Source of the DNA: Thermodesulfovibrionales bacterium
GTDB lineage: Bacteria; Nitrospirota; Thermodesulfovibrionia; Thermodesulfovibrionales; CALJEL01
NCBI GenBank assembly: GCA_046292975.1
Contig: JBKBPW010000001.1
Location: 1 to 46,682 of the forward strand
Length of the DNA: 46,682 nt
Direction: 5' to 3'
Shown here: positions 1 to 46,682 of the stretch, one piece after another
Position numbering within the stretch: position 1 is the stretch's first letter
How the letters are laid out: each line of letters begins with the position of its first letter
The notes under the pieces: generated by a model
Database searches by the model: none
The model's input: the letters and a program-made list of their open reading frames with translations, nothing else
What the model was told of the DNA's origin: nothing
Position numbers and translations under genes: made by a program

Positions 1-75
1 TGTCCTCTCTTCAACTACCTGATAGATAAGCTCAAGAGTGACTTTTTTGATAGCACCTGTAAGAAGTTCTCTCAT
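1..75 (-). CDS. 5' end of an unidentified CDS running off the left edge (MRELLTGAIKKVTLELIYQVVEERT...)
   Basis: Reverse-strand ATG at 75-73 opens a frame that stays open to position 1. Only 25 codons are visible and no motif is recognisable. Confidence 0.25.
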   Translation of the reverse strand, partial: MRELLTGAIKKVTLELIYQVVEERT

Positions 76-132
76 TTTGTTATCTCCCTTAAAAAGTATA
101 TCACAAATTACATTTACAGTGCCGTAGGTTGT

Positions 133-229
133 CTGTAAATTGCCGATACAAAAAGGGCAGGCTGCCTCAATAGTTCGGTTAAATGAAAGAAGCGATTGAA
201 AGTGTAGGGCAAGGTTCTGAACCTGCCCC
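133..229. mobile_element. Truncated copy (left end, about 100 bp) of the MITE-like family defined at 8993-9305 and 20848-21108
   Basis: The first 39 nt (ctgtaaattgccgatacaaaaagggcaggctgcctcaat) match 8993-9031 at 37/39 by hand alignment. There is an internal inverted GGGCAGG / CCTGCCC pair. No right terminal repeat is present. Confidence 0.5.
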
Positions 230-243
230 TACTTAATTCACTA

Positions 244-319
244 TGGTGGACGGTAGGGGATTCGAACCCCCGACCTCCAGAGTGCGATTCTGGCGCTCTC
301 CCAGCTGAGCTAACCGCCC
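244..319 (-). tRNA. tRNA-Ala (anticodon CGC), CCA encoded
   Basis: The reverse complement reads GGGCGGTTAGCTCAGCTGGGAGAGCGCCAGAATCGCACTCTGGAGGTCGGGGGTTCGAATCCCCTACCGTCCACCA. It folds as a cloverleaf with a G3:U70 Ala identity pair, a CCAGA/TCTGG anticodon stem with CGC in the loop, and a GGTTCGAAT T-loop. Confidence 0.9.
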
Positions 320-328
320 ATGCTTAGG

Positions 329-1702
329 TCATTCACCTATCTCTGACTGCCTTCCAACTATCACAAAAAGCCCTTCAGTTGATAACAATCTCTTTGCCAC
401 TTTTATTATATCATCCTTTGTTACTGCCCTGATGTATTCAGGATACCTTTTAAGGTAGTCATCTCCCAGACCATAAAATTCAGCTATAGTGAGAAAGTCA
501 GCTATCTTCTTTGTTGTGTCAATCTTTCTTGGAAGACTGCCAGTGAGATAGGCCTTTGCATCCTCAAGCTCCTCATCACTAACAGGTTCTTTGATTATCT
601 GCTCTATCTCCTCTTTTATTATCTTAATTGCGGTTATGGCAGAGCTATTTTTTGTCTGGAGTTCTATTATGAAAAGGCCGGGCTCTTCATTTACAGTAAA
701 ATAACTTGATACATCATAGGCAAGGCCCATATCATCCCTTATCTTCTGAACCAGTCTTGAGCTGAAACCTCCACCACCAAGGATATAGTTCATCACAGAG
801 GCAGCATAATAGTCAGGATCACTTCTACTTATTCCAGGAAGACCATATAATATGTTTGCCTGAGTGAGGTCTTTATTTATAATTACAGGCCCTGACCGAC
901 TGAGGCTGTAGCTACCAGCATCCTTACTTTTACCACCATTCTTCTTAACTTCTCCGGCAAATTTCCATTTTTTAAAATCCTCAATCAATTCTTCAATCTC
1001 CTTTTGATTAATATCTCCAGCTATCACAAGTATAGAGCCTTCTGGTTTATAGAAATCTTTATAGAAATCCATAAGGTCTTTTCTTTTTATTGCCTTAATC
1101 GTCTCGGGATAGCCTTCAACAGGTCTTGAATAAGGATGGTCTTTAAATAGTTCCTTTCTTAAGGTCTTCATTGCTATATAGGAGGGTTCCTGTTCTTTTT
1201 TTATAAGAGTTGTCTTGAGGATAGATTTCTTTTTCTTCAGCATATCTGCCGGGAAAACAGGGCTAAAGATAATCTCCTTAAAGATCCTGAATAATTCTCT
1301 GAGGTCTTTCTTGAGGACATGGAGCGATAGGATTGTATAGTCATAGTCTGTATTTGCTGAGATGGAGGCCCCGAAAAACTCTATGGTCTCACTTATTTCA
1401 GCAGACTTCAAGGTCTTTGTTCCCTCAAGGAGCATATCTGCTGTTAGTGAGGCAAGCCCTGCCTTCTCCGGTGGCTCATGCCTTGAGCCAGCCCTTATAA
1501 GGAGATTGATGGAAACAATTGGAAGCTCATGCCTCTCTACATGAAGGAGGGTAAGACCGTTTTCAAATCTCTGTTTTTTAATGTCAGGTTCAAAGGCATG
1601 GCAGAGTGCCGGCAATAATAATATTAAGATTGATAACAGGGCAATCTTTACTCTGAAACTTGCCGATAGATAATTGGTGAATCGGTTCACCCCTTCACCC
1701 AT
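329..1702 (-). CDS. M16 (pitrilysin/insulinase) family peptidase, predicted non-catalytic partner subunit
   Basis: 457 aa ORF with M16 N/C-domain architecture and a signal-like N-terminus. The position of the HxxEH zinc motif reads LTADMLLEG (no His). It directly follows a catalytic M16 gene. Confidence 0.8.
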   Translation of the reverse strand: MGEGVNRFTNYLSASFRVKIALLSILILLLPALCHAFEPDIKKQRFENGLTLLHVERHELPIVSINLLIRAGSRHEPPEKAGLASLTADMLLEGTKTLKSAEISETIEFFGASISANTDYDYTILSLHVLKKDLRELFRIFKEIIFSPVFPADMLKKKKSILKTTLIKKEQEPSYIAMKTLRKELFKDHPYSRPVEGYPETIKAIKRKDLMDFYKDFYKPEGSILVIAGDINQKEIEELIEDFKKWKFAGEVKKNGGKSKDAGSYSLSRSGPVIINKDLTQANILYGLPGISRSDPDYYAASVMNYILGGGGFSSRLVQKIRDDMGLAYDVSSYFTVNEEPGLFIIELQTKNSSAITAIKIIKEEIEQIIKEPVSDEELEDAKAYLTGSLPRKIDTTKKIADFLTIAEFYGLGDDYLKRYPEYIRAVTKDDIIKVAKRLLSTEGLFVIVGRQSEIGE

Positions 1703-1704
1703 GA

Positions 1705-3066
1705 CTATTTTGTCCTTTCCTTTAGTGGTATTAATATACCAACTGTCCTGTTGTCTTCGGTGAGATATTTTCTTGCAACCCTCTGTATATCTTCAGGTGT
1801 TACAGCCCTTATGGCATCAAGATATTTATCTTTTAAATACCATCCGCCAAGAAGCTCAAAGGTGCCTATGAGCCTTGCCATGGAATAAACTGAATCCATC
1901 TCCATGATAAATGCTGCCTCTATCTGATTCTTTGCCTTTTCGAGCTCTCTTTCTGAGGGAGGAGAATTTTTGATCTCATCTATTACATCATAAATTGCCT
2001 TTTCCAGTTCCTGAATATCCTTTCCCTGTAAGGGGACACCATCAAAGAAGAAGAGATAAGGAAACCTGTTAAATCCACTATAAGAGGCATCCACAGAGGC
2101 AGCAAGCTTTTTTTCTGAAATAATCTTTTTATAAAGTCTTCCACTCTTTCCAGTAAGTATGGCACTAAGGATATCAAGGCCAGCAGCATCTTCATGAGGA
2201 AAACCTGGAACATGATAGGCTATAAGGAGATAGGGTACTTCAGCCTCTTTTTTTAGATAAATCCTTTTCTCACCCCTCTGGGGTGGCTCTTCAGTAAAAT
2301 CCCTTTGAGGGATGTTTTCTGATGGTATATTCTCAAAGGCATCTTTAATTTTTTTTAAGATCTCCTCAGGATTTACATCTCCAGCAACTATTATAAAGGC
2401 ATTTGAGGGAGTATAAAATTTCCTGTAATAAGAAAAAAGGTCCTCTCTTGTTATTGATTTGAGGTCAGACATAAGTCCTATTACAGGCCATCTGTATGGA
2501 TGTGCCTTAAAGGCAGTAAGCTGAACCTCTTCAAATAAAGATGCCTCAGGGTCATCTTCGTAACGGAGTCTCCGCTCCTCCATCACAACAGCCCTCTCAT
2601 ATTGAAGGTCCTCTTCCCTGAGCAGGAGATTTCTCATACGGTCAGACTCAAGGTCTATGGAGAGGGCTATCCTGTCAGATGGAAGTATCTGGAAATAGGC
2701 AGTGTAGTCTTTTGTTGTATAGGCATTATCTATACCGCCATTTTTTTGAACAATCTTTGAAAGTTCTTTTGAACCATATCTTTCTGTCCCTTTAAAGGCC
2801 ATATGCTCAAAGAGATGACTCAACCCTGTCTTCCCCTTTGGCTCATCAGTAGAGCCAACCCTGTACCATATCTGAAAGGTGGCAACAGGTGCCTTGTGGT
2901 CTTCAAGGATTATAACCTTTAGTCCATTTTTAAGGACAAATTCATGGGTCTCTATGGCAGAGGAACTCCCTGTAAGAAAGACAAAAAATAAAATTAATGT
3001 AAAAATCACTGAGTTGGGGAAGAATCTTTTTTTGTTTTTAATAATGCTATCCTCTAAAAGTTCCAT
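1705..3066 (-). CDS. M16 family zinc metallopeptidase, catalytic subunit
   Basis: 453 aa ORF with an inverted zinc motif HLFEH (HxxEH) in GLSHLFEHMAFKGT and an N-terminal hydrophobic signal/anchor. Confidence 0.85.
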   Translation of the reverse strand: MELLEDSIIKNKKRFFPNSVIFTLILFFVFLTGSSSAIETHEFVLKNGLKVIILEDHKAPVATFQIWYRVGSTDEPKGKTGLSHLFEHMAFKGTERYGSKELSKIVQKNGGIDNAYTTKDYTAYFQILPSDRIALSIDLESDRMRNLLLREEDLQYERAVVMEERRLRYEDDPEASLFEEVQLTAFKAHPYRWPVIGLMSDLKSITREDLFSYYRKFYTPSNAFIIVAGDVNPEEILKKIKDAFENIPSENIPQRDFTEEPPQRGEKRIYLKKEAEVPYLLIAYHVPGFPHEDAAGLDILSAILTGKSGRLYKKIISEKKLAASVDASYSGFNRFPYLFFFDGVPLQGKDIQELEKAIYDVIDEIKNSPPSERELEKAKNQIEAAFIMEMDSVYSMARLIGTFELLGGWYLKDKYLDAIRAVTPEDIQRVARKYLTEDNRTVGILIPLKERTK

Positions 3067-3237
3067 AAAACTATTATAAATGTTTTGTGATGAGTTAATA
3101 AAGATAAGATGTTCTCACTGTAGAATGGTCATTGAAGACCTTGACATTGTTGATCCTGACATGAGAGATAGCCAGAAGGCTTACCCAGTATATCCTTGAG
3201 CTTTGCAAATACATGACATTTCATTTCCTCCTGTCTG

Positions 3238-3246
3238 TGATATAAT
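3238..3246 (+). promoter_or_regulatory. Candidate extended -10 promoter element (TGATATAAT) upstream of lemA
   Basis: TGnTATAAT lies 28 nt upstream of ATG 3274, with AGGAGG at 3262-3267 as RBS. No clear -35. Confidence 0.3.
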
Positions 3247-3273
3247 TTAACAGTTCATTGCAGGAGGATTTAA

Positions 3274-3831
3274 ATGATATCTTTACTGATTATTGCCGGA
3301 ATAATTTTTCTTTTTGTCATTACAGTTGTCACAATCTACAACAGGCTTGTTAAGCTCAGAAATACTGTTAGGGCATCGTGGTCTGATATTGATGTTCAGC
3401 TTAAAAAGAGATATGACCTTGTGCCAAATCTTGTGGAAACCGTGAAGGGCTATGCAATACATGAAAGGTCCCTCTTTGAAAAAGTAACAGAGGCAAGGTC
3501 AATGGCTATGAGGGCATCCTCACCGGCAGAGAAGGCCAAGGCTGAGAATATCTTCAGCGAGACATTGAAGAGTCTCTTCGCAGTTGCTGAGGCCTATCCT
3601 GAGCTAAAGGCGAATTCTAACTTTATGCAACTCCAGTCACAGCTCAAGGAGCTTGAAGATAGTATTGAGTATGCAAGGAGATATTATAATGCCGTTGTTA
3701 GGGATTACAATATTATGGTGCAGTCCTTTCCTTCCAATGTTATTGCCTCACAGTTCGGATTTAAAGAAGAAGAATTTTTCGAGCTTGAGACCCCAGAGGT
3801 TGAAAGAAGACCGGTAAAGGTGAGTTTTTAG
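3274..3831 (+). CDS. lemA: LemA family membrane protein
   Basis: 185 aa with an N-terminal TM helix followed by the characteristic [10 protein letters not shown]...[26 protein letters not shown] LemA signature. Confidence 0.85.
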   Translation: [185 protein letters not shown]

Positions 3832-5552
3832 TGATGGCTGTGCTTTTTATATTCCTCTTTCTTGTATTTTGTCCTATACATGCCTCTGCTCAGGATTTCA
3901 TCATACACGAATTTCATTCAGAGATAACCATAAATAAGGATTCTTCTATTACGGTTGAGGAGACAATAGAGGTTGAGTTTTTCAGGCCAAGGCATGGAAT
4001 CTACAGGGAGATTCCCTATAAATACAAAGATGAGCTTGGAAAAACCACCAGGACACCAATAAAGGTGCAATCTGTTCGTGATGTTTCAGGCAACAAATGG
4101 AAATACAGGGTTCAGAAACAGGGAAGTGTTATAAATATAAGGATAGGAGATGCACAGATATATGTAACCGGTAAACAGACCTATGTCATTACCTACAAAG
4201 TGGATAATGCCCTTTTGTTTTTCAATGATCATGATGAGCTTTACTGGAATGTTACAGGCAATTACTGGAGGGCTCAGATTAAAAAGGCATCTGCAAAGAT
4301 TGTTTTATTAACAGAAAAGGTGAGTGATGAGCTATGGGCTGCCTGCTACACTGGATATTATGGTTCAAGAGAAAGGAACTGTGAATTCAGGACATCAGGT
4401 CACTCAGTAGAATTTTTTGCCAGAAGAGAGCTTAATCCAGAAGAAGGTTTTACTATTGCCTTTGGCTGGCAAAAGGGCATAGTGTCACCTCCGTCTTCAT
4501 TGAAGAAATTTTTAATTGATATTAATCTTGAGGAAAACTGGGTATTTATTTTTCCCCTGTTTTCTTTTCTCTTTATATTTAATCTCTGGCATAGAAAAGG
4601 AAGGGATCCACAGGTAAGACAAACAATTACTGTTATGTATGAACCACCAAGATACAATAATCTTCCCCTCAATCCTGCTGAGGTAGGTACACTTATTGAT
4701 GAAAAGATTGATGGTAGAGATATTACAGCAACCATAGTAGGTCTCGCTGTCAAAGGATATTTGAAGATAGAAGAGATAGAAAGGGAAGGCCTTATATTTG
4801 ACACAAGGGACTATTATCTTAAGAAACTTAAAGGATCAGATGATGAGCTCTCTGATTTTGAAAAGCTTTTGATGAAAAAGCTCTTTCCTGCCGGGGCAGA
4901 GGGCATTCTTGTCTCGGAGCTTAAAAATAAATTTTATATTCATCTCAGTTCATTGAAGGATACCCTTTATAATGGACTTGTGAAAAAAGGATATTTTTTA
5001 GTGAATCCTGAGAAGATAAGACAACTTTATATAATTTCTGGCATAGTAGTGAGCTTTATTGGTTTGTTGGCTGGTTCATTTCTTGTATTGCATGTTCAGT
5101 GGAAGGGGATAGTTGCTGGTATCCTTACAGGTCTTCCTGTCCTTTTATTTTCAGGTTTCATGCCAGCAAAGACGAGGGCAGGTGCAATGGCATACATGCA
5201 TGTCCTCGGCTTCAGGGAGTTTATGAACAGGGCTGAAAAAGACAGGATTGAGAGGATAGGTGATAAAGACCTCTTCTCGAGATTCTTACCCTATGCAATT
5301 GCCCTTGATGTTGTTGATAACTGGGCAGGAGCTTTTGAAGGTATTTATCAGAATCCGCCAGAATGGTATGTCTCTCAAAGAGGTTTCAGAATATTTGAGC
5401 CTGCTAATTTCTCAAGGTCAATAAGTTCTATGAGCACCCATCTGGGTTCTGTTATATTCTCCGCACCACGGGGTAGCGGAGTCAGTGGAAGCTCAGGAGG
5501 AGGTGGATTTTCAGGAGGCGGAACAGGTGGAGGTGGCGGCGGAAGCTGGTAA
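3831..5552 (+). CDS. DUF2207 domain membrane protein (LemA-associated), Gly-rich C-terminal tail
   Basis: 573 aa with a signal peptide, an extracytoplasmic N-domain, several TM helices and a terminal GSGVSGSSGGGGFSGGGTGGGGGGSW tail typical of DUF2207. The start is GTG 3831 or ATG 3834, overlapping the lemA stop. Confidence 0.8.
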   Translation: MMAVLFIFLFLVFCPIHASAQDFIIHEFHSEITINKDSSITVEETIEVEFFRPRHGIYREIPYKYKDELGKTTRTPIKVQSVRDVSGNKWKYRVQKQGSVINIRIGDAQIYVTGKQTYVITYKVDNALLFFNDHDELYWNVTGNYWRAQIKKASAKIVLLTEKVSDELWAACYTGYYGSRERNCEFRTSGHSVEFFARRELNPEEGFTIAFGWQKGIVSPPSSLKKFLIDINLEENWVFIFPLFSFLFIFNLWHRKGRDPQVRQTITVMYEPPRYNNLPLNPAEVGTLIDEKIDGRDITATIVGLAVKGYLKIEEIEREGLIFDTRDYYLKKLKGSDDELSDFEKLLMKKLFPAGAEGILVSELKNKFYIHLSSLKDTLYNGLVKKGYFLVNPEKIRQLYIISGIVVSFIGLLAGSFLVLHVQWKGIVAGILTGLPVLLFSGFMPAKTRAGAMAYMHVLGFREFMNRAEKDRIERIGDKDLFSRFLPYAIALDVVDNWAGAFEGIYQNPPEWYVSQRGFRIFEPANFSRSISSMSTHLGSVIFSAPRGSGVSGSSGGGGFSGGGTGGGGGGSW

Positions 5553-5556
5553 AAAG

Positions 5557-5586
5557 TTGACAAGCTATAAAAAGAATTCCTATACT
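5557..5586 (+). promoter_or_regulatory. Candidate sigma70-type promoter TTGACA-N18-TATACT
   Basis: Consensus -35 at 5557-5562 and a -10 at 5581-5586. The -10 ends 7 nt before ATG 5594 and no Shine-Dalgarno is visible. Confidence 0.3.
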
Positions 5587-5593
5587 TATTTAT

Positions 5594-6304
5594 ATGGCAA
5601 GTTTAAGTGAAGGGATTTTCAGAAAGGGGTTGGAATTATTTGAAGAGGGCAAATACCTGGAGGCAGAGCCCTATCTGAGAGAAGTTATACGCCAGAATCC
5701 TAAATATGCTGATGTCCAAAACAAGCTCGGTGTAATAGCAAGCATGAAAGGTGAGCTTCAAAAGGCAGTGCAGTACTTTGAGACTGCGCTAAAACTCAAT
5801 CCTTTTTATACAGAGGCACTTCTTAATCTTGCTGTAACTTATAACGAGCTTGGAGAATTTCAGAAGGCACAGGAGGCATTCCAGAATGCCAGACAGCTTG
5901 CAATCAGCGGAAAAAAGAATATAGACCCCTATCTTGCTGGAAAGCTTGCCAATGAGCACTTCAAGCTTGGCAATCTATATTTTGATATGGATCTTTATGA
6001 AGATGCAATAGATGAATATAAAAAGGCCCTTAATCTGAGGTCCAATCTTCCTGATGTGAGGGTAAAGCTTGGTATGGCATTCAGGTTTACAGGCAAGATA
6101 GGGCTTGCTATTCAGGAGTTCATCAAGGCAAAGGAGATAAATCCAAATTTTGTTCAGGCATGGATTCAGCTTGGCATCACCTATTATATGCAAGGGCATA
6201 CGGGCCTTGCTGTTGAGGAATGGAAAAGGGCCCTTGAGATTAACCCTGAACTCAAAGAGGTAAAAACCTATCTATCACTGCTTAAGGCGAAAGATATGTC
6301 ATGA
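5594..6304 (+). CDS. Tetratricopeptide repeat (TPR) protein
   Basis: 236 aa made of repeated 34-residue A/Y/L-patterned units (e.g. AVQYFETALKLNPFYTEALLNLAVTY, AIDEYKKALNLRSNLPD, AVEEWKRALEINPE). Confidence 0.75.
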   Translation: MASLSEGIFRKGLELFEEGKYLEAEPYLREVIRQNPKYADVQNKLGVIASMKGELQKAVQYFETALKLNPFYTEALLNLAVTYNELGEFQKAQEAFQNARQLAISGKKNIDPYLAGKLANEHFKLGNLYFDMDLYEDAIDEYKKALNLRSNLPDVRVKLGMAFRFTGKIGLAIQEFIKAKEINPNFVQAWIQLGITYYMQGHTGLAVEEWKRALEINPELKEVKTYLSLLKAKDMS

Positions 6305-6341
6305 CCTGTGGCGAAATTAACAGTGGCGGCGAAACTAATAA

Positions 6342-7346
6342 ATGTCTGATATCAAAGCATCAACCATTGGTGGCGAGGTAGCAGTCTCTTTTAAAGAAGG
6401 TCTACTTTCCCTTAAAGATCTATCCATATATCTTAAAAGTCCTTATAAGGACCTACCAGTTGTTTCTTCTTTAGATCTCTCCATATCTTTAAGAGAGACA
6501 TTTTGCCTTGTTGGTGAAAGTGGCAGCGGTAAGACAATGACTGCCCTTGCCATTATGGGTCTGCTTCCAGAGAATATGTATCCCAAGGGGGAGATAATTT
6601 ATAAAGGAACCGATCTCTTAAAACTGCTTTCCGATGAGCTCAGAAGGCTGAGGGGGAAAGAGATTGCCATGATTTTTCAGGAACCAATGACATCTCTGAA
6701 CCCTGTGCTTACAATTGGTTATCAGATATCTGAGATGCTTATCACCCATCAGGGGCTCTCAAAGAAAGAGGCCCTGAGAGAGGTGGTTGAGCTTTTAAAA
6801 AAGGTAAACATCCCTTCTCCTGAGGAAAGGTTAAGGTCCTATCCCCATCAGCTTTCAGGCGGGCTGAGACAGAGGGTTATGATTGCCATGGCAATTGCCT
6901 GTAAACCAGGGCTCCTTATAGCAGATGAACCAACAACAGCCCTGGATGTCACAATTCAGGCACAGATCCTTGACCTTCTTGATAGATTAAAGGAAGAGCA
7001 TGGGCTTACTGTGCTTTTAATAACCCATGACCTCGGAATAGTGAGACAGCATTCTCAAAGGGTTGCAGTAATCTACAGAGGTAAGATAATGGAGATAGCA
7101 GAAACAGAGAGATTGTTTTCAAATCCACTGCACCCCTACACAATAGGTCTTCTACATTCACTGCCTGAGGTCCGTGGAAGGGCTTTAAGACCAATCCCTG
7201 GCTCAATACCTTCAATAAAAGATGTGCAAGAAGGATGCTTGTTCAAGGATAGATGTGAGAGGGTTATTGAGGAGTGCAAGATATCTGAACCAGAACTCAG
7301 GGAGATTGAGGAGGGGCATTTTGTAAGATGTCTGAGGGCAGGTTGA
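6342..7346 (+). CDS. ABC transporter ATP-binding protein, oligopeptide/dipeptide (OppD/DppD-like) type
   Basis: Walker A GESGSGKT, signature LSGGLRQR, Walker B LLIADEPTTALD and the C-terminal oligopeptide-ABC extension (HPYT...C..RC). Confidence 0.85.
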   Translation: MSDIKASTIGGEVAVSFKEGLLSLKDLSIYLKSPYKDLPVVSSLDLSISLRETFCLVGESGSGKTMTALAIMGLLPENMYPKGEIIYKGTDLLKLLSDELRRLRGKEIAMIFQEPMTSLNPVLTIGYQISEMLITHQGLSKKEALREVVELLKKVNIPSPEERLRSYPHQLSGGLRQRVMIAMAIACKPGLLIADEPTTALDVTIQAQILDLLDRLKEEHGLTVLLITHDLGIVRQHSQRVAVIYRGKIMEIAETERLFSNPLHPYTIGLLHSLPEVRGRALRPIPGSIPSIKDVQEGCLFKDRCERVIEECKISEPELREIEEGHFVRCLRAG

Positions 7347-7349
7347 GTT

Positions 7350-8291
7350 ATGAAGCTTATAGAGGTAAAAGATCTAAAGAAGTACTTCAAGATTCATGAT
7401 GGCCTGCTTAAGGCTGTTGATGGAGTGAATTTTCATGTCCGAAAGGGTGAGACAGTTGCCCTTGTAGGAGAAAGTGGATGCGGAAAATCTACACTCGCGA
7501 GGCTTGTTGTGAGGCTTCTTGAGCCAACCTCTGGCAGTGTGCTTTTTAAGGAAAAGGAAATATTCAGTCTTAAAGGAGAGGAACTGAGATGGTTCAGGAG
7601 ATCCGTCCAGATAATATTTCAGGATCCCTTTGCATCATTGAATCCGAGACTCAGTATTTTCAGCACACTTTCTGAACCTCTTAAGATTCACAAACTTGTG
7701 CAGAAAAGAGAGAGCAAAGACAGGGTTGCAGAACTCTTAAGATCAGTAGGATTAAGCCCTGATGATATGCACAAATATCCCCATGAATTTAGTGGTGGTC
7801 AGCGACAGAGGATATGTATTGCAAGGGCCTTGAGTGTGAACCCGGAGCTTATTGTTGCTGATGAGCCTCTCTCAAGCCTTGATGTATCTGTTCAAGCTCA
7901 GATATTGAATCTCCTTAATGAACTCAGGACAGGTCAGAACCTTTCCTTCCTCTTCATAAGCCATGACCTGAGGGTTGTGCATTACTTCAGTGATTATGTG
8001 ATGGTGATGTATCTGGGCAGAATAGTGGAAGAGGCTCCAGCAGAGGTGCTTTTTTCAAAGCCACTTCATCCCTATACAGTCATGCTCCTTGAGGCTATTC
8101 CATCAATAACAAAACCTAAAACAAAGAAAGGCCCTTTGAGGATAGATGAGATACCGAGCCCTCTTGATATTCCTTCAGGATGCCCCTTTCATCCAAGGTG
8201 TCCAGAGAAGTTTGAGCCCTGCGATAAAATTACACCTGAGTTCAGCTCAAAGGGTCAGTCAAAGGTAGCCTGCCATCTTTATAATCCGTAG
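7350..8291 (+). CDS. ABC transporter ATP-binding protein, oligopeptide/dipeptide (OppF/DppF-like) type
   Basis: Walker A GESGCGKST, signature FSGGQRQR, Walker B LIVADEPLSSLD and a C-terminal HPYT...GCPFHPRC motif. Confidence 0.85.
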   Translation: MKLIEVKDLKKYFKIHDGLLKAVDGVNFHVRKGETVALVGESGCGKSTLARLVVRLLEPTSGSVLFKEKEIFSLKGEELRWFRRSVQIIFQDPFASLNPRLSIFSTLSEPLKIHKLVQKRESKDRVAELLRSVGLSPDDMHKYPHEFSGGQRQRICIARALSVNPELIVADEPLSSLDVSVQAQILNLLNELRTGQNLSFLFISHDLRVVHYFSDYVMVMYLGRIVEEAPAEVLFSKPLHPYTVMLLEAIPSITKPKTKKGPLRIDEIPSPLDIPSGCPFHPRCPEKFEPCDKITPEFSSKGQSKVACHLYNP

Positions 8292-8352
8292 AGCAGTAGA
8301 CCAAAGAATCGCAAGATTTGGTTTGGGCTGAGAGCAACAGGCATCGGTGAAT

Positions 8353-8438
8353 TGGTGCCGGTGGTGGGATTTGAACCCACATGCCCCGAAGGGCGGGGGA
8401 TTTTGAGTCCCCTGCGTCTGCCATTCCACCACACCGGC
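8353..8438 (-). tRNA. tRNA-Leu (anticodon CAA), long variable arm, CCA encoded
   Basis: The reverse complement reads GCCGGTGTGGTGGAATGGCAGACGCAGGGGACTCAAAATCCCCCGCCCTTCGGGGCATGTGGGTTCAAATCCCACCACCGGCACCA. Acceptor stem GCCGGTG/CACCGGC, anticodon stem GGGGA/TCCCC with CAA, and T-arm GTGGG-TTCAAAT-CCCAC. Confidence 0.9.
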
Positions 8439-8474
8439 TATGAAGAGGTAAGCCTTAGGGCAAAAGGGTATATG

Positions 8475-8675
8475 CTACGATTGTTTATAATGCCTTATAA
8501 AATTCCTTATGCTTCTATCATAAGTCTTCTCTATCTCAGGAGAAAAGAAACAGGCTGGTAATTCTCCATTCTGCCTGTGATAATGAAGACAGTCGCAGCA
8601 CCTTAATTTCTTTGAGCAGGGCTCATAGGTGCAATTGCAGTATTTTTTATTTCTATCAATTCTCGGACAGTCCAT
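8475..8675 (-). CDS. Small Cys-rich protein (DUF6485-like)
   Basis: 66 aa with the motif [21 protein letters not shown]...LPACF. Family assignment is from memory of the CNCTY.PC..KG.CC.C pattern. The ORF overlaps the upstream PilZ gene by 20 nt. Confidence 0.55.
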
Positions 8676-8943
8676 TAATCTTACCCTTTCTTATTATCCC
8701 TGCTATATAATGGGAATCTACCCTCCTTGACCATCTTACAAGGCCTATTTCATTGTTATTTATTATGAGTACATGGCCTGGCTCAAGCGGAAAATGAGTT
8801 TGAATACATAATCCGCTTTCACTCCTGTTTATGATCTTGCCCTCTGCCTCTACCCTTTTAGTTTCAAGGAACTCATGTATATTTAATGAGAAGATTATGT
8901 GCTCTAAAATTTGCTCTCTTGTATGCCTTCTTCTTTCCTCCAT
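8656..8943 (-). CDS. PilZ domain protein (putative c-di-GMP receptor)
   Basis: 95 aa carrying both halves of the PilZ binding signature: RRHTR (RxxxR) near the N-terminus and NRSESG ((D/N)xSxxG). Confidence 0.7.
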
Positions 8944-8992
8944 GTCATATTATATCATAAGCTGGTAGCAGGGGCAATTCCGAATTGCCCTT

Positions 8993-9305
8993 CTGTAAAT
9001 TGCAGATAGAAAAAGGGCAGGCTGCCTCAATGCCTTTACAATGCGACAATTTTTATTTATCCTGTAAAAGAAGGTTTTCATCCAAAAGGTGAGCTTGGTA
9101 AGGTATAGTAAGCTTATTAATAGCATTACATTAAGGTGTGCCAATGCCTGAAAAAGAACCTTACACTATTTCGGGGGTTCGTGGGGGAAAAGCTTGCTTT
9201 TCCCCCACGCTGTAGGACCTTATGAACTGGCACCTCAAGCCTATTTCGGCAACCTGCCCTTTTTTATTTAAGGTTTGTTGTAGATATTCTATCGGCAATT
9301 TCCAT
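8993..9305. mobile_element. MITE-like non-autonomous element (about 310 bp) with terminal inverted repeats and target-site duplication
   Basis: The left end is ctgtaaattgcagataga and the right end reverse-complemented is atggaaattgccgataga. A second inverted pair is aaaaagggcaggctgcc / ggcaacctgccctttttt. The element is flanked by the direct repeat ATTGCCCTT at 8984-8992 and 9304-9312. About 100 bp of the interior is homologous to 20986-21085. No ORF of any credibility lies inside. Confidence 0.6.
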
Positions 9306-9342
9306 TGCCCTTGGTTGCACATATCTCGCAGGCTCCCTAAGT

Positions 9343-9475
9343 AGGCTATAGGCTATAGGCTGAAGAAATAGTGCTACAGTGCGACAGTGCCAACTTAGTG
9401 CGACAGTGCGACAGTGCTACAGTGCGACAGTCGCACGGTCGCACTATCGCTCTATCGCCTTAAGCCTTAAGCCTA
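9343..9475. repeat. Imperfect long palindrome built from tandem 7- and 8-nt words
   Basis: The sequence reads (TAGGCTA)x3, then (AGTGCGAC/AGTGCTAC) about x7, then (TCGCACNN/TCGCTCTA)x3-4, then (GCCTTAA)x2. The right blocks are reverse complements of the left blocks. Confidence 0.75.
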
Positions 9476-9478
9476 TTG

Positions 9479-9487
9479 TGGTATAAT
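9479..9487 (+). promoter_or_regulatory. Candidate extended -10 element (TGGTATAAT) upstream of the HEPN gene
   Basis: TGnTATAAT lies 21 nt upstream of ATG 9508, immediately after the palindromic word array. Confidence 0.3.
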
Positions 9488-9507
9488 TTTAAAAAGGAAC
9501 ACTAAAT

Positions 9508-9897
9508 ATGAATAGATGGAAAGATTGGTATGAACAGGGGAAGCGTGATTTGGGTCGGGCGAGGTTAGATCTTGAGCATGGCTATTATGAGTGGGCATGT
9601 TTTACATCTCAGCAATCAGCAGAAAAGATTATAAAGGCACTGGCACTTAGATATGGTCTGAATATGTGGGGGCACTCCCTGACCGAGATGCTCAGCATCC
9701 TATCCAGGCACATTGATATTAATCAAGAGATAAAAGATAGGGCAAGGCTCCTTGACATGTATTATATACCACCGAGATATCCAAATGGTTTCCCATCGGG
9801 CAAACCCGCAGATTATTTCACAGAGAGACAGGCAAAGGAGGCTATAGATGCGGCAGATAATATCATCAGGTTCTGTGAAGGCCTTCTTTTTAGATAG
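9508..9897 (+). CDS. HEPN domain protein (toxin-like partner of the HEPN/nucleotidyltransferase pair)
   Basis: 129 aa with the helical HEPN pattern ...CFTSQQSAEKIIKALALRYG...WGHSLTEML... Confidence 0.8.
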   Translation: MNRWKDWYEQGKRDLGRARLDLEHGYYEWACFTSQQSAEKIIKALALRYGLNMWGHSLTEMLSILSRHIDINQEIKDRARLLDMYYIPPRYPNGFPSGKPADYFTERQAKEAIDAADNIIRFCEGLLFR

Positions 9898-10207
9898 AGA
9901 AAAGGTCCTTAAAAAATTGAAGGATGCCTCAATGGAGGCATCACAAATATTCCCGGAAATTCAAGAGATAAGACTTTTTGGTTCTTTTGCAAGGGGAGAA
10001 AATACAGGGCTGAGCGATATTGATCTCTTTATATTAACAGATCATGCTGAAGGTAATCCTGTTGAAAGGATAAAGCCTTATTTTAGATATTTTTCAGATA
10101 AGATAGAGATAGCTATTGATATAATTGTTGCCACCAAAGAGGAGGCTGGAATGTTTCAATATTTATTACAAGATAGCCTTATTTTGTACAGCAAGGAATC
10201 CAGATAG
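9848..10207 (+). CDS. Minimal nucleotidyltransferase (MNT, NTP_transf_2 family)
   Basis: 119 aa with the signature LFGSFARGENTGLSDIDLFIL (GSxxRG...SDxD). The ATG at 9848 overlaps the HEPN gene by 50 nt. An alternative GTG start at 9875 would overlap it by 23 nt. Confidence 0.8.
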   Translation: MRQIISSGSVKAFFLDREKVLKKLKDASMEASQIFPEIQEIRLFGSFARGENTGLSDIDLFILTDHAEGNPVERIKPYFRYFSDKIEIAIDIIVATKEEAGMFQYLLQDSLILYSKESR

Positions 10208-10273
10208 TGAATTAGTGAGGTATGCAAGTGAAAGATACGGGATTCAAGATACAATATTCAAGATCATGTATGA

Positions 10274-12260
<1,987 letters not shown>

Positions 12261-12272
12261 TTTAAAGGCATG

Positions 12273-12947
12273 TCACAACCCTCTCAAAAAATTAAGAACC
12301 TCATTTACATCTCCCATATCCTCAAATACCACATCTGCACCTGCCTTTTTAAGGTCTTCAGGCTTATAAGGACCTGTGGCAACACCAATACATCTTGCAC
12401 CATAGGGTTTTGAGCAATAGACATCCCTTGGGGTGTCTCCAATAACAATACAATCCTCTGGTCTGAATTCTTTCCCTGTGAGCAGCTTAAACCTTTCTAT
12501 TGCAATGGGTAAAAGACTGTTTCTGTCTTCATGGTCACTTCCAAAGGCACCTGATGTAAAATATCTATTCAAACCAAAAGGCTCAAGCTTTATCCTTGCA
12601 CCTTGTTCAAGATTGCCTGTGAGAAGTCCGAGGTGGACATCCTTTTCTGCTGATAGATTTTCAAGGAGTTCTTTGATACCCGGCTTGAGGTGTCTCAAGG
12701 GATTATTGATTTCTTTTTTAAGATTTCTGAGATAACTCTCAACAATGAGGGGCAGATTTCCATCAACAGATATACCATGTCTTAAGAGTCCCTCTTTCAT
12801 TATCTGTATGTCTGTCTTACCAGCCATCTGTATATCCCTGAAGGCATCCCTTATGGAGAAGAGCTCCCAGAAGGCAAGATTCAGTGACCTTGTGCCTGCC
12901 TCACCAGAATCAATAAGCGTGCCATCTACGTCAAATAGAAGGAGCAT
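12273..12947 (-). CDS. HAD superfamily hydrolase (phosphoglycolate phosphatase-like)
   Basis: 224 aa with motif I LFDVDGTLIDS, motif II LLTGN and motif IV VIGDTPRD. Confidence 0.8.
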   Translation of the reverse strand: MLLLFDVDGTLIDSGEAGTRSLNLAFWELFSIRDAFRDIQMAGKTDIQIMKEGLLRHGISVDGNLPLIVESYLRNLKKEINNPLRHLKPGIKELLENLSAEKDVHLGLLTGNLEQGARIKLEPFGLNRYFTSGAFGSDHEDRNSLLPIAIERFKLLTGKEFRPEDCIVIGDTPRDVYCSKPYGARCIGVATGPYKPEDLKKAGADVVFEDMGDVNEVLNFLRGL

Positions 12948-12973
12948 TGTTAATTATAACAGAAAAATAATCA

Positions 12974-13092
12974 AGGCTGAAGGCATTAGGCTTAAAGCGA
13001 GAGGCTTAGGCTTGGTGAAGTGGTGAAAAAGTGAATCGGTTTATTGGTGAATTGGTGAAGCGGTGAAGAGGCCCATTCACCCATTCATTCAC
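12974..13092. repeat. Tandem word array: AGGCTNN words, then (NGGTGAAN)n, then reverse-complement CATTCAC words
   Basis: The sequence is aggctgaaggcattaggcttaaagcgagaggcttaggcttggtgaagtggtgaaaaagtgaatcggtttattggtgaattggtgaagcggtgaagaggcccattcacccattcattcac. The 40-nt core at 13046-13085 matches 24729-24768 at 35/40 by hand alignment. Confidence 0.7.
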
Positions 13093-13981
13093 TATTTACC
13101 AGTATCACAAACCCTCCAAGCATGAGGACTGTACCGATAAGTCTTTCCCTGAAATTCTTTTCCTTGAAGAATATATGGCCATAGATAACTCCTATCAGGA
13201 GGCTGAGTCTTTTTACAGATATCATATAGGAGACCTTTGTAAGGTCAAGGCTCAGCATGTGAAATATTATCATCAGTCCATAGAAAATACCCGGGATAAA
13301 AAGCCTTTTATAATTTCCTTCAAGGAAGAATCTTTTAATATTCTTCCTCCCGAGCCAGAGGCTCAATGGAGCGGTCAATATCACAAGCACCGTGAAATAG
13401 GTAATTCCAAAAAACAGTGCTGATGAATGTTCAATGGCAACCTTGCCAAGGGATGAGGTGATGCTGTATATGAAGGCTACTGCTATCATATAAAGCGAAC
13501 CCTTTTCCTTTGTTATTGCCCTGAAGGGTTCAAGGAGACCTATCCTTGCAGTTGATATATTGAGCATATACCCACCTGTAACAATAAGCATTATCCCTGT
13601 CCCAGCAAATACTGAAATGGTTTCACCAGCAATCAGGCTTGATGATAATATCAGGAAAAGGGGAGTGAGACTGAGAAATGGCAGTGTAAGACTGAGGGGA
13701 GAGCTTTTCAAGGCCTTTATATAGAGAAATACTGTGATAATCTCCAGTGGAAGGGCTGAGAAAAAGGCAAGCATAAAGGTCCTGTCAATCTCTGGTATTT
13801 CTATGAAAAACCACAGGACTGCGAGGACTGGAAGGGTAAAAAGGAGCCTTGCCCATGCAACAAGGTATTCATCCTGATCCTTTACAGCCCTTTTTGTGAG
13901 GGCATCTGAGGTTGCAAGCATGAAGGCTGCACCAAGGGCGAGAATAACCCATTGCTGCAGGAAGTTACAATTCAGGGGCAT
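13085..13981 (-). CDS. EamA/DMT superfamily transporter
   Basis: 298 aa with about 10 TM helices arranged as two EamA-like halves. Confidence 0.8.
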   Translation of the reverse strand: MPLNCNFLQQWVILALGAAFMLATSDALTKRAVKDQDEYLVAWARLLFTLPVLAVLWFFIEIPEIDRTFMLAFFSALPLEIITVFLYIKALKSSPLSLTLPFLSLTPLFLILSSSLIAGETISVFAGTGIMLIVTGGYMLNISTARIGLLEPFRAITKEKGSLYMIAVAFIYSITSSLGKVAIEHSSALFFGITYFTVLVILTAPLSLWLGRKNIKRFFLEGNYKRLFIPGIFYGLMIIFHMLSLDLTKVSYMISVKRLSLLIGVIYGHIFFKEKNFRERLIGTVLMLGGFVILVNSE

Positions 13982-14554
13982 TTATTTTTTTAAGTCTCTT
14001 CCAGCAGCAAAGGCCTTTCCAAGAAATTTACCTGTGCCATAATAGAGCCTTGTCTCGGGTACAAAAAAGAATGGCTTTATCTTTTCTACATCAGGTCTCT
14101 TGTTTTGATCCAGTTTATCTTCATCTATCTTTACATCAAGTATCTCACCTATGAACTGGGTATGAAGACCGATCTCAATGATATGATTTACCTTGCATTC
14201 CAGAATTACAGGAAATTCCTTTACATAGGGTGCATTCACATGCTCTGCCTTTTCAGGTGTGAGGCCTGTTGCCCTGAATTTGTCTTCCTGCCTTCCAGAG
14301 ACCATGCCAAAATAATCAGCCTCTTTTAATTGTTCTTCTGATGGGATGCTTACAGTAAAGGCCTTTTTATCCACGAGATTTGAATAGGTATAGGTTGCCT
14401 TTCTTACTGAAATGGCAATTGATGGAGGCTGACTGCAGCATATGCCTCCCCAGGCAACTATCATTACATTTGGCTTACCTTCTTTATCATAGGTACCTAC
14501 TGCAAGGACAGGTGTTGGAAATAAGATCGGTTTTGCTCCAAGAGATTTTTTCAT
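13982..14554 (-). CDS. Flavin reductase-like FMN-binding domain protein
   Basis: 190 aa with the flavin reductase-like fold pattern ([25 protein letters not shown]...). Confidence 0.8.
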
Positions 14555-14566
14555 GAAACCTCCTCC

Positions 14567-15040
14567 TTAAAGGAGCTTTAATTCTTTTAGTATCTCAGCC
14601 ACTTTTTCATCCTTTTGGGCCAGATTTATAAAGGCCTCAAGGAGTGAATGAAGCTTTTCTTTGTTATTTACGAGTTCATCTTCTATTTCTTTTACTTTTC
14701 TTTCAAAGGGTCTTATCATTGTCCTTCTATCCCACAGGGCAAAACCTATGGTTGCAGAGACTATTGCAGAAAAGATGCCAGCCAGTATCCACATAAATGT
14801 GAACATATCATCAAACCTTTTGTCAATCTGCTCAAACCTTTTGTCAATCTGCTCAAACCTTTTGTCAATCTGCTCAAACCTTTTGTCAATCTGCTCAAAC
14901 CTTTTATCTATCTCTCCAAGTTTTGCCTCTATTCTTATGATCCTATCCCTATCTTCAAGAGTAAAAAGTATCTCCTTTGCCTGTAAGGTTTGTGCAGAAA
15001 AAAAGACAGCTATTAAAAAAGACAGTAAAAATTTTTTCAT
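14567..15040 (-). CDS. Hypothetical secreted/membrane-anchored coiled-coil protein with (FEQIDKR)n heptad repeats
   Basis: 157 aa with a signal peptide MKKFLLSFLIAVFFSAQTLQA, five tandem heptads, one TM helix (WILAGIFSAIVSATIGFALW) and a C-terminal helical tail. Confidence 0.6.
   Translation of the reverse strand: MKKFLLSFLIAVFFSAQTLQAKEILFTLEDRDRIIRIEAKLGEIDKRFEQIDKRFEQIDKRFEQIDKRFEQIDKRFDDMFTFMWILAGIFSAIVSATIGFALWDRRTMIRPFERKVKEIEDELVNNKEKLHSLLEAFINLAQKDEKVAEILKELKLL
14811..14915. repeat. 21-bp tandem repeat, 4 perfect plus 1 degenerate copies (tcaaaccttttgtcaatctgc)
   Basis: Counted directly. Perfect units are at 14811, 14832, 14853 and 14874, with a degenerate unit at 14895. The repeat is in frame and encodes the DKRFEQI heptads on the minus strand. 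Confidence 0.9.
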
Positions 15041-15054
15041 ATTACCTCCTGTTT

Positions 15055-16023
15055 TCAGGCTATCCCTTTTTTAAGTATATCATGAATATGAATGATGCCC
15101 TCAATTCTGCCCTTTTCATCAGGCACTATAAGGGAGGTAATGGATTTTTCCTCCATGATTGCCAGTGCCTTTGCAGCAAGTTCATCAGCAGAGATGGTCT
15201 TTGGATTTCTGGTCATAACCTCTCCTGCCTTCATGTCAAAAAATGCCTTTCCATACTTCTGGATTCCCCTCCTCAGGTCACCATCTGTAATAATACCTAT
15301 TACCTTTCTATCAGAATCAACGACTGCTGTAGCTCCCAGTCTCTTGGATGATATCTCCATTATGGCATCTGTCATCAATGCATCAGGCCCTACAACTGGC
15401 AGGGCATCTCCTGTATGCATGAGGTCTCTGACCCTGATAAAAAGTCTTTTTCCGAGACTACCGCCTGGATGATACATGGCAAAGTCTTCTTCTTTAAATC
15501 CTCTTTTTATTAAGAGGGCAACTGCAAGGGCATCGCCCATTGCGAGGGTTGCTGTTGTGGAGGCGGTGGGAACTATTCCCAGTGGGCAGGCCTCTTCCTT
15601 TATTGTTACATCAAGATTAAGGTCAGCCTGCTGGGCAAGTGTAGAACCATTATTTCCTGTGATGGATATGAGCTTTACATTGAATCTTTTCAGGAATGGA
15701 ATGAGTCTTATGACCTCCTCGGTCTCTCCACTATTTGATATGGCTATTACCACATCATCAGAGGTGACCATTCCAAGATCACCATGGCTTGCCTCTGCTG
15801 GGTGCATGAAGAAGGCAGGTGTCCCTGTTGAGGCAAGAGTTGCGGCAATCTTTTTTCCAATGAGCCCGGACTTACCCATCCCTGTTACAACAACCCTTCC
15901 TTTAGAATTGAGTATTAGCTCAACTGCCTTTTCAAAGGAATGGTCAAGCCTCTCCAGAAGACCATAGATTGCCTCTGCCTCAATCTTGAGAACCCTTTTT
16001 GCTGTCTCTATTATATTGCTCAT
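15055..16023 (-). CDS. kpsF: Arabinose-5-phosphate isomerase (KpsF/GutQ family; SIS plus tandem CBS domains)
   Basis: 322 aa with the SIS motif GRVVVTGMGKSG and two C-terminal CBS domains. Confidence 0.9.
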   Translation of the reverse strand: MSNIIETAKRVLKIEAEAIYGLLERLDHSFEKAVELILNSKGRVVVTGMGKSGLIGKKIAATLASTGTPAFFMHPAEASHGDLGMVTSDDVVIAISNSGETEEVIRLIPFLKRFNVKLISITGNNGSTLAQQADLNLDVTIKEEACPLGIVPTASTTATLAMGDALAVALLIKRGFKEEDFAMYHPGGSLGKRLFIRVRDLMHTGDALPVVGPDALMTDAIMEISSKRLGATAVVDSDRKVIGIITDGDLRRGIQKYGKAFFDMKAGEVMTRNPKTISADELAAKALAIMEEKSITSLIVPDEKGRIEGIIHIHDILKKGIA

Positions 16024-16025
16024 AT

Positions 16026-17384
16026 CTACTGCTCTACTGCTCTAATAATAGACTCCTCAATTATATCAAGGAATCTTTCCAGATTCTCCATACTTATGCT
16101 GAGTGGTGGCATTATTACTATTATATTACCAAGGGGTCTTATAAAGACACCTCTCTGCCTTGCTTCATATGCTACCTTCCAGCCGGTTCTGTCAATATAA
16201 CCAAAGGATTCTTTTGTCTTTTTATCTTTAACAAGTTCTATCCCGGCTATGAAACCGCATTGCCTCACATCTCCTACATGGTCAAGTTCCCTCAGTCTTT
16301 CGAGCCTCTCATGAAGGAATTTTATCTTGGGCCTGAGATTTTCAAGGACCCTGTCTTTTTCAAATATATCAAGACTTGCCAGGGCGGCAGCGCAGGCAAG
16401 CTGATTTCCTGTGTAGGAGTGGCCGTGAAAAAAGGTCTTGAGGTCTTCAAATCTTCCAAGAAAGGCATTGAATATCTCCTCAGTTGCAATAGTAACACCC
16501 AGTGGAAGATAACCACCTGTAATTCCCTTTGAAAGGCAGATAATATCAGGTCTTACCTCTTCGTGTTCAACTGCAAAGAATCGGCCTGTTCTTCCAAAGC
16601 CAGTGGCAACCTCATCAGCAATCATGAGGATATTGTATTTTGTACAGAGTTCGCTCACACCTTTAAGATAACCAGGAGGCTGGGTTATCATTCCGCCTGC
16701 TGCCTGTACAAGAGGTTCAATTATGAGTGCTACAATCTCTTCATGGTGTTTTGAAAATATCTCTTCAAGACTTCCAAGACATTCTATCCTACAGCCTGGA
16801 TAGCTCCTGCCGAGTTCACATCTGTAACAATATGGTGATGGTGCCCTGTAGGTCTTAAAAAGAAGTGGTTTAAAGGTGCTGTGAAAGATATCTATACCAC
16901 CTACGCTGACAGCCCCAAGGGTGTCACCATGATAGCCATTATTAAGACAAACAAAGGCAACCCTTCCCTTTTCACCTTTGTGGACCCAGTACTGAAAGGC
17001 CATTTTTAAGGCAACCTCTACTGCTGTAGAGCCATCATCTGAATAAAAGACCTTTTTGAGACCCAGAGGCACAAGTCCTACAAGTCTTTCTGCAAGAAGT
17101 ATTGATGGCACATTTGCCATTCCAAGAAGTGTTGAATGGCTAATAAGGTCAAGCTGGGCTTTTATGGCATCATTTATTTCCTTACGAGCATGACCGTGGA
17201 TATTCACCCACAGAGAGGAAACACCATCAAGATACCACCTGCCTTTAATGTCCTTTATAAAACAGTCCCTTCCTTCAACTATAATAACAGGTTCAGTCTC
17301 CATCCATTCCTTCATCTGTGTGAAGGGATGCCAGAGATAGAGTCTATCAAGCTCAATTAGTCTGTCTATGTCCTTTAGATTCAT
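16026..17384 (-). CDS. bioA: Adenosylmethionine-8-amino-7-oxononanoate aminotransferase
   Basis: 452 aa class-III aminotransferase with LWHPFTQM at the N-terminus, YHGDT, ADEVATGFGRTG and the PLP lysine in LSKGITGGYLP. Confidence 0.9.
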   Translation of the reverse strand: MNLKDIDRLIELDRLYLWHPFTQMKEWMETEPVIIVEGRDCFIKDIKGRWYLDGVSSLWVNIHGHARKEINDAIKAQLDLISHSTLLGMANVPSILLAERLVGLVPLGLKKVFYSDDGSTAVEVALKMAFQYWVHKGEKGRVAFVCLNNGYHGDTLGAVSVGGIDIFHSTFKPLLFKTYRAPSPYCYRCELGRSYPGCRIECLGSLEEIFSKHHEEIVALIIEPLVQAAGGMITQPPGYLKGVSELCTKYNILMIADEVATGFGRTGRFFAVEHEEVRPDIICLSKGITGGYLPLGVTIATEEIFNAFLGRFEDLKTFFHGHSYTGNQLACAAALASLDIFEKDRVLENLRPKIKFLHERLERLRELDHVGDVRQCGFIAGIELVKDKKTKESFGYIDRTGWKVAYEARQRGVFIRPLGNIIVIMPPLSISMENLERFLDIIEESIIRAVEQ

Positions 17385-17485
17385 GTTGCTATATTTGCTT
17401 CACCCATTCACCTGTTACCCCTATTGTCTTTGAAATGCACTTTATTATATGATTGAGACAATCCTGAATACAAGGAGGTGTACTG

Positions 17486-19906
17486 ATGAAATCACCACTT
17501 AAACCCGAAGAACTTTACAGGTGTTGTGACCCAAAGGTCTTTGATTTTGAAACAACTAATGAGCTTATGCCAGTAGAGGGTCCGCTCGGCCAGGAAAGGG
17601 CGATTAATGCCATAGATTTTGGTTTAAGCCTTGAAAATACAGGGTTCAATATCTTTGTCCTCGGTGAGCATGGAACAGGAAAACTTACGAGTGTAAGGGA
17701 GTTGATAAATAAAAGGGCAGAGACCGAGCCCGTTCCACCTGACTGGTGTTATGTCTATAACTTTAAGAATCCTGACATGCCTCTTGCTTTATCCTTTTCT
17801 CCTGGCAGGGCTGTGCAATTTCAGAAGGATATGACTGACCTTATTAAGACCCTCAGACAAGAGATACCAAAGGTCTTTGAATCAAAGGAATATGATAAAC
17901 AGAGGAATCACATTATAGAGGAATTCCAGAAGAAACAGAAGGAGCTGTTTACAAGCATTGAAGAAGAGGCTGCCTCAAATGGTTTTGCCATAAGAAAATC
18001 TGTCTCGGGTCTTCTTATAGTGCCTGTAAAAAAGACAGGAGAGGCTTTAACAGAGGAGGAGTTTGAGGCACTTGATGATAAGACAAAAAAGAGGATAGAA
18101 GAGATAGGAAGGACATTACAGGAAAAGCTTGATGATGTTGTCAGGGCAGTTAAGGAGGCAGAAAAACTCCTTAAGGAGATGCTACAGAAACTTGAGAGGA
18201 CTGCTGCCCTTGGAGCAGTTGGCCATCTGATAGATGAGATAAAAGAAAAATATAAGGACAACGAAAAGGTCCTTTCCTATCTTGAGGATGTTAAGGAAGA
18301 TATCCTTGATCATCTTGATGACTTCAAGACTCAGGAAGAACAGGCACCTCCTCTTCCATTTATGAGGATACCAAAGGCAGAGCCTGTCTTTACCAGATAT
18401 GAGGTTAATGTTATTGTAGATAATAGCTCTCAAAAAGGAGCACCCTGTGTTTTTGAACATAACCCTACCTATTACAACCTCTTTGGAAGGATAGAGCATA
18501 AGTTCCAGTACGGGATTGCTGTAACAGATTTTTCCATGATAAAGGCAGGTTCACTTCATAAGGCAAACGGAGGTTATATTGTAATACATGCCCTTGACCT
18601 TCTGAGAAATCTCTTTTCCTATGACGCCATTAAGAGGGCAATAAGGAATAAGGAGATAAAGATAGAAGATATCTGGGAGCAGTATAGACTTGTCTCAACA
18701 ACAACCCTGAAGCCAGAGGCGATACCCCTGAATGTGAAGGTGATACTTATAGGTCATCCATTTCTTTATTATCTCCTTTACAGCTATGATGATGAATTTA
18801 AGGAACTCTTCAAGGTAAAGGCAGACTTCGACTCCAGGATGCCAAGGAATGAAGAGACCATAAAAAAATATGCCATGTTCATTGCATCAAGAACTAAGGC
18901 TGAAAATCTCCTTCCCTTTGATAGAACCGGGGTGGCTAGCGTGATTGAGTATGGCTCAAGGCTTGCAGGTCATCAGGATAAGCTTTCTGCACTTTTTGGT
19001 CACATTGCAGATATATTGAGAGAGGCAAGCTTCTGGGCAAAGAAATCCGGAGAGCCAATTGTAAAGGCTGAACATGTGGAAAAGGCTATTGAAGAAAGAC
19101 GATTCAGACACAACAGGATAGAAGAAAGGCTCAGAGAGGCTGTTCTGGAGGACACTATAATAGTAGAGACCTCTGGCGAGAAGATTGGTCAGGTTAATGG
19201 TCTTGCTGTAATTGACCTCGGAGATTACAGCTTCGGAAAACCCTCAAGGATAACAGCAAGGACTTATACGGGTAAGGCAGGGGTTATAAACATAGAACGC
19301 GAAACAAAGATGAGTGGAAGGATACATGAAAAGGCGATCCTCATCCTCACGAATTACCTTGGCAGCAAGTACGCGATAAAAAAACCTATAAGCCTCTCAG
19401 CATCTATCACCTTTGAACAGCTTTATGAAATGGTTGAAGGTGATAGTGCCACCTGTGCAGAATTCTATGCACTCATAAGCAGCATATCAGGAATTCCCTT
19501 AAAACAATCGATTGCTGTTACAGGTTCAATGGATCAGAACGGAGAGGTGCAGCCTATTGGTGGGGTGAATGAAAAGATAGAGGGATTCTTTGAGGTCTGT
19601 AAAGAGAGGGGACTTGATGGTTCCCATGGAGTAATAATACCCAGAAGAAATCTTAAAAACCTGATGCTCAGAAAAGATGTGGTTGAGGCGGTAAAGGAAG
19701 GAAAATTTTCTATTTATCCGATTGACAGGGTAGAGGAAGGCCTTGAGATCCTGACAGGTATGCCTGCTGGAGAATTAAGAGAGGATGGCACCTATCCTGA
19801 TGGAACAGTTAATTATTATGTAATGAAAAGACTTACAGAGATATCAGAGGCCTTAAAGGAAAAAAAGGAAGAAAAGGAGAGTAAAGATAAAGAAAATAAG
19901 GAATAG
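17486..19906 (+). CDS. Lon-like protease with AAA-like domain carrying a long coiled-coil insertion (LonC-type)
   Basis: 806 aa with the P-loop-like sequence GEHGTGKLTS. A charged helical insertion of about 150 aa follows it. The C-terminal Lon S16 proteolytic domain has GDSATCAEF (Ser) and GGVNEKIEGF (Lys). Confidence 0.8.
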   Translation: MKSPLKPEELYRCCDPKVFDFETTNELMPVEGPLGQERAINAIDFGLSLENTGFNIFVLGEHGTGKLTSVRELINKRAETEPVPPDWCYVYNFKNPDMPLALSFSPGRAVQFQKDMTDLIKTLRQEIPKVFESKEYDKQRNHIIEEFQKKQKELFTSIEEEAASNGFAIRKSVSGLLIVPVKKTGEALTEEEFEALDDKTKKRIEEIGRTLQEKLDDVVRAVKEAEKLLKEMLQKLERTAALGAVGHLIDEIKEKYKDNEKVLSYLEDVKEDILDHLDDFKTQEEQAPPLPFMRIPKAEPVFTRYEVNVIVDNSSQKGAPCVFEHNPTYYNLFGRIEHKFQYGIAVTDFSMIKAGSLHKANGGYIVIHALDLLRNLFSYDAIKRAIRNKEIKIEDIWEQYRLVSTTTLKPEAIPLNVKVILIGHPFLYYLLYSYDDEFKELFKVKADFDSRMPRNEETIKKYAMFIASRTKAENLLPFDRTGVASVIEYGSRLAGHQDKLSALFGHIADILREASFWAKKSGEPIVKAEHVEKAIEERRFRHNRIEERLREAVLEDTIIVETSGEKIGQVNGLAVIDLGDYSFGKPSRITARTYTGKAGVINIERETKMSGRIHEKAILILTNYLGSKYAIKKPISLSASITFEQLYEMVEGDSATCAEFYALISSISGIPLKQSIAVTGSMDQNGEVQPIGGVNEKIEGFFEVCKERGLDGSHGVIIPRRNLKNLMLRKDVVEAVKEGKFSIYPIDRVEEGLEILTGMPAGELREDGTYPDGTVNYYVMKRLTEISEALKEKKEEKESKDKENKE

Positions 19907-19935
19907 ACCTTGGTGGCAGACGGTTGGGTTAAAAA

Positions 19936-20805
19936 TTGCGCTTTCTTTTTGCTAATCTCTTAAAACTTCCGGCTGTTTTTTTAATCCTTTTTTTTACCAT
20001 TCTGCCTGAATGGTTTTCTCTTAAACTGGCAGAGGGAGCAGGTACGCTTCTTTATTATCTCTGGAGGTCCAGAAGAAAGATAGCTATTAATGCTATAAGG
20101 GAAACCTCTCAATTTGTTGAGCTTAAAACTCCCATGAAAGAAGCCGATATTGTAAAAAGAATGTTCAAACATCTTGGCAGGTCCTTTGCAGAGATTGTAA
20201 GGCTCTATGGAGGCAAGAGGAGTATCCTTGAGAGGATTGTTTTTAAAGGTCTTGAGAATTTTCACAGGGCAAAAGAATCAGGCAGGGGAGTAATCTTCCT
20301 TACAGGCCACTGCGGAAACTGGGAGCTTATGGCAGTGGCATTTGGTATGACAGTTGAGCCAATAGGTGTGGTGGCAAGGCCTTTAAATATCAGGACATTG
20401 AATGAAGTTATTGAAAAGATGCGAAGCCGTTATGGTAACCATGTTATATATAAAAAGGGTGCTATCAGGGAAATGCTCAGGCTCCTAAGAGAAAACAGGG
20501 CAGTTGGTATATTGATGGATCAGAGCGTCCTGAGGCAGGAGGGTCTGTTGATAGACTTTCTTGGAAGACCTGCCTGGACATCAAGGATGCCAGCCATGAT
20601 AGCAAAAAAGACAGGCGCAAAGGTCCTTCCAGCCTTTATAAAAAGGCAGGGAGATGGACATCTTATTGAAATAGGAAAGGAGATTGAACTTACAGGTGAT
20701 GAGATAGAGGATACAAAAAGATTGTCTTCTTATATAGAAAGATATATTATTGAAAATCCTTCAGAGTGGCTCTGGATACACAGGAGATGGAAACAGAGAA
20801 ATTGA
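19936..20805 (+). CDS. Lipid A biosynthesis (LpxL/HtrB-type) lysophospholipid acyltransferase family protein
   Basis: 289 aa with a TTG start, an N-terminal TM segment and the acyltransferase motif LTGHCGNWE (HxxxxE/D). Confidence 0.8.
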   Translation: MRFLFANLLKLPAVFLILFFTILPEWFSLKLAEGAGTLLYYLWRSRRKIAINAIRETSQFVELKTPMKEADIVKRMFKHLGRSFAEIVRLYGGKRSILERIVFKGLENFHRAKESGRGVIFLTGHCGNWELMAVAFGMTVEPIGVVARPLNIRTLNEVIEKMRSRYGNHVIYKKGAIREMLRLLRENRAVGILMDQSVLRQEGLLIDFLGRPAWTSRMPAMIAKKTGAKVLPAFIKRQGDGHLIEIGKEIELTGDEIEDTKRLSSYIERYIIENPSEWLWIHRRWKQRN

Positions 20806-20847
20806 GTCGGGATTTATGTCAAAGAGAACCGTAGTTCAGCGTCCAGT

Positions 20848-21108
20848 CTGGAAATTGCCGATAGAAACATGCATTAAGATAGGGAGTATGCCTCAAGGCC
20901 TTGAAGTGCCTATTCGATTGGTTTTACAGCACGGGGGTATTGCTTGCAATACCCCCGTGAACCCCCGATGTCAAAGGGTTATTAAACCTTACAATATTTC
21001 GGGGGTTCGTGGGGGTAAAGCTTGTCAATACGGCCACGCTGAAGGGCCTAACGATCAAGCACCTCAAGCCCTTTCGGCATACCCCCTATCTCTATCAGCA
21101 AATTTCGG
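20848..21108. mobile_element. MITE-like foldback element (261 bp) with 18-bp terminal inverted repeats and 7-bp target-site duplication
   Basis: The left end is ctggaaattgccgataga and the right end reverse-complemented is ccgaaatttgctgataga (14/18). The element is flanked by GTCCAGT at 20841-20847 and 21109-21115. The arms pair along their whole length (gtatgcctcaaggccttgaagtgc vs gtatgccgaaagggcttgaggtgc; cccccgtgaacccccga vs tcgggggttcgtggggg). A perfect 14-bp hairpin lies at 20930-20959. Confidence 0.65.
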
Positions 21109-21150
21109 GTCCAGTAGCCTTTAAGGAATTATTTATGTCAAAATATTTAA

Positions 21151-22170
21151 ATGAGGAAAAGGGATATATTTCTCAGTCTCGGGGGATTATTTGTTGTCAT
21201 TATTATTTATCTTGTTTTTCAATTATTTGTCCCTGTGAGGCGAGAGCCGGAAAAACTTGAGGTTCTCATTCCAAAGGGAATGAGCTTCAGGCAGGCTGTG
21301 AATCTTCTTTATGAAAAGAGGCTTTTGAGGGACAGAAACCTCTTTATTATCCTTGGGAGACTTTCTGGTCTTGACAGGTCTCTAAGATATGGTTATTACG
21401 AATTCCTTGGTGGTGTTAGCCCTGTGGCTGTCTTTCAGAAACTTCTGAGGGGAGAGATAGAAGAATACGAGATTCAGATTATAGAGGGTTACACGGTTGC
21501 CGATGTCGCACAGATTTTTGAAGAAAAGGGCATAGTGAAAAAGGAAAGTTTTTTTAAACTTGTCAGGGACAGGGGTCTTCTCAAAGAGCTTTCTGTAAAT
21601 GCACCATCTCTTGAGGGATACCTTTTCCCTACAAAATATAAGATTCCAAAAGGCACAGATGTAGTGGATATTATAAGATTTATGGTTAATACCACAAGAA
21701 GGTTCATAGGTCCCTTTATAGAAAGGGCAGAGGAGATGGGGTTTACAGAAAATCAGCTTCTTACGCTGGCCTCTATAATTGAGAAAGAGGCACGGGTTGA
21801 TTATGAAAGGCCCTTGATCTCAGCTGTCTATCATAACAGGCTTAGGCAGGGGATGAAGCTTCAGGCAGATCCTACAACTGTATATGACCTTAAAGGCACA
21901 AAGAAACTTGTTACCAGAAAGGACCTCTTAAGAAAATCAAGATATAATACTTATATTCACAGGGGGCTTCCACCAGGACCGATTGCAGCACCAGGGCTTA
22001 AGTCTGTTGTGGCTGCTGTGAATCCTGCTCAGGTCAATTATCTTTACTTTGTTTCAAATAACGATGGCACACATAATTTTTCTGAAAGATTTGATGAGCA
22101 CAGACAGGCTGTTCAGGAATATGTAAAAAAGAAGAGGCTGGCAAAGAAGCAGAGGCAGGCACTACAATGA
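21151..22170 (+). CDS. mltG: Endolytic murein transglycosylase MltG (YceG family)
   Basis: 339 aa with an N-terminal TM anchor and a YceG-like domain (LASIIEKEA, YNTY...GLPPGPI). Confidence 0.9.
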   Translation: MRKRDIFLSLGGLFVVIIIYLVFQLFVPVRREPEKLEVLIPKGMSFRQAVNLLYEKRLLRDRNLFIILGRLSGLDRSLRYGYYEFLGGVSPVAVFQKLLRGEIEEYEIQIIEGYTVADVAQIFEEKGIVKKESFFKLVRDRGLLKELSVNAPSLEGYLFPTKYKIPKGTDVVDIIRFMVNTTRRFIGPFIERAEEMGFTENQLLTLASIIEKEARVDYERPLISAVYHNRLRQGMKLQADPTTVYDLKGTKKLVTRKDLLRKSRYNTYIHRGLPPGPIAAPGLKSVVAAVNPAQVNYLYFVSNNDGTHNFSERFDEHRQAVQEYVKKKRLAKKQRQALQ

Positions 22171-23225
22171 TAAACAGGAAAAAGACCAGAAGGATTTATC
22201 TTGGCAATGTGGCAATAGGAGATGGCGCACCTGTATCCATTCAGTCAATGACAAAGACAGATACAAGGGATGTCCCTGCCACAATTAATCAGGTAAAAGA
22301 ACTCGCTACCGCTGGTTGTGAGATTATAAGACTTGCTGTCCCTGATATGGAGGCAGCCCTGGCCCTTGGCAGGATTAAGGCTGAAAGCCCCATCCCTGTT
22401 ATAGCTGATATACACTTTGATTACAGGCTTGCCCTTACTGCAATAAAACAGGGCGTGGATGGCTTAAGGATAAATCCAGGCAATATCGGTGCAAAATGGA
22501 AGATAAAGGAGGTTGTAAAAGCTGCTTCTGAAAGGCGGATTCCTATCAGGATCGGGGTGAATGCAGGGAGTCTTGAGAGAGACCTTCTTGAAAGATATGG
22601 TCATCCAACATCAGAAGCCCTTGTTGAAAGTGCAAGGAGGAATATTGAACTCCTTGAAGAACTTGACTACAGGGAAATAAAAGTTTCTCTTAAATCATCA
22701 GGAGTGATGGAGACAGTGCAGGCATACAGGCTTTTTTCAGAGAGATTTGACTATCCCCTTCACATAGGCATATCAGAGGCAGGTCCACCACCACAGGGAA
22801 TTGTGAAGAGTGCAATTGGTATAGGAATTCTTCTTTCTGAGGGCATAGGTGATACCATAAGGGTCTCCCTTACAGCTGAGCCAGTTCTTGAGGTAAAGGT
22901 GGCACAATGGATCCTCAGGTCAATTGGTCTTACAACAGGACCTGAACTTATCTCCTGTCCCACCTGTGGAAGGTGCACAATAGATATAATAAAATTAGCA
23001 AAGGAGGTTTCAGAACGGCTGTCTTCTATTAAAGAGAGTGTAACTGTTGCTGTAATGGGATGTCCTGTAAACGGACCTGGTGAGGCAAGGGAGGCTGATT
23101 TTGGCGTGGCTGGTGGAAGGGGCAGGGGTGTGCTTTTTAAAAAAGGCAGGGTGCTCAGGGAGGTTCCAGAGGACAGGATAGTGGAGAGCCTTATTGAACT
23201 CATAGAGGAAGAGTTAAAGAGATGA
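22167..23225 (+). CDS. ispG: 4-hydroxy-3-methylbut-2-en-1-yl diphosphate synthase
   Basis: 352 aa with PVSIQSMT, RINPGNIG and the Fe-S ligand cysteines CPTCGRC and GCPVNGPGE. Confidence 0.95.
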   Translation: MINRKKTRRIYLGNVAIGDGAPVSIQSMTKTDTRDVPATINQVKELATAGCEIIRLAVPDMEAALALGRIKAESPIPVIADIHFDYRLALTAIKQGVDGLRINPGNIGAKWKIKEVVKAASERRIPIRIGVNAGSLERDLLERYGHPTSEALVESARRNIELLEELDYREIKVSLKSSGVMETVQAYRLFSERFDYPLHIGISEAGPPPQGIVKSAIGIGILLSEGIGDTIRVSLTAEPVLEVKVAQWILRSIGLTTGPELISCPTCGRCTIDIIKLAKEVSERLSSIKESVTVAVMGCPVNGPGEAREADFGVAGGRGRGVLFKKGRVLREVPEDRIVESLIELIEEELKR

Positions 23226-24073
23226 AGGTCATTGAGAATATTAAAGAGATGCAGGGGCACTCAAAGGCCCTGATCTTACAAGGCAAGAGAATTGGTTTTG
23301 TCCCTACAATGGGAGCCCTTCACGAAGGTCATCTGAGCCTTGTGAGACAGGCAAGGAAGGATAATGATATTGTTGTTGTAAGCATATTCGTGAATCCAAT
23401 TCAGTTTGGTCCGCAGGAAGATTTTGCTCGCTATCCAAGGGATCTTGAGGGTGATAGAGAAAAGCTCAAAAGTGAATCAGTGGATGTGCTCTTTTATCCT
23501 GATATGAAGGATATGTATCCAGAAGGCTATAAGACCTATGTGGAGGTAGAGGGGCTTTCTGAGAGACTCTGTGGAGCCTTCAGGCCAGGTCATTTCAGGG
23601 GAGTTACAACTGTTGTAACAAAGCTATTCCATATTGTTAAACCCCACAGGGTTTACTTTGGCTCAAAGGATTATCAACAGACCGTGATTATAAAAAAGAT
23701 GGTTCAGGACCTTAATATGGATATAGAGATCATCACCTGCCCAACTGTAAGGGAGGCTGATGGTCTTGCCATGAGCTCAAGGAATCTCTATCTCAATTCT
23801 GCTGAAAGAAAGGCTGCAACTGTTATATACCGAACACTTCTTGAGGCAGAAAAACTCATAAGAGAATTCAGGAATCCGGGGGAAGTCAGGAATATTATGC
23901 TTGATAGACTCAAAGGTGAACCCCTTGTGAGTTCAATAGACTATGCAGGACTCTATGACCCTGAGACCCTTGAAGATATAAAGGATTATTCCGAGATGAA
24001 AGAGATATTAATAGCAATTGCCCTCAGGATAGGAAACACGAGGTTGATAGATAATATGTTGGTGAAGCTGTGA
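23222..24073 (+). CDS. panC: Pantoate-beta-alanine ligase
   Basis: 283 aa with PTMGALHEGHLSL (HxGH), FVNPIQF and GLAMSSRN. Confidence 0.95.
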   Translation: MKVIENIKEMQGHSKALILQGKRIGFVPTMGALHEGHLSLVRQARKDNDIVVVSIFVNPIQFGPQEDFARYPRDLEGDREKLKSESVDVLFYPDMKDMYPEGYKTYVEVEGLSERLCGAFRPGHFRGVTTVVTKLFHIVKPHRVYFGSKDYQQTVIIKKMVQDLNMDIEIITCPTVREADGLAMSSRNLYLNSAERKAATVIYRTLLEAEKLIREFRNPGEVRNIMLDRLKGEPLVSSIDYAGLYDPETLEDIKDYSEMKEILIAIALRIGNTRLIDNMLVKL

Positions 24074-24092
24074 AAATGTTATAATACCAACC

Positions 24093-24725
24093 ATGAAGCA
24101 TACAGTAATAGGTCTTATACTCGGTGCAACACCTGTTGTGAAGGCAGTAATGCTGATACTCTTTGTCTTTTCTATTATCTCATGGTTTATTATCTTTTAT
24201 AAATTTAAATACTTCAGACAGGCAAAGGCTGAAAATGAGGAGTTCATCAGGATATTTATGAAAAACCGTGATCCTGTTGAACTGTTTCAGGTTTCAAGAA
24301 GACTCAGGGTAAGTCCCATTGCAGCAGTATTCAGGAATGTATTTAATAAAGAGGGTTATTCCTCAAGAACAGAGCTTGAGCGTAATATAAAGAGGTATGA
24401 GGCACTTGAGATAGCCAGGCTTGAGCATTATCTTAATTTCCTTGCAACAGCAGGCTCCACCTCTCCTTTTATAGGATTGTTTGGCACTGTGTGGGGGATA
24501 ATGCATTCCTTTATGGGTATAGGTGCTCAGGGTTCTGCAAGCCTTGCAGTGGTGGCTCCTGGCATTGCAGAGGCATTAATTGCAACTGCCCTTGGTCTTC
24601 TGGTAGCCATTCCTGCTGTTATAGCCTACAATTACTATCTCAGCATGGCAAGAAGACTTACTATCAATATGGAAGATTTTTCAGAAGAGATATTTGAATT
24701 GCTTTTTAATCAGAAAAATCGGTGA
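24093..24725 (+). CDS. tolQ: Tol-Pal system protein TolQ (MotA/TolQ/ExbB proton channel family)
   Basis: 210 aa with three TM helices and GLFGTVWGIM...APGIAEALIATALGL. It is the first gene of a tolQRAB-pal-cpoB cluster. Confidence 0.85.
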   Translation: MKHTVIGLILGATPVVKAVMLILFVFSIISWFIIFYKFKYFRQAKAENEEFIRIFMKNRDPVELFQVSRRLRVSPIAAVFRNVFNKEGYSSRTELERNIKRYEALEIARLEHYLNFLATAGSTSPFIGLFGTVWGIMHSFMGIGAQGSASLAVVAPGIAEALIATALGLLVAIPAVIAYNYYLSMARRLTINMEDFSEEIFELLFNQKNR

Positions 24726-24768
24726 ATCGGTGAAGTGGTGAATTGGTAAAGAGGCCTATTCACCCATT
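24720..24768. repeat. (NGGTGAAN)x4 word array followed by reverse-complement ATTCACCC (hairpin-capable)
   Basis: The sequence is cggtgaatcggtgaagtggtgaattggtaaagaggcctattcacccatt with an 8-nt period. It overlaps the tolQ stop codon. 35/40 positions are identical to 13046-13085. Confidence 0.7.
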
Positions 24769-24774
24769 AATACT

Positions 24775-25182
24775 ATGGCTTATCTCAGAAGAAATAGAGA
24801 TAGGGAGGTAATGTCAGAGATTAATGTCACACCCTTTGTGGATGTGATGCTTGTCCTTCTTGTAATATTCATGGTTACCGCACCACTTATGCAACAGGGT
24901 ATTGATGTGAACCTCCCAAAGGCAAAAGGTAAGGAACTTCCTCCTGAAGAGAGATTGATAGTAACTGTAAAATCCAGTGGAGATATATTTCTTAATGACA
25001 TACCTGTGAGTCTCCCTGACCTGAAAAATAAGCTTTCCCAATTATCAAGAAGGAATCCAGAGGTATTTCTGAGGGCAGACAGGTCTGTTTCTTATGGTTT
25101 TGTAGCTGAGCTTATGGCAGAGATAAAGGATGCAGGGATAGAAAGACTCGGCCTTGTCACAGAACCAAAGACGGGGGAATAA
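24775..25182 (+). CDS. tolR: Tol-Pal system protein TolR (ExbD/TolR family)
   Basis: 135 aa with EINVTPFVDVMLVLLVIFM and an ExbD periplasmic domain. Confidence 0.85.
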   Translation: MAYLRRNRDREVMSEINVTPFVDVMLVLLVIFMVTAPLMQQGIDVNLPKAKGKELPPEERLIVTVKSSGDIFLNDIPVSLPDLKNKLSQLSRRNPEVFLRADRSVSYGFVAELMAEIKDAGIERLGLVTEPKTGE

Positions 25183-25184
25183 AG

Positions 25185-25901
25185 TTGCTGGGACCTCAAG
25201 GGTATCCCAATTACCTCCGCAGCTTCCATCAGCCATCAATGTTTTTAAGTTTTACAATTTCATTTATACTTCATGCTGTGTTAATAGTGATGCTATTATT
25301 TTTTCAGACAAGGGTATTTATAAAGGAAAGGGAGAGGTTTATTACAGTTGGCATCTATGTAGATAAAGAAATCTCTGTGCCTTCTTTGGGTATCAATGCT
25401 GGTGTAGAAAAGGCCTATCGTCCTGAGGTGGTTGAGACACCCGGGACTTCCAGATTGATACCTAAGGAGATTTCAAAAGATACCTTGGTTGAGGAAAGGA
25501 TACATGCAATTAAGGCAAAAAAGAAGATAGAAAAACTTTTAAGACTCAGGGCAGAGATTGGAGAGATGGTGTCCCGGAAGGCAGAAACAGGTGAACAGAA
25601 GTCAAAAAACAGGGCACAGACGCAGGAGCATTCTGAGTCTGGTTCTGTGAATAAGACAGACTATAGTGATATTGCAAAAGCCCCTATCCAGAGAAACTGG
25701 CATTATCCTGAGCTTGCGAAGAAAGGGTTATCTGCTACAGTGATAATATATGTTAGAAAGGATGGAGCAATAAAGATCATTGATTTTAAAACCTCGGGAG
25801 ATAGGCTTTTTGATTATTCTGTCAAAAATGCCATTCTTAAATCCTCTCCCTTACCACCTCCTCCTGAGGAATGTGAAATACAACTGAGGTTTTCAAGATG
25901 A
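25185..25901 (+). CDS. tolA: TolA/TonB-type energy-transducing protein (TonB_C-like C-terminal domain)
   Basis: 238 aa with a TTG start and a GGGGG RBS 7 nt upstream (alternative ATG at 25239). It has one TM helix, a charged linker and a C-terminal IQRNWHYP...VIIYVRKDG...SSPLPPPP domain. The tolA call rests on its position between tolR and tolB. Confidence 0.65.
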   Translation: MLGPQGYPNYLRSFHQPSMFLSFTISFILHAVLIVMLLFFQTRVFIKERERFITVGIYVDKEISVPSLGINAGVEKAYRPEVVETPGTSRLIPKEISKDTLVEERIHAIKAKKKIEKLLRLRAEIGEMVSRKAETGEQKSKNRAQTQEHSESGSVNKTDYSDIAKAPIQRNWHYPELAKKGLSATVIIYVRKDGAIKIIDFKTSGDRLFDYSVKNAILKSSPLPPPPEECEIQLRFSR

Positions 25902-27199
25902 AACATTTAAGAATCACCTCCACCAATTCACCCCTTTCCCTCTTCACCCTTTTTTCAATTATCTTTCTGTTCTGCTGTGAAATAATAACTTCTAAGGCCT
26001 ATGGAAGGATTTTTATAGATATTAATGAGCCTGTCCCTAGGTCCCTTTTGTTAGGTATACAGGTTTATAGTGAAGATACTGAGGCAAAGAAAAATGCAAA
26101 AGAGTTTCTTAATGTTATCAATGATGACCTTACCTATACAGGACTATTTTCATCAATTGATGATAAACTTTTTCTTGAGCCGCCCCAGGCCCTTTTTAAA
26201 CCAGAAAACTGGAGACCCCTGGGTGCTGATGCAGTTATAAAGGTCAATCTTCATGTCACACAGAACACCCTGAGGGCATTGGTAAGTATATATGATGTGA
26301 ATGAAGGCATTCAGATTTTTAAGAAGGAATATTCAGGAGAACTTGGGCTTCTCAGGTCTCTTGGCCATTTAATAGCAAGGGATGTATATAAAAGATTTAC
26401 TAATAGTGAACCACCTTTTGAGGCAAAGCTCCTTTATATCGGATTACTTGATGGTAAAAAATCACTCTTTATTATGGACTGGGATGGTGCAAGGCTCAGA
26501 AGACTTGGCATAGGCGCAGAGACAATTATATCTCCGCGATGGTCTCAGGAATACAGGAGTCTTGCCTATACTCAGAGGGATGGAAGAAAATGGAGTATAA
26601 AGATTGTTGATTTTAATACCATGACTCAGAAGACAGTACTTGAATCCACTGGGCTTCTCCTTACCGGAGATTTTGTTGATAAAAGGACCATTCTTATTAC
26701 CCTGACAGAGCTTGATAACCAGGATATATTTCTTTTAGATCTGGAGACCTCAAAGACAAAAAAACTTATTACAGGATACGGGATTGATATAGACCCTGCC
26801 TTATCTCCAAAAAAAGATAAACTCCTCTTTGTTTCTGACAGGAGTGGTTCACCACAGGTTTACATTGCTGAGATTTCTGGCTATAATATAAAAAGATTGA
26901 CCTATAAGGGCAGCTACAATACCTCTGCCAGATGGTCACCATCTGGTGATTCCTTTGTGTATGTGGGGACTGTAAATGGGAAGAATCAGATTTTTTTGCA
27001 GAGATTTGATAATGATGAGCCTGTTCAACTTACTGATAAAGGGAATAATGAAGAGCCTTCCTTTTCTCCTGATGGGAGATTCATTGCCTTTTCATCAGAT
27101 AGAGATGGTATCTGGAAGGTATATATAATGAGGCTTGATGGTTCAGGTCAGAGACCTTTGACCATGGGCTATGGATTTAGCCCTATATGGATTAAATAA
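25898..27199 (+). CDS. tolB: Tol-Pal system beta-propeller protein TolB
   Basis: 433 aa with a signal peptide, a TolB N-domain and repeated propeller blades (SPRWS, LSPKKDKLLFVSDRSG, RWSPSGD, PSFSPDGRFIAFSSDRDG). Confidence 0.9.
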   Translation: MKHLRITSTNSPLSLFTLFSIIFLFCCEIITSKAYGRIFIDINEPVPRSLLLGIQVYSEDTEAKKNAKEFLNVINDDLTYTGLFSSIDDKLFLEPPQALFKPENWRPLGADAVIKVNLHVTQNTLRALVSIYDVNEGIQIFKKEYSGELGLLRSLGHLIARDVYKRFTNSEPPFEAKLLYIGLLDGKKSLFIMDWDGARLRRLGIGAETIISPRWSQEYRSLAYTQRDGRKWSIKIVDFNTMTQKTVLESTGLLLTGDFVDKRTILITLTELDNQDIFLLDLETSKTKKLITGYGIDIDPALSPKKDKLLFVSDRSGSPQVYIAEISGYNIKRLTYKGSYNTSARWSPSGDSFVYVGTVNGKNQIFLQRFDNDEPVQLTDKGNNEEPSFSPDGRFIAFSSDRDGIWKVYIMRLDGSGQRPLTMGYGFSPIWIK

Positions 27200-27212
27200 C
27201 TGGAGGTGCAGG

Positions 27213-27842
27213 ATGAGTTATTCAGTAATTCGTGAATTGAGGGTGCCCTTATTATTCGTCCTTCTGGCTCTTTTTATAATTGGAGGTTGTACACCGAGAG
27301 AGGTTGTTCAGCAGGAGGCTCAAAAGCCTGAGGCCCCTGAGGTCGCTCAGAGGCCTAAGGCCCCTGAAGTTACTCAAAAAACTGAGGAGGTAAAACCTGA
27401 GACAGAAAAGATAACACCACCAGCTCCTGAGATTATTACAGAAAAACCAGTCACTGAAACACCTGTGGTAGCTAAGAAAGAGGCAGAGGTTAAACCTGAG
27501 GTAAAGAAGATAGAGTTTTCTGATATCCATTTTGATTTTGATAAATACGATATCAGGGAGGATGCGAGGCCAGTTCTTGAGAGGCTTGCCACATGGCTCA
27601 AGGAAAATCCAAAGGCGAGGGTTCTCATAGAGGGACATTGCGATGAGAGAGGAACAAATCAATATAACCTTGCCCTGGGTGAGAGAAGGGCTGTCGCAGC
27701 AAAGAATTATCTAATGACCCTTGGTATAGCATCCTCAAGGATAGATACAGTTACCTATGGAGAAGAAAGACCTCTCTGTAGAGAGCAGACAGAAGGATGC
27801 TGGCAGCTTAACAGGAGGGCTCACTTTGTTGTACATGAATAG
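27213..27842 (+). CDS. pal: Peptidoglycan-associated lipoprotein Pal (OmpA family)
   Basis: ATG at 27213 is preceded by GGAGGTG. The protein has the lipobox LFIIGGC, a Pro/Glu/Lys-rich linker and an OmpA-like domain (IHFDFDKYDI...GHCDERGTNQYNLALGERRA...NRRAHF). Confidence 0.9.
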   Translation: MSYSVIRELRVPLLFVLLALFIIGGCTPREVVQQEAQKPEAPEVAQRPKAPEVTQKTEEVKPETEKITPPAPEIITEKPVTETPVVAKKEAEVKPEVKKIEFSDIHFDFDKYDIREDARPVLERLATWLKENPKARVLIEGHCDERGTNQYNLALGERRAVAAKNYLMTLGIASSRIDTVTYGEERPLCREQTEGCWQLNRRAHFVVHE

Positions 27843-28815
27843 GATAGAGAACTTCAAAAAGGCTATTGTTCTACTGCTCTCAGCCTCCCTGTTGCTCTGC
27901 TTTGCTGTTCTGTTTATTGGCTGTGTTACTGTTACAAGTGATTATGATACCCTCAAGGCAGATGTGAATATGCTTAAAAAGGACCTTTATGAGACAAAGG
28001 TTGCCCTTGCAGATTTAAAGAAAGCTCTTGATGAACTCCAGACCCTTGCCAGGGCAGGTGGCACAGAACAGGCAAAGGCCTTAACAGAATCTCAGGTCTT
28101 ATTATTTAACAAGCTCAATTCCCTTACAGCAGAACTCACAGATATAAGGGCAAGGTTTGAGGAACAGAGACATTTTGTAGATAAATTTCTTTCAGAATCA
28201 AAACAGGCAGATGAAAGATTTCAGGCAAGACTGGAAGGCCTTGAGCTTTCTCTGAGGGAGCTTCAGAAAAAGATAGAGGGCTTAGAGGCACAATCAAGGC
28301 TCATAAAACCTGAGCCTGCTCCTGCGGCTGCAACAGCCACCGCTCAAAAAACAGAACATGAAAAAGCTGAAACCCAGGTGGCAGCTGCTCCTTCACAACC
28401 GTCTCCTCCTGAGACCGACAAGAAAGGAACTGATGAGCCAAAACTCCTTTATGACAGGGCAAGGGAGTTGTTTAAAGAAAAGAAATATTCTGAGGCAAGG
28501 TCACTTTTTGAGGAATTCATCAAAAAATATCCTGATTACAGGCTTGCAGGAAACTGCAGATTCTGGATAGCCGAAAGCTATTATGCAGAGAAGAATTATG
28601 AAGATGCCATACTGAATTACGAAAAGGTTATCAGGGATTATCCTTCAAATGAGAAGGTCCCTACTGCCTATCTCAAGCAGGCCTATTCATTCATAGAGCT
28701 TGGTGATAAAAAGACAGCAAAGGTAATTCTTGAAAGATTAATTGCAAAGTTTCCTGGTTCAGAGGAGTCGCAGGCTGCAAGAAATAAATTAAAGGATCTC
28801 AAAGGGAAAAAATAA
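27835..28815 (+). CDS. cpoB: Tol-Pal system protein CpoB/YbgF (coiled coil plus TPR)
   Basis: The start was chosen at ATG 27835, which overlaps the pal stop (ATGAATAG). The protein has signal/lipobox-like LFIGC, a long coiled coil and a C-terminal YbgF-type TPR domain (YDRARELF...YPDYRLAGNCRFWIAESYY). Confidence 0.8.
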   Translation: MNRIENFKKAIVLLLSASLLLCFAVLFIGCVTVTSDYDTLKADVNMLKKDLYETKVALADLKKALDELQTLARAGGTEQAKALTESQVLLFNKLNSLTAELTDIRARFEEQRHFVDKFLSESKQADERFQARLEGLELSLRELQKKIEGLEAQSRLIKPEPAPAAATATAQKTEHEKAETQVAAAPSQPSPPETDKKGTDEPKLLYDRARELFKEKKYSEARSLFEEFIKKYPDYRLAGNCRFWIAESYYAEKNYEDAILNYEKVIRDYPSNEKVPTAYLKQAYSFIELGDKKTAKVILERLIAKFPGSEESQAARNKLKDLKGKK

Positions 28816-28826
28816 AAAATTTTTAA

Positions 28827-29813
28827 ATGCTTCAGGACCCATCAGGAAGGCGTATTGATTACCTGAGGATATCTGTAACTGACCGCTGTAATCTCAGGTG
28901 TATCTATTGCATGCCATCTCAGGGTGTAAGATTAATAGAATATAAAGAGATCCTCAGGTATGAAGAGATCATAAGAATAGTCAGGATTGCCTCCTTACTC
29001 GGTGTGCGGAAGGTCAGACTCACAGGTGGAGAACCCTTAAGACGAAGGGATATCACCTTTCTTATAAAGGGCATCTCCTCAATAGATGGGATTCAGGAGA
29101 TAGCTCTTACAACAAATGGAGTCTTGCTGAAAAAATATGCCCGTTCTTTGAAAGAGGCTGGACTCACCAGAATAAATATCAGTCTTGATTCCCTTGACCC
29201 TTCCAGATACAGGGAGATAACAGGTGGAGGAGATATAGGGACGGTTCTCAGTGGTATTGAAGAGGCAGAATGGGCAGGACTTACACCCATCAGTATAAAC
29301 ATGGTTCCTGTAAGGGGTATTAATGATAAGGAGATAGAGGCCTTTGCAAGGCTTACACTGGAGAAACCTTACAGGATAAGATTCATTGAGTTTATGCCTA
29401 TTGGTGCGAAGGACTTCTGGTCACCTGAGAGATATATCCCTGAGGAAGAGATAAGAAAAAGGATAGAGGTCATTGGAAGGCTTGAGCCAGCAGGCCTTAA
29501 TACAGGTGGTCCTGCAAGATACTGGAGATTCCCTGGGGCAAAGGGTATGATAGGCTTCATAAGTGCGTTGAGCAATCACTTCTGTAATGAATGTAATCGC
29601 CTGAGGATAACCTCTGATGGAAAGATAAGGCCCTGTCTTTTTTCCGAGACAGAGATAGATCTTAAACCCGTGCTGAGGGGTAGCAGTGATGATCAGGAAT
29701 TAATGAGGATTATGAGCCTTGCTGTTCAGTGCAAGCCTTCTGGTCATGGGTTGACCTCTGATAACAGGGCTCTCAATTCTGTTTTAAGACCCATGTCAAA
29801 GATAGGAGGATAA
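28827..29813 (+). CDS. moaA: GTP 3',8-cyclase (molybdenum cofactor biosynthesis protein A)
   Basis: 328 aa with the radical-SAM motif CNLRCIYC and a C-terminal second cluster CNECNRLRITSDGKIRPC. Confidence 0.95.
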   Translation: MLQDPSGRRIDYLRISVTDRCNLRCIYCMPSQGVRLIEYKEILRYEEIIRIVRIASLLGVRKVRLTGGEPLRRRDITFLIKGISSIDGIQEIALTTNGVLLKKYARSLKEAGLTRINISLDSLDPSRYREITGGGDIGTVLSGIEEAEWAGLTPISINMVPVRGINDKEIEAFARLTLEKPYRIRFIEFMPIGAKDFWSPERYIPEEEIRKRIEVIGRLEPAGLNTGGPARYWRFPGAKGMIGFISALSNHFCNECNRLRITSDGKIRPCLFSETEIDLKPVLRGSSDDQELMRIMSLAVQCKPSGHGLTSDNRALNSVLRPMSKIGG

Positions 29814-30292
29814 TGGAATTCACCCATATAGATGAAAAGGGCAATGCAAGGATGGTGGATGTATCCAGTAAGGATATAACCCATCGTGAGGCCCGGGCAG
29901 TGGCAAGAGTAAGGCTCAGGCAAGAGACCATTGAATTGCTATTAAAAAAGGCAATTCCCAAGGGAGATGTCCTGACAGTTGCAAAGATTGCGGGCATAAT
30001 GGCAGCAAAGAAAACGCATGAGCTCATTCCCATGTGTCATCCATTAAATATATCTCAGGTAGATATAGAATTCAGGATTCTACAGGAGGCTTCTACAATT
30101 GAAATAGAGAGTCTTGTGAAGGTAGAGGCAAAGACAGGTGTGGAGATGGAGGCTCTAACCTCCGTAACTGTAGCCGCACTTACTATCTATGATATGTGCA
30201 AGGCAGTTGATAAGGAAATAACAATTTCCGATGTAATGCTTCTTGAAAAGAAAGGCGGCAGGAGCGGGGAATTTAAGAGAGAAAAGACATGA
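29813..30292 (+). CDS. moaC: Cyclic pyranopterin monophosphate synthase
   Basis: 159 aa with MVDVS.K, GDVL..A.IAGIMAAKKT..LIPMCHPL and TGVEMEALT. Confidence 0.95.
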   Translation: MEFTHIDEKGNARMVDVSSKDITHREARAVARVRLRQETIELLLKKAIPKGDVLTVAKIAGIMAAKKTHELIPMCHPLNISQVDIEFRILQEASTIEIESLVKVEAKTGVEMEALTSVTVAALTIYDMCKAVDKEITISDVMLLEKKGGRSGEFKREKT

Positions 30293-30354
30293 TTTATAAT
30301 CTTTTGCATTTCACACTGTTAATTCTATCAATTTGTTTTTGAATTACAATTTTT

Positions 30355-30813
30355 TTATTTGCTGTCATGATGCAACTCCTTAATCCTTTTTTTTAAAACA
30401 GGGTGTTCAAGCTCAGGGGCTATCTCTGATAATGGTTTGAGGACAAAATCCCTTTCATGAATATAGGGGTGGGGTATCCTGAGTTCAGGTGTATTAAGGA
30501 TCAGATTATTATAAAAAAGTATATCAAGGTCAATTATCCTTGGCCCCCATCTTTTTGTTTCAGTCCTTCCCATAGCCCTTTCAATTGACTTAAGAAGATT
30601 AAGTAATTCAGCTGGAGCGTATTCAGTTTCGGCCTCAATCACCATATTTATAAACATGGGCTGGTCTTTCACTCCCCATGGTTCTGTTTCATAAAGGGAT
30701 GACCTTTTGATAACCTTTATGCCTTTTTCTTCCATGAGTCTTATGGCCTCAAGACAATTTTTTTCTCTATTGCCAATATTGGAGCCAATCCCTATATAAA
30801 CAGTCACGGCCAT
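30355..30813 (-). CDS. folK: 2-amino-4-hydroxy-6-hydroxymethyldihydropteridine diphosphokinase
   Basis: 152 aa with IGIGSNIG, YETEPWG, WGPRIIDLDIL, IPHP and RDFVL. Confidence 0.9.
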   Translation of the reverse strand: MAVTVYIGIGSNIGNREKNCLEAIRLMEEKGIKVIKRSSLYETEPWGVKDQPMFINMVIEAETEYAPAELLNLLKSIERAMGRTETKRWGPRIIDLDILFYNNLILNTPELRIPHPYIHERDFVLKPLSEIAPELEHPVLKKRIKELHHDSK

Positions 30814-30885
30814 AGTGTATGTATTATAATAAATGTGCGTGATGTGTTAATAAACTCATAACTGTCACGCATTACCGATTACGAC

Positions 30886-33600
30886 ATGACAATCTATCTC
30901 ATAGATGGAAGTTCCTATATCTACAGGGCATACTTTGCAATAAAAGGCCTTTCAAGCTCAAAGGGTCTTCCCACCAATGCAATCTATGGATTCACGAATA
31001 TGCTCCTTAAGATACTCAATGAAAAAAAGCCGGATGGGATTGCTGTTGTCTTTGACCGTCCTGAGCCAACAAGAAGACACAGGGCCTTCGAAGAATATAA
31101 GGCACAGAGACCAAAGGCACCTGATGACCTGACTGTTCAGATTCCCTATATCAGAAGGATTGTTGAAGCCTTTGGGATAAAGGTTATAGAAATCCCGGGA
31201 TATGAGGCAGATGATATCCTTGCTACAGTGGCAGAGCAGCTAAGCTCAGAAGGTCATGAGATATTCATTGTAAGTGGTGATAAAGACATCCTTCAGGTAG
31301 TTAATCAGAGAATAAAGATGTTTGATCCAATGAAAAATATAGTCTATGACAGTAAGGCAGTTGAGGAAAGATATGGATTGCCTCCTCAAAGGATACCTGA
31401 ACTTATAGCACTGGCTGGAGATACAATTGATAATATACCGGGGATAAAGGGCATTGGAGAGAAGACAGCCCTTGATGTATTGAGCTATGGCAGGCTTGAG
31501 GAGCTTATAGAAAACCCTTCATTAATTAAAAAAGAGAGGTTGAGGAAACTTATTGAAGATAATCTGGTGACTTTAAAACTCAGTTATGAGCTTGCAAAGA
31601 TAGACAGGGATGTTCCGCTAAATATTAAATCTGAAGAGCTTAAGAAAAAAGAGCCTCTGTGGGATGATCTTCTTGAGATATTCAGGGAGTGTGAATTTTC
31701 AAAACTTCTGAAACTCTTACCAGTAACCTTAGAGGTAAAGACAGTTATTGTTGATGATCCTCAGAAACTTATGTTGATACCTGGAATTGACAGGGGTTTT
31801 GTCTTTGACCTTACTTATATCCCAAAGGATCAAAAGATTTTTGAGGACCCACATCTCTTTGAAGGTGAGCCTTTATCAGGGGCCATTAAAGGGATAGCTG
31901 TTATGCCAATTAATTCAGAGGATTCAACAGAGCACGAAACAGGGGGTCCCCAAAAAATCGTTAGATCTTTTGGGGTACGAGTAGGGGTCCCTGAAAAATC
32001 GTCAGATTTTTTGGGACATGAAACAGTGTACTATCTTCCAATCAATAACATACAGGACTTACAGGCACTGAAACCATTATTCCAGTCAGAGTGTCAGAAG
32101 ATCAGCCATGACATTAAAAAGGACATAATAGCACTCCTCAGTGCTCAGATTGAATTGCAAGGGAGGCTTGATGATGTTCAGATAGCCTCCTATCTTGTTA
32201 ATCCCCTGAGGCCGAATCATCTGCTTGATGAACTTTCTATAGAGTATCTTGGTATTAAAAAGCTCAGCATGGAAGAGATTACTCCAGGATCACAGGATCT
32301 TTTTATTAAATATTCTTCACAGAATGCCCTCTGCAAACTCAGATTGTATGAAATTCTCAAGAAAAGACTCGAGGAACATGGTCTTGAGAAAATCTATAAT
32401 GAGATAGAGATGCCCCTCGTTAAGGTGCTTGCTGATATGGAAAGAACAGGCATAAAGATTGATATATCAATCCTTAAAGGTCTTTCAAAGGAGCTTGAAA
32501 ATTTTCTGGATACCCTCAGGGCAAGGATATATTTCCTTGCTGGTGGTGAATTTAATATAAATTCACCAAAGCAGCTTTCAGAGATACTTTTTAGCAGGCT
32601 TGGACTTAAACCAAAAAAAAGGACAAAGACAGGATATTCCACAGAACTCAGCGTCCTTGAGGAACTCAGCCTTCAGCATGAACTTCCAAGAGAGATACTT
32701 AATTACAGGTCGCTCTTCAAACTCAAGACAACCTATGTGGATGCCCTTCCCAAGCTTGTGAATCCCATGACAGGAAGACTTCATAGTTCCTTCAACCAGA
32801 CTATCACGGCAACAGGAAGGCTATCAAGCAGTGAGCCAAATCTTCAGAACATACCTGTTCGTGGAGCCTGGGGAGAGAGGATAAGACAGGCCTTTATAGC
32901 AGAAGAGGGTTTTATGATACTTTCTGCAGACTATTCTCAGATAGAATTAAGGATACTTGCCCATATGAGCAGGGATGAAAGATTTATCAGGGCCTTCAAA
33001 GAAGGCATTGATATCCATAATCTTACAGCCTCTGAATTATTTGGAGTTGAGCCGGATAAAGTGAGCCCTGAGCAAAGGAGGATTGCAAAGACCGTAAACT
33101 TTGGCATTATCTATGGAATGACTGCCTTTGGTCTGAGTGAGACCCTTGGAATTGAAAAGCAAGAGGCCCAGGATTATATAGATCAGTTTTTTATAAGACA
33201 CCCTACAATCATGCAGTGCTCTCTATCTCTTATAAGGAAGGCAGAAGAAAAAGGCTATGCAGAGACCCTCTTTGGAAGGAAAAGACCCATACCTGAACTC
33301 AGAAGCAGAAACAGCGCGACCAGAAGTCTTGGTGAGAGGCTTGCAATAAATTCTCCAATACAGGGAACTGCCTCTGATATTATAAAACTTGCCATGATAA
33401 GGATATGGAATCTCCTCAGAAAAGGGCAGTTTAAGTCAAGGATGCTCCTTCAGATTCATGATGAACTCCTTTTTGAGATTAAGGAAGAAGAGCTTGAAGA
33501 TGTAAAGGAGCTTATCAAAAGGGAAATGGAATCTGTCATTGCCCTTGAAGTTCCTATTATAGTTAATATCAAGGTTGGCAGAAACTGGGCAGAGGCCTAA
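30886..33600 (+). CDS. polA: DNA polymerase I
   Basis: 904 aa with a 5' nuclease domain (LIDGSSYIYRAYFA, SGDKDILQ), a central exo-like domain and a family A polymerase domain (motif A LSADYSQIELRILAH, motif B RRIAKTVNFGIIYG, motif C LQIHDELLFE). Confidence 0.95.
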   Translation: MTIYLIDGSSYIYRAYFAIKGLSSSKGLPTNAIYGFTNMLLKILNEKKPDGIAVVFDRPEPTRRHRAFEEYKAQRPKAPDDLTVQIPYIRRIVEAFGIKVIEIPGYEADDILATVAEQLSSEGHEIFIVSGDKDILQVVNQRIKMFDPMKNIVYDSKAVEERYGLPPQRIPELIALAGDTIDNIPGIKGIGEKTALDVLSYGRLEELIENPSLIKKERLRKLIEDNLVTLKLSYELAKIDRDVPLNIKSEELKKKEPLWDDLLEIFRECEFSKLLKLLPVTLEVKTVIVDDPQKLMLIPGIDRGFVFDLTYIPKDQKIFEDPHLFEGEPLSGAIKGIAVMPINSEDSTEHETGGPQKIVRSFGVRVGVPEKSSDFLGHETVYYLPINNIQDLQALKPLFQSECQKISHDIKKDIIALLSAQIELQGRLDDVQIASYLVNPLRPNHLLDELSIEYLGIKKLSMEEITPGSQDLFIKYSSQNALCKLRLYEILKKRLEEHGLEKIYNEIEMPLVKVLADMERTGIKIDISILKGLSKELENFLDTLRARIYFLAGGEFNINSPKQLSEILFSRLGLKPKKRTKTGYSTELSVLEELSLQHELPREILNYRSLFKLKTTYVDALPKLVNPMTGRLHSSFNQTITATGRLSSSEPNLQNIPVRGAWGERIRQAFIAEEGFMILSADYSQIELRILAHMSRDERFIRAFKEGIDIHNLTASELFGVEPDKVSPEQRRIAKTVNFGIIYGMTAFGLSETLGIEKQEAQDYIDQFFIRHPTIMQCSLSLIRKAEEKGYAETLFGRKRPIPELRSRNSATRSLGERLAINSPIQGTASDIIKLAMIRIWNLLRKGQFKSRMLLQIHDELLFEIKEEELEDVKELIKREMESVIALEVPIIVNIKVGRNWAEA
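31933..32026. repeat. In-frame 84-bp insertion inside polA: two tandem ~42-bp hairpin-containing units bounded by a 10-bp direct repeat
   Basis: cacgaaacag at 31933-31942 recurs as catgaaacag at 32017-32026. Between them lie two units of ggggtcccc(a/t)gaaaaatcgt(t/c)agat(c/t)ttttggg(g/a), each with an internal CCCCAAAA/TTTTGGGG-type inverted repeat. The segment encodes GGPQKIVRSFGVRVGVPEKSSDFLGHET. Confidence 0.7.
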
Positions 33601-33675
33601 TTGCACTGACTTGCCTCTTTTCTTGACTAAATAATACTTTCTGTGATAAGTTCTACCATGAAAGGGGGTTATATT

Positions 33676-34341
33676 ATGACAAAGAAAGAACTCCTTGGAA
33701 AGAAGATCACAGAACTTAGGTCGATGGCAAGGGAGATGGGGCTTTCTGTACCAAGAACAGCAACGAAGGAGGAGCTTGCCGCATTAATAAGTAAGACAAT
33801 GAGATTAAAGACCTTAAGAAAAAGAAAAAAAGAGGTAAAGCCAGTTTCTAAAAAAACATCAAAAAAGAAGCCCTCTGGTCAGCCAGTTGCTGAACTCAAA
33901 CCAGTTTCTATAAAGGAGGAGAGACCAGTTCTTTTGCCAGATATTACCCGACCTTCTTTGGCTATAATGAAAAATCTCCTTGGCCTTGTCCCTGTTAATC
34001 AGCAGACCTTTTATATTTACTGGGAGATAAACAAAGAGACAAGAGAACTTTACGAAGGTGAAAGGTTCATCATAAGGATTTATGATATAACAGGAGGAAA
34101 GGTTATTGAGACAGCTCCATATTTTGAGCTTCAGGTGCAACAGGATGCCGGGGGTTTTCACATTGATATGGGAAGGTCTGGAGAATTCTGTGCTGAGATG
34201 GGTATCAAGAAAAATGGTAGGTTCATGCCCTTTCTCAGGTCAAACACTATTGGACTCCCAAAGGTCCCGGATCTTAAAGAATTACCCGAGGCTGTCAGGG
34301 TCTCTTTCCCTTCAGGGATAGTCCATCCAACAAGTCCCTGA
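33676..34341 (+). CDS. DUF4912-like protein with Rho-N/SAP-like N-terminal domain
   Basis: The start was chosen at ATG 33676, 7 nt after an AAGGGGG RBS. The N-terminus reads LLGKKITELRSMAREMGLSVPRTATKEELAALI, followed by a Lys-rich linker and a C-terminal FYIYWEI... domain. DUF4912 assignment is from memory of that pattern. Confidence 0.6.
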   Translation: MTKKELLGKKITELRSMAREMGLSVPRTATKEELAALISKTMRLKTLRKRKKEVKPVSKKTSKKKPSGQPVAELKPVSIKEERPVLLPDITRPSLAIMKNLLGLVPVNQQTFYIYWEINKETRELYEGERFIIRIYDITGGKVIETAPYFELQVQQDAGGFHIDMGRSGEFCAEMGIKKNGRFMPFLRSNTIGLPKVPDLKELPEAVRVSFPSGIVHPTSP

Positions 34342-34933
34342 TAATTTTAATGGGATCTTTTTTATTCCTGAGGGCTTTGAGTATCTTATGGGAGCTAAGC
34401 AGACGAATCACCCTCATTTTTTCTTTTTGAGGAAGTTTTTTAATTTTTCCCCTTATCTTATTAAGTTCATTTAGATAGAGACCAATCTCTTTTGTATATA
34501 ACCTTTCAATCTCTTTTCTTATGGTCTTTGCCATGGCTGGAGAGGCTCCAGATGTGGATATGGCAATGGTCAGAGGCCCTCTTTTCACAACAGAGGGGAC
34601 TATAAAATTACATAATTCTGGTTCATCCACTACATTAAGAAGTCCTTTAAATTCTTTAGCGATCTTTGCATGAAGTTCTCTTGAAGAGGTGGCTGCTATT
34701 GTAAGAAAGGCCTTTTTGAGGTCTCCCTTTTTGTAATTTCTCTTCAAGAGCTTCACTTTATTTTTTCGGACAAGCTTTTTAATGTTTTCAGTGCTCACAG
34801 GGCTTATTACAGTGACGGTTGCACCTGCCCTAAGAAGGGACTTTATCTTCCTTTCAGCAACCCTGCCACCGCCAATAACCACACAATCTTTTCCTTCAAG
34901 ATTCAGGAAGGCAGGATAATATTTAATTGGCAT
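34295..34933 (-). CDS. Precorrin-2 dehydrogenase / sirohydrochlorin ferrochelatase (siroheme synthase N-terminal type)
   Basis: 212 aa with YPAFLNLEGKDCVVIGGGRVAERKIKSLLRAGATVTVISP (NAD fold) and ISTSGASPAMAKTIR. Confidence 0.85.
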   Translation of the reverse strand: MPIKYYPAFLNLEGKDCVVIGGGRVAERKIKSLLRAGATVTVISPVSTENIKKLVRKNKVKLLKRNYKKGDLKKAFLTIAATSSRELHAKIAKEFKGLLNVVDEPELCNFIVPSVVKRGPLTIAISTSGASPAMAKTIRKEIERLYTKEIGLYLNELNKIRGKIKKLPQKEKMRVIRLLSSHKILKALRNKKDPIKIIRDLLDGLSLKGKRP

Positions 34934-34958
34934 GATGACTCTATCCTTTTTTTAATTC

Positions 34959-35762
34959 TTATGAAGCACTTTTATTTTTAATGCCATTATGAGCAGGGGA
35001 GATCAATTTATTATATTCTCTTTTTGCCTTTGAGGCCTCTTTTGAATTTGGAAATCTTGAGATAAGCTCCTTATAGGTGCCTTCTGCCTTTTCCTTTTCA
35101 TTAAGATTTATATAGGTCTTCCATAGAAGATAAAGGACCTCAGGCATATTCCTGTAATCAGGATAGTTTTTTATCAGGCCTTCAAACCTTCCCTCTGCAG
35201 CCTTGAATGATTCTTTTTTAAAGTAAAATTTGCCAACCATGAATTCATAGGCTGCCATCACATCCCTACATTTTTCTATTTTTATGTCAATAATATCCCT
35301 GTAGGGATTCCTTGGATACAATTTTTTTAATCTTTCAAATTCTTCAAGTGCTTTTTTTGCCTCACCAGCGCCCCTTTCAGGACCTTTTACATCCTGAAAA
35401 TAAATATTGGCAATCTGATACTGGGCATAGGGTGCATAGGGATGATCAGGAAACTCCCTTAAGAATTTCCTGTATTCCTCAATAGCAAGCTCTGATTCCT
35501 CTTCCTTTATATAGGACTCAGCAATCTTGAGCTGTGCCTTTGGTCCATAGTTCATGGTTGTATCCCTGTTCTTTATCTCAAGAAGCAGATTCCTTGCCTC
35601 CTGATACTCACCCTGATCTATCATTTTCTCTGCCTTTTTGAGCCATGCCTCGGGTTCAAAGGGCTCCTCTTTTTTTGGTGTAGAGGCACAGGCAGACCAG
35701 AGGAGGACAGAAGAGCAAAAGATTAAGAATAGATAATTAATAACCTTTTCACCCATTTTCAT
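34959..35762 (-). CDS. bamD: Outer membrane protein assembly factor BamD (TPR lipoprotein)
   Basis: 267 aa with the lipobox LLWSAC and BamD/YfiO-like TPR helices (YQIANIYF, KFYFKKESFKAAEGRF). Confidence 0.8.
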   Translation of the reverse strand: MKMGEKVINYLFLIFCSSVLLWSACASTPKKEEPFEPEAWLKKAEKMIDQGEYQEARNLLLEIKNRDTTMNYGPKAQLKIAESYIKEEESELAIEEYRKFLREFPDHPYAPYAQYQIANIYFQDVKGPERGAGEAKKALEEFERLKKLYPRNPYRDIIDIKIEKCRDVMAAYEFMVGKFYFKKESFKAAEGRFEGLIKNYPDYRNMPEVLYLLWKTYINLNEKEKAEGTYKELISRFPNSKEASKAKREYNKLISPAHNGIKNKSAS

Positions 35763-35828
35763 GGTTGACTATTATATCACAGGTAGAGCTTTATTCTGAA
35801 AAGGCTGTAAATTGCCGTGAAGCCTGTA

Positions 35829-36146
35829 TTATTCAGGTATCCATACCCTGTCTTTCTCAATTATATGAATAACCTTCCAGCCCTTTTTTCTCAGGGCCCT
35901 TGCAATCCATCTCCTGTGACATTTCCATGGGAATTTTTCAGCGCATACTATTGCCGATGAATACCTGATCCCGTCTGCCTTTAAAAAGGCCTCAAAACTT
36001 TCCTTTCTAAAATGGCTGAGCTTGCTTGTTGGAAACCTTCTTACATCAATCACGCATTCTATGCCATGGAAATTAAGTATCTCAATAAAATCCTCCTCTG
36101 ACCTTCTGTCAGTGCCAAGGGTATAGACGATTTTTTCCTTCTGCAT
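35829..36146 (-). CDS. DUF488 domain protein, unusually short (possible internal deletion)
   Basis: 105 aa. The N-terminal part reads IVYTLGTDRRSEEDFIEILNFHGIECVIDVRRFP and the C-terminal part reads IVCAEKFPWKCHRRWIA..L...GWKVIHI. The segment usually separating these two parts appears to be missing. Confidence 0.6.
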   Translation of the reverse strand: MQKEKIVYTLGTDRRSEEDFIEILNFHGIECVIDVRRFPTSKLSHFRKESFEAFLKADGIRYSSAIVCAEKFPWKCHRRWIARALRKKGWKVIHIIEKDRVWIPE

Positions 36147-36565
36147 TAATTATGATAACATCTCCAGTTATCAAATATAGAGCAGCAGCGCATTAGATCA
36201 GTAGAGTAGCATATTCCTTATAAAAACTACTGCTCTACTGGAATTTGCCGATAAAAGAATTAAAAACAGTAAGGCCTCCGTTTCATTATGTTTTTGGATG
36301 ATATAAAATATCACCCAATGGTGAAAACAAAAATCTCCAAAAAGGAGACAAAATATGATAACAAGATTTCTTACTATGCAAGATGGGGTTTCAGAGGGGG
36401 TAATAACACCTGCGGGCTGGGCTTGCAGTTTATTCGGGTTTTTGAGGTTTTCGGGGATAAAGGGAATGGTAAATTTAAAGGTCTCATAAAGACCATTTAA
36501 CGAATGAGATATAATATAATATTAAAAGGATTCGATAAGGCAACAAAGATAAAGCATAAAGCGAC

Positions 36566-37663
36566 GTGTTGAGTTCTAAAATGAAGAAGAAAAAGATTGC
36601 GATTCGCCAAAAGTCTTTAATTGCAGAGGCTGTTACTCCTTATACTGTCTATAATCTTTCTTTTGAAAATATGGTTAACAACATAGTGCAGGGCGACAAC
36701 TTAAGTATCCTACAATTGATACCTGACAACAGTATTAATCTGATAATTACTTCACCCCCTTATTTCAGGCAAAGAGATTATGGTAGTGGCATAGGTAATG
36801 AGAAAACAATTGAAGAATATGTGGAGAATTTGATTCACGTCTTTTCAGAATGTCTTCGTGTCTTGAAAAATGATGGAAGTATCGTATTTAACCTTGGAGA
36901 TAAATACATAGAAGGTAGCCTTCAGTTAATTCCATTCAGATTTGCGTTAGAGGTATTAAACACCTTCCCTGTAAAGCTTGTAAATAATATTACATGGGTA
37001 AAGCTTAACCCGACACCAAGACAGTATCGAAAAAGATTAGTCAGTAGTACCGAACCATTTTTCCATTTTGTAAAAAATGAAGGGTATTACTATAATCTTC
37101 CTGAATATATGGCCAGCAATGGAACTAAAAGTAAACGCGCCAATGGTAATAATATCGGAAAGAGATATTTTGATTTAATTGAAAACTCGGGTCTTACTCT
37201 GGAACAGAAAAAAATGGCACTATGTGAATTGCAGGAAGTAATAGAAGAGGTAAAAAGTGGAAAGATTGAAAGCTTTAGAATGAAGATAAAAGATATTCAT
37301 TCTGCTCCCTTTGGCGGACAAGACGGTGGTAGGAAATATCAACTCATGAAAAAGGGGTTCACTATTATAAAGATTAAAGGAGAACCCATAAAACGAGATG
37401 TTATAGAATGTGCAGTGGAAACTATAAAGGGATGCAAACATCCAGCTATTTATCCTCTTTATATAATAAAGGAACTGATACGATTGCTTTCTCGTCCCAA
37501 TGATATTGTTCTTGATCCATTTGTTGGAAGCGGAACCACTGCGGTTGCAGCGAAGGAGTTAAATAGAAGATACATCGGAATAGACATAAACAGGGAATAT
37601 TGTGAGTATGCGAAGAAAAGACTTGAGGAGACCGAGATAGAGAGTCCCCTGGAGCTTTTTTAA
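36566..37663 (+). CDS. Type II DNA methyltransferase, beta class (motif IV before motif I), probably N4-cytosine
   Basis: 365 aa with motif IV IITSPPYF early and motif I VLDPFVGSGTTAVAA near the C-terminus, preceded by HPAIYPLYIIKELI. SPPY favours m4C over m6A. The start is GTG 36566 or ATG 36581. Confidence 0.85.
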   Translation: MLSSKMKKKKIAIRQKSLIAEAVTPYTVYNLSFENMVNNIVQGDNLSILQLIPDNSINLIITSPPYFRQRDYGSGIGNEKTIEEYVENLIHVFSECLRVLKNDGSIVFNLGDKYIEGSLQLIPFRFALEVLNTFPVKLVNNITWVKLNPTPRQYRKRLVSSTEPFFHFVKNEGYYYNLPEYMASNGTKSKRANGNNIGKRYFDLIENSGLTLEQKKMALCELQEVIEEVKSGKIESFRMKIKDIHSAPFGGQDGGRKYQLMKKGFTIIKIKGEPIKRDVIECAVETIKGCKHPAIYPLYIIKELIRLLSRPNDIVLDPFVGSGTTAVAAKELNRRYIGIDINREYCEYAKKRLEETEIESPLELF

Positions 37664-38809
37664 ATGACAGAATATAAAGGCAAATTGCATTCAGAAATTC
37701 TTAAAAAGATATATCAAGATGCCTTAAAGATAGTTAATGAGGGAACATGTGATCAATTGTGTGCCAGTATAGAGGATGCTGATAGATTAAATCTTCAAAT
37801 AATTATAGATAACTGTGAAAGTAGTAAAGGAGTTTTAACAGTCCTTATAACAAGTCTTATTCATAAATTACATAATCCTGAACAGGATATAAGACGGCAT
37901 CAAGATAATATGGAGGGTGGATATTCTGGAAGAGTTATTGACACTAAATATGTAACCCCTTTTATGAAAGAGATGGGGTTCCCATCGATGGCGGAGAGTG
38001 GTTGGCTTACAAGGTCTTTAGAACAGAATTTGCCATATGACCTTAAATATCCCGGCAAAATAAAACCTGCAGAATTAAAATCTGCATTTTTATATTTACT
38101 TGACCAAATACAAAACCATAACAAATCTCCAGAGGCTTTTCTGCTTTTCTTATTTGCAAAACTGATAGAACATCGGGAACAGAAGAAGATTGAATTGGCA
38201 AAGCCTATAAACTTGCCAATATCAACGATTATAGATTACCTCAAACAACACTTCGAGTCAAAATACAATTCTAGGGGAGCAGCCCGGCTACCAACGCTGG
38301 CTATTTATGCGATATATCAATGCATGACTAAAGAGTTAAAAAGATTTAAAGGGAAGATATTGATGCCCTTAGAAGAACATACATCCTCTGATAAAAGCTC
38401 TGGCAGAGTTGGTGATGTGGAAGTTAGGCATCCTGATAACACTGTCTTTGAGGCGGTAGAGATTAAACATGGCATAGCGATTAATGCCCGACTTGTCAGA
38501 GATGCTTATGAAAAATTTGAAGCTCATCCAATACAAAGGTATTATCTATTGTCTACAACAGACATTAACCCGTCTGATATGGAAAACCTAACAAACGAAG
38601 TATTTAGAATACTAAAAATTCATGGTTGCCAAGTAATTGTAAATGGCATTTATCCATCATTAAAATATTATTTACGGCTCCTTCATAATACCTATGATTT
38701 CATTGATAACTATGTAGAGAATTTGAAAAATGATAAGACTATAAAGTATGAACATAAATTAAGATGGAATGATATTGTAAGTTTTCAAAGTTCACGAGGA
38801 TTGAAATGA
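37664..38809 (+). CDS. Putative type II restriction endonuclease (PD-(D/E)xK-like)
   Basis: 381 aa with no family recognised. A candidate catalytic motif is GDVEV...(11 aa)...EAVEIK. The ORF starts 1 nt after the methyltransferase stop (TAAATG). Confidence 0.55.
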   Translation: MTEYKGKLHSEILKKIYQDALKIVNEGTCDQLCASIEDADRLNLQIIIDNCESSKGVLTVLITSLIHKLHNPEQDIRRHQDNMEGGYSGRVIDTKYVTPFMKEMGFPSMAESGWLTRSLEQNLPYDLKYPGKIKPAELKSAFLYLLDQIQNHNKSPEAFLLFLFAKLIEHREQKKIELAKPINLPISTIIDYLKQHFESKYNSRGAARLPTLAIYAIYQCMTKELKRFKGKILMPLEEHTSSDKSSGRVGDVEVRHPDNTVFEAVEIKHGIAINARLVRDAYEKFEAHPIQRYYLLSTTDINPSDMENLTNEVFRILKIHGCQVIVNGIYPSLKYYLRLLHNTYDFIDNYVENLKNDKTIKYEHKLRWNDIVSFQSSRGLK

Positions 38810-38980
38810 ATACTACCGTTACTCTATTGCTTCCCTTAGTCTTTTAGCCATTTGTTTTGCTGCTTGGGGACTGTTTAAAGTGTAGGATGGCGATAGATTA
38901 CTCACTCTGCCGGCTCTCTGTAGCTTACCACTCATGTTTTGAATTTGAGTTTTCTCCTGCCTATCCTGTATTATTTATAT

Positions 38981-41900
38981 ATGCAAAGCCACGCAGATTA
39001 TGTCCCCCTTCATTTACATACAGAGTATAGTCTTCTTGATGGAGCCATTAAAATAGGTGAGCTCGTCAAGACCGCAGAGCAGTTCAGACTTCCTGCCCTA
39101 ACTATAACTGATCATGGTAACATCTTTGGAGCAATAGAATTTTACAGAAAGGTTTCAAAGGCAGGCATCAAGCCTATAATCGGCTGTGAGGTCTATGTTG
39201 CACCTGATAGCAGGTTTAATAAGAAAAAGGCTGACAATGAAGAGAACGCCTACCATCTGATACTCCTTGCCAGGGATATCTCAGGCTATAAAAATTTAAT
39301 GAGACTGGTAAGCCTCGGTCATATTGAGGGGTTTTATTACAAACCGAGGATTGACAATGACCTACTTGAGCAGTATTCAGGTGGTCTTATTGCCCTTTCA
39401 TCTTGCATGAAAGGCGAGATCCCCTCCCTTCTACTTAAGGGAGATACAGACGGAGCAAGGAGGAGGGCACTTTATTATAAGAATCTCTTTGGCCCTAATA
39501 ATTTCTTTCTTGAACTACAGGCAAACGGTATCCCGGAACAGGATGAATTGAATAAAAAGCTCTATGAGCTTGCCAGTGAGGTTCATCTCGGTGTAGTAGC
39601 AACAAATGACTGTCATTATTTGAGAAGAGAAGATGCAAAGGCCCATGAGATACTGCTCTGCATTCAAACAAATAAGACCCTAAAAGATCCTGACAGGATG
39701 AAGTTCCAGACAGATGAATTTTATTTTAAATCACCTGAAGAGATGAAAAAAGAATTCAGCTCTCTGCCTGAGGCAATAAAGAATACAGTACTTATAGCTG
39801 AAAGGTGTAATCTTACTCTTGAACTTGGTGGTGCGCTCCTGCCGGAATTTAAGACACCGGACGGTCTTACTCCTGAAGAGTATCTTGTGAGATTGGCTGA
39901 GGATGGACTTAAAAGGAGATTTTCAAAAAATGAAGTGCCAGACAATTACAGGTTGAGGCTTATAGAAGAACTCAAGATGATAAAAAAGATGGGTTATGCC
40001 TCTTATTTTTTGATAGTGTGGGATTTCATAAGATTTGCCAAAGAAAAAGGTATCCCTGTTGGTCCAGGCAGGGGTTCTGCTGCAGGTAGTCTCGTTGCCT
40101 GGGCACTTGGCATAACTGAGATTGACCCTATTAAATACAATCTCCTCTTTGAGAGGTTCCTTAATCCAGAGCGTGTAAGCATGCCTGATATAGATGTGGA
40201 TTTCTGCAGGGACAGGCGAGAAGAGGTAATCAGGTATGTACAGGAAAAGTATGGTAAGGACCGGGTAGCCCAGATAATCACCTTCGGGACAATGGCATCA
40301 AGGGCTGTAGTTCGGGATGTGGGCAGGGTTTGCGGTATCCCTTATCAGGAGGTTGATAAGATTGCAAAGCTTATACCCCAGAGTGTAACAAAGGAGATAG
40401 ATCTAAAGACAGCTATTGATATGACCCCTCCCCTGAAAGAGGCCTATGAAACAAATCCTCAGATAAGAGAGCTTCTTGATATAGCAATGAAACTTGAAGG
40501 CCTGGCAAGGCATGCCTCTGTTCATGCCGCTGGTGTTGTGATTGCACCTCAACCCTTAACAGAATATACAGCCCTTTACAAGGGTTCAAAGGGTGATGAG
40601 ACCATTACAACCCAGTTTGATCTTGAGTCCATAGAAAAGGTCGGGCTTCTTAAGTTTGATTTCCTCGGACTTGATACCCTTACCATAATTGATAAGACTC
40701 AGAAGTTAATAAAACAGAAAGAACCAGATTTTGACATTAACAATATCCCCCTTGATGACAGAGAGACTTACAGACTCCTCACCTCTGGAAGGACTGCCGG
40801 TGTCTTTCAGCTTGAAAGTTCTGGCATGAGGGAGCTGTTGATAAAGATGGAGCCTGACAGGTTTGATGACCTGATCGCCCTTGTTGCCCTTTACAGGCCA
40901 GGCCCTTTAGGCAGTGGTATGGTAGAGGATTTTATTAAGAGGAAGAAAGGGATTGTCCCTGTTAAATATGAATTACCTGAACTGAAGGATATACTTGAGG
41001 AGACTTATGGAGTGATACTCTACCAGGAACAGGTTATGAGGATCTCCAACAGGATAGCAGGCTTTACAATGGGTCAGGCAGATATCCTTAGAAGGGCTAT
41101 ATCAAAGAAGGATCCCCTTTTGATGGAGGAATTAAAGACAAAATTCATCAAGGGAGCTACAGGCCAGGGTTATCCAGAGGAAATAGCAAAAAGGCTTTTT
41201 GAACTGATTGAATATTTTGGTAATTATGGCTTTAATAAATCTCACTCAGCAGCCTATGCCCTTGTTGCCTATCAGACTGCCTATCTCAAGGCACATTATC
41301 CTGTTCAGTTCATGGCTGCCTCTTTAACAGCTGAGTCTGATAAGACTGAAAAGGTTCTGAGACTCATTAATGAGTGCAGGGATATGGGAATAGAGGTTCT
41401 TCCACCTGATATAAATAAAAGTGAGGAAGGATTTACTATTGATGGTAAGGCCATAAGATTCGGACTCAGGGCTGTTAAAGGAGTTGGTGATGCGGCAATT
41501 GAGCTTATCAAGGAACAGAGGAGCAAAAAACCTTTTGAGTCCTTTGAGGATTTTCTTAACAGAACAGTTGGAGCTGAGACTAACGGAATAGGAGATAGTT
41601 CAAGAAAGTTAAATAAAAAGGTGATAGAGGCACTTGTAAAGGCAGGTGCCTTTGATTCACTTGGTATTTCAAGAAGGGATGCCCTGAGGAGGCTTGAAAA
41701 GGCTCAATCTGTAGGGCCCCGTAGTGCCAGTTCTGTACAGCCAAGCATGTTTGAGATAACAGAAGTCAGAACTCAGAAATCAGAAAAGGGAATCCCGACC
41801 TCCGACCTCCGACCTCTGGCCTCTGACCTGAAAGACTGGGATGAGGCTCTCAAGCTTGCCTATGAAAAAGAGGCCCTCGGATTTTATATCACGGGTCATC

Positions 41901-42541
41901 CTGTAAAGCCTTTCAGGGAAATATTAAAGACCTTCGGGATAAAGAGCACAGAAGATTTAAAAACAGAAGTTAGAAATCAGCCTCAGGAGCTAAACGGAGA
42001 AAGAAAACCACAGGCCTCGGTTATAGCAGGACTTATCCTTGAACTTAAGAAACACAAGACCAAGGGAAAGAATGAATTGATGTCCTTTATTACACTGGAG
42101 GATGAAGAGGGCAGTATTGAGGTTATAGTCTTTCCAGAATTGTATAAGAAATCAATTGCATTACTTGAAAAGGGTTCAATGCTTGTTGTAAAAGGTAATG
42201 CTGACACTTCTGAAAAGGGCGTTAAGATAATAGCTGAGGATATACGGGATTTTGAAGATTTTATAAGAGAATCGCTGATTGGCTGTTCCAAAATTCAGCT
42301 GAGACTCAGCTCATCGCAATTTGAAAAGGAAAAACTCCTCATGTTAAAAGATATCCTGTCTAACTCACTAACTCACTTGAGTCTAACTCACTCTAATAGA
42401 GGTATTCCATTATATATTGACTTTATAATGCCTGACTGCACAGTCACAATTCAAAGCAGGTATTCCTTTGCACCTGATTATAGACTCCTAAAACAGGCAC
42501 AGGAGATAGTTGGTAAGAATAAACTGGAGGTGGTCCCTTGA
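38981..42541 (+). CDS. dnaE: DNA polymerase III alpha subunit
   Basis: The N-terminal PHP domain starts [16 protein letters not shown] directly after ATG 38981. The TTG at 38939 in the ORF track adds 14 unlikely residues. The polymerase core has [19 protein letters not shown] and PDIDVDF, followed by an HhH region, an internal clamp-binding-like QPSMFE and an OB fold. Confidence 0.95.
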
Positions 42542-43572
42542 GCTATTATTTTGATTTTGAAAAAGCGATTCAGGAGCTTGAAATGAAGATAGAGGAACTC
42601 AGGGTATTTTCTGATGGAAGGGATATTGATCTAAGTAGAGAACTGGCTGAGCTTGAAAAAAAGGCAGAAAAATTAAGAAAGGAGATCTATTCTAACCTCA
42701 CACCCTGGCAGAAGACACTTATTGCAAGGCATCCAGAGAGACCCTATACCCTTGATTATATAAATCTAATTACAAAGGACTTTATTGAGCTGCATGGTGA
42801 CAGGTTATTTGGAGATGACCCTGCTATAGTGGGTGGTCCCTGTTTTATAGGTGACAGTCCTGTGATGATCATAGGCCATCAAAAGGGAAGGGGAACAAAA
42901 GAGCGGATACAGAGGAATTTCGGTCAACCCCATCCTGAGGGCTACAGGAAGGCCCTGAGACTGATGAGGCTTGCTGAGAGGTTTAAGATCCCTATTGTAA
43001 CCTTTATTGATACACCTGGTGCCTACCCCGGCATAGGAGCTGAAGAGAGGGGCCAGGCAGAGGCAATAGCAATGAACCTCATGACTATGTCAAGGCTGAA
43101 GGTCCCTATAGTGACAGTGGTTATAGGTGAGGGTGGAAGTGGAGGCGCCCTTGCCCTGAGTGTGGCTGACAGGATATATATGCTTGAAAATTCAGTATAT
43201 TCTGTTATATCCCCTGAAGGCTGCGCTGCTATATTATGGAAAAAGGGAGGGTCTCCTAAGGATCGTCAGGTTGCCGGAGGTGATGGTGAGCTTACGCAGG
43301 AAGACTATGCAAGGGCTGCTGAGGCCCTGAAGCTCACTGCCCAGGACCTGTTGATGGCTAAGATAATTGATGGAATTATTCCCGAACCACTTGGAGGTGC
43401 TCACAGGGATATAAAGGCAGTAGCCTCAGAGATAGAAAAGGTAATAATATCCTCAATTCAGGAACTTTCCCAGAAACCAGTGAACAGACTCCTTGAGGAA
43501 AGGTATAAAAAATTTAGAAAAATCGGGTTCTTTCTGGAAAACGGGGGTCAGAGATCGGTATCTGGTTCCTGA
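42538..43572 (+). CDS. accA: Acetyl-CoA carboxylase carboxyltransferase subunit alpha
   Basis: 344 aa with a TTG start overlapping the dnaE stop (TTGA) and a GGAGG RBS. Motifs are [17 protein letters not shown] and [10 protein letters not shown]. Confidence 0.9.
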
Positions 43573-43627
43573 GATATTTTAAGTTAAATTAATAAGCACA
43601 ATTTATTGTTTGATTAAAAAAAAGAAT

Positions 43628-43656
43628 TTGACTTAACCGAGCCAGAGTCTTATAGT
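43628..43656 (+). promoter_or_regulatory. Candidate sigma70-type promoter TTGACT-N17-TATAGT upstream of adk
   Basis: Near-consensus hexamers with a 17-nt spacer, counted by hand, lie 46 nt upstream of ATG 43703. Confidence 0.4.
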
Positions 43657-43702
43657 AGATTGATTTTTAATCCTGTTTTTAATTTTAAAGATGGAGGAAA
43701 TC

Positions 43703-44353
43703 ATGAGGCTTGTCTTATTAGGTGCACCAGGTGCTGGTAAAGGAACACAGGCAAAAAAACTTATTGAAAAATATTCTATCCCTCAGATCTCCACAGGAGA
43801 TATCCTCAGAAAGGCTGTAGCAGATGGAACCCCCCTTGGAAAAGAAGCAAAATCTTATATGGACAAAGGAGAGCTCGTGCCTGATAGTGTTGTAATAGGT
43901 ATCATTAGGGAAAGGTTGAAAGAGAATGACTGTAAAAAGGGATATATCCTTGATGGATTTCCAAGGAATGTTGCCCAGGCAAAGGCACTTGATGAGATGC
44001 TCAGCTCCCTTAATTCTCCGCTTGACTTTGCTATAAGCATAGATGTCTCCTTTGATGAACTCATGAAAAGACTTACAGGAAGAAGGACCTGCAAAAATTG
44101 TGGTCAGATGTATAATATCTATTTTACCCCCCCAAAAAACAACGGTGTCTGTGATAAATGCGGTGGAGAACTTTATCAGAGGGATGATGATAAAGAAGAA
44201 ACGATTCGTAAAAGACTTGAGGTCTATGAGGCACAGACTGCACCTGTTATTGATTATTACAAACAAAAGGGGATACTTAAGTCTGTTCCTGGAACAGGCA
44301 GCATTGATGATATATTCAATAAAATAATCTCAATCTTAGAGAAAAGGGGGTAA
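43703..44353 (+). CDS. adk: Adenylate kinase (zinc-lid type)
   Basis: MRLVLLGAPGAGKGTQA follows a GGAGGA RBS. The lid has CKNCG...CDKCGG. The ORF-track start at 43691 adds 4 residues. Confidence 0.95.
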   Translation: MRLVLLGAPGAGKGTQAKKLIEKYSIPQISTGDILRKAVADGTPLGKEAKSYMDKGELVPDSVVIGIIRERLKENDCKKGYILDGFPRNVAQAKALDEMLSSLNSPLDFAISIDVSFDELMKRLTGRRTCKNCGQMYNIYFTPPKNNGVCDKCGGELYQRDDDKEETIRKRLEVYEAQTAPVIDYYKQKGILKSVPGTGSIDDIFNKIISILEKRG

Positions 44354-44360
44354 AAAACCT

Positions 44361-45680
44361 ATGGCTAAGAAGAAGGCAACAAGAAAGGCTCCTGCTGCAT
44401 CTGCCAAGAAAAGGGCTGCAGCAAAAGTTGACAACTCCCTCTCTCCTCATGGTGGAAAGCTTGTAAACAGGGTTATTGAGGACAGGGAAAAGGCACGGAA
44501 GCTTGCCAGCAAGGCTAAGGTTGAGCTTCCAATCAGAGACCAGCATGCAAGGGAAATAGTGAGTATGGCTTATGGATTCTTTTCTCCCCTTGATGGCTTT
44601 ATGAAAGAGGCAGATGTTGCAAGCATCTGTAAGAAGATGACCCTTGCGAGTGGTTATGTCTGGAGCATTCCTATTGTGTTTGACCTTTCTGATGAAGAGA
44701 TTAAATCAATGGGAATTAAGGAAGGAGATATGATACTTCTCAAGTACCAGAATCAGCCCTTTGCAACCCTTGATGTTGAGGAGATCTATTCCTTTGACAA
44801 AAAACTGATGGCAGTAAGTGTCTATGGAACAGATGAAGAAAAGCATCCTGGTGTGAAGAGGACCTATCAGTATAAGGATAAATTCCTTGGTGGAAGGATT
44901 ACCCTTATAAATCCTCCGAGGATAAACCCTCCTTTTGACAGATTCTGGTATCCACCTGCTAAGTCCAGAGAGAAATTTAAGGAACTGGGCTGGAAGAGGG
45001 CAGTTGCCCATCAGACAAGGAATGTGCCCCATACAGGCCATGAATGGCTCATGAAAGGTGCATGGTTTGAGGCCCAGACTGATGTTGGACCAAATGAATG
45101 CGGTGTCCTTGTTAATTGCGTTGTAGGTGAAAAGCGTAAGGGTGATTATATTGATGAGGCAATTGTGCTTAGTCATGCAGCCCTTGGAGAGCATGGATAT
45201 TTCAAACAAGGAACACATATGGTCTCTATCCTTCTCTGGGATATGAGATATGCAGGTCCTAAAGAGGCAATATTCCATGCAATAGTTAGAAAGAATATGG
45301 GATGCACCCATCATATGTTTGGCCGCGACCATGCAGGTGTTGGTGATTACTATGACAAGTATGCAGCCCATGAGATCTTCTCAAAGATACCAAATCTTGG
45401 AATAAAATCAGTGCTCACACTTGAATGGTGGTACTGTCCAACCTGCGCAGAGGTCACCTATGAAGGCCTTTGTGGACACAAGCCACAGAAGTTCAGTGGT
45501 AGTGTCTTAAGGAGCATACTCCTTGATGGAGTAAAACCAACAAGGCTTGTGATGAGACCAGAGGTCTTTGATGTAGTCATGATGGCTGCTGAGAAGTATG
45601 GATTTGGAAGTCCCTTTGTGGATGATAGATACCTTGCTCAGAGAAATGAAGTAATGACAGTTCCACCAATGGAGGTGTAA
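44361..45680 (+). CDS. sat: Sulfate adenylyltransferase (dissimilatory ATP sulfurylase) with Lys/Ala-rich N-terminal extension
   Basis: 439 aa with PHGGKLVNR, HQTRNVPHTGH (QxRNxxHxxH) and GRDHAGVG. The first 25 or so residues read MAKKKATRKAPAASAKKRAAAKVDN. Confidence 0.9.
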   Translation: MAKKKATRKAPAASAKKRAAAKVDNSLSPHGGKLVNRVIEDREKARKLASKAKVELPIRDQHAREIVSMAYGFFSPLDGFMKEADVASICKKMTLASGYVWSIPIVFDLSDEEIKSMGIKEGDMILLKYQNQPFATLDVEEIYSFDKKLMAVSVYGTDEEKHPGVKRTYQYKDKFLGGRITLINPPRINPPFDRFWYPPAKSREKFKELGWKRAVAHQTRNVPHTGHEWLMKGAWFEAQTDVGPNECGVLVNCVVGEKRKGDYIDEAIVLSHAALGEHGYFKQGTHMVSILLWDMRYAGPKEAIFHAIVRKNMGCTHHMFGRDHAGVGDYYDKYAAHEIFSKIPNLGIKSVLTLEWWYCPTCAEVTYEGLCGHKPQKFSGSVLRSILLDGVKPTRLVMRPEVFDVVMMAAEKYGFGSPFVDDRYLAQRNEVMTVPPMEV

Positions 45681-45681
45681 G

Positions 45682-45984
45682 ATGGCAGAGACATTTCCAA
45701 TTTATATCTGGATTAATGAAGAGAGACTGGCAAGGCTTCAGCAGGCAGGCCTTGCTGACAAGGCAGTTGAGGCCTTTGCAGGACTAAAGAGGCTGGAGGT
45801 TCACGCAAATGAGGCCCAGAAGGACGAACTCCTTAGGAGATTTCCTGGTTCCAAGTGCGACCTTTCTACAACAAGGAGTGTAGAGCTTCTTCCAAGGGCA
45901 TTTAAGGACAAACTCTTTGAAAAGGTTCTGGAGCTGAGAAGGCTTGACCCAGAAGTTGTTGATGCAGCATTAAAGAATGCATAG
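45682..45984 (+). CDS. Hypothetical 100-aa protein between sat and aprBA
   Basis: The ATG lies 1 nt after the sat stop (TAAGATG). The frame stays open with coding-like composition. No motif is recognised. Confidence 0.5.
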   Translation: MAETFPIYIWINEERLARLQQAGLADKAVEAFAGLKRLEVHANEAQKDELLRRFPGSKCDLSTTRSVELLPRAFKDKLFEKVLELRRLDPEVVDAALKNA

Positions 45985-45987
45985 TAA

Positions 45988-46004
45988 AGACCTCATGGAG
46001 GTCT
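45988..46004 (+). other. Intercistronic stem-loop (AGACCTC-ATG-GAGGTCT)
   Basis: A perfect 7-bp stem with a 3-nt loop lies 3 nt after the stop of the 100-aa ORF and 30 nt before the aprB ATG. There is no T-tract, so it is not a classic terminator. Confidence 0.3.
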
Positions 46005-46033
46005 AAGAATTAATAAAAAGGAGGATCAGGGCA

Positions 46034-46682
46034 ATGCCAAGTTATGTTATTACTGAGAAATGCGATGGCTGTAAGGCCCAGGATAAGACAGCATGCCAGT
46101 ACATCTGTCCTCATGACCTGATGACCCTTGACAGGGAAAAGATGAAGGCATACAATCAGGAACCTGAGCAGTGCTGGGAATGTTACAACTGTGTAAAGAT
46201 CTGTCCACAGCAGGCTATTGAGGTAAGGGGTTATGCAGACTATATCCCCCTTGGTGGAAGCGTTTATCCGATGAGAGGAACAGACTCCATTATGTGGACA
46301 ATAAAGTTCAGAAATGGGGTTATCAAGAGATTCAAATTCCCGATAAGGTTGACACCTGAGGGTTCAATTGATCCCTATGCAGGGCTTCCAGAGCCGGATT
46401 ATTCAAAGATCAAACAGCCTGGCTACTTTAAGAAGCCACCTGTTGTTGAGGTGGAGACAGATTTTCTTATAATTGGTGGTGGAATGGCTGCCTGCGGTGC
46501 TGCCTTTGAGGCATGCAGATGGGCAAACCCAAAGAAGATAAGGGTAACCATGGTTGACAAGGCCGCCACTGACCGTAGTGGTGCAGTTGCAATGGGTCTC
46601 AGTGCTATTAATACCTATATGGGTGGAAACAAGGTTGCAGACTACGTTAAGGATGTAAGAAATGACCTCATGGGCATAATCA
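46034..46682 (+). CDS. aprBA: Adenylylsulfate (APS) reductase: AprB-type Fe-S domain continuing in frame into the AprA flavoprotein N-terminus (3' partial)
   Basis: A GGAGGA RBS precedes the ATG. AprB motifs are CDGCK...CQYICP, CWECYNCVKICP and MWTIKFRNG..KRFKFPIR. The frame then reads VVEVETDFLIIGGGMAACGAAFEA...DRSGAVAMGLSAINTY with no intervening stop codon in a hand translation. The frame is open at the window end. Confidence 0.85.
   Translation, partial: MPSYVITEKCDGCKAQDKTACQYICPHDLMTLDREKMKAYNQEPEQCWECYNCVKICPQQAIEVRGYADYIPLGGSVYPMRGTDSIMWTIKFRNGVIKRFKFPIRLTPEGSIDPYAGLPEPDYSKIKQPGYFKKPPVVEVETDFLIIGGGMAACGAAFEACRWANPKKIRVTMVDKAATDRSGAVAMGLSAINTYMGGNKVADYVKDVRNDLMGII

Follow-up and report, generated by a model that had tools for sequence, protein, structure and literature searches.

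An aprB-aprA reading frame lacking 69 nt at the gene boundary, found on one contig of a Thermodesulfovibrionales bacterium

Fused reading frame and operon context

In this work, we analyzed 46,682 nt of DNA from a Thermodesulfovibrionales bacterium (GenBank assembly GCA_046292975.1; contig JBKBPW010000001.1, positions 1 to 46,682, forward strand), hereafter referred to as the window. Near the 3′ end of the window, sat and a DUF6955 gene are followed by a single open frame that joins aprB- and aprA-derived sequences. The features of this region are as follows:

44361..45680, + strand: sat (ATP sulfurylase); Pfam PUA_2 and ATP-sulfurylase, E 1e-74; position matched in L003 and L005
45682..45984, + strand: DUF6955 gene (100 aa) between sat and aprB; PF22271, E 2.6e-29; kept in L003, L004, and L005
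46020..46024, + strand: Shine-Dalgarno GGAGG, 9 nt 5′ of the aprB ATG, read from the sequence
46034..46682, + strand: fused aprB-aprA frame, open at the window end; from translation, profiles, and PDB matches 1JNR_B and 3GYX_A
46034..46431, + strand: aprB-derived part (AprB 1-132 plus 2 nt) with the cluster Cys, Trp48, the beta-sheet segment, and tail residues 105-132
46432..46682, + strand: aprA-derived part, from the equivalent of AprA residue 12/13 (KPPVVEVETDFLIIGGGMAACG...), with the FAD-binding GxGxxG; cut by the window end at ...RNDLMGII

Translation from the ATG at 46034 gives 216 sense codons without a stop up to the last base of the window, and the remaining two frames across 46034-46682 are stop-rich. 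The order within this frame is AprB (aa 1-132) followed directly by AprA (from aa 133). For the former, aa 1-122 match the NCBIfam model TIGR02060 (aprB) with 211.6 bits, above the equivalog cutoff of 135.65, and aa 64-140 match Pfam APS-reductase_C (PF12139; 103.3 bits, cutoff 25); Pfam also detects two ferredoxin-type cluster motifs. For the latter, aa 143-216 match TIGR02061 (aprA; E 5e-26) in the same frame as aprB; the window contains 84 AprA residues, which give 91.3 bits against positions 1-78 of the 616-position model, the cutoff of 641.75 applying to the full-length protein. The match of a single frame to two unrelated profiles excludes an open frame arising by chance. The original prediction that AprB runs stop-free into AprA is thus borne out, and its residue numbers hold (LPEP at 118-121 and ETD at 141-143, with 19 residues between them).

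Comparison with known structures supports the same assignment. The residues aa 1-138 align without gaps to residues 1-138 of A. fulgidus AprB (1JNR_B; E 9e-63), and aa 133-216 align with residues 14-99 of D. gigas AprA (3GYX_A). All eight AprB cluster Cys (C10, C13, C21, C25, C47, C50, C53, and C57) and W48 are present according to the translation and the ungapped alignment to 1JNR_B; Trp-B48 of A. fulgidus AprB is the electron-relay Trp (PMC2211403). The AprA part contains the FAD-binding beta-alpha-beta unit with GxGxxG (DFLIIGGGMAACGAA), aligned to 3GYX_A and 1JNR_A. The canonical AprBA enzymes (A. fulgidus 1JNR/2FJA and D. gigas 3GYX) and the window are therefore alike in the cofactor parts of both subunits, in the B-then-A order, and in having sat upstream. 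However, canonical AprBA is a 1:1 heterodimer, whereas the window product would be one chain with no stop, spacer, or aprA start, and its AprB lacks the last 7 residues and its AprA the first ~12.

The A. fulgidus AprB is divided into a ferredoxin segment (B1-68), a beta-sheet segment (B69-104), and a 50-Å tail (B105-148) (Meyer and Kuever, PMC2211403). According to this division, the segment RLTPEGSIDPYAGLPEP, which had earlier been labeled as core, already belongs to the tail. The window AprB keeps tail residues 105-132 with the conserved KQPGYF, corresponding to 28 of the ~35 tail residues of relatives. What AprB has lost is its free C-terminus with the last 7 residues, which are variable. 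This retention contradicts the earlier proposal that a covalent link replaces the tail.

Regarding the genomic context, the genes located 5′ of the fused frame are adk, sat, and the DUF6955 gene (Pfam), and an identical copy of the DUF6955 gene is found in Logan contig L001. The contig L005 (FWPU01007219.1) is fully syntenic (dnaE-accA-adk-sat-DUF6955-aprB-aprA-qmoABC); its qmoABC-like genes lie 3′ of aprA, and the window ends inside the aprA part. Most probably, this is an ordinary dissimilatory operon (sat-DUF6955-aprB-aprA) belonging to an uncultured, Thermodesulfovibrionales-like member of the Nitrospirota. The DUF6955 gene is conserved between sat and aprB in the clade (L003:5590-5889, L004:335-634, and L005:5659-5955), and its start abuts or overlaps the sat stop, which suggests translational coupling. 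This uncharacterized protein is an operon-linked candidate accessory of the Sat/Apr step. A perfect 7-bp hairpin (AGACCTC-ATG-GAGGTCT, 45988-46004, + strand) lies after the DUF6955 stop and before the ribosome-binding site of aprB, and it may act in mRNA processing or stability; it has no T-run after it and was not called as a terminator. Further upstream, before dnaE, a gene for an N6/N4 DNA methylase (PF01555) precedes an ORF of 381 aa that matches no Pfam family (36566-38809, + strand), and the two may represent an inserted restriction-modification pair.

The 69-nt deletion

In a scan of one genome per GTDB species, the nearest relative of the window was L013 (CALJEL010000047.1), with 90.3% nt identity over the 3.4 kb upstream. 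Compared with L013, exactly 69 nt are absent from the window (L013 3399-3467), in frame, at the following position:

46424..46438, + strand: deletion junction CTACTTTAA/GAAGCC, placed by alignments to L013, L014, L005, and L003; breakpoint 46431/46432, with an ambiguity of 1 nt

The missing stretch includes the last 7 codons (NYEAKKE) and the TAA stop of aprB, a 12-nt spacer with the aprA ribosome-binding site, and the ATG and first ~12 codons of aprA (MEKETCTFSYCQ). L013 reads ...KQPGYFNYEAKKE up to the stop, then GGAGGTGTGACG, and then MEKETCTFSYCQKPPVVEVETD, whereas the window reads ...KQPGYF-K-KPPVVEVETD across the junction; the undeleted form would read ...TTTAATTATGAAGCC...TAA...ATGGAAAAAGAA.... 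Codon 133 (AAG) combines bases of aprB AAT and aprA CAG. Identity to L013 is complete for ~17 nt before the junction and 52 nt after it, and the 69-nt gap recurs in the alignments to L003, L004, L005, and L014. The deletion spares all conserved blocks, with AprB kept through K-x-P-G-[YF]-F and AprA kept from K-P-x-V-V. The predicted tryptic peptides spanning the junction of the fused chain would be QPGYFK / KPPVVEVETDFLIIGGGMAACGAAFEACR.

Short imperfect direct repeats are present at the breakpoints. The sequences TACTTTAA and TACTGTCA precede the two breakpoints, GAAGCC is found at or just downstream of each, and the two BLAST segments against L013 overlap in the window by 15 nt, exactly at 46424-46438. 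Short repeats flanking breakpoints are the usual signature of slipped-strand or microhomology-mediated deletion, and judged from the sequence, the junction is apparently the footprint of a microhomology-flanked deletion. In the scenario that we propose, a single 69-nt deletion would have removed the aprB/aprA boundary of an ordinary operon, by a slipped-strand or microhomology-mediated route between the short repeats. Because 69 is a multiple of 3, the product would be a single chain, AprB(1-132)-AprA(from ~residue 13), in which the two parts are joined without an extra linker. The breakpoints are also surrounded by an inverted repeat, and we considered hairpin-mediated slippage as well; this was rejected because the repeat is weak and its fold is no more stable than that of shuffled sequence (z = -0.9).

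Distribution of the junction and of apparent fusions

A stop codon ends aprB in 83 of the 83 related loci compared (L003, L005, L013-L092, and L093), among which L013-L092 are the 80 loci obtained from the scan of one genome per GTDB species. An aprA with its own Met, placed 6-78 nt past aprB, was found in 71 of these 83, and all of the 80 scanned loci are at least 69 nt longer than the window over the aprB-aprA stretch. The genes are separate with spacers of 12 nt in L013, 15 nt in L005, 18 nt in L003 and L004 (JGI), and 22 nt in L093. The nearest relatives (L013, L014, L005, L003/L004, and L093) and the window have the same flanking genes, and in both aprB and aprA the window is 95% identical to L013 at the nt level. 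However, these relatives carry ...KQPGYF-NYEAKKE with a stop, a 12-22 nt spacer with GGAGG, and MEKETCTFSYC[QAK][KR]P..., and the window is without exactly that segment.

Searches beyond these loci did not recover the junction. A degenerate DNA pattern of the junction had 0 matches in 185,579 species-representative genomes (GTDB), and its 7 matches in JGI metagenome contigs all arose by chance in unrelated contexts. In a collection of 5.8 billion proteins, nothing spanned the junction, neither a whole protein nor a fragment, and no fused protein of ~780 aa was found among the best 150 of 839 representative matches in a HMMER scan of 1.84 billion proteins. Searches centered on the junction and on the AprB C-terminus found no same-strain fragment; the best match in the fragment search, P0381 (on L093), was rejected because it comes from another strain with separate genes. 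The homologs from the protein searches are nearly all stand-alone AprB of 135-148 aa. We found no report of a fused AprBA in the literature searched, which agrees with the original prediction that such a fusion would be unusual, and a survey of archaeal fusion/fission families lists none in the dissimilatory pathway (PMC11237513).

Among the fetched loci from L013-L092 with a placeable aprA, the aprB-aprA spacer is a multiple of 3 in 70 out of 70, which places aprA in the frame of aprB. The excess most likely reflects a bias in how tblastn ranks matches to a fused query, given that the independently found L093 has a 22-nt spacer. In many relatives, the in-frame spacer is one point mutation short of read-through, yet fusion is fixed in 0 of 83, which suggests that fusions are not favored. 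Taken together, the sequence comparisons indicate that the fusion is private to one contig and recent, rather than an evolved architecture at the lineage level, and the idea of an evolved natural fusion does not hold against the stop in every relative and the spacer and aprA Met in 71 of them. The lineage as a whole keeps the ordinary two-gene enzyme. The original prediction had also envisaged that a near-identical genome might show a stop codon, or a 1-2 nt indel restoring one, between aprB and aprA. The stop is indeed present in L013, but the difference is a 69-nt deletion and not a 1-2 nt indel, and L013 is a sister species and not the same strain.

Several public proteins also combine AprB and AprA in one called ORF (P0001, P0260, P0270, P0277, and P0279). 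These keep the translated spacer and the AprA Met and carry frameshift junk or a second break, whereas the window has a clean in-frame deletion. For P0001 (367 aa, 100% query coverage), the +1 frame restores ...KPMPVIKK with a stop followed by GGAGG, and aprA is broken by a second frameshift. The candidates P0260, P0270, P0277, P0279, and P0347 were likewise rejected as fusions because each has either a translated spacer with the AprA Met or frameshift junk. The contig L002 (ENA ERZ25039513 contig_44405; 6001-8488) has a number of single-base indels; aprB continues without a stop into aprA, which is itself broken into ORFs of 367 aa and 450 aa, and qmoA and a Ham1-like gene are split as well. 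L002 resembles the product of error-prone long-read assembly, and its "fusion" proteins have entered public protein collections.

Two other proteins differ from this pattern. P0073 (NCBI; 1,620-nt contig) has AprA residues 1-86 joined to AprB from ~residue 31, at an "NDLM" motif common to both subunits. The window also ends at the AprA motif ...RNDLMGII (46661-46681), which suggests that this shared short motif is perhaps a trouble spot for assembly. In P0304 (226 aa), a two-cluster ferredoxin domain runs straight into the AprA FAD motif GGGMAGCG without the AprB beta-sheet/tail segment; this may be a chimera as well, or a real architecture of a different kind.

Origin of the junction and consequences for the enzyme

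We lean slightly toward the view that the 69-nt deletion is a real and recent strain-level allele. Both halves of the frame are similarly diverged from L013, with nt identities of 94.9% for the aprB part (15 synonymous and 3 non-synonymous codon changes) and 95.2% for the aprA part (11 and 1, respectively). The changes are mostly synonymous (26 vs. 4 non-synonymous), which points to one genome, and we rejected a strain chimera because of the equal divergence. Composition does not change abruptly at the junction, the other scanned genes of the window are full length, and the contig runs through the junction unbroken, with a deletion that is exact, co-linear, on the same strand, and in frame. 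Where the contig can be checked, it is free of errors, since the independent Logan contig L001 (SRR31360863) is 100% identical to the window over 2,103 nt. The imperfect repeats of 6-8 nt should be too short to mislead a k-mer assembler through de Bruijn collapse, and presumably also too short for PCR recombination.

The main alternative is a technical artefact, in which the organism has a normal separate aprB and aprA and the gap arose either in a read (chimeric or template-switched) or during assembly, as a local error at the low-coverage end of a contig within a conserved, strain-tangled gene. We regard this as a serious possibility, if a somewhat doubtful one. The junction is a single observation that sits 250 nt from the window end, which is about one read length and lies where local assembly errors concentrate. 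L001, the only other contig found for this strain, breaks at window position 46237 inside aprB, 195 nt short of the junction; it neither confirms nor refutes the deletion, and the break itself points to a graph tangle. The junction has no second occurrence in any collection searched, five of six other inspected ORFs that cross from AprB to AprA are indel or read-through errors, and P0073 demonstrates that a reverse-order AprA-AprB chimera exists in public data. The inverted repeat around the breakpoints could promote polymerase jumping in vitro, although, as noted above, its hairpin is no more stable than shuffled sequence. Against an artefact stand the unbroken and exactly in-frame state of the contig, its freedom from errors where it can be checked, and the shortness of the microhomology, and these observations incline us toward the allele. 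A third explanation is an evolved and selected single-polypeptide APS reductase typical of the lineage, with a covalent link replacing the AprB tail. The open frame and the intactness of all cofactor motifs visible in the window fit this idea, but 83 of 83 relatives have separate genes, including the sister species at ~90% nt identity, the sequence on both sides of the junction is that of the unfused L013, with no adaptation of a linker, the AprB tail is retained, and the HMMER scan described above yielded no fused protein. Such an origin is very improbable.

If the allele is real, the cell would have only the single chain. No plausible internal start for a separate AprA was found in the window: the ribosome-binding site and start codon of aprA are missing, the first in-frame ATG after the junction falls within GxGxxG itself, and codon 140, a GTG, is not preceded by a Shine-Dalgarno sequence that could be used. 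The deletion (46431/46432) also removed the AprA N-terminal motif MEKE[TS]C-T-F-S-[YF]-C (C-x4-C), which is conserved in ~25 loci of the Nitrospirota/Thermodesulfovibrionales-type clade, being located at L013:3433-3468 and at the aprA starts of L003, L005, L014-L041, and L082. A variant, EFCKWSFC, occurs in L082 and P0312. The AprA proteins of A. fulgidus, D. gigas, and proteobacteria are without this motif, and in other clades AprA has a much shorter N-terminus. The motif might bind a metal, act in redox chemistry, or serve in docking a partner.

Provided that the allele is real, the sequence suggests that the single chain would more probably work than fail. The cofactor elements are kept, as is the conserved stretch of the AprB tail; the deleted AprB end is variable, the AprA N-terminus of other clades is shorter, and the 19 residues that separate LPEP from ETD could bridge the gap as a tether. 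The loss of a clade-conserved AprA motif argues against an unharmed enzyme, and this loss, together with the absence of a fixed fusion in any lineage examined, argues against a selective advantage. That the strain truly lives with AprB(1-132)-AprA(from ~residue 13) as its only copy of the enzyme is, in our view, rather unlikely. A distant homolog of both halves, the PAPS reductase of Methanothermococcus thermolithotrophicus (8A8O; E 1.5e-9 for beta and 1.6e-8 for alpha), is an assimilatory two-subunit enzyme that acts on PAPS, with separate chains; its beta subunit of 104 aa leaves no room for a long AprB tail.

As an architecture, a fused AprBA is unreported in the literature searched, and the case described here comes from a single unverified junction close to the end of a contig. 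If the junction is an artefact, it would provide a clean in-frame example beside the frameshift "fusions" in public protein sets, and such entries would not be new architectures; because aprBA is a widely used marker, flagging artefactual fusions has practical value. Either way, the picture of the pathway is unchanged. If the allele is real and active, it would be a natural experiment showing that AprB and AprA tolerate covalent linkage; folding, the uptake of FAD and two [4Fe-4S] clusters, and activity would all be possible for the heterodimer in single-chain form. The conserved Cys motif (CX4C) at the AprA N-terminus of this clade would then be dispensable. Furthermore, the AprB C-terminus and the AprA N-terminus could be brought together, which would help in understanding the arrangement of the tail and the two termini and would be useful for engineering single-chain APS reductases.
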